Shown: positions 1-64,000 of the stretch, piece by piece | Position numbering within the stretch: position 1 is the stretch's first letter | Layout: every line of letters begins with the position of its first letter | Assembly: GCA_951406725.2 (NCBI GenBank) | Contig: OX597832.1 | Location: 186,001-250,000 of the forward strand | From: Octopus vulgaris | Lineage: Eukaryota | DNA length: 64,000 nt | Direction of reading: 5' to 3' | Notes under the pieces: generated by a model | What the model was told of the DNA's origin: nothing | The model's database searches: none | Seen by the model: the letters and a program-made list of their open reading frames with translations, nothing else | Program-made: the position numbers and the translations under genes

Positions 1-571
1 TCCAACAACTAAGAAAATCGTCTCAGTTCCATTTATCAGTTACTAGGAAAGACTATGCATCTATCAAAAGGAAAATGATAACCTAAGTTGCACAAGCTTA
101 TAATTAAGCCTGAAGAAGTCCTACCCTCATATAGTTAGAATATGATACCTTTCTTAGCATTTCACCAAATGCTTGGAACTTCTGATCAACTAGGTGATAG
201 GACTGAAACATATACGTAGATTCCTTTATTTTATTTTTTGAGCTTTACAACTTGTAATCAATTTATTTGTACTGTTACGTTCTTTAAAAGAAACTTTCAT
301 CATTTTATAACATACAAATAAATTATTCATACATCCATTTTTCCTTCAATATTGATAATATATAATTTCAATAATCCCTTACATATACCAATGACTTTCA
401 CATAATATGATAGGGATTCACCAATGGAATACCTTGGATTATATAATCCCTAATGAGGATATAACTTTGTGGAATTAACTGTTTGTATATATATATATTT
501 ATATATACATATATATGTATATATATCAGTAAATACTGGGGTTGTGTTAACCGCACGTAGAGAAATGATAA

Positions 572-893
572 GAGAGGAAAAATTATAATGAGGCAGAATG
601 CTAATTTGAAAGTAAATTTTAATAAAAATGTGTGTATGAAAAATTAAAAAAGAAAAAATGATAAGTCAAATAATATGGAATGCTTCACGGATTTGCACTA
701 GCTACGGCAGTACATATGCTAAAATTGGAACAGTATAGAGATTAGCATGGCCCCTGCGCAAGGATAACATCCAAATTCTTGAAGCGTTTCATATTCTTTG
801 ATTTATTTTTTAATTTTTTAATTTTTCATACATCCATTTTTATTAAAATTTACTTTCAATTTAGCATTCTGCCTTATTATAATTTTTCCTCTC
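572..893. repeat. Inverted repeat enclosing the U6 copy (arms ~572-696 and ~771-893)
   Basis: 572-696 is the reverse complement of the U6 3' end plus ~95 bp of downstream flank. (TA)n/(TG)n tracts lie on both sides (486-526, 898-1003). Confidence 0.9.
695..799 (+). pseudogene. U6: U6 snRNA pseudogene
   Basis: gcactagctacggcagtacatatgctaaaattggaacagtatagagattagcatggcccctgcgcaaggataacatccaaattcttgaagcgtttcatatt follows U6 along its whole length. The ACAGAGA box is mutated and shortened (atagag), and the upstream sequence is an inverted repeat rather than a promoter. Confidence 0.93.
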
Positions 894-933
894 CAATGTA
901 TATATATATTTATATATGTATGTTTATATATAC

Positions 934-1004
<71 letters not shown>

Positions 1005-1006
<2 letters not shown>

Positions 1007-1190
1007 TGGTATTCGCCATGATAGATCGCTATGTACTACACATTCTTTATTTTCTCTCCTTGTTTCTTTCTGTGCTCCTTTCTGTGGAAGAGCGTAGGCT
1101 CGAAATGTTAAAGACTTTTTCACTTCCCAAGCGTTAAACTAATACATCTGTTTGTTGTCTACATCACCTGTCTTTGTCTTTTGTTTTATG
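1005..1190 (+). mobile_element. Short PLE-type terminal repeat carrying a hammerhead-like motif (family A)
   Basis: Matches the reverse complement of 34245-34445. Contains cttt-CTGTGGA-a-GAGC-gtag-GCTC-GAAA-tgt-t-aaag at 1078-1113. Confidence 0.65.
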
Positions 1191-1199
1191 AGTTTCTTT

Positions 1200-4100
1200 G
1201 AAAGCCTGGCCTTATGTCCTTTTCCCTCCTTCTAGAAGTATATCCTTCCATGCTTTTCCACTTTTGGGTACTCTCCCCTATTATATCCCTCGATCTTCTC
1301 CTTGAGTGCTGCGTTTATGACACCGAAGATTTGATTGTGACGCCATTTATATCTGTCTAGTGCAGTTTGACAGAACATGTCTCACCGTCGCTTTCTCTCT
1401 GCATCTACATTCATCAGTTGTTAGTATATTCCACTGGACTAAATTGGCCGGTGAAGGTAAAACGTCGAAGGCAGACTTGATTAGGAAGGTTCTTGCTTGT
1501 TCCCAAGCCCAGAGTTTCTTCCATGAGATTCTGCAACTGACCACATATTCCTCCAATCTCAGGCACTGTCCCTGTTGACTACATTGTACTAAATGTACAT
1601 TTCACTTTTCTTCTTCCTCTGTTCTTACTTCGTGCACCACTGCCTCTTTCATCTCTTTTACACTACTCATGCAAAATGGCTTGAAATTGTGCAACCCTAG
1701 ACCAGCTCTTGCTTCTTGCATCGCTCCAACTATATTGGCATGCCTTAACTTTCTGATCGCCCTGTTTACTGCCTCTTCCGCTTTCCATTTCCTCCCTGTT
1801 CGTACCTTTGGTGGGTTTTCTCAGATGTTCTGATCTTTCACATACCTTGCATCATTACTGTCCTTGCTTTTCCTGCCTTATATTTTTTAGTGATGGATGT
1901 TATCGGTAGTTGCAGCACAGGTTTTCCATATAGTGCAGTTGTATTCAGTGGTTTTGAAAGACCAAGCCATTTTCTGATAAACACACTGCATCTTTGTTCC
2001 CTCCTTTCTACTCTACTTGAGGCTATTTCGTACTTTTGCAATGGCCACACTATCCTTGGGTACAATACAAATTGCAGTATCCAGCATTTGAATTTCCCTG
2101 GTAATGTTGTTCTGTCAATTGCCTTTAGTTCCTGTTCCACTAAATTGTGTATTTCTTTGCTTTGCTTCCTATCATTTAGTAAATCTCTGTACCATCTGCT
2201 GGAACTGATTGTTCTTTCACCATTGTTATATCTTCACCCCCTATCCTGAATTTCACTTCTTTTTGGATTCCTTTTACAAAAGCCACGCTTTGAGATTTTA
2301 TGGCTTTGAATTTCATTCTCACCCATCCTATTAGTTCATCCAGCTGCTCTAATGTTCCATCTACTGCTTAGTACAGTAACATCGTTCATAAAAGCCTTTA
2401 ACAGTGATATTGTAACAAATTTCTCACAGTTTGTAACATCTCCATGACTAGCACAAATAAGATGACTGATATTGTGCATCCAGCTGCAATACATATTTCA
2501 AGCAGTTGCCACTCTTCTTGTGAACTTTCCTGCTGTAAATCTCATCCTTAATTTATCATAGTAACACATGAGTATTCATTGAACATCTTCTGGAATCCAA
2601 AAGAAGTTCATAGCTGCTTGAATTTGTGTGTGTAGAACTGATCCATATGCATTGACAAGATCTAGCCATGCAATGTACAATTTTTTTTCAGTTGTTTTGC
2701 ACAGTTGATAGCTTCCTAGATCACAAATGCATGTTCTATGCATTCAGGAATCCCTGCTTTTTGGATTTCTTCATTGACATATCTGTTATGTTGTACAAAT
2801 CTTTTGATTCACCTGGCAATAATTCCAAACATGATCTTCCCATTGGTATTTAGTAGTGAAATAGGTCTGAATTGCCCTAGTGTTTTTGCCTCCTTCTCTT
2901 TAGGTAAATACATACCTTCAGCTATACACCATCGCTCTGCTGCATCTTTCTTCTTCCACATTTCTTTTATCAATGCAAATAGGTGTAAATGCAATTTTGG
3001 GCAATACTTATAAACTTTGTAGCTAACTCCATCATTCCCTGGTGAACTTTTTGCTCTTACTTTTCTGATATCACTCAAATCGATTGGTACCCTTGGTTCA
3101 GGTGGTTTCTTCAACCAAAGCATTTCTGGGATTACTTTATTTCTTTCAGTGTCACTATATGTCGCTTTGAGATGGTATTCAAGCTCTTCTTTAGTGCAAT
3201 CTAATCTTCCCCTCTTACTTTCAGTAAACAAACATTTAGCCTATTGATATGGGTTGTTTACAAAATTATGATAGTTCTTTTCTCTCTCCTTTCTTCTTTT
3301 CTTCCTTCTTTTCTTTCTTAGTTGTTCTCGATGCCTCTTTTTTATTTCTTCATATAGTTGTTTAAACCCTTCTTTTCCTCCCCCTTTGCATCCTTCCATC
3401 TGGTCCTGTGATCTTTCTTCTCTTCTCATATCTTTGCGATCCATCTTTCTCTCCTCGATTGTCCACCCTTTGCTGATGATTCTCCATTCCCTGTTGTTTC
3501 AAGTCCAAATCTTTTCTCTCTTTCCTGATAGATTATATTAGCCAAGTTCTCATGTTTTATTTCATTGTCCCCTTTGAATTTGGTGGTCATTCTTGCTACC
3601 TCATCATCGAATTTCTTTTAGCTCACCGCATCATTTGCCTTCGGCCACTTAATTTTTGACTTCTTCACGCCGCTCTCTTTTCTTGACTGTTTCAATTCAA
3701 CTGTGGAATGACTCTCACTATGGTTTCTTTCCAGGAGGTTCTGACCACACGTCTTCCGGTTTTTCAGCCTGTGCTGTTGAATCATTTTCTTCTGACATAC
3801 CTTCCCTTGGTGAATTCTAAGCCTGATGTAACTAGAAAACACCTTTCTGCAGCAGTTTTCCTTTACTGCTTCCTTTCTCATTGTCCATTTCCGGTCTGGG
3901 TCCATTCCTTTTTCTGTTCTTGTTTGATCCTTTATTCTCCCCTCATGCTCCAGGATCATGGGGGCATGGTTCATCATGCTTACTTGTTGCAATTTTACTC
4001 CAGATCAGGCTGCAAGCCCATTTGATCCTTCGTTACACTGTCATACTGTCAAGTGTCTCTTTGCTTTGTCATCCCACTTTCTGGATTGTCAATAAGTCTT

Positions 4101-4590
4101 TTCCTACAGTCAGTATCTGAGGAATTCCAAGCATGTTTCATGGTTCATTACCTCAACAGCTCCTTTATAGGATCCAGTAGCTAAAGACATCATTAGGAGG
4201 AACCATGTCCAGTTTCAACATGGTTCCTCTCCCCTTTCAAATATGTCTTCAGCTCTGGTGTTGAGTGCATTTTTTCTTTCTCCTTTTTTCTTTTGTTCTT
4301 TGGTGTCTTCGATGCAGTGTCAACGAATGTCAGTGGGTGAATGACCATCTTGCCAAATTTCCCTTCAAATACTCATCAGTAGGCTCCTGCAGCCAGCACC
4401 AGGTAACTGTCATGTGACACTCTCTAAGCTTCAACTGACCAATGGAGGGGAATGGGGCATAGTTTTGACCTGCACCCTCTCTAAACCTGCCTTCCAATAG
4501 TGTTGCATTAGTTTCAGTTCCAGGAGCCAGAGCTGACCAGCTGTATGGTGGTACAAGCCTTTGAACCAGGAGGAGGGCTTGCTCCGATTA
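1200..4590 (-). mobile_element. Decayed RLE-type non-LTR retrotransposon, HERO-like
   Basis: Minus-strand fragments: SSPGNDG and FRPISLLN (RT start), LPGKFKCWILQFVLYPRIVWPL..KWLGL, DVLPSPANLVQW..CRC..HVLSNC (zinc motif), and an N-terminal C2H2-like CCRKVF..LRIHQGKVC. Many stops and frameshifts. Confidence 0.8.
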
Positions 4591-5470
4591 AGATGGTTCT
4601 TATTGGAATGTAAATCCCGAATATTTCAGATATATAGGGATTTACTTTGAAATACCCTGCCTGCTACATTACTTTTGAGATTTAACAGCTAACATCATCT
4701 GAGTTTTCTAATCACTAAAGGTGATAAAGTAATTCACATCACCTTGTCAAATTAGTTTAAAAGTATTTCTTCTTGCAGAATATCTTGTTTGCACTAAGTT
4801 GATTAGATATGTGAACATGCATTTATGGCTACATTTCTTAAGGCATCTCCCTGAACAAGTAATCTACCCTACCTTTTTAAATGTTTGAGTTGCAGTTTCT
4901 ATTAACAGTAGTATTCACTAGCACCCAAAAACTGAAAAATATCATTAGGCATTACTTTCTCATGCACTAGTAGTGGTCAGGAAATCCATCTGCTACCAAC
5001 ACTCACTCAAAGCCTTAAAATCATCAATGTTATAATTTTACATGGAAAGTTTCCAATTTTTGTCATCTTTTCTCATTTATGAGTTTTGATGATTGTATTA
5101 AATGTTGATATGTTATGTAATTCCTTTATGGCTTTGATCAATAACACTGGATAAATTAAAATAAAAGTTGCATTGATTTTTAATTATTTGTATGTAGAGA
5201 GTGAGAGTTTGAGAGGTTTCATGTGCTAAAAGTGTTGCAGAAGAGATTTGACTCTTCAGTGACTATTCATTTAGTGTTTCACAATAAAATGTTTTGCTCA
5301 TTAACCTGAACAAAGTGAATATAATGTTGATAAAATAATTCAAAGCATCAAAAATTTTTCAAACATATCTCATTTTCATATTTTTTTCTTTTTGATTTTA
5401 TTTATTATTTCATGTCTTACCTTTCTAGTTAGATATTTGATACCAAGAGATATTAGATTCACACTTTCTT

Positions 5471-5562
<92 letters not shown>

Positions 5563-5589
5563 TATATATACACAGACATACATGTGTGT

Positions 5590-5795
5590 GTCTGTCTGTG
5601 TTTGTTGTCCACTCCCTCCACTACTTGGTGTTGTGCTTATGTCACTTTAACATAGCAATTTGGCAAAAGTAACTGATAAAAAAAAATACCAGGCTTTAAA
5701 AAAAGTGCACTGGTGTTAGTTTGTTCAACTAAAATTCTTCAAGACAGTGCCCCTGTATGTCTGCAGTCTCATGATTGAAAAAGTGAAAGAAAGAT
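5590..5795 (+). mobile_element. Octopus-type SINE, 3' part
   Basis: Degenerate match to the 3' half of the SINE at 50727-51130. Confidence 0.55.
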
Positions 5796-5857
5796 GTATA
5801 GGTAATATGTATGTTTGGGCGACCATTGATATAATTCTCAGAAATGTCACTTTTGAT

Positions 5858-6680
5858 CAGCTGTTAAGGTACAGCATTTGGTAAATTCTGTAAAAAATTT
5901 TATTTATTTATTTTTGTGGGTGGAAATGCACATCTCGTTTTATGTCAGCATAACGTGAAAGGGAGAGAAAATGGACAGGGACATGTGTATGTGTTGACAG
6001 GGGGTGCGAAACAGAAATTGTGTTGTGTGTATGTGAAAGAGAGAGAGAGGGGGGGGGGTGATGGAGAGAGAAAGTGACAGCATACATTTTTTAAATTCAT
6101 TTTCCTTGCATCTTTTTTGAGTGAGTTTGTGAATGATTGACTGAGAGAGAGAGAAAGTGTGAGAGTGAGAGAGGGGGAGAGAGTGATAGCATAAAAGATG
6201 CAAGAAAAACTAACTAAATAAAAAAATTTATGCTATCACTCTCTCCCTCACACACACAGAGCAAGACACACCTCTCTCTCTCTCAGTCTAACACTTAAAA
6301 AGATGCAAGAAAAAGTAAATAAATAAAATTTACGCTATCACTCCCTCCTTCTATCTCTCTCTCTCTCTCTTTCTCCGACAACATGCCTCTCTCTCTCTCA
6401 GTCAATCACTCACTCAAAAAAGATGCAAGGAAAAATAAATAAAAAAATATATACACTGTCACTCTCTCTCTCCCTCACATACACAGTAACACACACCTCT
6501 TTCTCTCTCATACAGATACAACACACACTTTCTGTCTAGCACCCCCCAGCAACACATGTCCCTGTCCATTTTCTCTCTTTTTCACTTTATGCTGACACCA
6601 AATGAAATGTACATTTCCTGCTACAAAAATAAATAAAAATTTTTTATGGAATTTATTTAATGCTCTATGGTAACAGCTGA
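5858..6680. mobile_element. Foldback/MITE-like palindromic element
   Basis: tcagctgtta..gggagagaaaatggacagggacatgtg.. is inverted at ..cacatgtccctgtccattttctctc..taacagctga. The internal subrepeat aaaagatgcaagaaaaa occurs several times. Confidence 0.75.
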
Positions 6681-7589
6681 GCTCCATGCACATGCCTTCA
6701 AGACAAAACGAAAGATTACCATATGTTTGTATATCAGTGTGTGTTTGTATAGGTTCATATTCCCCACCCCATCTTACAACTGAGTGTTCACTGACTGTAA
6801 ATAATAGCATCATTGTTCTTGCAGATGATATTGTTTGTTTCTGATCTTCATGTAACTATGTCCAAGGTATTGTTTGATAGACTGGGAGATTATTACATTG
6901 CTTGGAAACTGGAAGGGGTTGATGCAGAAAGGGCTGTAGAAAACTCTGACCCAGTGTACTCTCGTCTGACCTATGCAAGCATGGAAAAGTAAATGTTACA
7001 TGGTGATAGAAACACATGCACATACATACACACAAAATACTTCATTGTCAACAGGTTTACCAATATTGATGAAATACACAAGACCAGTCTTTACATAAAT
7101 ATATTCATTAAAATTTCATGTGCGTTCAACACAATTTAAAACTGCAGATAATCTTCATATTTTATAGCTACTAACAATCAGTTGCATTTCTTTTAACTCT
7201 GTTGTTTCTCATTATTATGTCATTTTTCTTATTTCTTCTTTCATAACTTTACAGACTATTTACATTTTACTTCAGCAGCAGTTTGTGTTTTTCTTTTTGT
7301 ATTTGGAAATTTTTGTGATACAAATTTTATTGTTTCATTTTCACATGAACATTTTTGGAAAAATAACTGACATTTATTACAAATTATATTCTTGGTGAGA
7401 ATTTTACTTACCTGAACTAAATACTATGTTGATAATACTTACTTCTTATTTATTCTGAACTGAATTGACATTAGGACATGAAATGGTCGTCAAACATTTG
7501 TCAACCATCTTATCTTTTGCCTTCCACATAAAAGTCATTGCTCCAAATTTGTCTTTTCTTTTTTTTTTTTTTTTTTACATTTATTTGCA

Positions 7590-7960
7590 CCTTTATTGTG
7601 AAATGTGTCACTAACCATACATGTTATCTTATGATATATGTGTGACCAGCCAACCTCATTAAATTGTGAAATGTTTGACACAAATCAGCCTCATAATATT
7701 GTGCAATGTTTGTGTCCTGCCAACCATGTGACATTGTGAAATGTATGTGATCAGCCAACCTTGTAAAAATTGTGCCATGTTTGTTGTTAGCCAACTATGT
7801 AATATTGTAAAATGTTTGTCAACCAGCCTTGTAGTATTGTGAAATGTTTGTCATTAACCATCTATATAATATTGTGGAATGTCAGCCATGTGATATTGTG
7901 AAATGTGTTTTGTAACCAGCCATGCAATACTAGTTAACCTTGCGATATTATAAAATTTAT
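7590..7960. repeat. Degenerate ~33-bp minisatellite
   Basis: Recurrent attgtgaaatgt...(a)gccaacc units, about 10 copies. Confidence 0.75.
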
Positions 7961-8711
7961 TTTTTAGGGGCCAAACATCAAAATAATTCTCTGTCTTATG
8001 TTTGTACCAATTATTTTATTTCCTTTTCTTATTGTTTTTCTTCAATGAGTCATTTTAAAAAAAATTTTTAAACTTTAATTTCAGGCTTTAATCTTAAGCT
8101 TTTGCTCCAAAGGACTGTAACTGTCAACTTATCTTTGCTGCAGTTGTTAATCATGTAACTTTTCAACTCTTACTTTTTGGAGAAAGAAATATGGATAAAA
8201 TCGTGGATGGGAAATGACCCTGAAAAGGAAGATGGTCATTTTAGGGGAATATTCTCATCAGTTATTAAATTTAATGTTGGATATTAATATATAGGATTTT
8301 GATAAGCTGAGTATCTTCTTAAATATTTTTTAATTGCAGCAGTTAATTTAGAGCTTAATGAGTTCTAACAAAACCTATTAACTAAATAGATAAAGTTGTC
8401 AAATACTAATGTTTGAATGTTAAAATTTATTTTTCAAATCATTCTGCTATAGCGTTAATTAGCTGTATCTTGAATATTATTCAAATGTGCATATGTCTTC
8501 CTTGTCATATCCCATATTGCTAGTACCCCTCGACCTCAGTAGATACTTATTAAATACACAGTGATTTCTAGGCAAAACTAACAGACCAAGAATAGAGCTG
8601 AACTTTTGAAGTCTTCATTGATAAGGTAAGTTATACTTGTATATTTTTATTTGAAAGAAACTTCAAGAATATTTAAATGGCTATTTATTTTTTTCCTTGA
8701 GCTTATTTATT

Positions 8712-9420
8712 TCATCATCATCATCATCGTTTAACGTCCATTTTCCATGCTAGTATGGGTTGGACAGTTCGACCGGGGTCTGGGAGGCCAGGAGGCTGCA
8801 CCAGGCTCCAGTCTGATCTGGATGCCCTTCCCAACGCCAACCACTCCGTGAGTGTGGCGGGTGCTTTTTACGTGCCACCGGCACAGGCCAGAGGAGGCTG
8901 GCAATGGACACAATCGGTTGGTGCTTTTTATGTGCCAATGGCACGTACGCCATTCAAGGCGGCACTGGCATCGGTCATGTTCGGATAGTGCTCTTTTACG
9001 TGCCACCGGCATGGGTATCACAACTACAGTTTCCATTTGATTTTTATTTTGATGTTGATGTACTTGACTCAGTAGGTCTCCTCAAGCACAGCAGGTCACC
9101 CTACAATCCAAGGTTAGCACAGCAGACCATCTTGCGAGCCATGAACTCACTTCATTTGTCAGGTCTTCGCAGTCACAGCATATCTCCAGGGATCTCAGTC
9201 TTCCATCATTGCCTTTGTGAGACTCAACGTTCAAAGGTCATGCTTAACCACCTCATCCCATGCCTTCCTGGGTCTACCTCTACCCAGGATTCCTTCAACT
9301 GTTTGGGAGTGGCACTTCTTCACACATCTCTCCTCATCCATCCATAGTACATGACCATACCAACACAAACGTCTCTCCTGCATGCCACATCCGATCTACT
9401 GCATGGCACCTTGGACAAGT
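8712..9420 (-). mobile_element. RTE LINE 3' end with (GAT)n tail and gtgccaccggcac subrepeats
   Basis: catcatcatcgtttaacgtcc tail. The minus strand at ~9230-9360 encodes a degenerate WYGHV..GRGRPRK.WDEVV motif. Same family as 39885-41275. Confidence 0.8.
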
Positions 9421-9889
9421 ATCATTTTCTAAAGCCTTGGGTTGACTTAATCTTTGTGAGTGAAGTTTGGTGGACAGAAACTGTAGAGATGTCTGTCAGA
9501 TGGACTGCATTAGTAACTCAAAAGTCCAGCCTAGTCATACTCTTATAACATGCTGATTCTGGTTGAGAATTACATTAATGATACACATGTTTATGGAATA
9601 CTCAGCCACTTACATGCTAATTCAATGAGTTTGTAGTTTAGTTGATCAAACAACTGAACTATCTCTAGAAATTCTGAGATGCATTTATTTTTATTACATA
9701 TATATTTCCTAATTTTAATGGCATATTTTTTAAATACTTTTTAAGACCCACTGTTCTTTACTCTGGTTCTGTTTATTATTAACAAATTGCCTTTGCTGAC
9801 TGTCATTTTTTATTCTGTTATACTTTGCTGAGTTCTATCTCCACCCCACCACTAAAAAAGCTTGATTTAAAAAAAAACAAAAAAACCTT

Positions 9890-10830
9890 CATTTTTTTAA
9901 CTTGATCAAACTTGTCTCTTTCAAAATAGGACCATCTTCTCTTAATACACCACTCCAAATGTTTTGTCCTCCACCCATTTCCATGGGTGGTGTACAGTTT
10001 TCTTCTATCATCTGGAATTAGTAACTCTTCAGGATAACTTTCAACTTTTAGTACTAAATAAAAGTCTGCAGGAGGTAAATGCAGCAAGCAGGGTGTTAGT
10101 GACTGATAAGAATTATCATATGCTTTGTCAAAAAGGCACAGATAGAGACTGACATGTGCAGATGCATTGACTTGGTACAGCATTTAGGTTGTTTGTCCAT
10201 GCCTCAGATATCTTCCTTTGCTCTATTTCTCTCAAATGTTTCCAGGTATCTAAGTAAAGTTCTGTATTGATTATTTGACCCATGTGGAACAAACACATGA
10301 TGAATAATGAACCTCTAATCAAAATGGACATTACCATCTTTGCATATGACTGATATTAATGATAATCTGAGCCTCTGCATTGGCAACCTTTTTGTTCCTA
10401 CATTGTAGCCACATATCCATATTTTGTTTTCTGTTATAAATTTTCAAAAATTTTTCTTCAGCACTCAAACAATCAGCTTCTAACTGATCATGACTTAGTT
10501 CCCTCTGTTCACAAATTTTGTAGCCATACAATGCATCATCAGTTTTTCTTTTAAACTCATGTGGCATGAATTTCACAGATGCCTTTTTCATGGATCACAA
10601 TACATACTTTTATGACCATCATCTATTGTCTTGGAAATTCATCCAGATCCCGAATTATTTCTATGAGGTCTTCTTCCTGGTTTGGAAACATGGTACCTTG
10701 CACGTGGTTCAAACAATCTTTGCTATTGACCAGTGGCAACCTTAGAAAAATTTCCATATGTATTTTTCCAATTTGAAACATAATTTCACTCAAACACATT
10801 GCTTGAACCAAGACATTGTAAAGCCATTTT
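9890..10830 (-). mobile_element. Decayed mariner transposase remnant
   Basis: Fragments MGQIINTELYLDTWKHLRE..RKISEAW, KKASVKFMPH and LPPADFYL..K resemble mariner DD34D transposase. Confidence 0.65.
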
Positions 10831-12439
10831 GATACTGACTATACTTTTTGTGATGTTTGAATGACTACATTGAAATAGTTCTTCATCTAAAATACTTTTA
10901 AGTGTCCTTGAATTCTAATTAAGCAGGTTCAAATAAATAGCTGTTCTGTATATCATTGTTTCTCTTACTCCCAACAACTTAGTTTATTGGGCTGGTAACT
11001 ACTCCAAAGAGGTGCAGTTCATTACTGTAAGTAGCCAGGTGAACTTTATAGTGTTAGGTTGGTTTGCAGTGATGAGTCAAATCTTTTCATAGCATTGAAG
11101 AAAGCTGCAAGAAACTGTCACCAGAAGTATCTGATATTATGTGTACATTACAGGACATCAGCTTGTAACTAAAACTCAATAAGTTTGATAATGGCTCAAT
11201 ATTCTTCAGACCTCCAACAAATGAAAAATCAAGTTCATCTTAGCATAATTCAATCTGAAGTGTATACAGCACCCAAACTGGCAATTAATGGTTTTTCAAA
11301 CTGTGGAGACCATTCTTAAAACATTCAACCATTATCTGAGATGTAATATTTGATGTCCATATAAAAAAGTGAAATTGGTGTTTATATAAGGAGTTAAGGC
11401 AGTTGGCACTGTCTCAGTCTCTGAGGATGTTACTTGATTTAGTTCCTTTTTTCACACGATTAGCCTTAAGCTCATATGTTCAACATTTCAATGGAATTTA
11501 TCTCTTCCAACGGTTATGTTTAGTTACCACCAACATTTTTAGACATATCAAGCATATGTTATTTTGATGAATGAGAAAGAAATTTGAAAACATTCTCCAG
11601 AGGGGACATAAAGATGAGATCTCCCCCAACAGCTCCAAAACATTGTCTCATAACACCACAGTGTGTGTGGCTAAAATTCTCAAACTCATTACAAACACTA
11701 CACTTTACACTCACACATGTTCCCTTAAGGTGACCAGATATATATAAAAGGCAAAACTGCTTGTCAAGTCTTGGGGACCCAGAACTATTCCTGCTCTCAA
11801 AAGCTACTGATTCTGTGATGCTATAGCTGCTACACATAAACATTCTAGATTACATTGAAAGAAAAGTTCTCACCTTATTGATTAGAATTTTTTTACTCTG
11901 CAAAACACTGGTACCACTTGTTCACTTGTGTATCTCCTACCATTACTCTGTAACTTGTGTACAACCATCCTCCTACTACTCATCACTGCACAATACCTTC
12001 ATATTGACCTCAGTTATCCAAGAAGTTCTCCCAAGGTTTTAACATTTCCCCTCTCCTTGATAAGGTAGTAAAAAAAAATATAAATCAACGAAACTAAAAT
12101 TCTTTTTATACTATAGATTATTTATCTTTTATTCTTTTATCAACTTACAATCTCTAGCCACATCTCACTATATATTACGGTTGGGGCTGGGAGATATATT
12201 GACTGTGATATTTACTTCTTAGAAGATTGCAATTTTTAATTAGATTCTGTTTGCCTTACATTATTTCCCTAGATAAATATGATAAAATTTTATTTGTTCT
12301 GTTGTTTTAACGATTTTATTCAAGATAATTGGGAAAATGTTACAGGTTGTATGTCATAGAATCAATATCATTTCTTCAGAAAGGTGCCAGATGCTACAAA
12401 TATTATTTTACTTTAACAGTAACGATATAGCATCACATA

Positions 12440-12960
12440 ATGTGGACAATAACTGAAGGTTTCTACAGGAGAACCTGCTGAGGGCTACTGACCAGATCTG
12501 TGATGGTGGTGGAACAATGTAGTTGAGAGGGCCATTAGGGAAAAGAAACAGGCATGGAAGGACTGGAAGTGTGCTGGTAGTAGGGAACTGTATCAGATTG
12601 CCAGATGGGAAGCTAGGACACAGGTTTACTTAGCCAGAGGGGAAGCAGATAAGAAAAAATTTGCCAATGTTCTGCATTGTGAGGACTAGAGACTTGACAT
12701 GTTTTGAATTGCAAGACAGTGTATGAGAGAAAATCGCAATGTCATAAGAGAGAAATGTGTCTGCATGTATGATGGCTCACTTGCATTTAATGATGCTTCA
12801 AAGAGAGAGACTTAGAGATGCTACTATGGAAGGTTGCTAAATGAAGAGAATGAATGGAAGAAAGAGAATCTGCCAAATGTCGACCCAACAGAGGGACAAG
12901 ATATTCGAATTGACAGCACTTTTGGTAGATAAAGCAATTATCCCATCTCATATTCACAGA
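12440..12960 (+). mobile_element. RTE LINE ORF fragment
   Basis: Translates to WWN..RAIREKKQAWKDWK..GSRELYQIAR..ADKKKFANVL, typical of the RTE linker region. Confidence 0.65.
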
Positions 12961-13269
12961 TCTTAGAATCTGTCTTAACTCAAACAAAAGAGCCTTGGAT
13001 TTTGTGATGGAAAAACTGGAATCTCAAAGAAAAGCCTTTCATTCATTCATTTAATTATGTATACATTTATACAAACACCCATTCATACACCCCCACACAC
13101 ATGCACATATGCATTTTACTAATTTAATTATACCTCTTGTTTCTATTTAATCAGTAGTATTGTTTCAAATGAGCACATTTCTACATCTATGTTCTCATGT
13201 AAGTACAGATATGTAGTGTGTGTGTGTAATTTCTTCCTGGGTGGGACAGAAGAAATTAAGAAATTATGC

Positions 13270-14519
13270 ATTTTTGTTTAATTTTGCTATTTTAGATATC
13301 AGCAGAAAAAAGGTAATTTAATATTGGGCAGGACCACCTTTGGCAGTAATTACAGCTTGAATTCTACAAGGTATGGACTTGTACAAAGTTTAAATTGTTT
13401 CCAGAGGAATTTTTGTCCATTCTTCAGCTAAAATAGTCTCCAGTTCTTGTAATGATGATGGTGGAGGATATCAACTCCTTGTTTTTCTAAAATGCAGCAT
13501 AATTGTTCAATAATATTGAGATCTGGGGACTGTGGTGGCCAGATAAGATGTTCAACTTCACTAGAATGTTCCTCATGCCACTCAGTCACAACTTTAGCTT
13601 TGTGAATTGGTGCATTATCATCCTGAAAGATTGTTTCCCTCCAGAAACAGTTCTACAACCATAGGGTGAATTTGATTAGATAAAATACTTAAATATTCTT
13701 GACTATTCTGCCATGAAGGGAAACCATTGGGCCATTGGATTTGCAAGATATAGCCCTCCCCCCTCCATCATCACAGATTTTCCTGCATGTTTAATAGTTG
13801 GAAGAAGGCAGTCTGGGTCATATGCTTCTTTGGCTGTCTCCACATGTATACTTGGCTGGTGGTTGGAAATAAGGTAAAGGACGATTTGTCTAAGAAAATA
13901 ACATTCTTCCATTGCTCTAGGGACCAATTCTGTAGGGTCTTTTTACCTAAACACTTTGCAAAATTTGTTTTTGAAACTAGTGGATTTCTGAATGCAGCCC
14001 ACCTCTGAAAGCCAGCTTTGTGCAACTCCTGGTGAACAGTTTTTGTGGAAACTGGGTTCTCAAGGTGGTCATTAAGTTTTGCAGTCATTTTGGGAGCTGT
14101 ACTTTTGTGGTCCTTTCTAACAATTCACATAAGAGTCTGATGGTCCCTATCTGAAAGTTTTGGTTTTCTTCTGGAGTTTTGTTTCGACGAGGTGGTTTTT
14201 CCCTCTTTCTCAAAGGCTGTCATTACTTTCAAGACAGTATTTCTTGATGCACCAAACATTTCGGCTGTTTTTGTTATGCTAGCACCTGCCATACGACCAC
14301 CAACAATTTGACTTCTTTGAATGTCTGATAGATCTGTCATTTTAATGAATTTTAATTACCTTTTTCTGCTGATATCCTAAAATTTTAGCAAAACATATTA
14401 AGCAACACTAATAATAAAACAAAAAATATAAAATTAAACAAGCTTTTGACGGTTTTATAGATATTTCAAAATTATGATGCTATGATGCTAGGTGTTTCCA
14501 TTATTTTGTCCAACCCCTG
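13270..14519 (-). mobile_element. Tc1-family DNA transposon, pseudogenised
   Basis: MTDLSDIQRSQIVGGRMAGASITKTAEMFG..RRKPKLS (paired-like HTH), WKNVIFLDKSSF, QDDNAP and PQSPDLNIIE motifs. The outer TIR caggggttggacaaaataatggaaacac ends at 14519; the inner TIR portion is repeated inverted at ~13270-13320. Confidence 0.9.
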
Positions 14520-15042
14520 GATCTTTCAGAAAGCTCCATACCAATTTAACTTTATGTAGCATTCGCTATTAGTTTATGTGGGAAGATAGAATAGAGGGAC
14601 TTTTGTTAGCTTATCTCTCCGAAAAAATAACTCCCTTTGCTGTTGAAAAAAATATACTTGCAAAGGGGAAGTTTCAATGTTTTCCTTCAATTTCATTACA
14701 CAATTTATGTGGCTGTTTCTGACAAGAAATTTCGCTTTCATTTAAAACAATTATATTTTGTAGTAATTATCTCTAATATACTACCAAAACACTTCAATAG
14801 CTCTACTTTGCATCACTTGCAAACTTATATGTTCTATCATCATTAAAGTGCAATGACATCCAGAATAACCAGCCTTTAATTTAAATATCTGTTCCTAGGT
14901 TAGTCAGAAACATAGATTGCTGAGCTACTCATAAACCTTCTCAATACTTGAATTATATGGTAAAAAAAATACCACTGAAACAACTTATACTCTCCAAAGG
15001 ATGGGTGCGTTTGCTAGTATATATTTATATATATATATATAT

Positions 15043-15438
15043 ACTAGCAGTATCGCCCGGCGTTGCTCGGGTTTGTAAGGGAAATAATTATATAAGCATT
15101 TTTAGAGATGTAAAGTATAATAGCCATCTCAATATGGCTAACCACAAAGGGGTAGGGGTGTTACTGTAGCTTTTTACGTTCTGAGATTTAATAATAAATT
15201 TTAGAGAGTTACTTCCCTTATATATGTCAAAAATGGATTAAAATGGGAAAAATTGATGGTAAATTTTTTTTTAAATCGTAGACTCATCGTAGACGTGCGC
15301 TAATACCCAGACGGTCTCGATATGAATCACGACTATAAGATACCCGGTTTTGGTTAAACTGCACTGCAAAATGTGGGAGTAGTTAGGAATCTAAATCGTA
15401 GGAGACAGACACACAACCTCACTTTTATATATAAAGAT
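15043..15438 (+). mobile_element. Non-autonomous Helentron/HINE (Helitron2-type) element
   Basis: Begins actagcagtatcgcccggcgttgctcggg (subterminal hairpin), ends cagacacacaacctcacttttatatataaagat, and lies in a (TA)n tract. Confidence 0.7.
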
Positions 15439-15539
15439 TTCCTCTATTTACATAATATTGAGGTCTCTTTCTTTCTTTTGTTATCTTACTGTTTTTACCA
15501 ATATACATATATATATATATATATATATAAATATATATA

Positions 15540-15866
15540 TAGTTACAGAGATGTACTTGCATAGCAAGTGACTTGATCTGAGATCGTGTGCTGGAATGAA
15601 AACAGTTGCAGCGTTGAAGGTGTTTATAAGCCATTTAAGAAACACACAAAAACCGTTAGATTCACTTCAACATTTAAATTTAATTTGTCAAAATATTTTC
15701 GTCGCTTTGAGACCGCGACCTGTTAGCACGATATTTTTGTCAGTGAACAGGTCGCGGTCTCAAAGCGAGGAAAATATTTTGCCAAATTAAATTTAAATGT
15801 TGAAGTGAATCTAACGGTTTTTGTGTGTTTCTTAAATGGCTTACAAACACCTTCCACGCTGCAATA
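15540..15866. mobile_element. Palindromic PLE-type tail with variant hammerhead
   Basis: Near-perfect inverted arms ~15606-15724 and ~15746-15864, flanked by (TA)n. Confidence 0.8.
15736..15786 (+). ncRNA. Minimal type I hammerhead-like motif with G3:C8 core
   Basis: tttgtca-GTGAACA-g-GTCGC-ggtctcaaa-GCGAG-GAA-AATATT-T-tgccaaa. The mirrored arm reads GCGAC and tgacaaa, which restores perfect stems I and II. Confidence 0.6.
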
Positions 15867-15882
15867 TATATATACACACATA

Positions 15883-15913
<31 letters not shown>

Positions 15914-15949
15914 GTGTATATGTGTATGCATGTATGTGTGTGTGTGTGC

Positions 15950-16170
15950 GTGTCTGTGCTTGTGATTGTCCTCCACCACTGCTTGACAACGAATGTTGGT
16001 TTGTTTACATCCCTGTCACCTAGTGGCTTGACAAAAGAAACAGATAGAATAAGTACAATGCTTACAAAAATAAAACTGGAGTTGATTCATTAAACTACAA
16101 TTCTTCAAGGCATTGCCCCAGCATGGCCACAGACCAATGGCTGGAAAAAGCAGAAGAATAAAAGAATACA
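15950..16170 (+). mobile_element. Octopus-type SINE, 3' part
   Basis: gcttgacaac..gatagaataagtac..ccagcatggcc..aaaagaata, as in 50727-51130. Confidence 0.65.
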
Positions 16171-16229
16171 TTCTCTGCTTTGGTCTTATGTTCAAGGCAT
16201 GAGAAAGCTTGAGTTTACATGAGAAGGCC

Positions 16230-16520
16230 TAACAGACCTGGTAGAAACAGCAGCCAAATCTCCCTCAAATCACACCTTACTGTCTTATGTATGTATATAT
16301 ATATGAGCCAATGAGGGGGACCTCTACATGGTAGCTAGACCTGGTAGAAATAGCAGCCAAATTTCCCCCAAATCACACCTTACTGTCTTATCTATGTATA
16401 TATGTATGTATGAGCCTATGAGGGAGACCCCTACATGGCAGCTAGACATGGTAGAAATAGCAGCCAAATCTCCCTCAAATCACACCTTACTGTCTTATGT
16501 ATGTATATATATATATACAA
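16230..16520 (+). repeat. Three tandem ~105-bp units
   Basis: agacctggtagaaatagcagccaaatctccctcaaatcacaccttactgtcttat occurs three times, each followed by a TA-rich spacer. Confidence 0.85.
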
Positions 16521-17034
16521 GCCACTACGGTTATTTAATGTAAAGTCTTCCTCAAATCACTCTCGCTATTTACTCTCTTCGAAGAACATTTTCACTCACT
16601 CTTATCTCTTAGCTTGCCATACATTTTACTCATGTATCTATCAGCGTGATAGACAGAAACAAATATTACATCGCCATCGCCATCGCATTCTATTGTCTAC
16701 CTGTCAACACACACACAGTGAATTACTTTCATTTTATTCGTTGCACACTGTGTGTGTGCGTGTGCGTGCGGTGTAAACCACATTAAGAAAAGCATTTGAC
16801 ATACACACCAGAATGTGAGTTTTCTGTAAATTTTGCTTAATTGGAGTTTAAATTTTAAAAACTGGACCTGGCATGACCCGATGCATTCTACTCTTAAAAA
16901 TGCTAGGTAAATTGTAATTGAAGAAATCCTATATTGTAGATTTCTATAACTGACAAAGGGAGGCAGATAAAATCTGCCTTTTATAATAAGAGATATATGT
17001 GTGTGTGTGTATCTATACACGTGTGTGTGTATAT

Positions 17035-17360
17035 ATAGGAGCACTCCATTCCTTACATCAACAAGGGTCCCAACTGATACGATCAATGGAACACCTTGCT
17101 CATGAAATTAACGTGCAAGTGTCTGAGCTCTCCACAGACATATGTACCCTTAACGTAGTTCTTGGGGAAGATTCAGCATGACACACAGTGTGACAAGACT
17201 GGCCCTTTGAAATACAGGTGCTACTCATTTTTGCCAGCTGAGTGGACTGGAGCAATGTGAAAATGAAGTGTCTTGCTTAAGGACAGAACACGTCGCCGAG
17301 AATTGAACTCATGACCTTATGATTGTGAGCCGAATGCCCTAACCACTAAGCCATGCACCT
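17035..17360 (-). mobile_element. tRNA-derived SINE (Meta/V-like core)
   Basis: Minus strand: tggcttagtggttagg (A box), gagttcaattc (B box), tgtccttaagcaagacactt, ccactcagctg. Confidence 0.75.
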
Positions 17361-17368
17361 TCATTTTG

Positions 17369-17423
<55 letters not shown>

Positions 17424-17509
17424 TATATGTGTGTGTGTGTGTATATATGTATGTATGTATGTATATACAAATATATATGTGTACATATATATGTATATTT
17501 ATGTGTATA

Positions 17510-18560
17510 AATCAGAAGTGGTGTCCCCCCAGAGAACTCTTCTGGGGCCATTACTGTTCATAAAAGAGCTCTTTTAGACATGCCCACAGTCACTTGGATA
17601 GCCACTGTCACTAGCTATGCCAATGACATAAAATTATCACAGGCAGTAAAAAAAACCAAGAGGATGTTACAAGCTTACAGTAGGACCTGAACTCAGTATA
17701 TAAGTGAGCTGAAATAAACATGTAGTTTAATGCTGGAAAATTTCAAGTACTGCAATATAAACTCAGTACAAATACAGTGCAATGTACATTTACAGGACCC
17801 GAAGGCATTATAATCCCAGAGTCACAGGCAGTGAAAGACTTGGGGATCAGCATGTGCAATGATGCATCATTTCATATGCACATAAGCAAGATGACAGCAA
17901 AAGGCAGACAACTGGCAGGATGGATATTGAGGTGCTTGAAGACAAGAGACCAAGAAATTATGTTGACCCTTTGGAGAACCTTTGTTCTCAGCTGCCTGGA
18001 TTACTGTTCCCAGTTATGGTCACCACATAGTGTCAAACTGACAGCTGAGCTTGAAGCAGTTCAATGCCACTACACTAAAAAGATTGAGGCAGATTAAGTG
18101 GATGAGCTATGAGGATAGGCTGAGAAAACTACAGCTCTACTCCTTGGAGTGAAGGCATGACAGATACACAATAATATACATATGGAAGATCCTAGAAGGG
18201 CTAGAACCTAACTTTGGCATTGAGTGTTATACAAATGCCAGAACCAGCTGCCATTGTATTGTACCAAAGGTACCGTTCATCTAAATTCAGGACCAGGTTT
18301 TGCAATATCTAGGGTTCAAAGGCCCACAGCCTTTCAATGCTCTGCCACAAAAATTAAGAAAGTTGCATAAGGTGGAAGTAGATGTCTTCAGAAAGGAATT
18401 AAACATCCTCTTCTCCACAATACCGGATGAACCAACAGTCCGACATAAGGTACAGATGAGGGTAGCGGAATGAAACTCAATTATACATCAAATGGACCAA
18501 CAGCTGGTAAAAAGGTACATACAGGAGTGGTGATGTGAAATACCCAGACTGAGGAAGTCA
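17510..18560 (+). mobile_element. CR1-group LINE RT 3' fragment
   Basis: Degenerate GVPQ..LLGPLLF, YAND (YADD), VKDLGI, LSCLDYCSQLWSPH, LEAVQ..TKKI. Confidence 0.85.
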
Positions 18561-18632
18561 GAAAGGCCATGGTGGTGCTCCAGCATGATCACAACTGCAT
18601 GACTGGAACGAATAAAAAAGTTCATATATATA

Positions 18633-18679
<47 letters not shown>

Positions 18680-18680
<1 letters not shown>

Positions 18681-18995
18681 TCTTCACTCTTAATATCAAG
18701 AGTCTATTTATGGTGATCACACAACAAAGGACTTCCTGCCCACAAACACTTCCTAGAACTTAGACCCAACCTCCAGCCTGACACATCCACACTTCTTTGT
18801 CTGGCTGAACTTGTTCTTTCTCTCAACTACTTCTTGTTCATGGGGTATTTTTACTAACTAGTATTGAGAGTGACCATGGGAACATGAATAAGCCCTAACT
18901 ATGTGAACCTGTTTGTTGGTTACATTGAGGCCCAAATATTTCCAAGCTCCATTGGTCCCACTCCTGAACTATACAGTTGTTATATTGAACTATAC
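18680..18995 (+). mobile_element. Penelope-like RT fragment
   Basis: LFTLNIKSLF (D.KSL.T motif) and MGT*ISPNYVNLFVGYIE..PELYSCYI, the PLE RT GxxMG..P..ANLF..RYIDD region. Confidence 0.75.
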
Positions 18996-18999
18996 AGCC

Positions 19000-19680
19000 G
19001 TTATAGTGTGCAAGAGAGACAACTGTGCTGGTATGGTCATGTGGTGAGAATGGACGAGGTTAACTGTGTGAAAAAGTGCCACACCCTAGCGATTGAGAGA
19101 ACCTGTGGAAGAGGTAGACCCAGGAACACATGGGATGAGGTGGTGAAGCATGATCTTCGAACTTTGAACCTCACAGAGGCAATGACTAGTGACCGAGACC
19201 TGTGCTTAAGAGGACCCATGAAGCCAAGTGCACCATTGCTGGTGGCATGTAAAAAATCAACCTTTGAATGTTGGGCCTCATTGAGGCAAAGTGGCTCAGT
19301 TCCTTTCTAGTGTTGGTCCTCACAGAGGCGAGGTGGCTCAGTTCCTTTCAAGCATTGGGCCTCACAGAAGCAAAATGGCCGAGTTCCTTTTGAATGTTGG
19401 GCCTCACGAAGGCAATGACCAAGACTTTTGGCATTATGTCATGCTTGAGAAGAAGACCCATCAAGCCGAGAAAAATTGCAGTCGTGGCAGATACTGATGT
19501 CACACAAATGGTACCTGCGCCAGTGATATGTAAAAGCAACCATTACACTCTCGAAGTAGTTGGCATTAAGAAGGGCATCCAGCCAAAGAAAACCATGCCG
19601 AATCAGACTGGAGCCTGGCACAGCCTTCCAGCCTGCCAGTCCATGCCAGCATGAAGAACAGATGTTAAATGATGATGATC
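19000..19680 (+). mobile_element. RTE LINE 3' end
   Basis: VQERQLCWYGHVVRM..GRGRPRNTWDEVVKHDL, then a 3' UTR with ~35-bp repeats and a gatgatgat tail. Confidence 0.85.
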
Positions 19681-19825
19681 AAAAACAAATGATAAAGATG
19701 GAAAGTGGAATGCACAAGAAACTTTATTGTTCACAATTGTTTCAACACATCTTGCATCAATCCCTCGCTGGTGGGAACCTATACAACTAGTTGTGGTGCA
19801 TCCCTTGGTGCAGAAGCAGACATGA
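19680..19825 (-). mobile_element. PLE-type tail, family B (partial)
   Basis: Reverse complement of 25420-25560. Retains long stem II and GAAACAATTGT; the 5' core is missing. Confidence 0.7.
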
Positions 19826-20134
19826 AGAGGAAAATTACATGGTTGAAAAGTTTGTTGAAAAGGTAGAGAGAAACATGAGGAAAATTTTAAAATATTATTG
19901 TGACTGGAACTGAAATAACTTATCAAAATCAAAATGCAAAGCACCCTTTCTTTCTTAAATAACTTCACATAATCTTTTTCGTTTGGTAGAATTTTCACAG
20001 TTCCCACTAGTATATATATATATATATATGTATATATACACACATAGACACACATACATGCACATGTATATGCATACATATACATATATACATACATACG
20101 CACAAATATACACTGGCTCACACATACATTTGTA

Positions 20135-20365
20135 AATATCAGAAATAATTGGGCTTCACTTGAATTATGTACTTAAGTTAAAGCATCAAGTCAGTCCAGT
20201 ATTATTCACACAGCCCGAAGTAAGGTGAATAAAATCAAAATAAGCAACAAGATATCAAGTGGTGGTGCAGCATGCATTTCAAGCAGCTCCATTTAATTGA
20301 GCAATACAATCATTACATCAATTTAAATGCAGTGCCATCTTCAGCTGCACAAATAAATAAATGGA
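20135..20365 (-). mobile_element. PLE-type tail, family C, with hammerhead-like motif at 20265-20350
   Basis: Minus strand gtgcag-CTGAAGA-long stem II-GAA-ATGCAT-g-ctgcac. The downstream cttgttgcttattttgatt is shared with 46420-46450. Confidence 0.7.
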
Positions 20366-20384
20366 ATTTTAACAAGTAGAACTC

Positions 20385-20785
20385 TTATTTCTTTATTGCC
20401 CACAAGGGGCTAAACAGAGAGGGTACAAACAAGGACAGACAAAGGAATTAAGTCGATTACATCGACCCCAGTGTATAACTGGTACTTAATTTATCAACCC
20501 CGAATGGATGAAAAGCAAAGTCAACCTCGGGGGAATTTGAACTCAGAATGTAACGGCAGACAAAATACCTATTTCTTTACTACCCACAAGGAGCTAAACA
20601 CAGAGAGGACAGACAAATGGATTAAGTCGATTATATCAACCCCAGTGTGTAACTGGTACTTATTTAATCAACCCAGAAAGGATGAAAGGCAAAGTCGACT
20701 TCGGCGGAATTTGAACTCTGAACATAGTGGTAGACAAAATACCGCTAAGCATTTCGCCCGGCATGCTAACGTTTCTGCCAGCAGT
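20385..20785 (-). mobile_element. tRNA-derived SINE, duplicated 3' part
   Basis: Minus strand gctggcagaaacgttagc..gagttcaaattcc..gactttgcctttcatcc. Same family as 53950-54185. Confidence 0.75.
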
Positions 20786-20889
20786 AGGACACATTAATAT
20801 ATATATATACATGTATGTATAAAATCACAAACATGTTTACACATACATTGATACATATGTATATATAGCTTCTTACATACATGTACATG

Positions 20890-22340
20890 TTTATGCGTAT
20901 GTACTCATCCATGCCCATATCAGAGCTTATTTGGACACAGCTACACGTTCAGATGGGGTTATTCCATGGGGGAAGAGTGTCAAAAAAAAAAACTAGGGAA
21001 ATTGATAAAACCGTAAAACAGTGAGACAGCACATGTACCAATATTAATACAGTAATAAATTCATACACTTAGGTCTGTTCATGCATATTGGTTCCAAGAG
21101 CAGTCCATAGTTATGTGTTCATTTGTAGTCTGTTGTTAGTTGTATTGTTAGTACTGTGAGTCCATAAGTGTTGATAGAATAAACACTTTATCATGCAAAA
21201 TACAATCCATGGAAAGCCTCATGACCACTGTAACAGTATCCTGTGTTGTTGAACATAGATGGTAGTGTTGTGTTCATCACTTAAAAAGCTGTATGTAAGG
21301 ACAGACAAAAGGGTATGCATGACAGTGAACAAGCAGGTAACATATACTGTAATAGACCCATGAAATTTCCCATGAAATACCGCAACGTGTGTCTCAGGGG
21401 GAAGTTATGGTTTGTTATCTGGAAATCTAGGTAATCTGTATATGCTAATTAGGTCTGTGATGATGCTACATTGCACATCTCACTATCCTCTCTGAGAGCT
21501 TATTTATGATCCTTCCCTTGTGAACAAAATACACAGCGATTCCTCTGCACATAAACATCACCACCTGGAAAGGGCATTGTATGGTTATGCTTGCCTCGTT
21601 AGGGACCAAGACAGGTCATATTGTATCTTCTCGGATTTAAGTTGTCACAGAAAGTCCATCAATGATGTTGAGTGCCTCTTTTTGACTTAGTTGAAGCTGG
21701 TGATGTGGTTACAGTATCGATTTTTGAACAAATCAGCCATTGCACCTATGTACACATACAGGACTCCTCTTGTGTGCACGATGCATGTATATACAATGTT
21801 ACGACTCATGCAGAGGTTATTCAAGGGGCATCATATTTTAACTATGCATGGGCATTTGTTATAGTTTGTTGTTATTGTCCAGCTGCTGCCCTCGGTTCTT
21901 ATCGCAGTTCCTGTTGCGTTTACATCTCTATTCCGTATACTTTTATGACATGGCCTCATTTGGTTATTTATGATTTGGTTGCCAGTATTTGTGGTGTTGT
22001 TGTAACTACTGTGTTCTATGTATTGTTCTACATTATGGCTGGTTGAGTAAGCATTGGATATTCTTCTTTGGTTAAGAGCACATTGGGTCGGTAGACCAAC
22101 TCATGGTTCAATTTTCTGTTATTAATCCAGTGTATATGTTGCTCTAAGTTACAAGAGTTGGCATATGACACCCTCACAGTGTGTCTGTTAACTATAGTAT
22201 GGTACCCATTTGATTTGTGGGAGTACCTATCTAAAGTGGTGAAAAACTGCTTTGCAATCCTTGAAGAAATGTGCAATCTGTGGATCGGGTTATACTATAG
22301 GATGGTCCAACAAAGCCAGTAAATTCTTGTTACTGGATAT
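20890..22340 (-). mobile_element. Penelope-like element 3' half (linker plus GIY-YIG), decayed
   Basis: YNPIHRLHISSRIAKQFF..IVNRHTVRVSY..NLEQHIHWINNRKL matches the PLE WFNPP..NRNTVKVSY linker and is followed by a GIY-YIG remnant and 3' UTR. Confidence 0.85.
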
Positions 22341-22349
22341 AGAGAGCTA

Positions 22350-23330
22350 CTATGCTACAATCAACCCCATCCTCCATTGTATATAAATATGCTGTGCATA
22401 CAGGAGGAGTCCTGTATATATACATAGGTGCAATGGCTGATTTGTTAAAAAATCAGTACCGCAACCACATCTCCAACTTCAACCAAGTCAAAAAGAGGCA
22501 TTCAACATTACTGGTGGACTTACTGTGGCAACTCAAACCTGGGAAGATATAATATGACCTATCCTGATCCCTAATAAGGCATGCGCAACCATACAATGCC
22601 CTTTCCAGGTGGTGTGGTTTATGCACAGAATCGCTGTGCATTTTGTTCAGAAGAGAAGGATCATGAATAAGCTCTCTGAAGGAATAAGATGCTTGCATGC
22701 TAGAAAATGAACATTTGCCCATTATAATAAGCACAATGTAGTATCATCACATACCTAATTAGCATATACAGATTACCTAGATTTCCAGATAACAAACCAT
22801 AACTCCCCCCTTGGACACACGTTGCAGTATAACATCACTGGGAAATTTCATAGATCTATTACAGTATATGTTACCTGTTTGTTCGCTGTCATGCATACAC
22901 TTTTATCTGTCCTTACAGCTTTCTAAGTGATGAACACAACACCACCACCTATGCTCAACAACACAGGATACTGTTACACTGGCTACAAGGCTTTCCATGG
23001 CTGTATGTTGCACATTAAAGTGTTTATTCTATCAACACTTATAGACTCACAGTACCAATACTACAACTAACAACAGTCTACAAAGGAACACATCACTATG
23101 GACTGTTCTTGGAACCAATATACATGAACAGACCTCTTGATCAGTGCATATGCTAAGTGTATGAATTTATTACTGTGTTAATATTGGTACATGTTGTGCT
23201 GTCTCACTGTTTTACTGTTTCATCAAATTGCCTTGTTTGTCCTGACCCACCCCCATGGAATAACCTCATTGGAACATGTAGCTATGTTCTAATAAATTCT
23301 GATATAGGCATGGATGAGTACATATGCATA
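22350..23330 (+). mobile_element. Inverted 3' tail of the same Penelope-like element
   Basis: IVYKYAV..YIG..LKNQYRNHISNF..HSTLL..LWQLK (GIY-YIG). The segment is the reverse complement of ~20890-21800. Confidence 0.85.
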
Positions 23331-23726
23331 AACTCATACATGTATATGAAGCTATATACGCATATGTATATATATGTTGATGTATATGTAAACATTTGTG
23401 CATATATATACGTGTATAAAGGTAGGTGTGCATATATAAATGGATATGTATTCATACATTTTTGTATAGTTGTATATAGGTGATCTTGCATGTGTATTGC
23501 TTTCTACATACACAAATGTATGTATTGGCATAAGCACCTGGACAAAAGTATACATATACAGTGAGAGTAGGCACATATGCATGCATGTGTGTATGTATAT
23601 GTATATAAATATTAGCATTTGCTGTGGTATATATATATATATATATATATAGCTAGCTAGATAGATGTGAACACGTGCAAGCAAGCAAACGTGTGTATGT
23701 ATGTTTGTCTATGTATACATGCATGT

Positions 23727-24941
23727 AAAAGAGTACCCAAAAGTAACCAGAAACATTCTCTGGAACAAAACCATTCTAAGCCACTTCAAAACAGTGGCTG
23801 AAACAGTTGTCATGCTTCAAACAGCTTGCAATGATGCTGCCATGAGCAAAACACAAGTATGAGTGTTTTCCATGCTTGAGGAATGGTAACTTGTCGAAGA
23901 CCAACCTCATTCAGGACAACTGTCAACCTCCATGAAAATTCATGAACTGAGCTTGGAGGACTGTCACTGAATAATTGACAAACTTGTTGATATGACTGGT
24001 CTGTTCAAGAGCTCCTGCCAACAAATTTTGAGCAAGGAATTGGGAATGAAAACAGTTGCAGCAAAATTTGTGCCTTGCGTGGTCATGGAAGATCAAAACC
24101 AGTCATGACTGAATGTGTGTTGTGAACTGAAGGAATAGGTGGAAATTGATCCAGACCTTTTTTTCGAAGGTCATTACTGGTGACGAAAGCTGGTGCTATG
24201 GAATTTGCAGATGTGGAAGAAAAAAATGATGGAGGTGTTAAATGACATCACTTTGCAAGAGTTCCAGTACTGCTTCAAATCTTGGAAAACGCTCCTGGAT
24301 CAATGCATTGCTTCTATAGCGATTTTAAGCAACTTATGCTTCTCTTATGTTATATATTATAGCATATATTTTCTAGTTAGTTTTGTTACAGTTAATGCAA
24401 CGCTACTTATTATGTTTCCTATTTGGAAATAGATAAAATTATTTGGCTTTTAAAGTAAGGATGTATAATGATAGAACCGTCACTTATAACTTAAGTGTTA
24501 TAATTATACGCAAATCCGAACTACAGTATATAAACGCCATAGAGAAATATACTTTCTGGAACGCTAACGAACATTAGCGAGAATGTATGTTAAATATGAT
24601 TTTCGTGTTCATTCAACCGCTATAAGAAAATACAATTTAATAATTACAGAAATACATTTTATACATAGTTGAAGAAAGTGAAGAAAGAGAAAACATTTTC
24701 TTAATTAATTTTTATTATATACATATAGCATTTTATATTATATACAGGTGAAAGAAAGATAAATTTCATCGTAGAGAATTATGACTGTATATTTTACTAT
24801 CTAATTCCTTAATCTAACTAATATTGAATCTCAACAATTCAAATGGAGAATACTTTGAAGGCAATAAAATAGTACACATGTAAAACTAGGTGAATAAAAT
24901 GATATTGCAAAATTCCAGTTTCTTTTGGGTACCCCCTCCTA
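23727..24941 (+). mobile_element. Internally deleted mariner with a nested ~520-bp insertion
   Basis: TIR-like ends gagtacccaaaagtaaccagaa and ttccagtttcttttgggtacccc. Contains AAKFVP and KVITGDESWCYG; interrupted at ~24318-24835. Confidence 0.75.
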
Positions 24942-25400
24942 TATGCATATATGTATGTACATGTTTATATAGATGTATGTGGTAAACAGATACTAAGAGA
25001 TTTATGATCAACTCAGGTCCTTGAACTGATGATGTAGTGCCCTGCCCCACAGCATGATACATGAATGCCTGGGCAGTTTAATGGCTTTTACTTAACTGCC
25101 CATATGAGTGAGTTTGTGTACAAAGGACCGAGCATGTGTGTGTGTGTACAAAGGACTGAAAGTGTGGGTATGGAAGTATCTATATCTGGGTACTGACACA
25201 CTTGATATTTTTACCTTTATTGTATGTTTTATTTTCATTATTCTTATTATTTTTCTTAATTACTCCCTGTCTGTATCTATAACTTTGCAATGGAATCTGT
25301 CCCTTGCCATTCCTGCCCGATGGCTTAAACCTACGGACACTTACAACATGCTGTATTAAATCCAAGTGAAACAGAGTTCATTTAACAAGATACCTCTTAT

Positions 25401-25515
25401 TATTGTCACCTGATGAGACACTTCTGCTCTGAGGGATGCACCATAACTAGATGTATAGATTTCCACTTGCAAGGTATCGATGCAGGATGTGTCGAAATGA
25501 TTTTTGTGAGCAATA
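25401..25515 (+). ncRNA. Type I hammerhead motif with long stem II (family B)
   Basis: tattgtcac-CTGATGA-gacac ttctgc...gcagga t gtgtc-GAAA-tgatttt-t-gtga(g)caata. Core is canonical; stem III is decayed. Confidence 0.7.
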
Positions 25516-26424
25516 AAATTTCCCGTGTATTCCATTTTCCATCTGCATCATTTGTTTTATACCCAACATACACTGAGGTAAATCCAGCAACAATTGTGTA
25601 ATTACCATCAGTGACACCAGGTAACTATAGACAATGGACATGCTTTAACAGCGTACCACTATGTACATTCTTAACACTTAAATATTAGCTTATACACATA
25701 AGCCCTCACCTCACCCACACAAATAAGCACATAAATCCAAACCAGGTTTGGAAAATAGCGCTCAAATACCAAAGGTAGAGTAATATACAATTTATTAAAA
25801 CCAAAAATATCTTCACTAACTGAATCTAAGAGTTTCATGTGACCTTGCAATGATACTGAATAAAGTATAAACTACAAGACCACTGTATGTTGTAGCAGAA
25901 ACAGTTTTAAGCTAATGAAGTTCATATGATAATTGTTTATTTCGTTATTTCATTTTCCAATATGCACACACACACACACACACCATTTAACATTCCTGGT
26001 CTTTGCTGACATAAGTTGGAATTTGACATGATCCAATGGTTTCTATTGCTGGATGCTATTCCTAATGCTAACCACTTTACGTCAAGTATTGGGTGCTTTT
26101 TTGTGCTACCAGCACTACTGATTGCACTGTGCAATTTTCAAGATTAGAAATCCCGAAGAGGTGGCTTTATACTTGAAGATGAGGGATTAAAGTATGAAAG
26201 AAAGGGCTAATGACATTCATAACCAGCCCAATGTGTTTTCATACATCCCTAGAACTTTTTCTTGGGATTATTTCCACAGTGGAAGGTCTTATCTCATCTG
26301 AATGAACTTTAATGTGTTAAATACACATTTACACAAATATATTTTATTCAATTTGGCTTTGTGTGACATATGTGTACATACACACACACACACACACACA
26401 CATGTATATATGGGTATTTGTTTA

Positions 26425-26865
26425 TTCATTTAGTTGTTTCAGTCATTTGCCTGCGGCCATGCTGGAGCACCACTTTGAAGAGTTTAAAATTGACCCCAGG
26501 ACTTATTTTTTAATCCTAGTACTTATTCTATCAGTCTCTTTTGCCAAACCATTTAGTTACAGGGACATAAACATAAGAACCCTTGTTGTCAAGTGGTGAT
26601 AGAGGTGGGGTGCAAACACAGATACAAAGACACTCAGATATATATATATATATACTGCCTGACTGTCCCCTGTGCCAGTGGCACGTTAAAGCACCCACTA
26701 CACTCTTGGAGTGGTTGGCATTAAGAAGGGCATTCAGCTGTAGAAACGCTGTCAGATCAAGATTGGAGCCTTGTGCAGCCATCTGGTTTGCCAGCCCTCA
26801 ATCAAATCATCCAACCCATGCTAGCATGGAAAGCAGACATTAAACGATGATGATGATGATGATGA
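26425..26865. mobile_element. SINE 3' part (minus) followed by RTE tail (plus)
   Basis: gcggccatgctggagcac..gttgtcaag, then gttggcattaagaagggcattcagctgtagaaa..taaacgatgatgat. Confidence 0.7.
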
Positions 26866-26929
26866 TATACATCAGCATTTATCAGTTTGTGTTGCAAGAT
26901 TCCTAATGTGAAATCATGTGTTGAAACAG

Positions 26930-27236
26930 ATATTGTTGTACTTCAGGATGGTCGTTTTTTTTCCGGTTTTTTTTGCCAAATAATCACAAGCACTATATAT
27001 TTGTTCTTCACTCATTTATTACTGTTCTTATGTTTTTCTTTTTATTTTAAATCATGTCCATTGTCTGGAAATCTTTTATCACACATCTGCAAAGAGGTCA
27101 CAGATGTGTGACATAAGATTTCCAGACAATGGACAAAATTTAAAATAAGAACAATAATAAACAAATGAAGAGCAAATGTATAATGTGTGTGTGTTTATTT
27201 GGCAAAAAAAAAAGACCATCCCGAAATACAACAATA
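26930..27236. repeat. ~300-bp palindrome
   Basis: tgtccattgtctggaaatctt..cacacatctg and cagatgtgtg..aagatttccagacaatggaca around a short loop at ~27090-27100. The arms extend to tattgttgta and tacaacaata. Confidence 0.85.
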
Positions 27237-27250
27237 TATATATATATATA

Positions 27251-28272
27251 AAAACAAACTTTTATGTACTTTCGCTGTGAATGGTTTTGTTAAGCAGTGT
27301 CAAGTTTTACAATTTACAATTCTGTAAATAATAATGATAGTATTTTATAAGCTTAAAGCTTATAGCGATCACCACACAATGACTGAGGAAAATAGTCTAA
27401 TGCTGGTGCATATAAGCCCTCAACAGAAAAAGTAGATTTTCTGTATGCATGGGACTCAGACCCACATCCCTTTGCTTATGTGACTAAATGTGCTACCGGT
27501 GTTACTAATTACACCAGCAAACTAAGCTGCTTTTCCCCGTCAAATTTAAGAACTACATTAGTTTGTAATTGCTTTTGTAAGCAAGCTTTCATGTGCTTGG
27601 TTTTGTTAAGCAGTGTCAATTCTGTAAATAATAATAGTATTTTATAAGCTTAAAGCTTATAATGATCACCGTGCAGTGACTAAGGAAATTAGTTTTATAA
27701 TGGGGCACATAAGCCCTTGACAGAAAAAGTAGGTTTTCCTGTACAGGTGGGACTCGAACCCACATCCCTTTGTTTACACAACTAAGTGTCTTATCAATTA
27801 CACCAGTGAACTAACCTGCTTTTTCCTGTGAAATTTAAGAACTTCTGTCGAGGGCTTTTTCCTGTGAAATTTAAGAATTTCTGTTGAGGGCTTAAATGCC
27901 CCATTATTAGACTATTTTCCTTAGCCATTGCATTTTGATCGCTTATAAAATACTATTATTATTATTTACAGAATTGTAAAACTTGACACTGCTTGACTCT
28001 GCCATTCTTAGTGAAAGCACATGAAAATTTGTTTACAAAAACAACCATGAACTAATATAGTTCTTAAATTTGACAGGAGAAAGCAGGTTAGTTCAATAGT
28101 GTAATCGGTAACACTTCGTCACATAAACTAAGGGATATGGGTTCACGTCCCACGCATACGGGGAAACCTACTTTTTTCTGTTGAGAGCTTATATGCCCCA
28201 TTATTAGACTATTTTCTTTAGTCATTGCGTGGTGATCGCTATAAGCTTTAAGCTTATAAAATACTATTATAT
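27251..28272. repeat. Tandem plus inverted ~316-bp units containing a tRNA-like Pol III gene
   Basis: Two units in minus orientation, then ~1.3 units in plus orientation. Each full unit has A box t(g/a)gtgtaat(t/c)gg, B box ggttcgagtcc and a T-run terminator. Confidence 0.85.
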
Positions 28273-28299
28273 ATATGTGTGTGTGTATGTGTATATATC

Positions 28300-28880
28300 T
28301 CTTTCTCTTTTACTTGTTTCAGTCATTTTGACTGCGGCCATGCTGGAGCACTGCCTTTAATCGAGCAACTCGACCCCGGGACTTATTCTTTTGTAAGCCC
28401 AGTACTTATTCTATCGGTCTCTTTTGCCGAACCGCTAAGTAACGGGGACATAAACACACCAGCATCGGTTGTCAAGCAATGCTAGGGGGACAAACACAGA
28501 CACATACACGCATACATATATATATACATATATACGACGGGCTTCTTTCAGTTTCCGTCTACCAAATCCACTCACAAGGCTTTGGTCGGCCCGAGGCTAT
28601 AGTAGAAGACACTTGCCCAAGGTGCCACGCAGTGGGACTGAACCCGAAACCATGTGGTTGGTAAACAAGCTACTTACCACACAGCCATTCCTGCGCCTAT
28701 ATGTATGTATATATACAATGGTTTTCTATCACTTTCCATCTGCCAAATCCACTCAGAGGGCTTTGGTCAGCCCGAGGCTATAGTAGAAAACACTTGCCAA
28801 AGGTACCGAGCAGTGGGACTGAACCCGGAACCATATGGTTGGGAAGCAAACTTCTTACCACACAGCCATACCTGCGCCCG
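28300..28880 (-). mobile_element. Octopus-type tRNA-derived SINE, full copy plus a second head
   Basis: Reverse complement of 50727-51130; the tRNA head is duplicated at 28718-28880. Confidence 0.85.
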
Positions 28881-29574
28881 ATATATTTAAATGTTTTTAC
28901 ACTTTTACACATTTATTTATTTATTTGTAAACCTCTTGGTACATTGTAAGTGTTTTGTCTTAAATGCTCAACTAGTTCACTAGAAATACTTGATGACTTC
29001 TGCTACCTAAGTAACATAATTAGCAGTAGAGGTGCTTGTTCTGTAAAGTCTATATGTGTTTGGATGCTTAATGTCAGTATGCATGAATTCCAGATGACAA
29101 GCTGAAACAAAGGCAATTATATGTAGTAAGCAAGAGTAAAGACTGCATTCACATGGGCACATGATGTCTAGTGGGGGAGATGGGGGGTGATTGCTGTAAG
29201 CAAAAGTGCCGTATATTCCATGCTAATGGAAACTGTGGAAGAAGGTGACCAAGGAAGAAATGGGATGAAGTGGAAATGGCTGACCTGAACATGCTACATC
29301 TCATAGTATTGACAAAGGACCATATTGATTTTCAATGCCCTGTACTGCAGAAGACTCGATGACTTGTGATGAAGCAAATACGCATTCAAATGATGGTAGT
29401 GATAGAGAGAGATTTCTGTATGCATATATATATATATATACATAGATATAAATACATATATATATATATATACATAGATATAAAAATACATACACACACA
29501 AATACACACACACACAAATAAATATGTATATGTACATACACAGAGATGGATGGATGGATGGTCGGTAGGTAGGT

Positions 29575-32500
29575 AGAGCTTTTCTTTTAGGGAAGGAGAG
29601 AAAGAAAAAAGTGGGTCAAATTCTGACCAAAAGGGATCGTAAAAAAAAAGGTGGGGGCTGATCAATAGGGATCATGTATCACAGAAATGTCAATGTAAAA
29701 AGAGAAAGCAGGTTAGGTTTATCTGTGAAAAGAGAAGCCTATAGAAAATACCATGGGAACCTTGGGTAATAGTTTAATGCAAAAAAAACACATTACAGTA
29801 AGGGGCTCTCTTTTTCCATTCGCTTTTTTTTTTTTTTTTGTTTTATAGGATTATGCTCAAGTTGGCTCTGTCATTCACACGTTCCATCCTTGCTACATTC
29901 ACCCATCTTTTTTGAAACATTCACTAGACGAAACTTCTCTCTCTACTTTCACCTTCTGCTTCAAGTCATACTTGAAGAAGTCGATGAGAGATTGACCAGA
30001 GAGGAAAGTGTTTATCTCTAGACCTTTCAGATGTGTCCACCATACACATTCTTTCGCCTTAGCCATAAGTATGATGAAAATGGCTCTTCCTTCACGTTTC
30101 AACAATATTCATGATAGATTCAGTTGATAAACCGACTTGTCCCACATGCAATAGCAGTTGTTCAATATAGGCCCACAGGTCAGAAATGGTTGAACACTGT
30201 ACAAGTGTGTGCAGGACGATTTCGTCGCTCTGACCGCATCTCAGACAAGTTGGCCCCGTGTTTCTTGAACCATGCCTATAGAGCTTATCCCGAATGGGTA
30301 GCACTTCTCGATAGCACTGCCGGGCTAGGGATCTCTGGAAGTTGTCCATAGGTCCCAGCCCAAAAGTCACCTTGAACAGGCATGTCAGGTATTACTCGTC
30401 GACGCCCAAGTTCGCCCTGAGATTATTGTTGTACCTCCCCTCCACTAATCCCATATAGAATGCCTTCATTGTGTTGAAGTTGCTCGAAGTCGACCCGGAA
30501 TGGCATAGTTGCCTGAGAGCAACACAACACTCGTGGTGCAATTCACTCTTCTTTGGCCTCTTTTTGATCCACGAGTGCAGTTCGGTCATGGAGACGAGCT
30601 GCGGGAAAGCGCGCTTCACAAACGACGACCACACCTGTTCACCATCATCTACATAGAGCCGGAGATGTCGCAGTCTCAGCATGTGTCTGCACATCATCAG
30701 CCACGGCATGCCCAGCCCTCCTTTTAACGGGTGTTGGCAGCAAACGTATTGCTTGACCATCAGAACGCATACTTTCCACAAGAAGCGGAAGAGAATGTGT
30801 TCTAGTTTGGTGATGGTAGGGTTGGGACAAGGTACGACAGTCAGGCGGTAGTAGATGGCGGATGCGATGTACATGTTCGCCACCTCTGCCCAACCTTTTA
30901 GGGACAGCATCCTCACAGTCAATTGCCGGGCGAGAGTGACTACCCTACTTGTTATCTCGTTCCAGTTCTTCTCCATTTGGAGGTCTGGACCAAACCAGAC
31001 CCTGAGCAACTCAACTAGACTGTCGGTCCAGCGTCCCACAACAGAGGTGTTGGTAGATGGCATGGGCTTGCTTCTCCAGGTGCTGAGCTGCAAGCCCATT
31101 GACTTTTCCTGGTTGATTTTCGCTCCTGTTACTGCTTCATAGTCTTTCAGTGTCTTGCCGACCGGCTCGGTGTTCTTCTGGCTAGACACTATGAAGGTGA
31201 TGTCGTCCACATATGCAGACACGCTCGTCCTACATCCCAATTCTCGCAGGATGCACCTCAGCGTCACCAGCTTCTGCAGTAGTGGCTTGAGAGTCAATAC
31301 GTGTAGAAGCAACGAGAGGGGGCATCCCTGACAGACTGAACGAGCAATGTTGAAAGGTTTCAATAGATGTCCATTTTCACGGATTACCGAACAGATGCCT
31401 TTGTACAAAGCAGCTATCCAGCCGTGTAAGACGGGACCGAAACCAGCCACTATGAGGACAGCCTCCAAGTATTGATGGTCTACCCTATCAAAAGCTTTGG
31501 ATTGATCCAAGTTGATCGGGGCCCCACTCATGCCTGGTTCCTTAACTACCCTGTCTATGATGTGGCGCATCAGATGGAGGTTCTCATGGATGCTCCGGCC
31601 TGGCACAGTGCACGTTTGTGCCTTGTCGACCAGTTTCTCGATGACAAGCGCCAACGTTACGGCTCCTCGGCTCACAAAACCAGTTATGCTCCCGTTTTGC
31701 TGCCAGTTGTAGTACACTGCTGCCAAGATATCTCCAAACAAGTCTGGCATACAACTGTAAAGCTCATAGGGTAGACCATCCAAACCCGGTGATTTGTCCC
31801 TCGAGCATTCTGACATTGTGTTCCGCATTTCCGCCGCCGTGATGGCACCTTCACAGCACCTTGCCTCTTTTGTCGAGAGTCGTGGTAGGCAGTGTAGGTA
31901 GGCACTGAAGTCCACCCTGCATTCTCGCCCGCCACTCGTCCCGAACAGTCGGGCTAAATGATGTTGAAAGGCCTCACACATTTTGCTTGGCTCGAGTAAT
32001 TCACGCCCCTGTTCATCCACCAGAGACCGAATGGTGGCTTTGTTGCCCTGTTGTGCCTCCGCCACATGGGTCTCTCACGTGACTCCAACACCTTAATTCC
32101 TTAGAGCACGCATCCTAGCTCTAACAACACACCCTTCGAGTTTGGCGTTGAAGTGTTGGTCGAGAGCCAACCTCGCTGCCAAAACGTTGGATACAATACC
32201 ACTTCTAATTGCCTCATCTAGCTTCTTAACTAGGTCACCTTCTACTCTGTTTCTATCTATGGCTAGTGCTTTGTTATACCTAATCACTTCTGCTTTTATT
32301 GCTCTCTTGAGGGCAAACCACCATTTGTTGTTGATGATGTCTCCTGTCAAAGCCCTCTTTACTAGTGTGTTAATCCGGTCTCTGAAAACCTGTCTTGATG
32401 GGAAAGCCATGTTTAGTTTCCAGTACCCAGGACCCTGCCTATGTGACTTACCTAAGTCTAGCGTACATGTCACAAGTTTCTGATCCATGTAGCTGACTAT

Positions 32501-33990
32501 GTGGAATTGTGGACACTCTACGCTATCTCTATCTACTGTCCTACACAGTATCCTATCTAGATATGATCTTGACAACCCAATGCGGTTGCTCCATGTCCAC
32601 GTTGGCGCATTTGGGTGGTCAAGTTGGTACCTGTCAAACAGTTGAAAGCATCTGAGCAGGTCTCTGAGGCATTTGCATCCCTGTCTATTCCTATTTCTGC
32701 TCACGTAGTCTACATGTGTCTAAGGTAGCATTCCAATTCCCCCATTAAAAGTAAAGGACGAGACATTCCTAGGAATACTTCTAGACATCAAAAGAAATCT
32801 GGCCAACTTGTTAAAGGCGGTGTGTAGACTGATACGAGATGAAAAGTGCACCCATTGCTGCTGTCAACATCTAGGATGACCAGTCTACCCTCTGGGTCTA
32901 CGAATATTGTCTTTACTTCGAGATCCAGACTCTTGCGAAAATATACCATGATTCTCTATACTACCCATTCTCAGCAGACAGAGAAAAATAAATGTTAAAC
33001 TGTCTGCCAAACATGGACTTTAGGGCCCATGGATTATGGAGTCTGGTCTCACTTATGGCTATGATTTCTAACTTCTGTGACTTTATATCATTTAAGAGGT
33101 ACCCTTGTTTCCAAGGGGACCCCAAGCCACGCACATTTACACAACCAGTCTTGATAATAATCCCAGTGAATTAAAACACAAATGAAAGTAACAGAGGGTT
33201 ACTTACTGCTCAAAAGTTTTTGCTTTCTCCTCCTTTGGTTTGTCGTTGAGGAGATCCCAATACAGTTTCTTCGTAAGGTATTTTTGGCATTTACCAAACT
33301 GCACTGGGGAAAATGCCTTTTAGTGTGTGGTGTAGACTTCGTAAAATATGTAGTATTTTGATGTGATCCGGTGGTGTTGTGTATGGGTGGTTGTTTGTTT
33401 TTATGTCATCTGTTATGTTTGTGTTTGATTTGATGTATTGATTTGTTGTAGGCTTCTATGTGTGTTTGTGTAAGTGGTTGTGTTGTTGTTTTCATTGGTT
33501 GTTGACTGTTTGTGTGTGGTGTGTGCAGTATAGGGGATGGGGAATCTATTGTATTATTTTTTGTTTTTCTGTTCCTTTAGTTCTTGCTGTTGTTGGTGGT
33601 GTTGGTATTTTCTCAGGTGTTGTATTATTTTTGATTGTTGATGGATTTGCTTGGTGTGCTTCTTCTGTTGTCTTCTGTGTTGATGGTGGTGTGGGTAGTA
33701 GTGCTTTTTTCTCGGAGTGTTTTGGTTGTGGTTGTTGTTGTTGCTCTCGTTGTGTGGCAGTTGGACACTTCTTTTTCAAATGTGTCTTGCTGCCGCACCG
33801 ATAGCAGTGTGGTCGCCTGCTCTCCACCACTACATAAAGTTTGTAGCCTTCTGGCAGTTTTATAGTGGGGGATACCTTTTCTGTTGTTGTTTCATCAATT
33901 TGAAGGAGTAATTGCATTGATTTTCTATTCCAGTTTTGCTGTTCTAGAACCTAAATAAGTCGGTATCATCACCAAGTCATCTGTATGCAG
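29575..33990 (-). mobile_element. Tx1/L1-clade LINE (ORF1 C-terminus, APE-RT ORF2), pseudogenised
   Basis: ORF1 CYRCGSKTHLKKKC zinc knuckle. APE motifs CVNVRGL, SYLDRI and GPGYWKLN. RT motifs KSPGLDG, LDQSKAFDRVDH, QGCPLS and AYVDD; GGLG; C-terminal CLRC..E...H...C. Confidence 0.93.
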
Positions 33991-34244
33991 AGCTGATGTG
34001 GAAAATCGTTTCATTAGATTTTCATTGCGGAAACATACTTAGATTGTGCCAAATTTATGCAACCAATTGACGTATTCCTTGTGAGCCCATACAGGGCGAA
34101 GGCATTTTTCTATTTTTTGCTGTGGTGCACTTTCTGGTCGTCTTGTCTTTGTGTTGATAACTTTGTATATGATTGGGTTTTTTTAGTGTGTTTTCCATGA
34201 TGTGTTGTGGAATGTGGAGATGTAAATTATTTCGATAGATAAAG

Positions 34245-34445
34245 GGAAAGTTTACGAAAATAAACAAAAGACGAAGGCAGGTGGAGTACAGACAAACAAA
34301 TGTATTAGTATAGCGCTCAGGAATAGAAAAAGTCTTTTACGTTTCGAGCCTACGCTCTTCGACAGAATGATACACAGAAAAAAACAAGGAGAGAAAAAAT
34401 AATGTGTGTAGGAGCTAACGATCTATCATGGCGTCCTGATATATG
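34245..34445 (-). mobile_element. PLE-type terminal repeat, family A, with hammerhead-like motif at 34333-34370
   Basis: Minus strand tcatt-CTGTCGA-a-GAGC-gtag-GCTC-GAA-ACGT-A-aaaga. Homologous to 1005-1190. Confidence 0.7.
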
Positions 34446-34481
<36 letters not shown>

Positions 34482-34619
34482 GATAGATAGATAGATAGAC
34501 AGACAGATAAAAAAATTCACCTAGAAAGCTGAAAGAAATGTTAAACTTTCATCAGCTTGTCAGCTGCTTGTTTTGAGTAGATGACAAAGTCATAACCATG
34601 ATGCACCAAGACGGTAGCC

Positions 34620-34830
34620 AATCATCATCTCCATCATCATCATTTAGTATCTGTTTTTCATGCTAGCATGGGTTAGACAGTTTGACTGGAGATGATAAGC
34701 CAAAGAGCTGGACCAGGCTCCAGTCTGCTTTGGCTGGGTTTCTACAGCTGGATGCCCTTCCTAACACCAACCCTTCCATAGATGGTACTGGGTGTGTTTT
34801 ACACATCATTGGCACATGGTTACATAAAGC
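34620..34830 (-). mobile_element. RTE-derived 3' tail
   Basis: catcatcatt..catgctagcatggg..ttctacagctggatgcccttcc. Confidence 0.7.
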
Positions 34831-35719
34831 ATTATAGCCAAAAAGCCATCCTGAATGGCAATTCTCTTGACCACAATGTAGACAACTATACAGTTGATCT
34901 GGAAGAAGATCAATTTGAAATACATTACTCTTATAATGTAGATTATTTATAAATTTATGGCTTCATACTTTATTCCAGTATACAGTCACAACATCATATT
35001 TACATGCACAGAAACACATTTTTTCCTTACAAAACAAATTTGAAGTATTTTTCTATATGTGTATGATAAAACATAATGAATTTGACATTTCCACAAAATA
35101 TAGTTATTAAATAGTGGTGTGTCTTATGCAAGAGTGCGTCTTATATGCTAACAATTGTACTACTCTTTGCAGCCTTCTTCCTGTCTCATTGTCCTATTCA
35201 CTTCAATCATCTCATCTCTCTACCATTCATACACCACCATCTCTTATTTCCCCATTAACTATGAAGTTCACAAACGAAGATTGTTTACCTCTTGCAGCAT
35301 CCCCCCACTTCACCCTTCTTCACTAGCTCTGTGTATGACAGACTATTCATCTATCCTCATCACTTTACTTTTGCCCACCTTCCCACCATCCACCTCCCTA
35401 CTCACCTCTGTCATTCATTTCTCTCTCTCCCCTCATTTGTGATGCTCACTTGCTTGCCATACATCACTCCCATGACTCTTCCTCTACACCTCATCTCTCT
35501 GGTTTACCCCACCACCACCACCACCACAACAGCTTCCAATCTTCTCTTTCAGTGACATTCTCTAGATTCTTTTCACCTTCATCTAGTTTCTCTTTCTCAT
35601 ATTCTCTGAATGAAATTGTTATTTTCATGCATAAAAGTAGTTGTATTGTTTGTATTTTCTTAATGTTGTTTGATCAAGTCATTAAATCACTGGGAATATT
35701 TGGATGAAGGTCTTATATT

Positions 35720-37305
35720 GATAGAAGAAGACAATTTTAGGGTAACCACGAGAGGAAAAAGAACTATTAGTATCATCAAGAATCACTACCAAAACTAGAG
35801 AAGAATTTTCAGTATGGAATCAAAATGCCTTAGAGTTAATTTAGTAAAGACCAAAGTCCTAGTAAGTAGGAAAACAGATAAATTACCAATCCCTCCTGGG
35901 AGATGGCCCTACACGATATGCAGAAAAGGTGTAGGTAGAAATTCCATATGGTGTATCCAGTGTACACCAGTGTAAGCTATGGACACATAAGAAGTGCAGT
36001 AATATCAAAGGAAGATAAACAGAGGAAGTAGTTTTTGTGTGTGGCAGATGTGCAGGTACAGTAAATATTAGGAATGTACAGAAAATAGACTTTCTCAAAT
36101 GTTTGGTGGGGAATCCTTAGAAGTAATAGATAGCTTCCATTACCTAGGCGACCAGGACATCAGTGGAGGTGGATGTTCTGAAAGTGTAGTTGCTAGAATA
36201 AGAACAGGCTGGGCAAAGTTCAACATTCTCTGTTAGATAGGTAATGTCAGTGTACATGTACAACAGAGTGTAAATGATTTAACAGAAAAATTGGGAATAA
36301 GAAGCATCAAATGTAGTCTGCAAGAGAGAAGGCTGCACTGGTATGGCTATGTGATGTGTATGGATGAGGACAGCTTCATAAAAAAGTGCTGGTCTCTAAT
36401 TATGGAGGAACGTGTGGAAGAGGTTGAGCCTGGAAGATGTGGGATGAAAGGTAAGAAACAATCTTCAGATGTTGAGCCTCACAGAGGAAATGACAAGGGA
36501 CTGAGACTTCTGGAAATATGCTATGCTTGAGAAGACACATCAAGCTAAGTAAAATCATGGCCAGCCATACATACAGGCATGTCATTTACAGCCATAACCC
36601 CCTCCCCCCCATAATCCGTTCTCTGTCAAAATTCCCCCACAACTCATCTTCCCTACACCCCCACCACCACCAGCAGGACCTTCTATTCCACTCCCACATG
36701 TGTCCATCGACATTCTCTCCATGCCTTCACATATCTACCATACCCCCTTCCCAGCCTCTCCAACCTCTCACCATCAGTTGCTACATCTATAAACATCTAT
36801 CACACTCTTATGGAGCATTGCCCTTTATCTCCTTGGCACTACTTATACTTGCCCTCCATTGTTCTCTGTAGGTAGGCCCCAATTTCCAACACCATTTACT
36901 TCTCTCTCAATCCGTCTCTCTATTTTTCTCTCTAACTTTTTCCCACCATCTTGTCCTACATGGGTAGCCAAGTATCTCCCCTATAGTAAGACAAGTATTT
37001 CTGTTCCCTTAATATACTCTGCTTGGTACACAGCCACTTCTCTTAGTTCCACTCCCTCTTTCAGCTGAGAGGTCTTTGTGTTACAAACTACTTGGCAACC
37101 CCAGTCAGTGGTGGTAGTACCAAGTAAAAAGCATCTGTGCTAGTGCAACATAAAAAACACCTAGTACACTCTATAAAGTAGTTGGCCTAAAGAAGGGCAT
37201 CCAGCTGTAGAAACTATGCCAAAACAGACAATTGGAGCCTGGTGCAGCCCTCCAGCTTGCCAGCTCCTGTCAAACCATCCAACCAATGCTAACATGAAAA
37301 ATTGG
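35720..37305 (+). mobile_element. RTE LINE 3' portion, decayed
   Basis: LRVNLVKTKVL, a C..C..W.HKKC insert, DSFHYLG, LQERRLHWYGYV, then the RTE tail at ~37170-37300. Confidence 0.8.
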
Positions 37306-37987
37306 TATTAAATTATGGTGATGATAAAGAACAACAACCTTATGTCTGTAATATTCCATTTAGCAGTTTTATGGAAGGCACCGAAAACTACCACTCTACC
37401 AAAATGTTGATACAATGTGGTAGTAGAATATGATTGTGAAGGATTTGTGGAAATTGATTTGACCATATAATTCACAGAGGAGATAATGTTAGGACCTGGC
37501 ATTAAGACATAGAGGGTGATTCTGGATATCATGTGTTAAAAAATTGTGAATTAAGTTCAGATGGATAAAAACAAAGGTACCAAAGATGATGAAGACCAGA
37601 AATCATTGCCATCAAAAAGCAGACTTTGTTATACAAGAATCTCTTGGTAACATCCTTTTGTATATTGATATGTCAACAGAGACTGATGCTTAGCAATATG
37701 ATCAACATCTTAGAACCTTAAGGGAACCCATTATTTAAAATTTCAATTAGCAAGTAAACAAATCTCTGTGAGTGGGAAACAAAGACTGTTGGTTCATCAT
37801 AACTACTAACTGATAATGACAATTTAATTCTACATCTACATCATTAAGTGTATCTATTACAACAGGTAACAATCTATAGTGTTAATTTATACATACTTAA
37901 ATGTTACATAATTTTATACAATATATTTGTTTCATGTAGTTTTATATATATATATATATATATACACAGAAATATAAATTTATATAA

Positions 37988-38040
<53 letters not shown>

Positions 38041-38409
38041 TATATATGATACAATGTATGATCAACTTGGTAAACATTAACAAAATTAAAGAAAATACTG
38101 TAAACATGCAATATTTTGTCATCACCTTTGTGAGGTTCAGCATCTTGCAATTGTTCTTCACCATTTCATACCATGTCTTCTTAGGCTTTATCCTCAGGTT
38201 CTATACTTCAAGTGCTTGACTCCATACACATCACATGCATGTACCTGCACAGTCTTTTGCATACTACTGTAAAGTGGTTGACGTTAGCCATAGAAACCAC
38301 ACCAAAACTGATGTAGAGTGTGATACAACCCTGTGGCTTACTGAATCCTGTCAAACCATCTAACTCATACCAGCATGGAAAACCGGCATTAAATTATTAT
38401 TATTATTAT

Positions 38410-38760
38410 TATTCTCGAGTGAGTGGTGCATACCATCAAAATGACACTGGAGTACAAACACACAAAACTTAATATACCCATCATGACTATCCGTCTGATA
38501 AGAGTACACCAAGCTCATGTATCACAACCATATGTGTATGACATGGTGATCTCATATCAAGATAAACAGCGCATGACCTTGCAGGTGGGGCCAAGTTAGA
38601 ATTTTTTTTCAAGTTGAGTAGCCCATCCTTCTAAAAAGGTCCCAGAATAAGGGTTATTTAAGGATGTTGAATGAGACACCCATGTTTCCAGAGGTAAATT
38701 ATTCAAACCTCAGAGAATTCCTCACAACACATGGTTAGATGCTCCCCAACTTCTACTGCC
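38410..38760 (-). mobile_element. SINE with (ATT)n tail
   Basis: Homologous to 57460-57670 and bounded by (ATT)n. Confidence 0.7.
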
Positions 38761-39684
38761 TGGTTTTGTATCAGGGCATTTATTATTATTATTATTAGTG
38801 AAACACTGGGGGCGATGTAATCAACTAGTCCTCTCCCCTCAAATTTCAGGCTTTGTGCCTTTAGTAGAAAGGATTATTATGAGGAAGATGATAGTGATGA
38901 TGCCTCATGCATTCAGTTTTTCTCTCATTTCATTTGCATTCCATCATTCATGCATATTAACATAACCTATGCAGCAGAGCTTACTTGTTTCATTTCTAGT
39001 CTTCACTAATCCTTTGCTATTAAGGGCTATATCTTGCTATCATGCAGCATTGCAGTTTGTACACACACATCAGCTGCCTTTCAGCTTTTTCTTACTAGAT
39101 TATAGATACCTGAACTTTTTCTAGCCCAATTCTTACTTTTGCTACAATGTTTTCCAAACATTCACCTCCACTACTAATTAGGCCACTTAGTTTACAAAAG
39201 CTATCAACTACTTCCAGTGGGCCTTCCAAGCATTTGAGGGAATTATTTTGTATGTATTCTTACTATTGACTGCTCATGTACATTTCCCATATTGGAAGTT
39301 TGCCTTTTTACATGGAAATTCCATGTTCATGTACACACACACTGCATCACTAAATAGGTGATTATTTCTTGTTGTGTATACCAAATGACAATGGACTGGT
39401 AGGATTGGAGATGCTGTAGCTATGGATAAAGGAAAAGTAAATTGATAATGATGGTTTACATTTCATGATATTATGTGATGTATTAGTTTGGGCCCTGTTC
39501 AGGACTCCAGGACATATATGTAATGTTGAACATTCAGTTATCATTCTCTTTTAATCTATAGTTGTTCAAAATGGCACTGTCTTCCTATTTCTTAATTGTT
39601 TACAACTGTTAACTAATATCCAGGATATTTTTAATTGAGTTTATCAATTCCTTTTAGAAAATGTCTAAATATCTCATACCATAT

Positions 39685-39885
39685 TCTTTCACTTGTTTCG
39701 GTCATTTGACTGCAACCATGCTGGAGCACTGCCTTTAGTCGAAGAAATTAACCTCAAAACTTACTCTTTGTAAGCCTAGTACTTATTCTATTGATCTCTT
39801 TTTGCCGAACTGCTTAGTTACAGGGACATAAACACACCAACATCAGTTGTCAAGCAATGGTGGCGGGACAAACACACACAAATAT
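39685..39885 (-). mobile_element. Octopus-type SINE, 3' part
   Basis: cttgtttcggtcatttgactgc..gggacataaacacacc..gttgtcaagc. Confidence 0.75.
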
Positions 39886-41275
39886 CATCATCATCATCAT
39901 CATCATCATCGTTTAACGTCCGTTTTCCACGCTAGCACGGGTTGGACGGTTCGAATGGGGTCTGGGGAGCCAGGGGCTGCCCCAGGCTCCAGTCTGATCT
40001 GGCAGTGTTTCTACAGCTGGATGCCCTTCCTAACGCCAACCACTCCGCGAGTGTAGTGGGTGCTTTTTACGTGCCACCTGCACAGGTGCCAGAGGGGTCT
40101 GGCATCGGCCACGATCGGTTGGTGCTCTTTTATGTGCCACCGGCACAGAAGCCAGTCAAGGCGGTGCTGGCATCGGCCACGGTCGGATGGTGCTTTTTAT
40201 GTGCCACCGGCACAGAAGCCAGTCGGGGCGGTGCTGGCATCAGCCACGTTCGGATCAACCGGCACAGAAGCCATTTGAGGCGGGGTTGGCATCGGTCACG
40301 TTCGGATGGTGCTTTTTATGTGCCACCGGCACAGAAGCCCGTGGAGGCTGCACTGGCAACGGTCACGTTCGGATGGTGCTTTTTATGTGTCACCGGCACA
40401 GGTATCATAACTACTGTTTCCATTGATATTTGGTTCGATGTTCATGTACATGCACTTGACTCAACAGGTCTCCTCAAGCACAGCGAGATGTTCTGGGATC
40501 CCACGATCGGTTGATGCTTTTTATGTGCCACCGGCACAGAAGCCAGTCAAGGCGGTGCTGGCATCGGCCACGTTCGGATGGTGCTTTTTATGTGCCACCG
40601 GCACAGAAGCCAGTCGGGGCGGTGCTGGCATCAGCCACGTTCGGATCAACCGGCACAGAAGCCATTTGAGGCGGGGTTGGCATCGGTCACGTTCGGATGG
40701 TGCTTTTTATGTGCCACCGGCACAGAAGCCCGTGGAGGCTGCACTGGCAACGGTCACGTTCGGATGGTGCTTTTTATGTGTCACCGGCACAGGTATCATA
40801 ACTACTGTTTCCATTGATATTTGGTTCGATGTTCATGTACATACACTTGACTCAACAGGTCTCCTCAAGCACAGCGAGATGTTCTGGGATCCCACGATCG
40901 GTTGATGCTTTTTATGTGCCACCGGCACAGAAGCCAGTCGAGGCAGTGCTGGCGTCGGCCACATTCGGATGGTGCTTTTTATGTGCCACCGGCACAGGAG
41001 CCAGTCGGGGCGGTGCTGGCATCGGCCACGTTCGGATGGTGCTTTTTATGTGCCACCGGCACAGAAGCCATTCGAGGCAGGGTTGCCATCGATCACGTTC
41101 GGATGGTGCTTTTTATGTGCCACCGGCACAGAAGCCAGTGGAGGCTGCACTGGCAACGGCCACGTTCGAATGGTGCTTTTTATGTGTCACCGGCACAGGT
41201 ATCACAACTACTGTTTCCATTGATATTTGGTTCAATGTTCACTGGCAACGGCCATGTTTGGATGGTGCTTTTTAT
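39885..41275 (-). repeat. RTE 3' tail with ~59-bp minisatellite and ~391-bp higher-order repeat
   Basis: Unit ggtgctttttatgtgccaccggcacagaagcc...; the marker ccacgatcggttg recurs at ~40109, 40501 and 40892. Confidence 0.9.
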
Positions 41276-41277
41276 GT

Positions 41278-41316
<39 letters not shown>

Positions 41317-41329
41317 TATATATATATAT

Positions 41330-41490
41330 GATGGGCTTCTTTCAGTTTCCATCTACCAAATCTACTCACAAGGCTTTGGTCAGCCCGAGGCTATAGCAGA
41401 AGACACTTGCCAAAGGTGCTATGCAGTGGAACAGAAGCCGGAACCATGTGGTTGGGAAGCAAGCTTCTTACCACACAGCCACGCCTGCGT
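41330..41490 (-). mobile_element. Octopus-type SINE head
   Basis: gggcttctttcagtttcc..cttaccacacagccacgcctgcg. Confidence 0.8.
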
Positions 41491-42524
41491 CATATGTTAA
41501 TAATTTTTTTAATATTTCACACTATTAATCTCATCATTGTATATTTACAAAATTTATATATGCACTTGTTTCAATCTATTTGAATACTGATATGACTGAA
41601 TTTGAACAAGGAGCCATTATTTTTAAACTAAAAGTAGCATTGTTGTAACCCACAAGACAAGTACAGGGCTTGTACCTTAGTTTAGAATAAGAAATCACTA
41701 ACATTCTTTGTTTGTAGTCAGATTGGCACTGTGTATCAATCCAGGAATACAACACCTGATGACAATCTTAGAATCAACTGATACAAATGTGGAATAGATA
41801 TAGGTATTTTCTTATAAAGCTCATGAACATATTATAATTATTTTAAGACTAATGAGTTAATGTCAATCTATTTAGTGTCATGCTTGTATTAGATAAATGA
41901 ACTGTAGATTTTTTTCCTTTGGTCTATTTTTCTTTGTTCTTGTAGGAGCTGCTGTTGCTAATGATGGTGCTGATGGCAATGTCATAGTCAAGAAAGGGGA
42001 TTTTTTTTTTTAGATAAATAGTATACCATTAATAAAAGACTCGAAATAAAGAAACACAGTGAAAGCCTGATCTTTGTTTTCTATCTTGTTTGTATTACTC
42101 TTTTAATAAATCTGTTTGTATTTACAATATAGCACTTCTTTATATTTCTGTGTAAGTACAGAGCTTTCTCACACCTTCTCCTTATCTTGATGTTTGGCTC
42201 TCTATTGCTTCTACTTAATGTAATATGTCATGTGTGTTTAATTGTGGATGGCTGCTGTCACTTTTCACTCAGTTTTTTTTTTAAATTTCAGGATCTCTTT
42301 CTTTAAGCATAAAATATATGTATTTAAACACACATACATACAGCTATATGTGTGTGTATGTACGCGCGCACGTGTGTGTGTATGTAAACAAACTTACATT
42401 TGTTTTTATTTGAAGCATTAAATATGTATTGTACTATATGAACAAGAAGGTGATATTTTTCCAAATGCAACATTGCCGTTAGAACAGCAGAAATAATGGG
42501 TAAAGGTGGGAAAAGTTGTCAGTG

Positions 42525-42595
42525 GGCAGTTAAGGTTAATGGTAAAGCACTCAGCTGGTGTCTTGCAGGATGTGGGTTCGACTCCTATGGCTGTT
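42525..42595 (+). pseudogene. tRNA-like sequence centred in an inverted repeat (arms ~42419-42521 and ~42595-42710)
   Basis: Contains ttaatggtaaagc (D arm/A box), gtgggttcgactcctat (T arm/B box) and an imperfect ggcagtt/ggctgtt acceptor stem, followed by ctttttc. Confidence 0.7.
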
Positions 42596-42701
42596 GATGA
42601 CTTTTTCCACCTTGTAAGGGTAATTTATCCATTATTTCTGCTGTTCTAATGGCAATGCTGTTCGTCTGAAAATATACCACCTTCTTGTTTGTATTCTACA
42701 A

Positions 42702-42746
<45 letters not shown>

Positions 42747-42764
42747 ATGTATGTATGTATGTAC

Positions 42765-42795
<31 letters not shown>

Positions 42796-44137
42796 AAATC
42801 AAAATAAGCAACAAGGATATCCAAGGTAGTGTAGTACAATCGTTTCATGTTACTTCATTGTATTAAACACTGTAAGTATTACATGATGATAATAATAATA
42901 ATAATAATATAAACAATAATAATATCAATAATATAAATGATAATAATAAAAATGTGGAAAGTGAGGAAATTAAGGAAAGATTAGTAACAAACAACCCTAT
43001 CTTACATAACAATATAATTATAGATAAGGGAAATAACACTAATGCTAGTAATAGCTCTAATAATGAAAAGGAAAACAGCTTGTTCCTAAATGATAATAAT
43101 ATCAGGAATCATCCCCCCAGTTGTAATTGTAGTATTAGATCAAAATGTCCGGTATCTGGTCGGTGTCTGGTTCAAAATGTAATTTATAAATGTACAATAA
43201 TGACTAAATAATAGCTATCTTTATTTTGGATGTTCGATAGACCTAAAAAAACGTTTGAACAATCATTTTTCTACTTTTAGACTTAAACATAGGGCGGGTT
43301 GCACAACGCTGTCCAGTAAAATTTGGGAACTGAAAGAAAAAAGAAAGGCACAACCTTATAAAAATAGTAGGGATGGATGTGAACTTTGTTCCATGGAGAC
43401 ATGAAATTTTGAAACATAGGAATAATACAAACTTATTGAATAACCCTTCTGAACTAGGAGTATCCTGTATACATTGTGCCATTTGTACTTTTAAGTATTT
43501 TTAATAATAACATTCTGACCATTCCTAAATTTTCAAATCATACTTTGTAACCAAATAAGGAATTAATATACCATACTAGCTTTTATTTAACCTGCATATA
43601 TTATTAAGAAATTTTATAATATAAATAAATTTGAATAAAGTGAAATTAGAATTTTTTGATAGTCTCCTATATGAGATTGCAAAAATTCTATATATCTTGG
43701 GAAATTATTTGGTTCATCTTGATTACCTCCCTTCCATTACTTTTTAATACATCCTGATATATGTGCTAAATTGATAGTGTTTTTTTTTTTACAGTTAGTA
43801 AATATTATGTCTAGCATGTTCCTTTAATTTAACTCGTTAATAAAATTAATCACTATTTACTAACTAACTATGATTCTATATTTTTAGAAATGGATATATA
43901 TATATATATTTATATAAATATGAAATGATTTCTATATTTTCTATCCCTATATAAGATACTAAAATTTATTGGAATCCTTTGAATTCTATGTAAAGGATAT
44001 TTATTTCAAATTCACAAGCAGAATTATGGCTGTTAAATGGTAAGGGACATTAGAAACCTCTAGAGCATTAGTAGTCTCTATTCTCCCTACCCCACTAACT
44101 TCAGCCTACTAACTTTTGCTATAATGCATTCAAATAT

Positions 44138-44719
44138 GCTGTTTAGCCCTAGGAAGCATCGATGCTTCCTGTCGGCTTCGACACATTTCCTGTGTCCTTA
44201 TATATTTACGAAGAGGAGACAAATACCCCCAAGAGCTAGGCCTGCATCTAGAGACACACATGTTTCAGGGTCTTTGCTCATCATTGGTCTAGAGTAGCAG
44301 AAGCCTGCCATCTGAAGATATCTGTCTCGACTTCGCAAATATATATATCTAATTTTCAGTGAAGTTTATTCACTGATCACCAAAATCAGAAATATTAAAT
44401 TTCTAAATATCTCATAGAGATATGTACGGTGGTGGGGCGATAGAGTGGTTGTATACTGTCAACTTAACGTGACAGTAGGGGATTACACCACCGCTGTTTA
44501 GCCCTAGGAAGCATCGATGCTTCCTGTTGGCTTCGACACATTTCCTGTGTCCTTATATATTTACAAAGGGGAAGCCGACAAGAAGCGTCGATGCTACCTA
44601 GGGCTAAACAGCGGTGGTGTAATCCCCTACTGTCATGTTAAGTTGATAGTATGCAACCACTCTATCGCCCCACCACCGTACATATCTCTATGAGATATTT
44701 AGAAATTTACTATTTCTGA
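44138..44719 (-). mobile_element. Retrozyme-like ~355-bp tandem unit with inverted tail
   Basis: Direct repeat 44138-44209 / 44493-44564. Inverted arms 44386-44534 / 44571-44719. Minus-strand hammerhead-like motif at 44247-44293. Confidence 0.75.
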
Positions 44720-44800
44720 CATTCAAATATGCCCAAGTTAAATTCCTCAGAATGAGGATGGATTTATGTCTTTGACATTTGTACTACCCCTTCCTCTATA

Positions 44801-46083
44801 TGAGGGACGTTCAATAAGTAATGTCCCTGACCCACTTGCAGTTGTTTGATCTAGCTGAAATTTTGCATGTGCAATTATTTATATCTCAATAGATTAAGTG
44901 GCAAATTACAGCTCTGAACTAATTGGGGTTTCTGATTTACAGGTGTTTGAACTGAGTCAAGTGTGAAATGGAGCCTGTTGAGTATCGAGCAGTGATCCGG
45001 TTTTTGTATTTGAAAGGACACACACCACGGGAGACTTTTGATGAAATGAAAGTAACTTATGGTGATGATGCCCCATCATATGACCTTGTAAAACGCTGGC
45101 ATCGTGAATTCAAACATGGTCAGAACTCTGTGGAAACAGCTCCCTGATCTGGTTGCCCCACTTCTGCCATTGATGAGGCATCTGTCCGTCAAGTTGAGGC
45201 TGCCATTTTGGAAGATCGACACATAACTATTCGCCAAATAGCCCATGAGGTCAAGATTAGTACCGGGTCTGTGGAAACTATCATTCATGACCATTTGCAT
45301 ATGCAAAAGGTGTCTGCCAGATGGATTCCCAGGCTACTCACACCTTTCCAGAAGCAAGAACGCGTCGAGTGCTCGAGGATGAATTTGGAGATGTGCCAAA
45401 AAGATGAGTCAAAATTTTTCAAAAGACTGATTACACAGGATGAAACCTGTGTCCATCACTATGATCCAGAGACCAAAGCCCAGTCAATGCAGTGGAAGCA
45501 CCGTGACTCACCTCCTCCAAAGAAGGCAAGGGTGCAGCCCTCCGCTGGCAAGGTCATGCTCACCGTCTTCTGGGACCAGGACGGAGTAGTGATGACAGAT
45601 TTCCTGGCAAAAGATACCACAATTACAGGAGCCTATTATGCTTCACTTTTGAGGAAATTAAGAGAAGCTATCAAAATCAAGAGGCGGGGCAAGATCAGCA
45701 AAGGCATCCTCCTCCTGCAGGACAACGCTCCGGTCCACAACTCGCATGTCGCCAGATCAGAAGCACAGGCGTGTGGCTATGAACTCCCCCCTACTCTCCT
45801 GACCTTGCACCCTCTGATTTTCACCTCTTCCCAGCCATGAAGTTGTTTTTGAAAGGAAAGCGTTTCCCAGATGATGCAGCCTTGATTTCTGAAGCCACAT
45901 CGTAGTTGGAGGACCAAGCTGGGGTCTTCTACAAAAATGGTCTCCAAAGCTGCATCAAATGATGGGAGAAATGCGTAACTCTGGGTGGTTCCTATGTAGA
46001 AAAAGACTAATAACTGTGCCAAGTTTCATTGCTCTACTGCTATGGGAAGTGGGTCAGGGGCATTACTTACTGAACGCCCCTTG
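44801..46083 (+). mobile_element. Full-length mariner element (irritans/Hsmar2-like), transposase pseudogene 44968-46010
   Basis: TIRs tgagggacgttcaataagtaatg and cattacttactgaacgccccttg with TA duplication. Motifs WIPRLL, ITQDET, LQDNAP and YSPDLAP; in-frame stop at ~45145 and a frameshift at ~45790. Confidence 0.96.
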
Positions 46084-46326
46084 TAAATAGAAAAAAATTC
46101 TTGTTTGTCTCCATTGAACCAAGAATAGAAACCCCTCCCCACTGATAGATCTAAATAACAAAGTGAACTCAGTGATAAAAAATAAATACAGATGAAGAAG
46201 GACCTACTACCACCATGTTCTTAATGAAATTAACCTCTCTGTCTATATATCTTACCCTCTTTGTAATGTTGGCAAATGAAAGAAGTATAAAAATGTGCAT
46301 TGTCTGTTTAATTAAAAAATTCTATA

Positions 46327-46414
46327 TGTGGCTGAAGATTGCTCGACATTTTAAAACTGATGTAATACTTACAGTGTTTAATAAAATGAAGTAACATGAA
46401 ACGATTGTACTACA
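46327..46414 (+). ncRNA. Type I hammerhead motif with long stem II (family C)
   Basis: tgtgg-CTGAAGA-ttgct..catttta..tgtaa tac ttaca..taaaatg..agtaacat-GAA-AC gatt GT-A-ctaca. Canonical core and GUA cleavage triplet. Confidence 0.75.
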
Positions 46415-46934
46415 CTACCTTGGATATCCTTGTTGCTTATTTTGATTATAATCATCCCATTTGATTTATATGGATAATACTATACCAAATTCTGCTGCCT
46501 TTAACTTAAGTACCATATTCATCTGAATCTAAATTTTGCTGAACTTATATATATATATATATAAATGTAAATGTAAATATCGAAGAACGAGTGCTCAACA
46601 CCACATTAGTGGATAATAATTCTTTATTTGTGTATTAAGGCTACCATTGGTTTCATGTTAGGAAGATATCTTAACAATATTTCTAGCCAGTTATCTAGAG
46701 AAATTGGTGTTATTCTCCATTTTGGATATATATAACTTTAGAAAAGATGGTGGGCTAAAAGTGGTCAATATATATAGTAAAGTTTATTCAAAGCTAAGGC
46801 TTCTTTCTGTCATTACTCTGAACTTTATATTTTTGCAATCAAAGGTAGAGATGTGAATCTCAGAGTAACAATAAAGAGAAACATCAGTATCAGATGTGTA
46901 TGTGTGAGTATTCATGCATACACACATGTACGCT

Positions 46935-47108
46935 CATGTACACACATTTATTTTCCTTCTCAGTTTCTGTCTACCAAATCCACTCACAAAGCTTTGGTCG
47001 GCCCGAGGCTATAGTAGAAGACACTTGCCCAAGGTGCCATGCAGTGGGACTGAACCTGGAACCATGTGGTTGGTAAGGAAGCTATTTACCACACAGCCAC
47101 TCCTGCAC
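46935..47108 (-). mobile_element. Octopus-type SINE head
   Basis: cagtttctgtctaccaaatccactcacaa..cacacagccactcctgcac. Confidence 0.8.
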
Positions 47109-47555
47109 GTTTTTTTTTTTTTTTTTAACATGTCAAATCTTCCACTTGCAGTGTCCTCTTCATATTTCTTAACATGTAACTCAAGTGAAATCGAAAACCC
47201 AACCTACAGCAATAGTATGTAAGGTATTACTTACCCAATGACCCACAATTGTAGTCTGTTACTGTTATACTGTCAGCAGAACATGAAGTATTGCTGGAAA
47301 TTAAGTGCACTGTTATGTATTTCTTGCATTGTATCAGTAAATTGTAGTTTATGTTGTTTGCCCAATGTTTTCATTTAATTCCAATTTTACTCTGTATTTT
47401 GTTGGGAAGTTTAAATTTAGAATATCATAATAGTAAATAATTTCTGAGTAGTTCAGTTGCATTGCAACAGTTAACTGTTTTATATCTGTATTTAATGAAG
47501 AGATAATAAATATCTGAACTATCAGAATTGGTGCTTTTATATTTCCTTACTACTC

Positions 47556-49977
47556 CACATTCCCTCTCACTGTATTTCTCTTTCAACAACATTTTCTTCT
47601 CTCCTTCTTCCCTCTCTCTACACAGATGTTACAAACAAATACATGGGGATCAGCTCCTTTATAATACATTTTCATAATAACAGTTGTAAAATTATCCTAA
47701 AAAAAATTTGGTGGTTAGCTTGATAAACTGTTAGCTACACTGTATCAAATGCATTAAACTACAGCTATTTTATCTAACGTCCTCACCACCAAAAAAAACA
47801 CTGAATTGTATCCAGATAGTTTAGAAAACAATTCTATTATATATATTTAGTGTTAACTATAAGAGAATAAAACTGAAGATTAAAATAGAAAAGTAGTTAC
47901 TCAACCTGCTAAGTCAGTCACACCCTACCTTCTGACAAATAGAAGAGCAAATAGGATAATGTCTGCTTAAAAAAAAAAAACACTGAATGGTCACAGATGG
48001 AATGTTTTTGATCATAGCACTGCTTGATTAGGAAGACCTCAGTCTAAATAACAGCAACAAATATGACTTTTCAGCAATTAACTTAACATAACTTGTTAAC
48101 TTCCCATTAGTCACTATCCCTATTAATTTTTACTATTGACTACAGTACTTTAATAGAGTTCCAGTTAGACTCATAAATATAACTTATGTGTTTGTCTTTT
48201 TGTTCTGATGTAAAATTACTTCTATATTCTCTTTGTTCTGTTAGTGGTATTGGTATATTATTAATACAAAATAACTCAAAACCTAATTGTTACCTACAAT
48301 GAGCTGATTTCTTTCCCCTTCTCCATTTATATTTTTGACTATCTTGTTGAATACAGCAGTATTTTTCAGGTCTTTTGAAACAGTTCAAATTTATTTTCCA
48401 GGAATTTGCGAGTACCATTTCCTATAATCTTTATCTTATTTTTAATTAATCACTATTTTTTTTCAGACAGAATTTTCTTTCTTTTCTTTTTATAAGCACA
48501 TTTTAAAAAAATGTTTCACTGAATTAACTATATTATATTTATGCCTTATTTCTTTTTATCAATGAACCATGAAATATCGTAATAATGTTCTGCTTTTGAC
48601 TAATCTTATGTTCTACTTTAATTAACCATTTGTTTTACTTCGTCTGTGTTCATTATAGTATTGCAAGTTCTAATTATTAATGGCATTCAGTTTTCTTGCA
48701 AGAATAGGACTTACTACTGTTTGGGGAGGAATGTTATTGGGAAGTTGTGATATTCATGTCTCTTAAATGTATTAGTTGTATAATTGAAACTGTGCCAGTA
48801 ATTTTTCACACTGAATTGTGTTTAGCTGGCCAGACATCATGCGATCATAATTTATAGTCCATCTACTACTTTAATTCTTAATTCCCAGAATAAATGTTTT
48901 TAATGATATTCCTTTATCATCCCCATATTTTCTGTACTGTAGCTCTGTATAATTGCTGTTGTATTGTGAAAATATAAAATGTACCACAACACATTGCATC
49001 ATATGACATCATACAACATAATATCACACCACCTACACTACACGTTACTTACTTCACATCACACCACTTTATATTACATGTACTACATCACATCCTAGTG
49101 CACTACACGGCACCATAATACACCACCCAACATCACACCACATGACACTACACTACCTCACACCACATTGCACCATACTATATCTCACAACATCACATCC
49201 CACTACACCACATCATACATCAATCCACATTGTATTCTGTTAGCCATAATTTTCCCATTAATGTAATTTTAGTTGGGCCACAGAGTTACCTCCCATGTAA
49301 TGAGTATTGTGTAATATCTCATTTTTCAATACTCTTCAGCCAATGCTGGAATTACCATTTTTGTCCAGATCAACTGATCTAGTACTGAGGTCAATAGTAT
49401 TGACTTAACTTGTTCCCCTCAAAATTGCTGGACTTGTCTTTAAAATAGAAACAATTATATTATCTTCCTGCTTTCCCTTTTTCACCTTTCTAACTTTTTT
49501 TCTCTCTATTTCTTATCTCACTTTAATTTCTCTATCAGGTTTTTCATTACATCTATTGAAACAGTAGAATCAAGACTAAGTAATGAAGGTTAATTAGAAA
49601 ACTCACATTGCTTAGCCATTTTCTGAGGAAGCACAGACTATAATCTAACATGAGTGATAAGTTCAGTGAAATGGACAAAAAGCAAGGTAATTTGGGAAAG
49701 AATTGTTTTCTAAACTATCTGGATACAATTCAGTGTTTTTTTGGTGGTGAGGACGTTAGATAAAATAGCTGTAGTTTAATGCATTTGATACAGTGTAGCT
49801 AACAGTTTATCAAGCTAACCACCAAATTTTTTTTAGGATAATTTTACAACTGTTATTATGAAAATGTATTATAAAGGAGCTGATCCCCATGTATTTGTTT
49901 GTAACATCTGTGTAGAGAGAGGGAAGAAGGAGAGAAGAAAATGTTGTTGAAAGAGAAATACAGTGAGAGGGAATGTG
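47556..49977. repeat. Near-identical ~280-bp inverted repeat (47556-47835 and 49699-49977)
   Basis: Direct reading shows the arms are reverse complements, differing only in a homopolymer length. Confidence 0.93.
48985..49232. repeat. Degenerate pentamer repeat (CACAC/ACTAC/CATCA)
   Basis: cacaccacatcacactacactac-type low-complexity tract. Confidence 0.75.
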
Positions 49978-50094
49978 TGTGAAAGATAGATAATAGGTCG
50001 TGTTGTTCCCTTAGTAACGAACAAGTTTTGATTAAAAATGTGGGATTTTTAAGTGCAAGTCTATCAACACAACACAGACTTCATAAAAAAAAGA

Positions 50095-50400
50095 GCCACC
50101 ACCATGACAAATCTTAGTCAAATGAATTGGCCCCAGTCCTTTATATTTTTTAAGCCTGGTACTTATTCTATCAGTCCCTTTTACCAAAACACTGAGTCAT
50201 AGGGACATAAACACACCAACATGGGTTGTCAAGCAGTGGTGGGGGATAAACACACACACACATATATATAAAGGCTTCTTTCAGTTTCCATCTACCAAAT
50301 CCACTCACAAAGCTTTAGTGAGCTCAGTGCTATAGTACAAGACACTTGCTCAAGTTGCCAGGCAGTGAACCTGGAACCATGTTGAGAAACAAGCTTTTAG
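50095..50400 (-). mobile_element. Octopus-type SINE, degenerate
   Basis: acttattctatc..gggacataaacacacc..ctaccaaatccactcacaa. Confidence 0.75.
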
Positions 50401-50726
50401 TTCTTTTCTTTTTCGTTGTTTATGTGTGTGTTTGTATATCTTTCAACTTATAGACATATCTACACAGACTTTAAAAAAGGACTTTCATTTGAACAATTTA
50501 TGAAGGTAAATGCATTATTAACAAATATTTTTACCAGCAGCATAGCAGCAGGCAACAACCTTGTAAATTATAATTTTCATTAATAGATTCAAATTTTTAC
50601 TCAATTTTCCATTCCTTTGGGTTTTATTAGTATTTCTTCCGTGTAAATCTGGAGACCACATATTTAGTGCAGGAGTATGTATTCTCTGTCCTCTGTCTGA
50701 GCCCCTAAATATAAATTACACTATCT

Positions 50727-51130
50727 AGGTGCAGGAGTGGCTATGTGGTAAGTAGCTCGCTTACCAACCACATGGTTCTGGGTTCAGTTCCACTGCGTGG
50801 CACCTTGGGCAAGTGTCTTCTACTATAGCCTCAGGCCAACCAAAGCCTTGTGAGTGGATTTGGTAGACAGAAACTGAAAGAAGCCCATCGTATGTATATA
50901 TATATATATTTGTGTGTGTGTGTTTGTCCCCCCTCCCCCCAACATCGCTTGACAACCGATGTTTGTGTGTTCACGTTCCCATGACTTAGCGGTTCGGCAA
51001 AAGAAACTGATAGAATAAGTACTAGGCTTGCAAAGAATAAGTCCTGGGGGCAATTTCTTTGGCTAAAGGCGGTGCTCCAGCATGCTGCAGTCAATTGACT
51101 GAAACAAGTAAAAGAAAAAAGAATAAAAGA
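50727..51130 (+). mobile_element. Octopus-type tRNA-derived SINE, full copy
   Basis: A box tggctatgtggta, B box ggttcagttcc, internal (TA)/(TG) tract and an aaaaga-repeat tail. Confidence 0.88.
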
Positions 51131-51695
51131 ATATTTGCCAGAGGAGATCAAAACAAATAAAGCTCACTACTACAAACCAATAGCTCACTATTTTTTAGGT
51201 AACATCAAAAATTACTTTAGGAAAATAACCCTATCAACAGGTGTGTCCACTTCAGCTGTATAATGTTTTTTTCCATAGCTGTTACATAATTATCATTGGC
51301 TCATAAAGGATACCATGGTCATTATTTGGATCAGTGTCAAAAAAAAAAGTTTCCATTATTGTATGTTTATATCAATTATTAAATATATGATAAATAAGAA
51401 TGCTTCCACAGGATGTTTTTCTCATTTGTGACTGCTACTCCTTCTCACCACCACCACCACCTTTTCCAACTTTGCAACCTTCTCTGTATTGTTGACTCAC
51501 TTATCTTTTCCAAAATACATAGTTCTGGAGACATGTTGCTATATACAGTATATTCTCTTCAGCTCCAAGTGGAACATGAGTCATAAGATTTTTAAGTACT
51601 TTAGCTACTAACTCTTCCAGATTTATCAACTATTTTTATTGTTCTTATAATTTAGTTATTTGACATTTTCTTAGTCTGCTTTTCTTCTCTTTACA

Positions 51696-51699
<4 letters not shown>

Positions 51700-51764
<65 letters not shown>
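51700..51764. repeat. (CT)n microsatellite
   Basis: Uninterrupted ctctct run. Confidence 0.95.
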
Positions 51765-51767
<3 letters not shown>

Positions 51768-52429
51768 TTTTTGTTTGTCTGTCTGATTACCCCACCACCA
51801 CCACCACAAATCCAGTTTCATTTTTATTCAACATAAAATGGTGATGGTGCCAATGGTGGCTTCATACACAAAGTTTGGAGTCCTAACACTGATCAACAAT
51901 ATTCGGCTGAAGACATCAACATTCTTCCGTATTTCTTCCTCCCCTCACTATTTGCTCATGTTTTATATGTAATTTATACTCAACATCAGCCTTACCTTCT
52001 TACCCTGATGACCTATAGAAGTTATAAACATCACTGTCTCCATTGTTTAACATACCCAAGGAACACAGTTTAACATTGTTTAACATGACAGTGTCTTTGA
52101 TTTTAAATTACCCCTATTTCTGTTGGCCTTCCTACACAATTTAATATTTCAACCTTTAATCTGCTAATCTGCGTAGACAACTAAACCTATTAATCAAAAC
52201 TACATTTTTCACTTATTTAGTTTATATTTTGCTTCAAGAATTTATACATTTTATCTCCTTTGCTTCTTTAGGATTCATTAAACACTTGTGAAAATAAATA
52301 TTTCCTATGAGGTTGGTAAAATAAGTACCAGTTGAGTGCTTGGGTTGATGTAATCAACTTATCCCCTCCCACGAAATTGCTGACATGCCAAAATTTGAAA
52401 ACTATTATTATTATCATTATCATTATTAT

Positions 52430-53935
52430 TCAGGCATCTTATTTTTATCACATGCTTTCACTGCACTACTGAGTACAGCTGTGTTCCTTGGGTATGTGCT
52501 GTGGTGCTCTTATTTTCATTGTATTGAGAGTGCTTTATGTAGGATGTGTGTGTTCCCATAGTGCTATTTTCTCTATGTTATATATATTCATAAGTCCTGG
52601 TGCTTTGCTTATATATTTGTATGTTTTTTAATTATACCTAATGCACCAATATAATAGGGATTGTTTCTGTTTTTAGGTTCCACTTTCAGGTTATCTCTAT
52701 TTCCAAATCTTTGTATTTTGAGAGTTTCTCCATTTCTATTATGCTGTCATCTGTTGTGATTGATATATCGATTAGAAGGCATTTTTTTCTTGATCTCTGA
52801 TGACTATATCTGGTATATTAGCCTTGATCTCTCTATCTGTGTGTATTAGCATATCCCAAAGTATGATTGCTTTGTCATTTTCTGAGACCTTTTCTAATAT
52901 ATGCCTATACCATCTTTTTTCTGTTGTCATTCCATAGTGTTGGCATAGCTTCCAGTGTATATAGGTCCTGACTCTGTCATGTCTGTGGATATATTCCTTC
53001 GTAGCCTGGACTGAGCAGCCAGAGACAATATGATTTATTTCTTCCTCATCACCACATATATTTTGCAGTTACTTATTGTATTTTTCTTCATTATGTATTT
53101 CTGGTGGTTTCGAGTCCTGAACTTCTCAACCATTGTTGGGATTTTACTTTGTCTATTTCTTTTCTGTTTAGCTTATCCCAGTATTTGCCATGTAAGGGCT
53201 TTTCTTGCCATTGTTTTATCATGATATTTTGTTGTTCCAGTTTTAGTTTAGATTTCAGTTGCTTTACAGTTTTTGTTATTTGCTCTTTTTCTTCTTAGCT
53301 GTCAGGTACTATGACTTCTTTCTTTTATTTTATGGCTTCTTTAAAGACAGAAAACAGTATTTTGTTTTACTAATGTTTTGTGGCTATTTGTAACTGTTTT
53401 CCTTGGTTTTAAGTTAGATATTTGCATAATCCTATGGTGGTTATTTTATAGTAGTTTTCTAGTTGTATATCCTCTACCACCTTCAATTCATTGTATATAT
53501 AGCATTTCTATGTCAGATTTTGGGTGGTGTATTCTAAATTCCATCATTATTTTTCTTGTTTCCTTGCTAGTTTGTTTAATTTATTTAATGTCCAATCAAT
53601 TATAACTGAGACAGCTAGAGTAGTGATAGCTCTTGTTGCATTGAGCTCTGTTTTAAGTAGTAATCTAATTCTTCTATAGTATTCCTTTCTTATTTTCTTT
53701 CATTTGTGTGTGTTGCGTTATGTCTAGCTCATTGATTTCTAAGTAGTTGTATATCTGGATTTGGTCTAATTCTCTTATTTCATTTTCTTGTTCTGTTTTA
53801 CTAGTTTTCCTCTTTTCAAGGTTGCTTTGGCACATTTTTCTTTGCCAAATTTCACGTTTATTGCTTTGGTAAATCCATGCGCTCTCTGTAATATTTCCAG
53901 TTGTTTATCATTTGCAGTATACAGTTGATTGTTTT
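52430..53935 (-). mobile_element. R4/Dong-like LINE 3' part, decayed
   Basis: Minus strand HIVSGC..EYIHRHDRV..IHWKLC, PDIVIRD..KCLLIDISI..KLSKYKDLEIEI (RLE domain). The 3' end abuts (ATT)n. Confidence 0.85.
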
Positions 53936-53949
53936 ACCGTAAAGGTTTC

Positions 53950-54183
53950 TGAGCTGGCAGAATTGCTAGCACGCTGGATGAAATGCTTAGCAGTTTTTCA
54001 CCTGTCACTATATTCTGAGTTCAAATTCCACCAAGGTCAACTTTGCCTTTCATCCTTTCAGGGTTGACAAATTAATTACCAGCTGCATACTGGGGCCGAT
54101 CTAATTGACTGGCCCCTTCCCCCAAAATTTCAGATCCTGTGCCTTTAGTAGAAAGGATTATTATTATTATTATTATTATTATT
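53950..54183 (+). mobile_element. tRNA-derived SINE with (ATT)n tail
   Basis: gagctggcagaattgctagc..gagttcaaattcc..gtagaaaggattattatt. Confidence 0.8.
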
Positions 54184-54600
54184 CAGAAGTTTTATTACAT
54201 GACCAAGCGTAGCTCTGTGTGCTTTGGGTATGTGTTGTGGTTTGTTTTAGTGTTATTTTTATTTTATTTAAAGTGTTTTACATAAAATGTGTGCAGTGCT
54301 GTTTTGTGTATGTTATGTACATTTGTAAGTCCTGGTGTTTTGCTTATATATTTGTCTGTATGTTTTTTAACCATGCCTTATGTATTGATTATTATAGGGA
54401 TTATCTACGTCTTCACGTCCTACAATCAGGTTATATATATTTCCAGATCTTTGTATTTTGAGAGTTTCTCTGTTTTGTTTAGAGACATTAGAGACATATT
54501 GTCATCAGTTGCAGTTGATATGTCGATTAGAAGGCAAGATTTTTCTTGGTGGTCACCATCAACAATATTTGGGCTATCATCATCATCATCACTTTCTCTT
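54184..54600 (-). mobile_element. Second R4/Dong-like 3' fragment
   Basis: PNIVDGDHQEKSCLLIDISTATDDN..EKLSKYKDLEI; starts at an (ATT)n tail. Confidence 0.8.
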
Positions 54601-54779
54601 AATATTGTTTCATTTAACAATCCCCGATGAGTGTCAACCAGATATCTAGGAAAAGTAGTATCATGTAATAGTGGCATTTCACAGCACACTGTAGCCATAA
54701 AAGGATATAAAAGAAAGGAAACTCAGTATTTCAAAGATAAAAATGTGAACTGTGCTTTTGAGGATGATTGTTTTGAATT

Positions 54780-57155
54780 TCATAAATGTTAGGTTTACCA
54801 GTCTGTTTTCAAGAAACTAATTTTCACCTTTGTTTATAACACTAAGTGTACCAATTACAATTGTTTGTGTCTTCAATTACCATATTCAGCTAATCTCGAT
54901 TTTTAGGTTTTTGTTCGCTTCACAAGTTTAGATGATTCATTTTTGTCAGGTGGTATAATCATGTCAATGAAGAGGCATGTTTTATTTTTCATATCTTTAA
55001 CAATAAAATTAGGCTGATTGGCATTTATTGTGTGGTCTGTATAGACTGTAAAATCCCATAAAATTGTTGCATCTCTTACTTCAGTTACTGATGGGAGAGG
55101 GTGTTCATACCAGTTTTTAACATATCCCCCACCAACATTTACCAGGAGCTAAGGTGGAGCATCCTGAAACTAAATGTCTATTGTCTAGAATTGTTTGTCA
55201 CAATTTCTACATTTTGAGTCTGTTCCATTTTGGGGGATGTTTTTTGGAAGTTAACTTGTAAATGAGCTCTGTTCTTGAGCAGCTTGGATGAACCTCTCTA
55301 TTTTGGCTTTGCACCTTGAGCTTTGCAGCTACTGGATGGGTTTGTGGTTAGTCAACATGAACATCCTGGGTGTAAAATGTATGTGGTCAAGCAGAGGTTT
55401 TTGTTGCTATCTATTTTTCAGTTGTAATGCCTTCAGACTTTACTTTAATTCTGTGTATATATAATTCTGAATATTGCATATTTATACTATATACTTAGCA
55501 TCTAGTCATCCATAAAGAATAAGGGATTGATTCTTCTGTTGTTGTTTGTATCAGTACCCTGTGTTATTGAGTTCATTAGAAAGTGTGCTATACAAAAAGA
55601 GAAGCAAAAGAGAGTCAGTTTGAAAAATTTTGACTTTGTTTGATTGCATGATTCCATTACTATTGGTTAAAAAAAAAGATGTTTTCGATTTTGTTGTACC
55701 ATGTAGAAGAAAGTTAAAGATTACTGGAGAAATCTTGCATATTTCAAAGGCTTTAAATAGTGAGCATTGTCAAAAAAGTCATGGTAAGGCATGTTATAGG
55801 TCAAGAGTTTTTTTTCAGATGTTTTGGTTTCTGATGTTTATGGCAAGAGGTGCATTGTGCCTTTTATCAACCAGATAGGAACTTTCTCAGGATTTTGTAT
55901 CAGTGCACTCATTTCCTTGGCTGGTGCCTTGTGTGCATTCCTGTAAATGTATTTGACCAATACTTTGAGGTTTGGTCTATTCCAGGCTACTACTTCCATT
56001 TGTGTATTTTACTAAGGGCCTACTTAGTAAAGGTCTTGCTAGTGCAATTTCTACCCATTGTTATTGCTCCACATCCTTTCATTTTCCTTGTTGATCCAAC
56101 TAGCTTCCTCATCATATTCTTTTGAGTTACTCTAGATGTTCTTCCAAAATTCCTTAACTTTATTTATTTCTCTTAGTTGTTTCCCTATTTCTGTATAAAA
56201 CTTCTGTGTGCTGATTCAGAAAATTTTGTTCTGTCAATAAAAGTTACTTGTTGCACTTTGATTACTTCAAAGTATCTTTAATAGTAGGGAGACTTTATTT
56301 ATCTGTTATTTTGTATTTTCTTTTAAGTTTTATAGCATCAACAATTCTCTGCTCAGATATTTACTTTCTTTTTGTCTTTTGATTTTTCTATTTTAGTTAT
56401 TTGTTAACATGTTTATTCTTTTTCTTTAAGTCCACTTTGGTTGCTCAAAGCCTTTGCCAGAGAATATACCAGTGGGTTATTTATGATTCTTAAATCAGTT
56501 TCGCCTTCTTTTAGTATTTCTTTCATCACAGCATCATACATTTTAATCTCATATACATTTTCTTTTTTTTCTTCTTCTTCTTTGTAAAAGTAGGTGTGCT
56601 TTCATCTATTGTTTTCTTCCATTTAGCATATGTATATTTAGTGAAATTATGTTATGGTTTATTCAGTGTTTTGTAAAAGGCTTTCATTATTTCCTTATAT
56701 TCCTGTCTTACTCATTTCTGCTTTATATTATAATTTCTGGTGTTATTTTGTAGTGGTTATTTCAACAGTTCCTAGTTGTAGGCCTGGGGAGGGGGAATGT
56801 TTCTGATTACGATTTAGACTATTATTTTAGAATTTTTCTCCAGAAGCCCATTTTACGATCCCGTCCAGGTGCACCCCTAGGGGACATGTCCCTGAATAGC
56901 CCACAAAATAGACTAAAGTGGTATGGTCTGTGTCATTTAGACATTTACCTGATATTTGGGGTTCTACTTTATCCTTACTGGAAAAGACAGTTCGTGCTAC
57001 CACACTTGACAGACTTACTTAAAGAAGCTCAGAGGGGTCTGTCTTCCCTGGGTTCAACACTAATTTCATACCTCACAGCTATAATAGAAAAGAAAGACAG
57101 ACTGTCTAGTACAAGTTTACCTGATGAGGCTCAGAAAGGCTTCGCCACCATTGTC
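54780..57155 (-). mobile_element. Third, longer R4/Dong-like remnant
   Basis: ILWDFTVYTDH..NQPNFIVKD..CLFIDMIIPPD and FIQAAQEQ..SKCRNC, with heavily decayed upstream ORF sequence. Confidence 0.7.
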
Positions 57156-57204
57156 TATGTATGTTATTTTGGAATTGCTGGCCTTGTGCCGGAATTTGAA
57201 ATCA

Positions 57205-57420
57205 TTATTATTAGAATCATTAGTATGCTGAACGAAATGCTTAGCAATATTTTGTTCATCACTACATTCTGAGTTCAAATTCCGCCACGGTTGTCTTTGC
57301 CTTTCATTCTTTCAGGATTGATAAATTAAGTACCAGTGAAACACTGGAGTCGATGTGATCAGCTAGTCCCACCCCCTTCACACCAAATTTCAGGCCTTGT
57401 GCCTTTAGTAGAAAGGATTA

Positions 57421-57455
<35 letters not shown>

Positions 57456-57920
57456 GAGGGATAGAGCAGTGTATGCCATCAAAGTGACACTAGGTAAAAT
57501 ATATGAAGCCCAGTATACCCATCATGACTACCCATCTGATAAGGGTACACCAGGCACATGCATCACAACCATATGTGCACAACATGGTGATCTCATATCA
57601 AGATAAACAGTGCATGACCTTGCAGTTAGAATTTTCTTCAGGTCGAGTAACCCAGCCCGCTCAAAAGGTCTATATCATTATTATTATCATTGAAGGTGAT
57701 GAGCTGGCAGAATTGTTAGCGCACTGGATGAAATGCTTAGTGGTATTTCACCCATTGCTTCATTCTGGGTTCAAATTCTCTGAAGGTTGACTTTGCCTTT
57801 CATCCTTTCAGGGTTGATGATATAAGTACCAGTTGAGCACTTGGGTCAATGTAATTGACTAGTCCCTTCCTTCAAAGTTTCAGACCTTGTGCCTATAGTA
57901 GAAAGGATTATTATTATTAA
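57205..57920. mobile_element. Cluster of three (ATT)n-tailed SINEs
   Basis: Plus copies at ~57205-57455 and ~57695-57920; a minus copy at 57460-57670 matches 38410-38760. Confidence 0.75.
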
Positions 57921-58467
57921 CCCTGCTACTACCATTATGAATTCTTCAAGATGTACTCTGTGGTTTCATATCTTGATAGTTTCCTCTATTTTCTCAATTA
58001 TAATGCAAGGGGAATAATACTGTCTCTTTTGGTAACCCACCCTTACACCATTTGATGCAGCTGCATTTGACTAATGTATTAATAATTGTTATATGTATGT
58101 GTGCTTGTACATTTAGTGTTATACAAGTGTTTTATTAGTATCAAACCAGTCCTTTGCCATTCTAATATCAATAAGTAGCTGCAACTATATGTAGATGATG
58201 ATGTTGAAATGCATTGTTGTGTATGAGTATTTTAACACTAGACTCATTTATTAGTTTCAGCCACCAGGAATGTAGCCATGCTGGGGCAACACCAACATTG
58301 TAAAGTACTGTTCCTAACAACTTATTCCAGTACATATTTGTATAGTTTCTACTTTTTTCTAAACCATTCACAAACATCCTTACTGAAAATAGTTTTAATT
58401 CTTTCTTGAAATTCATCCTAAACATCTAGTTTGACAAAAGATCAGTTTAGCTTATATTTATACATTA

Positions 58468-58949
58468 GAAGTATTGCATTTCTAAATCTCTCAGAGAGAG
58501 TTATGCAGTAGCATCATGGTAAAGTGATGGTTTGTTGCCAACTTAATATGTCAATCCCAGGAAAGAGAAGAATGCTACTGCTATTTAGCCCCAAGAAACA
58601 CTGCTACTCCAGACTGATGCAGAGCAACTACCCTGAAACTAGTCTCTGGTTGCTGGTTTTGTTGGGTGGAGGTGCTTATCTCCCCTGTTTGAAAACTTAA
58701 GGACACAGAACGCTTGTGTCACATAGCCAACTAGAAATGGTGTTTCTTGGGGCTAAATAGCAGTAGCATTCTTCCCTTTCCTGAAACTGCCACAATTAGG
58801 TTGGCAACAAACCATCATTTTATTGTGCTGCTACTGCATAACTCTCTTAGAGATTTAGAAATTCAATATTTCTAATTTTGTAGATCAGTGAATTTATTTC
58901 ACTTGAAATTTCATAAGTTTTCAACAGTGATCTAGCACCAACAGCTAGC
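58468..58949 (+). mobile_element. Retrozyme-like unit 1 with inverted 5' tail; hammerhead at 58609-58649
   Basis: 58468-58601 is the reverse complement of ~58739-58875. Motif ccaga-CTGATGC-agag caacta ccct-GAA-ACTAGT-C-tctgg. Confidence 0.8.
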
Positions 58950-60817
58950 GAGGCTATGCCTTTTTTGTCTGCGACATGTTGTTGGCCTCAGTTTGTTACC
59001 TGCGGTATATGAGTTCATTTCCTGTTCTGTTTATTGTAAATTTATATTATTTTGAAGTGAAATATTTTAATTGAAATTGAACTGTTGTCCTTTGAAAAAC
59101 AGTATTTTTTGCCCTGCGGGGTAAAAATATTTTCGTTTATTTTTATTGTGAACTGTGATTTTTGTGAATATATTTTCTGGAAATATTCTTGTCATTTCTG
59201 ACAAGTGTAAAGCAACAAAGTTATGGAGACCCAACCAGCCATCAGCTATGCTGCAGCAACAGGAAGGAGTTGGGATAATGATGTTTTGCAAGTTAAAGAA
59301 GTGAAGTTCAATGAGAGGAGATTGAAAAAGGTGAATGAACTTATAATTAAGGAAGGAAGTAGCCTGAGGCTGACCCTGCCAAAAGAGGTAACAGAGGAAA
59401 CAGCAAAAAAAAAAAAAAAACTGTTGTGTATAGAATATTCTCAAACTCAAGCAAGAGGGTGGAAATAGCAACCATTGAAGCAATGGAGGAGTGTCTTAAG
59501 GGTATTAAGCACTTTATGACATACTACACCAGAGGCAAGAAGTACGGCACAGTGGAGATACAGTTTGCAACCAAACAAGACACAATAAAGTGCTCCACTG
59601 TGCCATTGAGGTTGGAAGAGTGGGCACTGCTGCCAACCTACTGTGGCAAATGTGCAGCCAGAATTAAGATTGGCAGAGTGCCCCCAGAAATTGATGAAAC
59701 ATGACTGTGGCAGCCATCCTCTACAACACAGAGGAGGAGACCAATGTGCTGAAGGTAACGAGGACAACAGAGGTAAAGTGGTTTGGATACAGCTTTGAGG
59801 TGACAGTCCAAATCAGTTTGCTGGACCTGCATAAAATTGTAGATGAAATTATGTTGCCAAAGGATGTTAAATTAAAAGTAATAGTGGAGGGTAGATCTCC
59901 TATCTGCTACCACTGTGAAGTACAGGGACACATGCAAGCAAGGTGTCTCCAGAAACAAGAAGTAGAACAGGAGGAGGAGGTGGAACAAGGAGTGGTAGCA
60001 CGAAGCCAAGTAAGTGAAGAGATGGAAAATACTCAGTTGGTAAAAGAAAGAAGAAAAGAGATGAAAATGTATATTCACCACCAAAAAGCCCGCAAAAAAA
60101 GAGAAAAGCAACATAGAAGAAATACAAATTGAAAGAATAGAAATAACAAAAAAGAAAATTACAGAAGAAAAAACAATTATGCAGAAAGGAAAGGAAGCAA
60201 CAATAAAGAGTAAAAGTGGGATAGAGATGGTTGAGACACAAAAACCAGGAACATCAGGAGAGATTAGATATGGAAAACGGGAAGGAGTACCAAAAGGAAA
60301 AAAAAACGTGTGGATGATGATAGAATATAAAAAGAACATAGAAATAGAGAAATGGATCACTAAAATGAAAAATGTAATCAGAGTGAAATTGTCGGGGATG
60401 GAGCATACTGAAGATGACAGGGCAGTTTTGCTAGAGAGAGAGAAAATAGAAAGATTAAAAGAATTCTTTGGTGAACAAATTGTATTATCAGAGTTGTGGG
60501 TTCGATGCAACAAACTACCACCAGTGGTGTCATTTGAAGACATAGTGGAGTACTTAGTCAATTGAAAGTAAGTGGAATTTGTAAAATTAAAATAATGTTT
60601 TAAAAAACAAAGAACAATGAACTGTTCATGAATATGTGTTGCATAAACAGTTAAATGACAGTAGCTGCGTGTGGGGCGCAGGTAAGACATTTCAATTTTC
60701 ATTATATCATTATATTCATTCGATTTATGTTTTATGTACCCCACTGTACTGTGTTGTCTGTCTTTGTCCCTTCTTTGTAAGGGCCAATGTGCTCATAATA
60801 AAGAATAAAGCTAGCAA
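58950..60817 (+). mobile_element. ORF1-only (HAL1-like) Tx1/L1-derived element
   Basis: Frameshifted ORF1 at 59223-60565: ISYAAAT start, LKVIVEGRSPICYHCEVQGHMQARC knuckle, homologous to the ORF1 at 33546-33917. No APE or RT follows; it ends taataaagaataaa. Confidence 0.75.
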
Positions 60818-60856
60818 AGACTGATGAAGAGCAACTACCCTGAAACTAGTCTCTGG
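60818..60856 (+). ncRNA. Minimal type I hammerhead with canonical core
   Basis: aga-CTGATGA-agag caacta ccct-GAA-ACTAGT-C-tct. Palindromic stem III and GUC triplet. Confidence 0.75.
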
Positions 60857-61026
60857 TTACTGGTTTTGTTGGGTGGAGGTGCTTATCTCCTCTGTTTGAA
60901 AACTTAAGTACACAGCACTTGTGTCACATAGCCAACTAGAAACGGTGTTACTTGGGGCTAAATAGCAGTAGCATTCTTCCCTTTCCTGGGATTGCCAAAT
61001 TAAGTTGGCAACAAACATCACTTTAT
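60818..61026 (+). repeat. Retrozyme-like unit 2 (direct repeat of 58611-58822)
   Basis: Colinear ~205-bp match read directly. Confidence 0.9.
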
Positions 61027-61691
61027 ATATTTAGATGTTTTATAATTTTTTAAAATATATATATATATATGTGTGTGTTAGCATATGCACACACACACAC
61101 ACACATGTATATATACCCAGAGGAGGTAAGGTTTTATCAGACCAGAGATATGGCCTGAAAATAGGGTCAGTCGCCTTTGATGGGTCTTGACACACTTTCT
61201 GTCAAACAAATTTCATTCTCAAGGTTTTGGTCAACCCACTAGAAGACACTAAAACTAGGTGCTTCATAGTAGGATCAAACCTGAGACTGTATAGTTTGAA
61301 AGTGAACATCTTTTCCACACAGTCATGCCTACACCTATTCAGTTCCAGGCAACTCTGAAGAATATGTCTGAATTTTTACAGGATGAGTAATTATTCTTAT
61401 TATATACAGATATGTTTGGACTAGTGTCCTTGGTTGTTATAGTTGCAACATCTCAACAGTTGTACCTCCTTTCTTTAGTTACTTGTCATATTCAATTATA
61501 TTGATCCTGGAATTTCATACCAAACCCATTATTCAATCTTATAAGGTAGATTGATTTATTCTTTTATCTGTATCAGGAGTATTCTCCTATTAGTTATTCT
61601 CTTACTTGTGATGTTCTCTCCACTTGAATCCTGAGTATAGATTAACTGACCTACAACTTGAACTTGCACCAATCAGCTAAGCCAACAAACC

Positions 61692-61741
61692 TATTTGTAA
61701 GAGCTAATGTGCTCATAATAAAGAATAAAGCTAGCAAAGAC
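61692..61741 (+). mobile_element. Short 3' end of the HAL1-like element
   Basis: tttgtaagagctaatgtgctcataataaagaataaagctagcaaagac matches 60774-60821. Confidence 0.8.
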
Positions 61742-62921
61742 TTGCACCAACTTTTATTCACTATGCTATTGCTTTGTTCAAGTAGAATGAGCAAACCTCT
61801 TCAGAGGTGAGATAATAACTAATAGGAAAATATCCCTGATATGGACAATATATTAACTCCAAAGAAGGATGAACTGCGTCATAGAGGACAGAATATGAAT
61901 TAATTCTTTATAGTGAAGGCTGTTGAACAAGTTATTTGGCTGCTGGGCTCACAATATGGTAATGCATTTGATTGCTGGACTGGGCTGTGCATTGTGTCCT
62001 TGTATTTATCTTGCTCCTGTTCACTCAACTGAAAATTAGTTCCATCATCAACAGCTGGGAATTACTCTTGCAATGAAATAACGTTCCATCCTGGAGGAAT
62101 TTGCAAAGATAATAACCAACTAACATCTTGTTTCTACTATCAAAAAGCTGTTATGATAGTTTGCATCACCCATGGTCTTGAATGACTCACACATGTGCAC
62201 ACACACACAAGAATATTTACATGTCTGTAGCAAATGTTTTGGATTTAGAGCAATTCTAAAGATGTATACTTATATACAATTGGTTCACTGGTATGCTATG
62301 TAATTAGTATCATTGACTTATGATTTAATATAAATGTAACCTGATGATTTAGAAATAACCCGAGAGAGCACATAGTGTTTTGATTGTATAGAGGATTGGT
62401 GAAGTGTGGAACCTAGTTGAAATGTTCTCTGTAGGAACTGTAGTTCAGAAATATTCTGATATACTATCGATTAATTTGATTATAATTAGATTTGAACATA
62501 AAATTATTCTGGTGCTATCATTGACCTAACTGAAGAAATTTTTAATTTGGAATGCTCACACGAGTTAGATAGATCTTGTCCAGTACAATCTCATCATTTG
62601 TTGTGATCTTTTGTCATCTGTTTTAACCAGCCTCTTGTGTGTCTTCAGTGGTCTTCCTCTCTTACAGGTTCCTTTTACATGAAGTTTCTTTATTGAACTG
62701 TCATTGTCAATACACATCACATATCTATATCTAAACTGTAACCTCTCTCTCTCTTTTGTACACTGCAGCTGACACCTCTTATATCCAGTTCTTTTCTCAG
62801 TTTGTCAATATTTCAATGTTCATACACACTAACATAACACTTCCAGTGGAGTGTGCTTGTTTCATTTCTCCCCAACTAAGCATGTCTTCCTTATTCACTT
62901 CTCCATACAACATGCATCATA

Positions 62922-64000
62922 CGAGGGACGTTCAATAAGTAATGCCCCTGACCCACTTGCAGTTGTTTGAAATTTTTGCATGTGCAATTATTCACATCTC
63001 AATAGATTAAGTGGCGAATTACAGCTCTGAACTACTTGTGGTTTCTGATTTACAGGTGTTTGAACTGAGTCAAGTGTGAAATGGAACCTGTTGAGTGTCG
63101 AGCAGTGGTCCAGTTTTTGTATTTGAAAGGACACACACCACGGGAGACTTTTGATGAAATGAAAGTAACTTATGGTGATGATGCCCCATCATATGACCTT
63201 GTAAAACGAAGGCATTGTTTATTCAAACATGGTCGGAACTCTGTGGAAACAGCTCCCAGATCTGCCCCCCCCCCTTCTGCCATTGATGAGGCATCTGTCC
63301 GTCAAGTTGAGGCTGCCATTTTGGAAGATCGACGCATAACTATTCGCCAAATAGCCCATGAGGTCAAGATTAGTACCGGGTCTGTGGAAACTATCATTCA
63401 TGACCATTTGCATATGCAAAAGGTGTCTGCCAGATGGATTCCCAGGCTGCTCACACCTTTCCAGAAGCAAGAACGCGTCGAGTGCTCGAGAATGAATTTA
63501 GGGATGTGCCAAGAAGATGAGTCAAAATTTTTCAAAAGACTGATTACACAGGATGAAACCTGGGTCCATCACTATGATTCAGAGACCAAAGCCCAGTCAA
63601 TGCAGTGGAAGCACCGTGACTCACCTCCTCCAAAGAAGGCAAGGGTGCAGCCCTCCGCTGGCAAGGTCATGCTCACAGTCTTCTGGGACCAGGACGGAGT
63701 AGTGATGACAGATTTCCTGGCAAAGGGTACCACAATTACAGGAGCCTATTATCCTTCACTTTTGAGGAAATTAAGAGAAGCTATCAAAATCAAGAGGTGG
63801 GGCAAGATCAGCAAAGGCATCCTCCTCCTGCAAGACAACGCTCCGGTCCACAACTCGCATCTCGCCAGATCAGAAGTACAGGTGTGTGGCTATGAACTCC
63901 TCCCCCATCCCCCCTACTCTCCTGACCTTGCACCCTCTGATTTTCACCTCTTCCCAGCCATGAAGTTGTTTTTGAAAGGAAAGCGTTTCCCAGATGATGC
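62922..64000 (+). mobile_element. Second copy of the mariner element, running off the window
   Basis: Same TIR after TA and ATG at 63081. Highly similar to 44801-46083 but with different indels. Confidence 0.95.

What the first reader, a model, noticed from the sequence alone, without database searches (positions are those of the whole stretch)
15736..15786. Natural-looking G3:C8 compensatory hammerhead core
Seen: GTGAACA sits exactly where CTGANGA should be, between a 7-bp stem I (tttgtca/tgacaaa, using the mirrored arm) and a 5-bp stem II (GTCGC/GCGAC), followed by GAA and palindromic stem III AATATT. Established: positions 3 and 8 form a Watson-Crick pair in the active hammerhead, so swapping C3/G8 to G3/C8 preserves the pair, and palindromic stem III allows dimeric cleavage. 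Inference: a functional variant that standard CTGANGA searches would miss. It also has an extra G after A9 and a UUU cleavage triplet.
Basis: partly seen in the sequence, partly recalled or inferred. Interest (0 to 1): 0.8.

Follow-up and report, generated by a model that had tools for sequence, protein, structure and literature searches.

The report
Octopus retrotransposon hammerhead with swapped pair
This is a damaged copy, carried along inside another jumping gene, of a hammerhead-shaped RNA motif that about 6,000 retrotransposon copies in this octopus-like genome carry with its central C-G pair flipped to G-C, a swap I found in print only as a lab mutant; intact copies likely self-cleave weakly, but that is untested.

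Summary
The swap is real at family level; this copy is broken. The motif is the pLTR minimal hammerhead of a Penelope-like retroelement (RT plus GIY-YIG). It has 6,272 genomic matches; 94 of 100 listed are G3+C8 and none is C3-G8. A sister family (57% RT identity) has a hammerhead at the same place with C3-G8 and three further compensated pairs. In relatives the 3:8 pair is Watson-Crick in 11 of 11 clean motifs: C-G 7, U-A 3, G-C 1. G3-C8 is derived. The extra G and U17 are ordinary for this class. The window copy has a broken 10.1:11.1 pair and a stem I mismatch, is predicted to be locked in a 119-bp hairpin, and rides in a non-autonomous Helitron (at least 412 copies, 83 with the same break). 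A mispaired G3·G8 lineage also spread, so the pair is not essential for mobility. Cleavage is untested. Natural U3-A8 and engineered G3-C8 are published; I found no natural G3-C8, but three key papers were not held. New variant of a known kind.

The parts
15736..15786 (+). Type I minimal hammerhead motif of a Penelope-like element, damaged copy (11.1 is G, 1.3 is C)
   Evidence: family form
15743..15750 (+). Core positions 3-9 with G3 (15743) and C8 (15748), plus the extra G after A9
   Evidence: G3+C8 in 94 of 100 listed of 6,272 matches
15751..15769 (+). Stem II and loop; closing pair 10.1:11.1 is G·G here, G-C in the family
   Evidence: 83 carrier copies share the break, 329 do not
15770..15779 (+). 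G12-A13-A14, 6-nt palindrome (dimer stem III) and U17; predicted cut after 15779
   Evidence: dimer model (predicted only)
15726..15864 (+). Sense pLTR fragment, 5'-truncated, ending at the shorter of two preferred 3' ends
15836..15864 (+). Remnant of the element's ORF start (ATG at 15836, 56 nt after the predicted cut)
   Evidence: family B N-terminus matches the start of family C's intact ORF, 9 of 22 identical, pairwise E 0.001; the 9-aa window remnant alone gave no alignment
15543..15724 (-). Inverted pLTR fragment with the optional 3' tail, lacking G3-G5; antisense to the sense arm
15044..16993 (-). Non-autonomous Helitron-like carrier, 1.95 kb: 5' TC at 16993, 3' hairpin and CTAG at 15044, inserted between A and T
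   Evidence: at least 412 copies; Helitron hallmarks recalled
15044..15437 (-). Inner short Helitron unit with its own 5' TC end; the carrier likely arose by gaining a new upstream 5' end and capturing the DNA between
   Evidence: inner 5' end present in 30 of 30 copies; capture route inferred

Best explanation
The motif is the hammerhead of an octopus Penelope-like retrotransposon family in which the core C3-G8 pair has flipped to G3-C8; intact copies likely cleave their RNA weakly after U17, and the window copy is a likely dead passenger inside a Helitron-like element. Shown: position in the pLTR of an RT + GIY-YIG element, just ahead of the ORF start; homology to a C3-G8 hammerhead in the sister family with four compensated pairs; G3-C8 in the youngest clade. 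Inferred mechanism: stem II folds within each motif, two motifs pair their palindromes as a shared stem III, the core of one cuts the partner strand, probably with help from the element's own protein; the cut would leave a 5'-OH RNA starting 56 nt before the start codon. Cleavage would be slow and optional, since thousands of insertions were copied from uncut RNA and a mispaired G3·G8 lineage also spread. The window copy was captured with its inverted twin and now spreads by rolling-circle copying with no selection on the ribozyme.
For: Parent element: ORF end with GIY-YIG about 0.9 kb upstream of the motif (weak Pfam GIY-YIG hit E 0.001, below cut-off); 12 of 31 ORF-bearing loci showed the motif downstream by pattern. 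Families A, B, C. B keeps core and stems while loop II differs. C has C3-G8 with double changes at 3:8, 10.4:11.4, 15.2:16.2 and 2.3:1.3. With 3, 4, 7, 8 and 9 left free, 13 of 14 candidates have a Watson-Crick 3:8 pair (permutation p 1e-5, relatedness ignored); 11 of 11 after dropping three doubtful picks. Tree: A/B sister to C (SH-aLRT 99, quick tree). 8 of 8 labelled rows of the youngest 17-row clade are G3-C8. No change at 3 or 8 reaches 5% in contigs of four runs under four organism labels. C3G/G8C partly restores cleavage of a PLE hammerhead, protein-assisted (PMC11167929). Foreign junctions exactly at the cut: 26 of 55 versus 7 of 100 listed (135 total) at one control site, p about 0.009. 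Window copy: hammerhead pair probabilities at most 0.09 alone, 0.0 with the mirrored arm.
Against: No cleavage assay or RNA-end data. About 145 of 6,272 matches are G3·G8 (44 of 100 listed of 330), about eight times the reciprocal change at position 3 (10 of 100 listed of 169), and 8 of 52 tree rows carry it: a mispaired core was mobilised. Family C has C at position 9, another core departure. The AU-only palindrome is very weak (duplex -0.2 kcal/mol). I found no full-length tandem A/B element to supply a partner. The junction excess rests on one control site, hand classification, and a possible gradient; in held loci only 1 of 38 arms starting within 45 nt lies at the cut. A and B pLTRs are about 90% alike overall, so stem conservation between them is weak evidence. 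PMC11167929 found cleavage unnecessary for insertion in vitro.
Confidence: 0.7

Rival explanations
1. The family motif descends from a hammerhead but no longer cleaves; it is kept as a fold bound by the element's protein or simply hitchhikes in the pLTR, and G3-C8 was reached by drift through a G3·G8 step.
For: G3·G8 lineage spread; most copies keep an uncut motif; sister family has C9; very weak stem III; cleavage dispensable in vitro for another PLE.
Against: 3:8 stays Watson-Crick in 11 of 11 clean relatives with three pair types; oldest and youngest copies are G3-C8; a G3·G8 motif could still be cut by an intact partner in a dimer (inference); weak junction excess at the cut.
Confidence: 0.22
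2. The window locus itself is a working ribozyme.
For: Core letters intact; 329 sister carrier copies keep C11.1.
Against: G10.1·G11.1 and a stem I mismatch; fails the descriptor; predicted sequestration in a 119-bp hairpin; the break spread freely to 83 copies.
Confidence: 0.04
3. The hammerhead likeness is chance in an AT-rich repeat.
For: No Rfam hammerhead match for window or intact copy.
Against: Descriptor chance rate 0 to 0.07 per 64 kb; same position and four compensated pairs in the sister family; Rfam also misses the C3-G8 sister.
Confidence: 0.03

Closest known systems
Minimal type I hammerheads of metazoan Penelope-like elements (Cervera and De la Pena 2014, PMC4209133; parts 1-2 of 4 and supplement part 1 of 3 read)
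   Same: Lies in the pLTR; extra nucleotide between 9 and 10.1; G10.1-C11.1; palindromic 15.2-16.2; U17 common; dispersed truncated and inverted copies.
   Different: Core is G3-C8; the paper reports C3-G8 and a U3-A8 covariant in the parts read.
Poseidon PAc hammerhead of Anolis and its C3G/G8C mutant (PMC11167929; passages and section 3 part 2 read)
   Same: Hammerhead next to the ORF start; two 3' ends separated by a tail; the double mutant is the same swap and partly cleaves.
   Different: There the swap is engineered; here it is the natural state. Here the cut lies before the start codon, not inside the ORF.
Natural U3-A8 hammerheads (Perreault et al. 2011, PMC3088659; passages read)
   Same: Natural covariation at the 3:8 tertiary pair.
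   Different: Transition-type swap in other hosts; the present case needs two transversions and puts the purine at 3.
Neptune/Nematis-type PLEs (Craig et al. 2021, PMC8557442; passages and section 11 read)
   Same: C-terminal GIY-YIG, CX2-5CxxC linker, two Cys between GIY and YIG plus two His, (TA)n targets, inverted truncated copies.
   Different: Clade not resolved here; long (TACA)n-rich 3' region; octopus elements listed in the supplement rows seen were Naiads, not this family.
Non-autonomous Helitrons with captured DNA (recalled)
   Same: 5' TC, 3' hairpin and CTRR, A|T insertion, nested 5' end.
   Different: Cargo is an inverted retroelement pLTR pair with a hammerhead; autonomous helper not looked for.

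Membership tests
PLE minimal hammerhead | Literal CUGANGA core | tested here: not met
   G3 and C8; 0 of 100 listed non-G3 matches are C3-G8
PLE minimal hammerhead | Watson-Crick 3:8 pair | tested here: met
   G-C in family; C-G or U-A in relatives, 11 of 11 clean motifs; a minority lineage is G·G
PLE minimal hammerhead | U4 G5 A6 A9, G12 A13 A14, A15.1-U16.1, H17 | tested here: met
PLE minimal hammerhead | G10.1-C11.1 closing a stem II, intact family copies | tested here: met
   1,274 exact matches; family B
PLE minimal hammerhead | G10.1-C11.1 and intact stem I, window copy | tested here: not met
   15769 is G, 15782 is C
PLE minimal hammerhead | Extra nucleotide after A9 and palindromic stem III | tested here: met
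PLE minimal hammerhead | Location in the pLTR of a PLE | tested here: met
PLE minimal hammerhead | Tandem partner for dimer formation | tested here: inconclusive
   no full-length tandem A/B element among fetched loci
PLE minimal hammerhead | Self-cleavage after H17 | not testable with these tools
   only contigs were available; genomic junction hint weak
Rfam hammerhead families | Match to a curated covariance model | tested here: not met
   the C3-G8 sister also fails
Penelope-like element, C-terminal EN | Single ORF with RT then GIY-YIG | tested here: met
   Pfam hits weak, below cut-off; motifs read by eye
Penelope-like element, C-terminal EN | pLTR overlapping the ORF start, inverted truncated copies, optional tail | tested here: met
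Neptune/Nematis clades | CX2-5CxxC linker and CCHH motif | tested here: met
   read by eye against PMC8557442
Neptune/Nematis clades | Placement among named reference elements | not tested
   no named reference sequences were on hand
Non-autonomous Helitron (carrier) | 5' TC, 3' CTRR with hairpin, A|T insertion (recalled) | tested here: met
   3' end found in 25 of 30 copies, all next to the expected base; 5' end in 19 of 30, 18 next to the expected base
Non-autonomous Helitron (carrier) | Mobilisation by a RepHel helper | not tested
   no search made

The most novel reading that the evidence does not exclude
The first natural, catalytically active G3-C8 hammerhead, fixed in a recently transposing octopus retroelement that reached it from C3-G8 through a mispaired G3·G8 state tolerated because an intact partner cuts in the dimer; the flip acts as a tuned brake that lets most RNA stay whole for reverse transcription while a fraction is cut 56 nt before the start codon.
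Probability: 0.3. Interest if true: 0.65.

Novelty: new variant of a known kind. Interest (0 to 1): 0.45.

Why it matters
It would complete the natural covariation set at the hammerhead's 3:8 tertiary pair (C-G, U-A, now G-C) and shows that ribozyme searches miss thousands of motifs in one genome. More usefully, one genome holds a natural allelic series (C3-G8 with C9, G3-C8, G3·G8, broken stem II) on dated lineages, with an intact ORF in the sister family, which makes the open question of whether Penelope hammerheads need to cleave directly testable. The window locus itself matters little.

Tried and rejected
Rfam: no hammerhead match in the window or on intact copies. Six inverted or direct pairs and six further regions fetched as candidate full-length elements held no PLE ORF. 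Pfam gave nothing for the RT pieces or the 1,309-aa ORF. MAFFT alignment of 14 motifs was out of register and was not used. Sequencing runs: no RNA holder listed, contigs only, so nothing on expression or RNA ends. No G3-C8 motif among 18 of 39 metagenome relatives examined; 6 of 20 sequences gave no candidate; picks in L242, L249 and L256 were dropped as irregular; the shuffle p-values are lenient. A3-U8 doubles in 4 of 100 rows fit age-related decay and were not counted as covariation. Ten cut-site junctions explained by stem I fold-back were left out. Earlier findings: none. Literature searches for natural G3-C8 returned only engineered cases or unrelated papers; octopus plus Penelope plus hammerhead gave nothing on this family. 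Lunse 2017, Przybilski and Hammann 2007 and Martick and Scott 2006 were not held; one supplementary file of PMC4209133 could not be searched, and the bioRxiv retrozyme preprint was read in part 1 of 5 only, its supplements closed.

Full report
Observation. On the + strand, however, 11.1 is G and 1.3 is C, so stem II lacks its closing pair and stem I has a mismatch. The mirrored arm (15606-15724, 97% complementary over 119 nt) has the intact letters but no G3-G5. A minimal-hammerhead descriptor finds nothing in the window even at 4+4 bp; shuffles give 0.07 hits per 64 kb at that level and 0 at 5+5. Rfam finds no hammerhead.

What the window copy sits in. The window is G000:C19:186001-250000 of a 2.8-Gb genome; a protein 97% identical to family C is named Octopus vulgaris by its source. 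The best genomic matches share about 1.95 kb with the window. Its ends fit a Helitron on the minus strand (hallmarks recalled): 5' TC at 16993, hairpin and CTAG at 15044; 3' end seen in 25 of 30 copies, 5' end in 19 of 30, and a second, inner 5' end at 15437 in 30 of 30. The simplest route is that a short Helitron gained a new upstream start and captured the DNA between (inference). Exact counts give 83 carriers with the window's broken 11.1 and 329 with it intact. The 1.3 mismatch is private: 1 of 30. Folding gives hammerhead pair probabilities of at most 0.09 for the motif alone and 0.0 with the mirrored arm. This copy is very likely dead cargo.

The parent family. The intact motif from G3 to stem III has 1,274 exact matches; 12 of the 30 fetched were carriers. 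A looser pattern has 6,272 matches, 94 of 100 listed G3+C8, none C3-G8. Longer copies lead upstream through a branch-point and acceptor-like stretch and (TACA)n repeats to an ORF end with GIY-YIG and RT motifs; Pfam hits are weak. The linker and CCHH residues fit Neptune/Nematis-type elements, clade unresolved. Copies show the marks of Penelope-like elements: inverted truncated twins, two preferred 3' ends, (TA)n targets, and a pLTR that runs into the ORF start.

Is it a hammerhead? An RT search shows three groups: A, a young B at 82-84%, and C at 57% with an intact 1,312-codon frame. B keeps core and stems and changes loop II; that is weak evidence, as A and B pLTRs are about 90% alike. C is the strong evidence: at the same place it has C3-G8, the extra G, U17, and double changes that keep pairing at 3:8, 10.4:11.4, 15.2:16.2 and 2.3:1.3 (3 of 4 copies with that core, one with a G5 change). 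C also has C at 9, a short stem I and an imperfect palindrome. Of 39 metagenome relatives I examined 18 with a complete ORF end and enough downstream DNA, plus B and C, leaving positions 3, 4, 7, 8 and 9 free: 14 of 20 gave a candidate, 13 of 14 with a Watson-Crick 3:8 pair (permutation p 1e-5, relatedness ignored). Dropping three irregular picks leaves 11 of 11: C-G 7, U-A 3, G-C 1; extra base 11 of 11; U17 8 of 11. A quick protein tree makes A/B sister to C among mostly C3-G8 relatives, with U-A in two separate places, so G3-C8 is derived. Contigs of four runs under four organism labels show no change at 3 or 8 above 5%.

Against strict need. Position 8 differs from C in 330 matches, G in 44 of 100 listed; position 3 differs in 169, C in 10 of 100 listed, none with G8. 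G3·G8 is thus about eightfold in excess and marks 8 of 52 rows of a DNA tree, at middle age (two rows identical); old labelled copies are mostly G3-C8 and 8 of 8 labelled rows in the youngest clade are G3-C8. The root is unsure, so intermediate versus side branch is open. Thousands of insertions keep the whole motif, so their templates were uncut. The palindrome pairs very weakly, and no full-length tandem A/B element was found.

A genomic hint of cutting. If some RNA is cut, copies should begin at U1.1. Among 55 matches with a non-T before U1.1, I classed by hand 26 as foreign junctions, 10 as stem I fold-backs (left out), 2 as internal deletions, 17 as point changes. At a control site 22 nt downstream, 7 of 100 listed (135 total) were junctions; binomial p about 0.009. 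One control, a possible gradient, and no peak in held loci (1 of 38 arms within 45 nt) make this weak.

Mechanism. Best reading: an intact motif folds stem II, pairs its palindrome with a second motif, and cuts slowly after U17, 56 nt before the start codon, probably helped by the element's protein. This borrows from PMC4209133 (dimers, low activity) and PMC11167929 (C3G/G8C partly active, protein-assisted, cleavage not needed for insertion in vitro); a review passage also notes partial rescue (PMC8495972). In a dimer a G3·G8 motif could be cut by an intact partner (inference). The main rival is a non-cleaving relic.

Novelty. Natural U3-A8 is published (PMC3088659; PMC4209133) and G3-C8 as a lab mutant (PMC3884650 passage). 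Seven searches found no natural G3-C8, but these match words only, and Lunse 2017, the paper most likely to list such variants, was not held. Verdict: a new variant of a known kind, real for the family, broken at this locus, activity untested; interest 0.45.

Noticed in passing
L220 5385-5433 and L226 2489-2540: Family C (young, intact 1,312-codon frame) and a metagenome relative both have C instead of A at core position 9.
   Followed up: partly
L230, L232, L242 downstream of the ORF: Other core departures in relatives: U15.1-A16.1 swap (L230), G at 4 (L232), and by eye A at 12 with C3-G8 (L242).
   Followed up: no
L215 200-225; L101 1570-1600: Branch-point and polypyrimidine-AG acceptor-like signal about 21 nt before G3; 5' ends of short copies cluster there (partly by pattern choice), suggesting an intron end or RNA start as in Drosophila Penelope.
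   Followed up: partly
L037; rows: Ten copies switch strand through the 7-nt stem I self-complement, ending exactly at the predicted cut site.
   Followed up: partly
window 695-798 (+): U6 snRNA copy, 80.3 bits, with changes around the ACAGAGA box; likely a pseudogene.
   Followed up: no
window 45148-45837 and 63069-63998 (+): Two ORFs resembling mariner/Tc1 transposase pieces (resemblance recalled).
   Followed up: no
window 30395-32719 (-): LINE-like ORF pieces of 208 and 560 codons in a GC-richer stretch (resemblance recalled).
   Followed up: no
window 40059-41241: Tandem array of 67/52-bp units with a 391-bp higher-order period.
   Followed up: no
window 16234-16514: 107-bp tandem repeat inside the Helitron cargo, variable in copy number among carriers.
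   Followed up: no
L061, L062, L004, L014: Carrier Helitrons often lie in tandem or inverted arrays.
   Followed up: no
G000 contig C16: Middle-aged ORF-bearing family A copies, including most G3·G8 ones, are concentrated on this contig.
   Followed up: no

Follow-up and report, generated by a model that had tools for sequence, protein, structure and literature searches.

A damaged Octopus vulgaris hammerhead repeat with a predicted snRNA-type promoter and an ORF1-only LINE at its predicted start

Analysis of a 64,000-nt stretch of the Octopus vulgaris genome (contig OX597832.1, positions 186,001 to 250,000; hereafter the window) pointed to a repeat family, termed family M, that is probably a retrozyme with an snRNA-type promoter, at whose predicted start an ORF1-only LINE has inserted, where it would be driven by that promoter. 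The region 58464-61026 is recognizable as a damaged copy of this non-coding hammerhead repeat, interrupted by a second mobile element, X (Table 1). A preceding sequence-only reading had set the insert aside, but it is the more informative part of the locus. What the analysis adds is the predicted snRNA-type promoter together with a LINE lineage and its ORF1-only dependant at the start of that promoter; the retrozyme alone belongs to a known class.

Table 1. Features of the interrupted family M copy (window coordinates)
Feature	Position	Strand	Details
Inverted 5′ piece, monomer positions 138-274 (Penelope-type 5′ inversion)	58464-58601	-	87% identical to 58740-58876
Monomer unit 1 of family M, one full period starting just 5′ of the hammerhead	58602-58956	+	
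Type I hammerhead 1	58609-58649	+	Stem I 58609-58613/58645-58649, core 58614-58620
Hammerhead 1, stem II	58621-58634	+	Followed by the palindrome at 58638-58643, with cleavage predicted after 58644
ATCAGTG, predicted snRNA-type proximal sequence element (PSE)	58884-58890	+	59 nt upstream of the LINE junction
Left copy of the 14-bp target-site duplication	58943-58956	+	58943 = predicted transcription start
Element X, putative ORF1-only non-autonomous L1/Tx1-type LINE	58957-60808	+	3′ end AATAAAGAATAA; identical ends at L061 and other loci
Broken ORF1 of X	59211-60113	+	Frameshifts and one stop
Right copy of the target duplication	60809-60817	+	Shortened by a 14-nt deletion
Type I hammerhead 2	60818-60856	+	Intact core 60821-60827, palindrome 60845-60850, stem I of 3 bp; predicted cut after 60851
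Monomer unit 2	60818-61026	+	Stops at position 221 beside AT-rich and TA-repeat DNA
49-nt copy spanning the right junction with the 3′ end of X	61694-61742	+	96% identical to 60774-60822

The two hammerheads recognized by the sequence-only reading are indeed present, each with GAAACTAGTC, in direct repeats (58611-58823 and 60818-61026) of 92.5% identity, but both are damaged. The core of hammerhead 1 reads CTGATGC, with a change to C at what we take to be the conserved core position A9, in a motif (CTGAnGA) kept by 24 of the 28 other copies (30 genome-search loci minus the window's own two). Hammerhead 2 retains three of the five stem I pairs, the 14-nt deletion at the right junction having also taken the outer part of this stem. 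The insertion, previously drawn as 58950-60817, has to be redrawn as listed in Table 1; restoring the family junction then yields a period of 355 nt for this unit, close to the 350-351 nt of uninterrupted arrays. The former figure of ~340 nt arose because the insert ends were misdrawn and because of the deletion. Nor does the tandem include 58464-58601, which is an inverted copy lying outside any tandem. The 3′ ends of the 28 copies fall at monomer positions 215-221 in 16, at 260-283 in 8, and at shorter positions in 4; unit 2 stops at the commonest of these ends and the outer end of the inverted piece coincides with the second. No ORF of 80 aa occurs on the forward strand within unit 1.

Since both ribozymes and the ORF1 are damaged, the copy at this locus is predicted to be dead. 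The inverted piece stops at monomer position 274 and the PSE sits at 282-288, so that hammerhead 1 has no PSE upstream and the sole PSE of the locus is directed into X; it would yield an X transcript ending at the weakened hammerhead 2, not a monomer. Dimer folding of both hammerheads with release of a circle of 340 nt right here, as had been suggested, is therefore very improbable: ACTAGT and GTC are kept in both motifs, yet the cuts would be 2207 nt apart, a distance that precludes release of a monomer, besides the A9 change, the 3-bp stem I, and the missing PSE. The 49-nt copy of the right X junction further downstream carries the same 14-nt deletion, has ACTTGCACCAA on both sides, and is likely a local repair patch. 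A 59-nt inverted repeat (76%; 61553-61611 and 61801-61859) brackets it.

The hammerhead motif is no chance occurrence (genome-wide, 44 matches to a 111-nt query from the 40 scored of 1498 candidates), and the intact core and GAAACTAGTC are found together in 17 of the 28 copies. Stem II pairing is kept through double changes at all four pairs in 21 sequences: 85.7% of 84 cells are paired, with 15 double changes, a figure reached by none of 500 shuffles (slid controls, 19-58%) and inflated by kinship among the sequences. Pairing of stem I extends to 93 of 105 cells, one row being mis-cut. Stem III is palindromic in 15 of 20 motifs and has one to two mismatches in the other five. This palindrome appears as three unlike sequences, ACTAGT, ACTATAGT, and ACATGCATGT, which fits the requirement of a dimer model and is the one feature that suggests dimer self-cleavage of family M. 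In Xenopus, eight of nine predicted dimers did not cleave in vitro, according to a portion of 10.64898/2026.07.22.740005. The earlier label "minimal" hammerhead gives way to canonical type I in the terms used in sections of PMC4209133. There, metazoan type I hammerheads, including those of Penelope pLTRs, have a helix I of ~6 bp, a helix II of 4 bp, and a 1-2-bp helix III whose small loop is palindromic, and are predicted to act as dimers, all as in family M; unlike the pLTR hammerheads, family M had no flanking Penelope ORF in a limited search. Rfam models returned no hammerhead in 54000-64000 at E ≤ 1, where only microsatellite-driven miRNA matches below cut-off appeared, and none in 16 loci at the gathering score, where U2 in L109 was the only match. 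The core varies among related monomers, being TTGACGA in families A and B and CCGATGA in some family E copies (L105, L107, L119, L120; L124, L131).

Uninterrupted arrays, which the sequence-only reading had proposed to look for, were found at five loci. An exact two-hammerhead pattern matched six times there and never in the reversed control, revealing dimers and one trimer (L254). Spacing was 351, 351, 351, and 350 nt at L254, L255, and L258, where the motif located at least two sites. Among the array loci, only the dimer L255 belongs to the window's own subfamily (85-88%), the others being 69-76% alike. GC of the units is 0.41-0.42. When modelled as a circle, the sister subfamily folds strongly (L254; z of -5.7 and -7.5 against 60 shuffles), but that of the window only weakly (L255; z of -1.7). 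The monomer's own tail lies directly 5′ of the hammerhead in 21 of the 28 copies, an adjoining inverted copy occurs in 7, and flanks are mostly AT-rich or TA-repeat DNA. Part of 10.1101/2021.04.23.441226 describes such partial tandems, inversions at the 5′ end, and flanks of AT repeats as marks of Penelope-like elements, and by these characters family M is classed as dispersed and non-coding, with insertion marks of the Penelope type. Measured from the predicted cut, its preferred 3′ ends lie ~180 and ~230 nt downstream, which suggests a template, such as a circle or multimer, that extended across the junction. The repeat is likely a retrozyme moved by Penelope-like enzymes, a reading that holds for the family as a known kind (dimers, trimer, palindromic stem III) but not for this copy.

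Family M resembles the metazoan non-LTR retrozymes portrayed in parts of PMC7229834 and 10.64898/2026.07.22.740005, which likewise consist of tandem units about 150-450 bp long, low in GC and free of ORFs, each with a type I hammerhead. Its units of 350-355 nt and 41-42% GC, occurring as dimers, a trimer, and many solo copies, compare with mussel units of 350-390 bp in these accounts. Unlike those retrozymes, it consists mostly of 1.x-mers, has a circular form that is presumed, and adds a predicted snRNA-type PSE and a resident LINE, both absent from the retrozyme accounts in the available text of the two sources. The main text of PMC7229834 makes no mention of octopus.

An alternative reading takes the unit for the pseudo-LTR of a coding Penelope-like element that escaped our search, with tandems as truncation products and no independent monomer RNA. 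Three Penelope proteins of this genome, one of them of 781 aa with RT and GIY-YIG, were compared with 52 loci that hold the monomer or its insertion site, 28 of which had only 1.5-kb flanks. Matches in four loci lay on the opposite strand or were truncated fragments 0.35-1.8 kb beyond the monomer end, none joined to the monomer as the start or end of an ORF. Part of what would have overturned the sequence-only reading, units that are always pLTRs of coding elements, was seen in none of the 52 loci. Conversely, among 30 GIY-YIG loci there was no case of a monomer directly downstream, and a single copy lay 1.3 kb off on the other strand; a loose hammerhead pattern found no hammerheads in these 30 loci and does not tell what those elements carry. 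Together with the monomer's own tail preceding most hammerheads and the closure of dimers and trimer on a 350-351-nt period, these results render the pseudo-LTR reading unlikely, even though the Penelope marks suit it, Xenopus retrozyme families are sisters of pLTRs (as stated in part of 10.64898/2026.07.22.740005), and the search was narrow. Given that narrowness, a coding parent Penelope element of family M may exist.

Element X, in turn, has the features of a non-autonomous LINE. In L061, which reads monomer tail, duplication, X, duplication, and hammerhead, both X ends were confirmed and its ORF1 is open over 301 aa, with a CCHC zinc knuckle. This ORF1 is 29% identical over 273 aa to that of an autonomous LINE (E = 8e-36), and the 5′ 250 nt of X are 72-74% alike to LINEs in L121 and L139. 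An ORF2 search in X gave no match at E ≤ 1, Pfam searches with the ORF pieces of the window returned nothing above cut-off, and the three protein relatives of the X ORF all came from Octopus species. With ORF1 only, its own ends and duplication, and kinship to an autonomous LINE, X can be classed as HAL1-like. HAL1, as described from mammals in part of PMC5753468, is also a LINE derivative with ORF1 only, whereas X is from octopus, belongs to an L1/Tx1-type lineage, and is site-specific. Two other assignments were discarded: the 6-mer GCTAGC as target duplication, since the true duplication is 14 bp, and X as the interior of an LTR element, at odds with its duplication, A-rich tail, and tandem stacks.

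The site preference of X was assessed by a census of its 3′ ends with a query without target DNA (30 of 40 matches examined), which replaces an earlier one left unused for specificity because its query contained target DNA. The M site with a hammerhead followed in 12 cases (window included) and the duplication with another X head in 5, so that the M site adjoined X in 17 of 30; an X head without duplication occurred once, two cases were ambiguous, and ten had another tail and other neighbors. X relatives with the tail AAAGAAAATAG or a similar one (L270, L274, L276, L281-L285, L288, L290) end next to different sequences, some of which look SINE-like by eye. Another element with an ORF1, Y, terminates at the M site as X does and is at times stacked 5′ of X (L063, L064, L084-L086, L088, L090).

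One could also regard the whole 2.56-kb stretch as a single composite element, with hammerhead terminal repeats around an ORF1 cargo, moved by the Penelope pathway. X-bearing loci L061, L062, and L070 share monomer ends with empty copies, and the head-to-head pair of L127 and L133 includes LINE and monomer. However, X has its own duplication and an A-rich tail of variable length, and X-X and LINE-X stacks are separated by one duplication, all of which points to separate insertion events and makes the composite improbable as an account of the locus. The two readings are compatible insofar as a filled unit could be re-mobilized. In that pair (G000:C4:124123300-124138700), two LINE-plus-monomer units face each other with 98.6% identity over 2.1 kb, an arrangement that may have arisen when a filled unit inserted in the inverted manner of Penelope elements.

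The autonomous kin of X use corresponding sites. A census with the 3′ part of an ORF2 remnant (30 of 41 matches examined) placed 17 LINE copies at a hammerhead monomer of five other families, 3 at the M duplication with X, 4 at U2 base 1, and 1 at a partial monomer start; 3 adjoined other DNA and 2 had no tail. The 3′ junction thus falls at a monomer, the M duplication, or U2 base 1 in 24 of 30 loci, which are partly non-independent (L107 and L117 are one inverted pair; L109, L110, and L114 one U2 cluster). In all six monomer families, the junction lies 25-26 nt 5′ of the hammerhead core. LINEs and X are inserted co-oriented with the target, with 12-17-bp duplications (seen at the 5′ end in L121, L125-L130, L133-L135, and L137), and also stacked in tandem. 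LINE occupies base 1 in 2 of 30 U2 loci, and none of 20 U1 loci has one within 1.5 kb. A search for the tail before U1 base 1 gave two matches, one by chance and one true LINE (L243), 87% alike and 5′-truncated; L242 was discarded as a U1 insertion because it is not a U1 gene. Copies ~95% or more alike at their 5′ ends occupy families A, B, and U2. All three full-length LINEs in U2 begin with the 14-bp U2 duplication followed by 12 nt that equal family B +1 to +12 with one mismatch, so that the donor RNA likely began at the +1 of a family B monomer.

L125 carries an open 1134-aa ORF2 with APE, RT, and a C-terminal zinc finger. Pfam matches of the autonomous LINE comprised PF03372, PF00078, and PF13966 above cut-off and PF00098 just below. 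The solved structure nearest to the L125 ORF2 is human L1 ORF2 (E = 7e-63), as compared with 1e-25 for R2. Named homologues of ORF2 bore no Tx1 name or clade label; we infer the label Tx1 from architecture and target specificity rather than from a tree. In L137 (oriented 8165-9900), another LINE-like element starts exactly at the predicted cut of a family A hammerhead.

The fixed LINE junction coincides with a promoter-like arrangement. ATCAG lies at -57 to -59 in all 20 U1 loci and at -57 to -61 in 27 of 30 U2 loci, two of the remaining three being LINE-filled; none of 15 U6 loci, several of which may be pseudogenes, shares the motif. A PSE matrix trained solely on U1/U2 promoters (8 promoter types) found its best site within 300 nt at -59 or -60 in six of six monomer families, whose +1 is defined by the LINE junction. 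Across these families, 0, 0, 7, 25, 5, and 0 of 2000 shuffles scored as high; two U6 control matches at -57 (5.5) outscore the site of family C (4.8). The window PSE has the best score in 300 nt, equalled by none of 2000 shuffles. Because the six families are 47-70% alike, their common PSE counts as a single inherited character rather than as six independent cases. Its spacing to the LINE junction is constant to 1 nt across targets with unlike +1 regions. Vertebrate PSEs lie ~60 bp upstream (part of PMC4494074), and newt satellite 2 has an snRNA-type promoter (Coats et al. 1994, as cited in a section of PMC2220036). We predict that the monomers carry an snRNA-type promoter, which SNAPc would bind and from which transcription would start at the LINE junction base. 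Newt satellite 2, as treated in that section of PMC2220036, resembles family M in being a tandem repeat that combines a hammerhead with a polymerase II promoter of snRNA type; it is from a different phylum and forms satellite arrays, whereas family M is dispersed and its promoter is predicted from position and motif. In the spacers of U2 genes (L214, L222, L224, L228, L233, L235-L239), ~65 nt match positions 165-233 of families A and B at 76-85%, mostly reversed, as either a monomer fragment or a shared upstream element.

These elements can be assembled into a plausible cycle. The monomer ATCAGT lies 59-60 nt before a fixed base, itself 25-26 nt before the hammerhead core, and this base would be the +1 from which RNA polymerase II transcribes through tandem units. 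Two hammerheads would then cut after pairing through their palindromic stem III, and the resulting piece of 351 nt would be closed to a circle. A putative Penelope-like reverse transcriptase may prime on this RNA ~180 or 230 nt past the cut and cross the junction, leaving the partial tandems and 5′ inversions that are observed in AT-rich DNA. Autonomous LINEs and X are inserted at this predicted +1 base, with sister copies at base 1 of U2 and U1. Such a LINE would need no promoter of its own: its RNA would start at the target +1 and carry the first 12-14 target bases as a leader. Site choice could lie with the endonuclease or with RNA ends that match the target, or could result from contact with the promoter complex.

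Among these alternatives, a plain endonuclease preference for a loose motif of U1, U2, and monomer 5′ ends, with the promoter link as a by-product, is possible, if not quite probable. The target starts are loosely similar, with A at +1 and GG around +10 to +12; 9 of 12 bases agree between family B and U2, and TACCTGG is common to family B and U1; the endonuclease is the main determinant of target choice according to part of PMC4494074, and U1 is rarely occupied. Against this stand the near-identity of the LINEs found in families A, B, and U2, the constancy of the ATCAGT spacing despite differing +1 regions, and the abundance that so short a motif would have in 2.8 Gb, where 24 of 30 copies nonetheless sit at these sites. 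We advance, tentatively and as a doubtful proposition, that this LINE lineage and its ORF1-only dependants find the target through the snRNA-type initiation complex (or captured RNA ends) rather than by endonuclease specificity, insert at +1, and live on retrozyme and U1/U2 promoters; retrozymes would then be snRNA-promoter replicons whose filled units can be re-mobilized by Penelope enzymes.

Available RNA data add little depth. Three raw runs of about 12 million reads each gave 478, 445, and 353 reads on the window and 321, 297, and 230 on the dimer L255; one contig set was also aligned. Reads were mostly <95% alike, partially aligned, and in both orientations. They indicate family-like sequence in RNA, at low depth and from diverged copies; at this depth no pile-up of ends was seen at the cut site or +1, nor any start in the paired-end reads on L255. 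Partial tandems in the genome would yield junction reads as well.

To our knowledge, little has been established about the transcription of animal retrozymes, and a PSE at the exact U1/U2 spacing offers a testable promoter and start site that ties an invertebrate family to newt satellite 2. Target-specific LINEs are thought to choose sites by their endonuclease, yet near-identical elements here occupy unlike sequences at a constant distance from a motif. A leader from the former target, together with these unlike sites, provides a natural series on how LINEs choose and switch targets, a question relevant to tools for site-specific gene insertion. Keno has its insertion site inside U2. The octopus LINE is target-specific like the Tx1-clade families covered in parts of PMC4494074 and PMC4640811 (Tx1L in Tx1D, Keno in U2, Tx1-Mar with SINEU, Kibi/Koshi), sharing with them APE-RT, a CCHC ORF1, a fixed site in multicopy targets, tandem stacks with one duplication in between, and possible transcription from flanking DNA. 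Unlike these families, it targets hammerhead monomers and the first base of U2 and of U1, and a single lineage is found at several dissimilar targets with constant spacing to a promoter motif.

Ty3 and TRE5, which target polymerase III genes, likewise insert at a set distance from the promoter of a small RNA. These elements and trypanosome Pr77 use polymerase III factors or their own promoter, whereas tethering of the octopus LINE is hypothetical. The likeness of Pr77 lies in a retroposon end bound by TBP and SNAP50 (part of PMC8190864). Retrozymes, target-specific Tx1 families, and HAL1 are already in print. For O. vulgaris, the available text of PMC13282606 counts L1-Tx1 and Penelope elements with no mention of hammerheads or snRNA, and that of PMC10886601 holds nothing on LINE targets. 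A search of abstracts and openly available literature yielded neither a retrozyme from octopus nor a LINE with hammerhead repeats or snRNA-type start sites as its target; Repbase or supplements may already describe these families.

Other elements lie elsewhere in the window. A diverged sister monomer resembling family E (44137-44424, reverse strand) contains ATCAGTG, a TA-rich box, the core variant CCAATGA, and a longer near-palindromic stem III, with a short piece in opposite orientation at 44681-44717 (forward strand). Fragments at 54426-55148 (reverse strand) resemble by eye the C-terminal end of a restriction-endonuclease-type LINE ORF, with no Pfam match. Finally, an open 310-aa frame of a mariner-type transposase (63069-63998, forward strand; Pfam Transposase_1, E = 7e-24) runs off the window.
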